NCBI GenBank assembly: GCA_964583985.1
Contig: CAZOYD010000080.1
Coordinates: forward strand, 3,224 to 14,606
Reading direction: 5' to 3'
Length of the DNA stretch: 11,383 nt
Origin: an uncultured archaeon
GTDB lineage: Archaea; Asgardarchaeota; Lokiarchaeia; Sigyniarchaeales; SOKP01
The position numbers were made by a program, and so were the translations under genes. Shown in pieces: positions 1-11,383 of the stretch. Position 1 is the stretch's first letter. Each line of letters begins with the position of its first letter. The notes below the pieces were generated by a model that was not told the origin of the DNA, did not search any database, and was given only the letters and a program-made list of their open reading frames with translations.

Positions 1-170
1 CTAATGATAGTTTGACCTCTACGCAATCCTCAACATGGTCGTTTACCACCAATACAGCTCCCAATTCACCATCAGGAATACCAGGATATAATGTATTGAT
101 TATCATCGGTATGATAGCAATTGGAATGATACTATTTTTAAGCAAAAAAAGAGTCAGATCATTGTTTTAA
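1..170 (+). CDS. 3' end (partial) of a cell-surface protein with C-terminal IPGY / Loki-CTERM-like (PGF-CTERM-related) membrane anchor
   Basis: Not in the ORF track. The frame from nt 3 reads NDSLTSTQSSTWSFTTNTAPNSPSGIPGYNVLIIIGMIAIGMILFLSKKRVRSLF*, stop TAA 168-170. It has WSFTT (typical end of an Fn3/Ig-like strand), a S/T/P linker, IPGY at 78-89, a ~17-residue hydrophobic helix and a basic KKRVR tail. Confidence 0.88.
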   Translation, partial: NDSLTSTQSSTWSFTTNTAPNSPSGIPGYNVLIIIGMIAIGMILFLSKKRVRSLF

Positions 171-196
171 CAAAACAAAATTTATTATTTAAATAC

Positions 197-210
197 TTTT
201 TTTTAATTTT
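197..210 (+). terminator. Oligo-T tract, probable archaeal terminator of the IPGY-protein gene
   Basis: T8 run at 197-204 followed by aatttt, ~27 nt after the stop codon at 170. Confidence 0.45.
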
Positions 211-270
211 AAATGAATCATTACTGATAGAGTTTCTTTTTCTACTCTTATTCTAGTAGTATATTTTAAT

Positions 271-300
271 AAAAAAGGAATTCCTTAAAAAAAACAAAAT
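271..300 (-). terminator. Probable terminator of the minus-strand operon
   Basis: On the minus strand, T8 and T6 tracts sit around a perfect 12-bp palindrome AAGGAATTCCTT (275-286; the T6 overlaps its end), ~25-50 nt after the stop at 322. Confidence 0.4.
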
Positions 301-321
301 AAGATTCGATTAGGTCAAGAT

Positions 322-729
322 TTAGAATTTAAAATCTTTTTGGTATTCTCGATATCCTAATTTTAAAAGCTTTAAACTTGACTTGTTTAATTTATTATCC
401 ACCTCAATTTCAGAGCGTGGATTATGCATCATATCATGATAAAGAGCATAATATTCATCTGCGGATGGATTATCCCGAATTAAATCAAGAATGGCTTTTT
501 CTGTGAAGTAGAGGATTAAATCAGGTTTGAAATCGGGGTCTTTTTTGGTCATTTCTAAGGTTTTTTCATCTTTTTTGAATAAATAATAATGTAATTTAGC
601 ATGTTCTTCATGTGTAGATTCTTCAGTAATAAAATATTCCCAACAAGCGTTAATACTGAGATGCCTCATCAAATCAAAGTTCTTTGAAAAATAACCTTTT
701 AATTTCTCATATAATTCTTTAGTTTCCAT
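322..729 (-). CDS. Hypothetical protein, divergent SCP2 (sterol carrier protein 2)-like; paralogue of 2293..2760
   Basis: 135-aa ORF, 20 nt downstream of the ALDH on the same strand. The segment KPDLILYFTEKAILDLI resembles the SCP2 'pDltl.....f..l' strand-helix. It aligns by eye with the 155-aa ORF. Confidence 0.7.
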   Translation of the reverse strand: METKELYEKLKGYFSKNFDLMRHLSINACWEYFITEESTHEEHAKLHYYLFKKDEKTLEMTKKDPDFKPDLILYFTEKAILDLIRDNPSADEYYALYHDMMHNPRSEIEVDNKLNKSSLKLLKLGYREYQKDFKF

Positions 730-749
730 GTTTATAAAATGGTATTAGG

Positions 750-2243
750 TTATTTGATATTCTCGAGATTTGTCGGAGTTCCATCATAAATATACTTCGG
801 ATATACCAATTCTTGGGGGTAATATTTGCATCCAGAAGGATAAGCTGAATCCTTTATTCCCCCTAGGGCGACAGTGATATCAGTAAGCATGGGTTTAGCA
901 TTAATATATATATTCGCTGCTTCTAAATCTCTCTTGAAAATTTCGATGTTATTCAAATTAGAAGTGTAAACTACTGCTCTCATACCATAATTACTTGCAT
1001 TTGCTAATTTAATTGCATCTTTCATATCTTTGGCTTTAGTAATAGAACGGACAGGTCCAAAAGCTTCCTCCCTCCATAAAAACGGAGCCTTAGATAAATC
1101 TTCGCACAATTCTGGTTTAATTTCAACCAGAGTTGGCGTATAAAATAAACCGTGGTCTTCTCCGGTATCAATTTTTTCACCACCTGTATATATTTTAACG
1201 CCATAATCTTTAGCGTCTGCTAGCATCACGTCCATCATCATCAAGATTCTCCTGCTTCCCAGAGGACCGATATCAACGGTGGGATCTGTGGGATCACCAT
1301 ATTTTAATTTCTCAATTTCTTTTATTAGACACTCCACATAATCATCATAAACATCCTGGTGCACGATAATCCTCTTCATACTAAAACACTGCTGTCCACT
1401 GTTGGTATATGAGGCTATGGCATTCCACTTTGCTATTTTCTCTAAATTAACATCATCCATTACTATTCCCCCGTCATTTCCCGCGCATTCAAAGAAGAAT
1501 TGTTTGAAAGGTTGAGTGTACATTGCGACTCCCATTGATTTATCCGCCGTTTTTTTCAACATTTGTCCATACCTCACGAGAATATCTTTTGCTGTATGGG
1601 AAGAAGTAACCGTCATGATAATCTTGATTAGCTGAGATCTTAGAAATTCATCTACAGCCCATTCTCCAGGAGCTATGACCAAATCTAATGCATCTAAACC
1701 TGGTAGTCCCATTTCTTGCATAGTCGAATAGGCTTCTAACATCGTTAAAGGACATGCAGTAGATGGTTTAACAATCGCACCATTTCCTACCAAATAATTG
1801 GCACCCATCTGATACAAGGGAAGGCTAATGGGCGTGTTACGTGGAGAAATGCAAGCAGACAAACCATGTGGAATGTATTTGATTACCACATTTTTCTCTC
1901 CTTCAATGCCAGTCAATGGTCTGTCTTCTATAAATTGATAATACCAATCGCAAAATCGGAAACCTGTTAATACAATGTTTAATTCCCATTCCGAGTACTT
2001 GATCGGCAATCCTCCTTCTGCAACAACCAGATCCTTTAATTGGGATTTTTTAAAGCGCATTTTGCTCGAATATTTGGAAAGATGTTGAGCGCGTTCAAAG
2101 AAATCCATTTTATTGAGTTCTTGTTGTGCTTTATGAATTTTTTTTATTTTATCTTTAAGAGACTGAGGTGTGTCTGCTGGAATGGTATCAATAACTTCTC
2201 CATTATATTTATTCTTTATTTCTAATTCAGATGATTTTGACAT
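750..2243 (-). CDS. Aldehyde dehydrogenase superfamily protein (lactaldehyde-DH/GAPN-like, atypical motifs)
   Basis: Numbering from the GTG at 2252: oxyanion Asn139 (SPRNTP), VKPS, general-base Glu255 (ECAGND), catalytic Cys289 (SGQQCFS; canonical 34-residue E-C spacing), GDP..P.VDIGPL, EEAFGPV, ANASNYGM, LGGIKDS. The ATG at 2243, preceded by SD-like AAGGTG, is a better start than the GTG at 2252. Confidence 0.92.
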   Translation of the reverse strand: MSKSSELEIKNKYNGEVIDTIPADTPQSLKDKIKKIHKAQQELNKMDFFERAQHLSKYSSKMRFKKSQLKDLVVAEGGLPIKYSEWELNIVLTGFRFCDWYYQFIEDRPLTGIEGEKNVVIKYIPHGLSACISPRNTPISLPLYQMGANYLVGNGAIVKPSTACPLTMLEAYSTMQEMGLPGLDALDLVIAPGEWAVDEFLRSQLIKIIMTVTSSHTAKDILVRYGQMLKKTADKSMGVAMYTQPFKQFFFECAGNDGGIVMDDVNLEKIAKWNAIASYTNSGQQCFSMKRIIVHQDVYDDYVECLIKEIEKLKYGDPTDPTVDIGPLGSRRILMMMDVMLADAKDYGVKIYTGGEKIDTGEDHGLFYTPTLVEIKPELCEDLSKAPFLWREEAFGPVRSITKAKDMKDAIKLANASNYGMRAVVYTSNLNNIEIFKRDLEAANIYINAKPMLTDITVALGGIKDSAYPSGCKYYPQELVYPKYIYDGTPTNLENIK

Positions 2244-2292
2244 TTTAAACACCTTTTTATAGAATTATTATTATAATTTTGATGAAATATAT

Positions 2293-2760
2293 TTATGTGT
2301 TATAATCACCCAAAATTCCGGCGGTTTGAGCAAAAGCCCCATAACCCATATCTATTAAAATTTGGGTTCTCCTAAAAAGCATTATGTCAATCCAACCATT
2401 CGTTTCGTCTGGCTCATTAAAAAAAGAGCCTAAAAGTTGAACATATTCTTCTTTATCTTTAGTTTTAATCAATTTTTCAACAGCATCCACCGATAAGGCT
2501 AATTCTAAATCTGCATCATTGGCATTCCCCGGCTTTATTTCGATACCATTTCCATTACAAAGAACATTGAAGCTGTCTATGGGGGATTTATTATCATACG
2601 ATTCAAGTGAATTATAAATTGCAAAGTCAAAGATCGAGCCTTTAACCAAATCAGAAAAAATCTCGGGATATTGGGAGAGAAAAAATGTATACTTTTTCAC
2701 AATTTCTGTTTTGAAATCTTTCTTATCAACAATATGACTTGTTAAATTCTCTTTTAACAT
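2293..2760 (-). CDS. Hypothetical protein, divergent SCP2-like; paralogue of 322..729
   Basis: 155-aa ORF with AGGA upstream of the ATG, 11 nt after the upstream SDR stop. The segment NGIEIKPGNANDADLELALSVDAVEKLI matches the SCP2 pattern 'g...v..G....aDl.l.ls.d....l'. Confidence 0.72.
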   Translation of the reverse strand: MLKENLTSHIVDKKDFKTEIVKKYTFFLSQYPEIFSDLVKGSIFDFAIYNSLESYDNKSPIDSFNVLCNGNGIEIKPGNANDADLELALSVDAVEKLIKTKDKEEYVQLLGSFFNEPDETNGWIDIMLFRRTQILIDMGYGAFAQTAGILGDYNT

Positions 2761-2771
2761 GATCCTATTTC

Positions 2772-3770
2772 TTACTCCTTTTTTTTTCCTATTGTTTCAA
2801 ATTCCTTATACCATCTGATAGTTTCTTCTAATGCGTTTCTTAATGGCGTAATCTTATAACCTAACTTATCAATTGCTTTCTTAGAGGAATAGGCTCGATG
2901 ATATTTAATTGCTTTCAATGTAGATCTTGTTATATAGGGAGGTTTTTTAGTAAAAAAAGCTCCTAATTCCAATAACCACGCATAGGAACTCACAATCCAG
3001 AAAGGAAATTTTCTTACTTTCTTTCCTCTACTAATTTCAGCAATTAAGTTTAAATACTCAATAAATTTGACATTTTCTCCGCCTAAAAGAAAATCTTCTC
3101 CATAAAGATCTTTTCTTTCAAATGAATGTGCTAAAACATTTGACAAATCTTTGACATAAGATAAACACGTCATTGATTCTCCCTTACCGGGGCACGCTCC
3201 CATTAATTTTCCTCTCATCACGTCATAAAGCATTCTTCCAAAAATATTAAAATCTCCCGGTCCAAATACGATTCCAGGGTAATACATTTGTACTTTTAGT
3301 CCTTTTGGAATTAATTCTTTAATCAATTTTCTTGCCTGGTATTTAGATTTCTCATATTCCATGTAAAATTGGGGATTATCATGAGTTTCATCAACAGGTT
3401 CGGGCGGTGTGGGACCTAATGCCGTAAAAGAGCTAACATATAGAAGAGGAATACCTTTTTCAAGAGAAACCATTGCGACGTTCTCAGTTCCCTTAACATT
3501 GATATCATAATAAATTGTTTTCTTTCTGGCCCAAATTCCCGTATATGCTGCGAGATGATATATAAATTCTTTGCCTTCAGCTGCAATTCTGATGCTTTCA
3601 ATATTTTGGACATCTCCATTAATATATTTAATCTCAGATAATTCTTTAAATGGGGATACGTTACTATTTTCTCGTTTCAACAGCGTGATTTCATGTCCTA
3701 AATCATATAACTCTTTTACTAAGGGGATACCTATGAATCCAGTACCACCTGTTACTAATATTTTAGCCAT
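2772..3770 (-). CDS. Extended SDR, NAD(P)-dependent epimerase/dehydratase family (HpnA / dihydroflavonol reductase / 3beta-HSD-like)
   Basis: Motifs TGGTGFIG, HLAA, NVKGTENV, YVSS, catalytic YEKSK and PGIVFGPGD. It has a C-terminal hydrophobic segment FPFWIVSSYAWLLELGAFF as in membrane-associated HpnA/3beta-HSD-like enzymes. Confidence 0.9.
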   Translation of the reverse strand: MAKILVTGGTGFIGIPLVKELYDLGHEITLLKRENSNVSPFKELSEIKYINGDVQNIESIRIAAEGKEFIYHLAAYTGIWARKKTIYYDINVKGTENVAMVSLEKGIPLLYVSSFTALGPTPPEPVDETHDNPQFYMEYEKSKYQARKLIKELIPKGLKVQMYYPGIVFGPGDFNIFGRMLYDVMRGKLMGACPGKGESMTCLSYVKDLSNVLAHSFERKDLYGEDFLLGGENVKFIEYLNLIAEISRGKKVRKFPFWIVSSYAWLLELGAFFTKKPPYITRSTLKAIKYHRAYSSKKAIDKLGYKITPLRNALEETIRWYKEFETIGKKKE

Positions 3771-3953
3771 TTCTTCAAATTTTAATGAGTATATTGATAA
3801 TTTTGTTTTATAAACCCTTAATCAAATTTTAAACAAATCATACTCATGCAATTTGTAACAGTTAAAAGTTGGAATCATAGGAAAGCAAGCTTTTAATCTT
3901 ACAGAATTGTAAAAAAGGATAATATTTATTTTATAATGATCTAAATACTCAAG
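3771..3953. promoter_or_regulatory. Divergent promoter region with TATA-like boxes
   Basis: TTTATAAA at ~3807-3814, upstream of the minus-strand ATG at 3770. TTTTATAA at ~3929-3936, close upstream of the plus-strand ATG at 3954. The high AT background lowers specificity. Confidence 0.4.
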
Positions 3954-4508
3954 ATGAAGGAAAATAAATATTATGAATTCCAAGCACAGCTTTCACTCCC
4001 ATTTTTATCTACTTCAACAGAAGCATTATTTCAAATATTTAAAACGTTGGAAAATCAGTTTGGTTTAATAAAAGGTTCATCACAAAAATTCATTGATCTT
4101 GGAGCAGGAAATGGTGTTGTAGTTATATTTTCAGCACTGAACTATAGCATATCATCTCTCGGGATAGAGATTAATAATGTTTTGATTAATGAAATAAAAG
4201 ATCATATTAAAATTTTAAAAGAATCAAAAAAATACTCATCTAGAATCCTCCACAAAATAGTTATAAAAAAAGAAGATCTTTTTCAGCAAGATCTAAGCAA
4301 TTTCGATTATGTTTATCTTTTCTCGTTACCAACAATGCAAAAATACCTAAAACACGTATTTCTCACCGCGAAGGAAGGTTCAATTTTTATATCATACAAA
4401 TATCCTTTAGAAGGATTTGAGTCTATTCTCAAATTGGAGCATGTTCTTGATATTAAATTAAAAAAAGATTTAGTTAAGACTTATTTTTATGTGAAATTGA
4501 ATTCCTGA
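3954..4508 (+). CDS. Class I SAM-dependent methyltransferase, aKMT/FAM173/Dot1-like (probable protein lysine methyltransferase)
   Basis: LPFLST pre-motif, motif I FIDLGAGNG, post-I LGIEIN, EDLFQQDLSNFDYVYLF, then M..L and G..FISYKYPL. This layout matches short archaeal aKMT/FAM173-type enzymes. Confidence 0.82.
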   Translation: MKENKYYEFQAQLSLPFLSTSTEALFQIFKTLENQFGLIKGSSQKFIDLGAGNGVVVIFSALNYSISSLGIEINNVLINEIKDHIKILKESKKYSSRILHKIVIKKEDLFQQDLSNFDYVYLFSLPTMQKYLKHVFLTAKEGSIFISYKYPLEGFESILKLEHVLDIKLKKDLVKTYFYVKLNS

Positions 4509-4586
4509 AGTGGAAAGTTAGAAATACATCATACTATCATGATATGATAATTTGAACTTGAATGAGTGTTTCACGAAAAAACCAAT

Positions 4587-4913
4587 TTAATCAGGGATAA
4601 CTTTATTTATTTTAATCAATGCATGCCTCATGTACATTCGCATGTAATATCGTTCACTATTGCAATATTCTAATTTTTGATTTATCGAGAGATCTTCATA
4701 ATTTATCAATAACGAATGAATATCATCCATCATTGTCATATATTCTTTTTTAATCTCATCACATTTTTTGATTAGAGAGCTATCATTTAAAACAGAGGTT
4801 ATTTGATTAGATTTAAATCTAATTTCTCCACTTTCTAATTGAATTATATTCTCCAGTGATTTTTCTCTTTCAACGATATTGGCAAAATCGTCGTTAATAA
4901 GTCCTTTTGATAT
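4587..4913 (-). CDS. Unannotated small protein or pseudogene lacking a canonical start codon
   Basis: Stop-free frame 4919->4587 (110 codons plus TAA): GNISKGLINDDFANIVEREKSLENIIQLESGEIRFKSNQITSVLNDSSLIKKCDEIKKEYMTMMDDIHSLLINYEDLSINQKLEYCNSERYYMRMYMRHALIKINKVIPD. It has protein-like composition and fills an otherwise ~520-nt gap. The first ATG is at 4739. A candidate ATA start at 4913 follows GAGGG. Confidence 0.6.
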   Translation of the reverse strand: MSKGLINDDFANIVEREKSLENIIQLESGEIRFKSNQITSVLNDSSLIKKCDEIKKEYMTMMDDIHSLLINYEDLSINQKLEYCNSERYYMRMYMRHALIKINKVIPD

Positions 4914-4968
4914 ATTCCCTCAACTCGGAGAAATTCGATTTATAGAATGTAAAACAAGATTGGTATTT

Positions 4969-4977
4969 AAAAAAAAA
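4969..4977 (-). terminator. T9 tract, probable terminator of the Gfo/Idh/MocA gene
   Basis: A9 on the plus strand (T9 on minus), ~50 nt downstream of the stop at 5027. Confidence 0.4.
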
Positions 4978-5026
4978 CTCAGAGCTGATTTTCTAATGAT
5001 ATAAGAAGTAATCAAGTAAAGAGAAT

Positions 5027-6148
5027 TTATAAGCAATTATTATACACTGCTTTTTCTAACCCAGTAAGTATAGTTTTAGAGCCAATGGTTTTATATATTT
5101 CATCTAAATCTCTACGATGTACTAATTTTTTTTCCCGTGCAGATAAGTACGATAATAATACGTCGTAAATGGCTTCTTTTGCTTGTTCGGGAGTGAATTC
5201 AGGTTCTTTATCATTAATAATGCAACTAGTAAAGTGATCATCTTCTATCCTTGCTGATATTTCATAATAAGTCGGAAATGTCCCGTGCTCTAGTTCTGGT
5301 TCGTACCATTTTCCTCGATTATCTTCCATTTTTTTATGTTTGGAAAAAATTTTTACCGGTTTAATCCATTCATGATTTTCAATGATGGAACCCATAGTTC
5401 CATATATTTCAAGACTATTAGTGGGAGGTGATACGACGGAAAAACTAACGATTGTTTCTGCAATCGCCCCTTTTTTATACTGAAGTTGAACCATTGCATT
5501 ATCTTCAGCTTTCTCGGGCAAATTCGTGCATTGTTTAGTTAACCAAGCATTAGATGATTCAACATTATCATTTAGTATCCAATTCATGGTTGCAAACTTA
5601 TGAGCTCCCATATCCATTAGAGCTCCACCTCCTGCTTTTACTGGATGTCCCTTCCAAAATCCTTCTTTCATTAACCCGGGTATCTCATTCACTCCTTCAT
5701 AGGAACGAACTAAAAATACATCCCCAATTAATCCTGACTGGGTTGCTTCCATCACGTATTTGTGAGCAGGTAAAAATCGATGATTTTCAGCAATCATAAA
5801 CTTGACTCCCGCTTTTTTAGTTGCATTAATCATCAGATCACATCCTTCAAGCGTGGTAGCCATGGGTTTTTCACATAATACGTGCTTTCCGGCTTCTGCT
5901 GCTGCGATGACCATTTCTTCATGCAAAAAATGAGGGACCATAACAATAACGGCGTCAATATCACTCTTTAGAAATGCATTAATATTAGAATAATATTGCA
6001 TTTTAAAAATCCTTGCAGCTCTTTTCGCAGCAGTTTCATTAATATCATATACTGATTTGAATTTTATTTTTGGATTATGCTTGCTCCCAGCACTATGAAA
6101 TGCCCAAGCTCCACCACAGCCAATAATGCCATATTTCACATAATTCAT
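5027..6148 (-). CDS. Gfo/Idh/MocA family NAD(P)-dependent oxidoreductase
   Basis: Motifs GIIGCG (Rossmann start), DAVIVMVPHFLH, GKHVLCEKPMA, ENHRF, GGGALMDMGAH, AEDNA and LEIYGTMG. Confidence 0.93.
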   Translation of the reverse strand: MNYVKYGIIGCGGAWAFHSAGSKHNPKIKFKSVYDINETAAKRAARIFKMQYYSNINAFLKSDIDAVIVMVPHFLHEEMVIAAAEAGKHVLCEKPMATTLEGCDLMINATKKAGVKFMIAENHRFLPAHKYVMEATQSGLIGDVFLVRSYEGVNEIPGLMKEGFWKGHPVKAGGGALMDMGAHKFATMNWILNDNVESSNAWLTKQCTNLPEKAEDNAMVQLQYKKGAIAETIVSFSVVSPPTNSLEIYGTMGSIIENHEWIKPVKIFSKHKKMEDNRGKWYEPELEHGTFPTYYEISARIEDDHFTSCIINDKEPEFTPEQAKEAIYDVLLSYLSAREKKLVHRRDLDEIYKTIGSKTILTGLEKAVYNNCL

Positions 6149-6265
6149 AGTTTAATAATTGATCAAACGCTTAAATAGATTCTTCAATAAACGGCAGTAC
6201 AAGATCATAAATTTAATGCTAAACTAATATTTTAAAAAACTAAATATTAAAATGTGAAAAATTAA
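6149..6265. promoter_or_regulatory. Divergent promoter region shared by the Gfo/Idh/MocA gene and the M24-SDR operon
   Basis: 117-nt AT-rich gap between head-to-head ATGs. TATTTAAG on the minus strand (6177-6170) lies ~25 nt upstream of ATG 6148, consistent with a leaderless transcript. Confidence 0.4.
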
Positions 6266-7405
6266 ATGGTTGAACCGATAGGATACAATAAAAAGAAAGC
6301 TAGTGAAGTATTAGATAAAAATGGAATCGATTTATTAATTGCATCTACCCCGGTGAATGTTTTTTACACTACTGGTTTACCAGTAACTCATGTTGCTCCT
6401 AACCCTATTTTATATGTTTTATCAAATCAATACCCTAACCTCTCCGTAATTAGAAGGGATGGAGAAGAAAGTGCTATTATTTGGTCATTATATGACAGCG
6501 TTGAAGAGTTTTCTTGGGTTCCTCCAAGTGAAGTATATCGAATTGGATCCCTCGATGCTGCTGTAAAGATGCTGTTAAAAATAGTAAAAGATTGGGAATT
6601 AAATGATAAAACAATAGGTTTGGAATCCTACATGCCTAGATACCAATCAGAAGCGCTTCAGAAGACATTTCCTAATGCTAAGTTTGTAGATGGGGATAAG
6701 GTATTTATAGAAATGCGATTAATTAAAACCGAAGAAGAAATACGGCGCATTAAAAAATCCACAGAAGTAGCTGAAAAAGCAATTAAAACTTGTATTGATA
6801 ATGTCAAACTCGGCATGCTTGATACTGAACTCTTACAAATAGCGAGAAGAACAATAATAGATGAAGGAGCTTGGGGATGGGATCATTTAACAATGAATAT
6901 AGGACCGTCTGATCCTGAAGCACCAGGTTTGGGAACTCCAGTCACACCAAATGATATTGTTAGATTTGATTTTGGGGCGGTTTGGGAAGGTTATATCTCG
7001 GATGTTAGTAGAGGAGTAGTTATTGGTGAAATTCCCAGAAAAGCTCAAGAAGCAATGGATTACATGATACAAGTACAAGAATATTGTGCTAATGGCATCA
7101 AACCAGGAGTAAATGCAACAGAATTTCGAGAAGAAGCTCGAAACTATTTGAAATCTTTAACTAGTAGAGGATTTTATCTCATAACAGCACATAGTATCGG
7201 CTTAGAATGCGAAGAAATCCATCTATTTGGTCCAACTGGAGCTTTAGGAATTCCTTTCGAGGAAAACATGGTATTAGATCTTGAAGTTTGGCTGAATGTT
7301 CGAGGTCAAGGTCTTGTAGGTGTAGAAGATTGTTATAGAGTCACCGCTTCGGGTTGTGAGCGACTCTCAAAGTTAGATAAAAGTATAATTATAAAAAGCA
7401 GGTAA
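6266..7405 (+). CDS. M24 (Xaa-Pro peptidase/creatinase-fold) binuclear metalloenzyme, probably with non-canonical substrate
   Basis: Creatinase_N-like N-domain (P.NVFYTTG) and linker MRLIKTEEEIRRIKKS. All five metal ligands are present: D235, D246, H309, E340, E354. Confidence 0.9.
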   Translation: MVEPIGYNKKKASEVLDKNGIDLLIASTPVNVFYTTGLPVTHVAPNPILYVLSNQYPNLSVIRRDGEESAIIWSLYDSVEEFSWVPPSEVYRIGSLDAAVKMLLKIVKDWELNDKTIGLESYMPRYQSEALQKTFPNAKFVDGDKVFIEMRLIKTEEEIRRIKKSTEVAEKAIKTCIDNVKLGMLDTELLQIARRTIIDEGAWGWDHLTMNIGPSDPEAPGLGTPVTPNDIVRFDFGAVWEGYISDVSRGVVIGEIPRKAQEAMDYMIQVQEYCANGIKPGVNATEFREEARNYLKSLTSRGFYLITAHSIGLECEEIHLFGPTGALGIPFEENMVLDLEVWLNVRGQGLVGVEDCYRVTASGCERLSKLDKSIIIKSR

Positions 7406-7412
7406 AAATTTG

Positions 7413-8189
7413 ATGAGATTAAAAGATAAAGTAGTAGTACTTACAGGTGCTGCTTCCGGTATTGGAAAGGCAACAGCGGAATTGTTTGCAAAAGAAGGTG
7501 CAATTCTAATAATTTCAGATATTGATGAGATTGGACTAAAAAAGACCTTTGATTCCTTAGGAGATGCAAAAAATAAATCATTCATGATGAAAGTTGATGT
7601 GAGAAATCCCTCGGAAGTAAAAGCAATGATTGAGAAAGCAATTGAATTGCATGGTAAAATTGACGTTCTCATTGTAAATGCAGGAGTTGTTAGAGTGGGG
7701 CCAGTTGATACGTTTCCAGATGAGGATTATGACTTATTAATTAATGTAAACTTAAAAGGAACCCATTATACGTGTAAATATGCCGTTCCTTACTTCAAAA
7801 AACAAAAAGTTGGCTCTATCATCACGCTTGCATCGGTAGCTGCACATATCGGGCAAACAGCTCATGCAAATTATTGTTCAACAAAAGCTGGTGTATTAGG
7901 ATACACAAGAGCTCTAGCGTTAGATATGGCACCATTCAATGTTCGAGTAAATAGTGTTTCTCCTGGAGCTACGGATACGCCCATGCTACAGGGCGATGTG
8001 GCTAAACAAGCAAGAGATCGAGGCTTATCTTATGAAGTAGTTAGAAAGGAATTTGAAGAGGAGGGAGTTATGGGAAGATGGGCCAAACCTGAAGAAATTG
8101 CAACTGGAATATTATTTTTGGCTACTGAAGAATCCTCTTATATGACAGGCGCAGATCTAAGATTAGATGGTGGTTGGACGACTAGATAA
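7413..8189 (+). CDS. Classical short-chain dehydrogenase/reductase (likely NAD-dependent)
   Basis: TGAASGIG, Asp after beta2 (SDID), NAG, ASV, catalytic YCSTK, VNSVSPG.TDTPM and DGG. It starts at ATG 7413 (or TTG 7410), a few nt after the M24 stop, so it is likely co-transcribed. Confidence 0.93.
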   Translation: MRLKDKVVVLTGAASGIGKATAELFAKEGAILIISDIDEIGLKKTFDSLGDAKNKSFMMKVDVRNPSEVKAMIEKAIELHGKIDVLIVNAGVVRVGPVDTFPDEDYDLLINVNLKGTHYTCKYAVPYFKKQKVGSIITLASVAAHIGQTAHANYCSTKAGVLGYTRALALDMAPFNVRVNSVSPGATDTPMLQGDVAKQARDRGLSYEVVRKEFEEEGVMGRWAKPEEIATGILFLATEESSYMTGADLRLDGGWTTR

Positions 8190-8240
8190 TTATTTAAGTT
8201 TATAAAATTTTAATTAATTTCATTTTAATATTTAAATTAT

Positions 8241-8990
8241 TTACATTGTCATTCCGCCGTCCACGAGTAAACTTACTCCGGTGCAGAACTCATTTAATAC
8301 CAAAAATAGGACACCTTCTGCGATTTCTTCTGGAGTGCCAAGACGTTTTAAAGGTTGACGATCTATATATACTTGCCTAATTTCGTTATAATTCCCCCCC
8401 TTGCTTTTAATTCGTTTTGCTAGTGAAGGTGAATCAGTAGTTCCCGGACATATCGCATTAACTCTAACTTTATCTTCCAAATAGTCCGTTGCCATAGCTC
8501 TAGTCATAGATAACACGGCCCCTTTAGAAGCCGTGTAAGCAACTCTATCTTTTACACCTTTAAATGCAACTGAAGAAGAATTATTTATAATCACCCCATG
8601 AGATTTTCTTATATAGGGGATTGCATATTTCGTCACTAAGTAAATACTACGGATGTTGACAGCCATAGTTCTATCCCAGTCTTCTGTAGAAATTGTATCG
8701 ATAGCTCCACCAAGCACAACTCCAGCATTATTGAACAAAATATCTATTTTACCATAAGTTTCTATGGTTTTTTCAATTATTCGCTTCGCTTCCTCTTCTA
8801 TTGAAACATCGGCTTGAACAAATATTGCATCTCCTCCAGATGATTTAATTCTCGAAGTAGTATTTTTTGCAGACGTAGATAATGAATTACAACACACTTT
8901 TGCACCCTCCTTTGCAAATAGAAGAGCAGTTGCTTCACCAATTCCAGCTCCAGCTCCCGTTACAATGGCAATTTTTCCTTTTAACTTCAT
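8241..8990 (-). CDS. Classical SDR, BDH2/DHRS6 / 2-keto-3-deoxy-L-fuconate dehydrogenase-like
   Basis: TGAGAGIG, NNAG and catalytic YTASK. Subfamily-like segments KGVKDRVAY and RVNAICPGTTDSPSLAKRI, then RQPLKRLGTPEEIA and DGGM. Confidence 0.88.
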   Translation of the reverse strand: MKLKGKIAIVTGAGAGIGEATALLFAKEGAKVCCNSLSTSAKNTTSRIKSSGGDAIFVQADVSIEEEAKRIIEKTIETYGKIDILFNNAGVVLGGAIDTISTEDWDRTMAVNIRSIYLVTKYAIPYIRKSHGVIINNSSSVAFKGVKDRVAYTASKGAVLSMTRAMATDYLEDKVRVNAICPGTTDSPSLAKRIKSKGGNYNEIRQVYIDRQPLKRLGTPEEIAEGVLFLVLNEFCTGVSLLVDGGMTM

Positions 8991-9116
8991 TATTCAAGGT
9001 TTATTTATTTTTTTAAAATTAATTTAACTTTGATTTTTATTTCATAAAACTTTAATGAAAAGAGAGGAATTAATTGATAAGGACTCATAAGATGGATTTG
9101 TAAGGACTTGACTTAA

Positions 9117-11054
9117 ATGAAATTAAGAATTAAAAATAACCAGATTATTGATGATGATGGGCGAATAATATTACTGAGAGGAGTAAATTTGGGAGGAAGT
9201 TCAAAAGTTCCCTTTACTCCTAATGGTGCAACCCATATTAAAACCGATTTTTCAGATCATAGAGATGTTTCATTTGTGGGTCGACCATTTCCTCTAAAAG
9301 ATGCGAATGAACATTTTTCACGATTAAAACATTGGGGTTTTAATTGTCTTAGATTCATAATAACGTGGGAGGCTATAGAACATGGTGGACCAAAAGAATA
9401 TGATAAAGAATATTTGGATTATATTGAAGAAATTCTAAAAATTGCTAAAGAATTTGGATTTTTCATAATTATAGATCCTCATCAAGATGTCTGGAGTAGA
9501 ATTACAGGAGGAGATGGAGCCCCTGGATGGACATTTGAAAAAGTGGGGTTGGATTATACCAAATTTGAAAGTTCAGAAGCATCCTTTGTAATGCAACTTA
9601 GATATGACCCTGATAACCTTGTAAAATACCCTCCGATGCATTGGATGGGGAATAAATATAGATTTGCGAACGGAACGATGTGGACTTTATTTTTTGGAGG
9701 GAATGATTTTGCACCTTCTTGTATAATTGATGGAAAAAACGCTCAAGATTATTTCCAGAATCATTTCTTTGATGCTATGAAAAAAATCGCATTTAGGTTA
9801 AAAGATAATTCAAATGTGTTAGGTTTTGATATATTAAATGAACCTCCTGAAGGATGGATTGGTAAATATGTTGATGGAAGTGAATGGGAAGGAAAATCTG
9901 AAGTATTGGGTCATGTCTTTACCCCTATTGATGCCATGTTATCTGGAGCAGGATATCCTAGGAATATTGGATACCAAGAAGTTAAACGGTTTGGCATTAA
10001 AGAAACGAGAAAAGATGAGTTAAATCGAGGTAAAATATCATGCTGGATGGAAGAAGTTGAAGATATCTGGAAAAACGAGGGCATATGGGGATTAGATGAG
10101 CTTGGAAATCCAAAGATTTTGAAAAACGAGTATTTTATCTATAAAAATGGAGAAAAAGTGGATTTCTACCGAGATTATTTTTCTCCTTTCCTCAAAGCTT
10201 ATTCTGAAGCTCTCCGAATAGAATTTCCAAGTGCAATGATATTTCTTACAGGACCCATGGAAAGCGTCATGAAAGGAGAGAGATTTGAATTGGAAATTCC
10301 ACCTAATAGCGTACATGCCGCGCATTGGTACGATGTTGCTACAACTGGTACAAAAAAGGCAATGCTTAAAGCTAATTATAATATAATTACTGGAAATCCA
10401 GTTATTGGCAAAAATAATGTGCGACAAATGTTCATTTCGCAATTAAAGAATATCCAAGAATATTCTAACTCTATCTTTAATGGCATTCCTACCATAATTG
10501 AGGAATTTGGATTACCATTTGATTTAAATAATAAAGAAGCTTATGAAAAACTAAAAACCGAGCCTGAAGAAGCGTGGAAAACGCACATTAAAGCATTAAA
10601 TAATTATTATAATGCGATTGATGCGAATTTATTACATGCATTGCAATGGAATTACACTCCCGATAATATAAACGAATGGGGAGATTTATGGAATTTAGAA
10701 GATTTATCAATATATAGCATCAACCAAAGAGTTAATCCCGAGGATATTAATAGTGGAGGAAGAGCAATTAAGGGATTTTGTCGTCCACACTTCATTTATT
10801 GTACTGGCATTCCAAAAAAAATGGAGTTTCAAATGAAGGAAGGAATTTTTTATTTTGAGTTTGATGGTGATCCTTCAATAAAAGGATCAACAATTCTTTT
10901 CATTCCAAAAATACATTATCCCAATGGTTATAATATTGTATTATCTGAGGGAGAAATACAAAAAGATGAAAAAAATCAATTAATAGCGATTAATATCAAA
11001 AAAGATGGAATCCATACCGTAAAAATAACAAAAATAATTAATATGCCCCAATAA
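9117..11054 (+). CDS. Glycoside hydrolase family 5, endoglycoceramidase-related (EGCrP / GH5_12-like) with C-terminal beta-sandwich; no signal peptide
   Basis: Motifs GRIILLRGVNLGGSSKVP, VSFVGRPFPL, WGFNCLRFIITWEAIEHGGP..YD.EYLDY, DPHQDVWSR.TGGDGAPGWT, TMWTLFFGGNDFAP, acid/base NEP (E242), HWYD, nucleophile EFG (E463), WNYTPDN...WGDLWNLEDLSIYS and GGRA...F.RP. Confidence 0.92.
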   Translation: MKLRIKNNQIIDDDGRIILLRGVNLGGSSKVPFTPNGATHIKTDFSDHRDVSFVGRPFPLKDANEHFSRLKHWGFNCLRFIITWEAIEHGGPKEYDKEYLDYIEEILKIAKEFGFFIIIDPHQDVWSRITGGDGAPGWTFEKVGLDYTKFESSEASFVMQLRYDPDNLVKYPPMHWMGNKYRFANGTMWTLFFGGNDFAPSCIIDGKNAQDYFQNHFFDAMKKIAFRLKDNSNVLGFDILNEPPEGWIGKYVDGSEWEGKSEVLGHVFTPIDAMLSGAGYPRNIGYQEVKRFGIKETRKDELNRGKISCWMEEVEDIWKNEGIWGLDELGNPKILKNEYFIYKNGEKVDFYRDYFSPFLKAYSEALRIEFPSAMIFLTGPMESVMKGERFELEIPPNSVHAAHWYDVATTGTKKAMLKANYNIITGNPVIGKNNVRQMFISQLKNIQEYSNSIFNGIPTIIEEFGLPFDLNNKEAYEKLKTEPEEAWKTHIKALNNYYNAIDANLLHALQWNYTPDNINEWGDLWNLEDLSIYSINQRVNPEDINSGGRAIKGFCRPHFIYCTGIPKKMEFQMKEGIFYFEFDGDPSIKGSTILFIPKIHYPNGYNIVLSEGEIQKDEKNQLIAINIKKDGIHTVKITKIINMPQ

Positions 11055-11066
11055 TTAAGATATCCT

Positions 11067-11383
11067 TTAATCCCAATTTAGATGAGAATAATTCAATTGT
11101 GTTACTTCTCCAAGTCCGTCTAAAATACTTTTTGTTCCTTCTTTTTTGTATACTTTCATTAATTCATCCATTGAAGTCATTCTCCCATTTTTAGCAGATA
11201 GATATGCCAAGAGAACTACCGCAACACCTTGTCTTGCCTCTTCTGGTGTAAAATCTGGTTTCTTATCTTCTAAAATGCATTGTGCAAAATATGCGTCTTC
11301 ATGACCCATTGAGATTTTATAATAATCAGGAAATGGTCCGTGCTCAATAATTGGACTATAATATGCTCCCTTTACTTCAGCAT
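11067..11383 (-). CDS. 3' end (partial) of a second Gfo/Idh/MocA oxidoreductase, paralogue of 5027..6148
   Basis: The frame stays open to the window edge: AEVKGAYYSPIIEHGPFPDYYKISMGHEDAYFAQCILEDKKPDFTPEEAR... It aligns with GKWYEPELEHGTFPTYYEISARIEDDHFTSCIINDKEPEFTPEQAK... The ATG at 11309 is internal. Confidence 0.9.
   Translation of the reverse strand, partial: AEVKGAYYSPIIEHGPFPDYYKISMGHEDAYFAQCILEDKKPDFTPEEARQGVAVVLLAYLSAKNGRMTSMDELMKVYKKEGTKSILDGLGEVTQLNYSHLNWD

Follow-up and report, generated by a model that had tools for sequence, protein, structure and literature searches.

Known systems closest to the locus

The closest described relatives of the M24 protein examined here are the prolidases and Xaa-Pro aminopeptidases (1pv9 and 1wy2 from P. 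furiosus and P. horikoshii, and E. coli PepP), and prolidases give both its best sequence matches (E 4e-27) and its best fold matches (Foldseek E ~1e-27). They share with it a Creatinase_N domain, a pita-bread domain and five ligands of a binuclear metal site. However, their His243, His350 and His361 (PepP numbering) are replaced by Glu, Leu and Glu in the M24 protein, where HExP reads EEIH and EP reads EV, and the genomic partner of the latter is a dehydrogenase, not a set of peptide-uptake or proteolysis genes.

The DMSP lyase DddP likewise has a pita-bread fold and a binuclear metal site, repurposed to non-peptide chemistry. There, the binuclear site binds the DMSP carboxylate, and Asp377, which comes six residues past the ligand His371, has been proposed as the base (PMC4108388). 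The M24 protein also carries an acidic residue soon after the ligand histidine, Glu316, a candidate counterpart of Asp377. In contrast, DddP uses a sixth ligand, an additional Asp, and is characterised by a Tyr366/Asp377 pair, its substrate and genomic context are different, and the M24 protein scores 35.7 bits on model NF043017, for which the cut-off is 600. The ectoine hydrolase DoeA/EutD and creatinase, which hydrolyse C-N bonds in small non-peptide molecules, share the two-domain fold, and the predicted structure of our protein reaches TM-scores of ~0.76-0.78 to 6yo9, 6twk and 1kp0 (Foldseek). Its scores are nevertheless far below the cut-offs of the DoeA models TIGR02993 (45 bits against 613) and NF038259 (77.7 against 575), and no ectoine or creatine genes lie near it. 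Creatinase works without metal ligands, whereas here they are intact.

At the level of pathways, Pseudomonas simiae catabolises deoxyribose by an oxidative route whose enzymes are a dehydrogenase, a lactonase, an SDR and a BKACE; the operon that encodes the last three also holds MFS transporter genes (PMC6365646). The order of enzyme types and the clustering of SDR, BKACE and MFS genes are shared with the M24 loci, and the M24 gene sits where the lactonase gene does, beside an SDR; the two resemble each other in pathway logic and are not homologous. The P. simiae pathway differs in its molybdenum dehydrogenase and in having no SCP2, PIG-L, KDG kinase or KDPG aldolase, and its lactonase was not assigned to the M24 family in the original paper. 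Gfo/Idh/MocA-dependent systems of glycoside oxidation and elimination, namely DgpA with DgpBC, LGDH with LgdB (levoglucosan) and GH109, combine a Gfo-family dehydrogenase with a metal-dependent partner that acts on the keto-sugar, and the best PDB relatives of the Gfo protein encoded beside our M24 gene include DgpA. To our knowledge, the partner in these systems is a xylose-isomerase-like TIM barrel or the same protein, never an M24 enzyme.

The M24 gene and its neighbours

The M24B pita-bread enzyme is encoded at 6266..7405 on the plus strand of the 11,383-nucleotide stretch of archaeal DNA analysed here (the window). The gene specifies 379 aa without internal stops and belongs to type A of the Gfo-linked clade described below. 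Pfam places Creatinase_N at residues ~10-153 (PF01321, 44.3 bits against a cut-off of 22) and Peptidase_M24 at residues 161-361 (PF00557, 93.8 bits against 23), so that the two-domain M24B architecture is present in the usual order, with each domain above its gathering score. The AF2 model (pLDDT 88.6, pTM 0.86) matched prolidases, DoeA, creatinase and DddP in Foldseek, in agreement with M24B structures. Against the PDB, Foldseek hits were confined to generic M24B folds, none of them a functionally informative neighbour; the ESM Atlas search retrieved the protein's own family only. No NCBIfam model was reached above its cut-off by this protein or by ten members of its clade, whose public annotation is Xaa-Pro aminopeptidase or M24 metallopeptidase.

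The gene diverges from gfoA (5027..6148, minus strand), which encodes a Gfo/Idh/MocA NAD(P) dehydrogenase whose PDB relatives include the C-glycoside 3-dehydrogenase DgpA and 1,5-anhydrofructose reductase. The intergenic region (6149..6265) is 117 bp long and AT-rich, a description taken from the sequence only. Downstream, SDR1 (7410..8189, plus strand) starts 4-7 bp past the M24 stop and is probably co-transcribed with M24; its nearest relatives are 3-hydroxybutyrate dehydrogenases and (3R)-hydroxyacyl dehydrogenases. It is followed by SDR2 (8241..8990, minus strand), of a glucose-1-dehydrogenase-like subfamily, which heads an SDR2-BKACE-PfkB operon in relatives, and by an endoglycoceramidase-like GH5 + GH5_C glycosidase (9117..11054, plus strand), a recurrent member of such islands. 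The last gene (11067..11383, minus strand) is the C-terminal end of a second Gfo/Idh/MocA protein of the GfoC type, cut by the contig end and 65% identical to the GfoC of L006; in relatives, the genes that come after GfoC encode a type-B M24, SCP2, PIG-L and a DMT transporter. Two ORFs of 155 and 135 aa in the window were considered as SCP2 homologues and rejected, as neither BLAST nor Pfam supported them.

Metal ligands are retained and three active-site histidines are replaced

Residue equivalences were taken from a MAFFT alignment that included E. coli K-12 PepP (NC_000913.3, mature-protein numbering); they are based on this sequence alignment together with the fold-level Foldseek matches. 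All five metal-ligand codons, which lie within 6968..7327 on the plus strand, are retained: D235 (6968-6970), D246 (7001-7003), H309 (7190-7192), E340 (7283-7285) and E354 (7325-7327) correspond to PepP D260, D271, H354, E383 and E406, respectively. The original prediction was that the enzyme keeps these ligands and has both substrate-binding histidines changed to glutamate, and the alignment bears this out on both counts. Glu218 (6917..6919, plus strand; motif SDPE) occupies the position of PepP His243, and Glu316 (7211..7213, plus strand; motif GLECEE) that of His361. The same equivalences were obtained with phmmer against the Pyrococcus prolidases 1wy2 and 1pv9, in which PSDPEAPG aligned over LPHG and GLECEEIH over GLEVHEWP. 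Moreover, LEVW aligned over the prolidase IEPG, so the usual EP is indeed EV in the M24 protein, as had been proposed.

A third active-site histidine is lost in addition to the two predicted: Leu305 (7178..7180, plus strand) stands at the position of PepP His350, where the prolidase NHSLGH aligns over LITAH. Glu218, Glu316 and the five ligands were invariant in 21/21 aligned Asgard homologues (61-89% identity). His207 (6884..6886, plus strand), within an invariant WDH motif, adjoins the column of PepP Tyr229; from its place in the alignment, it may compensate for a lost histidine and possibly lines the active site.

The double replacement marks a distinct clade

The paired motifs SDPE and H..G...E[ED] were present in 119/120 near-length homologue clusters and in 66/69 fused clusters. 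In a FastTree phylogeny, all 19 representatives with glutamate at both positions (E/E) fell within one clade of 23, with an SH-like support of 94 and inner nodes of 99, while E. coli PepP and the canonical M24 of the same genome were placed outside it. The latter protein (L011) is a separate M24 with both histidines. Given the near-universal motif, the single clade and this separate canonical M24, the replacements are not due to chance. The window protein has glutamate at the His243 and His361 positions, intact ligands and a place inside the clade, with a Gfo/Idh/MocA gene adjacent and an SDR downstream. As judged from alignment and tree, it is a member of a distinct monophyletic M24B clade, which we name here Gfo-linked or E/E.

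None of the curated peptidase, DoeA or DddP models was reached by this protein or by the ten clade members. Its scores on peptidase models were 79.7 bits for dipep_PepQ_Arch (cut-off 630), 65.8 for PRK09795 (393) and 25.7 for PRK10879 (465), that is, at best ~80 bits against cut-offs of 393-630. The non-ligand active-site histidines of Xaa-Pro peptidases are replaced at all three positions (Glu218, Leu305 and Glu316). Since these residues are gone, no equivalog is reached and the genome encodes a canonical His/His M24 besides this one (L011), the sequence evidence makes it very probable that the enzyme is not an Xaa-Pro peptidase, and the earlier proposal that it is no prolidase holds.

M24 is a partner of a Gfo/Idh/MocA dehydrogenase

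All 69 of the longer homologue clusters retrieved at E <= 1e-20 were Gfo-M24 or SCP2-Gfo-M24 fusions; the bacterial fusion clusters number at least 69. Two examples, P0122 (756 aa) and P0125 (898 aa), combine GFO_IDH_MocA, Creatinase_N and Peptidase_M24 domains, and in P0125 the N-terminal part matches SCP2 (E 2e-16). Roughly two dozen of the 69 carry SCP2, as indicated by a Pfam hit or a length >= 900 aa. These fusions come from Chloroflexi/Dehalococcoidia, Treponema (including the isolate TIM-1), Anaeromyxobacter and Lachnospiraceae, and their Gfo half is 54% identical to GfoA of the window.

The same association was seen in gene order, Gfo being adjacent or fused to M24 in 64/80 genome loci, with an SDR directly downstream of M24 in 42 of the 71 loci that had room for one. 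Within 10 kb of M24, the 80 loci contained SDR (69), BKACE (54), SCP2 (36), PfkB (32) and PIG-L (25) genes, which are minimum counts given the shortness of many contigs. Natural fusions, together with a synteny that extends from Asgard archaea to several bacterial phyla and persists at identities as low as 25%, substantiate the predicted coupling to a Gfo/Idh/MocA enzyme and an SDR. There is thus strong support for M24 as a dedicated partner to a Gfo/Idh/MocA NAD(P) dehydrogenase; the two are encoded by divergent genes here and form one polypeptide, often with SCP2 at its N-terminus, in many bacteria.

The Gfo, M24 and SDR trio lies in a conserved catabolic island. In bacteria, single-strand operons of the type KDPGald-PfkB-DMT-BKACE-SDR-Gfo-SCP2-M24-SDR were found. 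In a subclade 25-29% identical to the query, whose contexts were taken from metagenome contigs, the same kind of arrangement was kept, with Gfo-M24-Gfo-SCP2-MFS-PIG-L plus BKACE-SDR-extended-SDR, and its operons contained Gfo, SCP2, SDR, BKACE, PIG-L, MFS, KDG kinase and KDPG aldolase genes. PIG-L deacetylases and GH5 or GH20 glycosidases are frequent in M24 islands; type-A loci, including the window, have no adjacent PIG-L or SCP2. The operon aldolase scores above the cut-off of the KHG/KDPG aldolase model (323 bits against 275), the PfkB kinase is KDG-kinase-like, and the BKACE of the same genome retains the HxH and ED motifs of Kce. Some loci have separate Amidohydro_2-type lactonases close to a second Gfo gene. 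The compact operons had no aldonate dehydratase or deaminase that would yield KDG. A Thermotoga-type inositol pathway, in which two dehydrogenases and a diketone hydrolase lead to KDG, is a speculative alternative; an IolD-like ThDP enzyme occurred only in two distant loci. Our literature search found no paper describing an M24/Gfo/SDR/BKACE cluster, and the NetSyn BKACE preprint makes no mention of an M24 cluster.

Proposed reaction and competing explanations

We consider it highly probable that M24 is a non-peptidase working with the dehydrogenase in (amino)sugar catabolism. As an explanation of the data overall, a Gfo-partnered non-peptidase with lactone hydrolysis as its most likely reaction is the one that we somewhat favour, and the lactone-hydrolase step itself is put forward tentatively. 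M24 would be a cytoplasmic enzyme with a binuclear metal site. In a putative first step, the Gfo dehydrogenase would oxidise an imported sugar, amino sugar or amphiphilic glycoside, and in a second step the metal-bound hydroxide of M24 would act on the resulting carbonyl compound, most likely by hydrolysing the C1-oxidised product, a sugar lactone. A 2-amino sugar would give an alpha-amino lactone, which corresponds to an aminopeptidase substrate in ester form. Where peptidases hold the peptide backbone, Glu218, Glu316 and the other invariant acidic residues (D206, D216, E314, E317 and D355) would instead bind hydroxyl or ammonium groups. From there, the sugar acid would enter a branch through the SDR and BKACE, one through KDG kinase and KDPG aldolase, or both.

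This reading parallels the dehydrogenase, lactonase, SDR and BKACE route of P. simiae. Dehydrogenase-lactonase fusions are known elsewhere, for example G6PD-6PGL, and provide a further precedent. A route through the kinase and aldolase has a parallel in oxidative chitin use, where D-glucosaminate is converted to KDG, followed by KDG kinase and aldolase (PMC9537276). Lactone hydrolysis does not explain the SCP2 domain or the missing aldonate dehydratase or deaminase in compact operons. The separate Amidohydro_2-type lactonases also count against it, as does the fact that BKACE requires a 2-deoxy-3-keto acid, for which no 2-deoxy source is evident. Nor is it obvious what hydrolysis would gain from a glutamate beside the gem-diolate intermediate. 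Moreover, lactones often hydrolyse spontaneously, yet the enzyme is very highly conserved and fused to its partner; it may thus perform a harder chemistry.

The main rival, which we judge rather unlikely, is a lyase or dehydratase that carries out beta-elimination on a keto-sugar or aldonate made by Gfo. Its substrate would be a 3-keto-glycoside of a hydrophobic or 2-amino glycoside, an inosose or an aldonate; the metal pair would bind the carbonyl or carboxylate, Glu316 would take the adjacent proton, and the aglycone, water or ammonia would be eliminated before the SDR reduces the product. The M24 fold already hosts a lyase, DddP, and Glu316 lies seven residues past H309, although its equivalence to DddP Asp377 is only a candidate one. 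As an aldonate or glucosaminate dehydratase, the enzyme would make KDG directly for the kinase and aldolase, consistent with compact operons that carry these two genes but lack any known dehydratase or deaminase. Glycosides with hydrophobic aglycones are suggested by SCP2, by GPH-type MFS transporters and by the glycolipid-type GH5, and the products of PIG-L, GlcN-glycosides, resist ordinary glycosidases, while acidic residues could hold their ammonium. The Gfo relatives DgpA and 1,5-anhydrofructose reductase also point in this direction, and the hosts seen are all anaerobes, which would fit a redox-neutral sequence of oxidation, elimination and reduction. Against this, those 3-keto-glycoside lyases and inosose dehydratases that are known have a xylose-isomerase-like TIM-barrel fold, we know of no M24 enzyme that acts on a sugar, and BKACE is left unexplained here as well.

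An amidase acting on an N-acyl amino sugar or N-acyl amino-aldonate appears improbable. Here, the Gfo-oxidised substrate would resemble an N-acyl-D-amino acid, and M24 would cleave the amide in much the way that a prolidase cuts ahead of a C-terminal residue, giving glucosaminate, which is converted to KDG, and the acyl group; a 3-hydroxyacyl group, if carried by SCP2, would go to the SDR and BKACE. The fold ancestrally hydrolyses amides. There is a precedent in Pseudoalteromonas, where a D-aminoacylase-type enzyme removes the acetyl group from GlcNAc1A and the product is converted to KDG (PMC9537276). Such an amidase would give a role to the SCP2 fusion, the (3R)-hydroxyacyl-dehydrogenase-like SDR1 and BKACE, and the GH20 and PIG-L genes of the islands point to hexosamine conjugates. 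However, PIG-L already supplies a deacetylase, the operons have no glucosaminate deaminase, uptake of N-(3-hydroxyacyl) sugars through DMT or MFS carriers is speculative, and neither PIG-L nor SCP2 is adjacent in type-A loci. The chemistries originally listed, those of an amidase, lactonase or lyase with a sugar, cyclitol or cationic compound as substrate, are still the appropriate candidates.

That M24 is still a dipeptidase or aminopeptidase of unusual specificity, only incidentally linked to sugar genes, is very improbable: the Pfam assignment, the prolidase matches in sequence and fold and the public annotation would favour it, but all three substrate-contacting histidines are gone, the dehydrogenase is fused in at least 69 clusters, synteny holds down to 25% identity, the genome has a separate canonical M24 (L011), and every peptidase equivalog cut-off is far above the scores obtained.

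Implications for the M24B family

Beyond this locus, it is a serious but still tentative possibility that the E/E clade represents a new, carbohydrate-active use of the pita-bread fold, starting an undescribed anaerobic glycoside pathway. If so, the metal-dependent reaction of the clade would be that of a 3-keto-glycoside lyase, an (amino)aldonate lyase or an amino-sugar-lactone hydrolase, and M24, Gfo/Idh/MocA and the SCP2 carrier domain would form a two- or three-part machine. The pathway would serve amphiphilic or amino-sugar glycosides, would feed a BKACE branch (acetyl-CoA-dependent cleavage) and a KDG kinase/KDPG aldolase branch, and would be common to Asgard archaea, Dehalococcoidia, Treponema and others. 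Given the clear active-site signature and natural fusions of the family and a cultured source of the fusion, Treponema sp. TIM-1, such a pathway spanning two domains of life is directly testable.

Hundreds of public clade proteins are labelled as peptidases and are therefore counted as peptide catabolism in reconstructions of Asgard archaea and of sediment and gut anaerobes; on the evidence presented here, they belong to sugar or glycoconjugate catabolism. Moreover, only 19/135 neighbouring M24B representatives retain both histidines, indicating that the M24B sequence space nearest to the E/E clade is functionally far more diverse than its annotation suggests.

Active site of the M24-fold protein

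The 379-aa target (6266-7405, (+) strand) contains the Pfam domains Creatinase_N and Peptidase_M24, and its AlphaFold2 model, which is confident (pLDDT 88.6, pTM 0.86), matches the folds of prolidases, aminopeptidase P, DoeA, creatinase and DddP. For residue equivalences, E. coli PepP from the K-12 record was aligned with 133 other sequences. D235, D246, H309, E340 and E354 correspond to PepP D260, D271, H354, E383 and E406, respectively, Glu218 occupies the position of PepP His243 and Glu316 that of His361; a third histidine, PepP His350, is also gone (Leu305). Pairwise HMMER alignments to Pyrococcus prolidases agree with these equivalences and reveal EV in place of the usual EP. The original prediction, according to which all metal ligands are kept, two histidines are replaced by Glu and EP has become EV, is thus confirmed by the alignments.

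Across 21 aligned Asgard homologues (61-89% identity) the substitutions show no exception and, by motif count, they occur in 119 of the 120 clusters of near-length proteins and in 66 of the 69 clusters of fused proteins described below; they are fixed in the family. Further residues are invariant in the close clade (W205-D206-H207, S215-D216-P217, E314-C315, E317, H319 and D355-C356-Y357), which would give the pocket a Trp lining and a strikingly acidic character. The alignment indicates that even a distant subclade keeps His207, Glu317, Tyr/Phe357 and an acidic side chain at position 355. At the sequence level, the target combines an intact binuclear site with what would be a remodelled, acidic substrate pocket. 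Moreover, the segment HVAPNPILYVLSNQ (residues 42-55, window about 6389-6430) is almost invariant in the family and is the sole internal stretch that the AlphaFold2 model leaves unplaced (pLDDT <50). Possible roles are a lid or a contact surface for a partner subunit, the dehydrogenase or SCP2.

Placement of the family

A FastTree phylogeny, a quick method, was built with a midpoint root from 133 sequences: PepP, two further M24 proteins of this genome and, for the rest, the closest representatives at 50% identity. All 19 representatives with Glu at both positions fell inside one 23-member clade (SH-like support 94, inner nodes 99), the other four members carrying one Glu of the pair or an alignment gap, while PepP and the canonical proteins were placed elsewhere. 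None of the NCBIfam curated models was reached by the target or by ten diverse clade members. These results argue for a distinct clade and, as originally proposed, against a prolidase. Of the genome's two other M24 proteins, one is canonical (C12:16610-17398; both histidines, ligands DDHEE), and in the other (C6:39712-40113) the ligand positions have degenerated (I, E, H, E, S) and resemble those of metal-free creatinase-like proteins.

Fusion with a Gfo/Idh/MocA dehydrogenase

An exhaustive HMMER search with the target, covering 1.84 billion representatives, found 756-aa and 898-aa proteins that share 46% and 43% identity with it in their C-terminal halves and whose N-terminal halves are complete Gfo/Idh/MocA dehydrogenases (Pfam). 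At its N-terminus, the 898-aa protein has an additional domain with homology to an SCP2 protein (E 2e-16). When the search was limited to longer proteins, all 69 clusters at E <= 1e-20 were Gfo-M24 fusions, of ~755 aa in 41 and >=900 aa in 26, many of the latter with an SCP2 Pfam match. By name, their sources include Chloroflexi/Dehalococcoidia, Treponema (including isolate TIM-1), Anaeromyxobacter and Lachnospiraceae. The window's GfoA dehydrogenase (5027-6148, (-) strand) and the dehydrogenase portion of the fusion share 54% identity; the fusion therefore unites orthologues of the window's two divergent genes. We consider this fusion with a neighbour the decisive sequence evidence for Gfo-M24 coupling, and the target's function appears bound to the dehydrogenase.

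Gene neighbourhood in the window and in relatives

GfoA and the target diverge from an AT-rich spacer of 117 bp, and the target's stop codon lies 4-7 bp from the start of SDR1 (7410-8189, (+)). SDR2 (8241-8990, (-)), a GH5 + GH5_C glycosidase (9117-11054, (+)) and the C-terminal end of a second Gfo/Idh/MocA gene (11067-11383, (-)), inside which the window stops, follow. On the other side lie a small methyltransferase (3954-4508, (+)) and a block at 322-3770 (-) comprising a small ORF (322-729), an ALDH (750-2252), a second small ORF (2293-2760) and an extended SDR that is HpnA/3beta-HSD-like (2772-3770). The two small ORFs had no family match, and BLAST and Pfam detected no SCP2 similarity in them. 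At least seven related Asgard loci (L006, L014, L017, L023, L024, L027 and L033) have the block next to their GfoA-M24 pair; an extended SDR is also present in bacterial Gfo-M24 fusion operons. Immediately upstream of the window, the contig, C80, encodes an 888-aa protein (L102:572-3238, (+)) that combines a gingipain-like Peptidase_C25 domain with the corresponding propeptide domain.

The target's close homologues are all Asgard (Promethearchaeota/Lokiarchaeia, Hermod-, Hod-, Odin-, Thor- and Heimdallarchaeota). We fetched 80 genome loci and used BLAST against a set of annotated neighbours to assign their ORFs. A Gfo gene was adjacent to or fused with M24 in 64 of the 80, and an SDR lay directly 3' of M24 in 42 of the 71 with room, so that the coupling to both enzymes, first suggested by the window, holds across relatives. 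Within 10 kb of M24 we found BKACE in at least 54 loci, SCP2 in at least 36, a NIPA-like DMT transporter in at least 33, a PfkB kinase in at least 32, PIG-L in at least 25 and GH5 in at least 23; the counts are minima, given the many short contigs.

Two paralogous M24 types occur, on some contigs together: type A, the window's (GfoA< M24> SDR1>), and type B, ~60% identical to it (DMT-PIG-L-SCP2-M24-Gfo). Bacteriovoracaceae and Desulfomonilia have one co-directional operon (KDPG aldolase, PfkB, DMT, BKACE, SDR, Gfo, SCP2, M24, SDR), and Dehalococcoidia and Zymogenaceae a compact form (PfkB, aldolase, SCP2-Gfo-M24, BKACE, SDR, extended SDR, MFS, sometimes a GntR/FCD regulator). The aldolase scores above the cut-off of the KHG/KDPG aldolase model, the PfkB kinase is KDG-kinase-like and BKACE retains the Kce metal and acid motifs. 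The target is predicted to act in sugar-acid-type catabolism ending in BKACE and in KDG kinase and KDPG aldolase.

Occasional extras are GH20, GH4, a sulfatase, an Asp/Glu racemase, a radical SAM enzyme and an AGE-like protein; two distant Asgard loci additionally have a ThDP enzyme, a FAH hydrolase, an IlvD/Edd dehydratase and Amidohydro_2. On an Atabeyarchaeia chromosome (CP147780, L091:8752-11131), a tandem pair of M24 genes of the clade precedes SDR, BKACE and a FAH-family hydrolase. A ThDP enzyme is encoded upstream, and Amidohydro_2, another Gfo and an IlvD/Edd dehydratase lie close by. Some Lokiarchaeial islands have a URO-D-like protein of ~380 aa between BKACE and PfkB (L017:13543-14691, (-), and similar loci).

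A subclade from soil and freshwater-sediment metagenomes has an equivalent arrangement (extended-SDR< SDR< BKACE< Gfo> M24> Gfo> SCP2> MFS> PIG-L>, with PfkB and aldolase nearby). Since this subclade is only 25-29% identical to the target, the M24-Gfo-island association is ancient.

In the source genome the island is split by the assembly: the window's contig is 14.6 kb, and the missing half lies on the 6.2-kb contig C118 (L101:1-6241), ordered PfkB, BKACE, a 296-aa DMT-like protein, PIG-L and SCP2 up to the contig end (PfkB is 65% identical to a Thorarchaeota PfkB; the value for BKACE is 68%). C118 stops where relatives carry type-B M24, which was not found in the source assembly. Loci L006 and L008 would predict that what is missing between the two contigs is the remainder of GfoC, the second Gfo/Idh/MocA gene, and the type-B paralogue, probably lost there.

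Proposed function

For the reaction, which we infer, there are three competing readings. We rank first a hydrolase acting on a C1-oxidised sugar, because hydrolysis is the native chemistry of the M24 fold and the gene set fits a deoxyribose route. That route comprises a dehydrogenase, lactonase, SDR and BKACE (PMC6365646); the island matches it, with M24 in the lactonase's operon place. An alpha-amino lactone from a PIG-L-deacetylated hexosamine would be an ester analogue of an aminopeptidase substrate, and glucosaminate is a known KDG precursor (PMC9537276). Second comes a lyase or dehydratase, for which DddP, with an acidic base shortly after the ligand His, is a precedent (PMC4108388); the compact operons have no dehydratase or deaminase among their genes, and SCP2, the GPH-type MFS and GH5 hint at hydrophobic glycosides. 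Third is an amidase acting on N-acyl amino-aldonates. Each of the three readings leaves some part unaccounted for, notably SCP2 and the source of the 2-deoxy-3-keto acid for BKACE.

Our literature search found no paper on the target's M24 family or its gene cluster. M24-fold proteins, and the notion that some of them are not peptidases, were known beforehand; new here are the clade with its signature, the fusions and the pathway context. Moreover, only 19 of the 135 nearest representatives (P0122-P0270) keep both histidines, N/Y, N/H and D/Y pairs being common, and large groups among the nearest M24B representatives bear N/Y, D/Y or x/E pairs; further unannotated functional variants therefore probably exist in the M24B space nearest the family.
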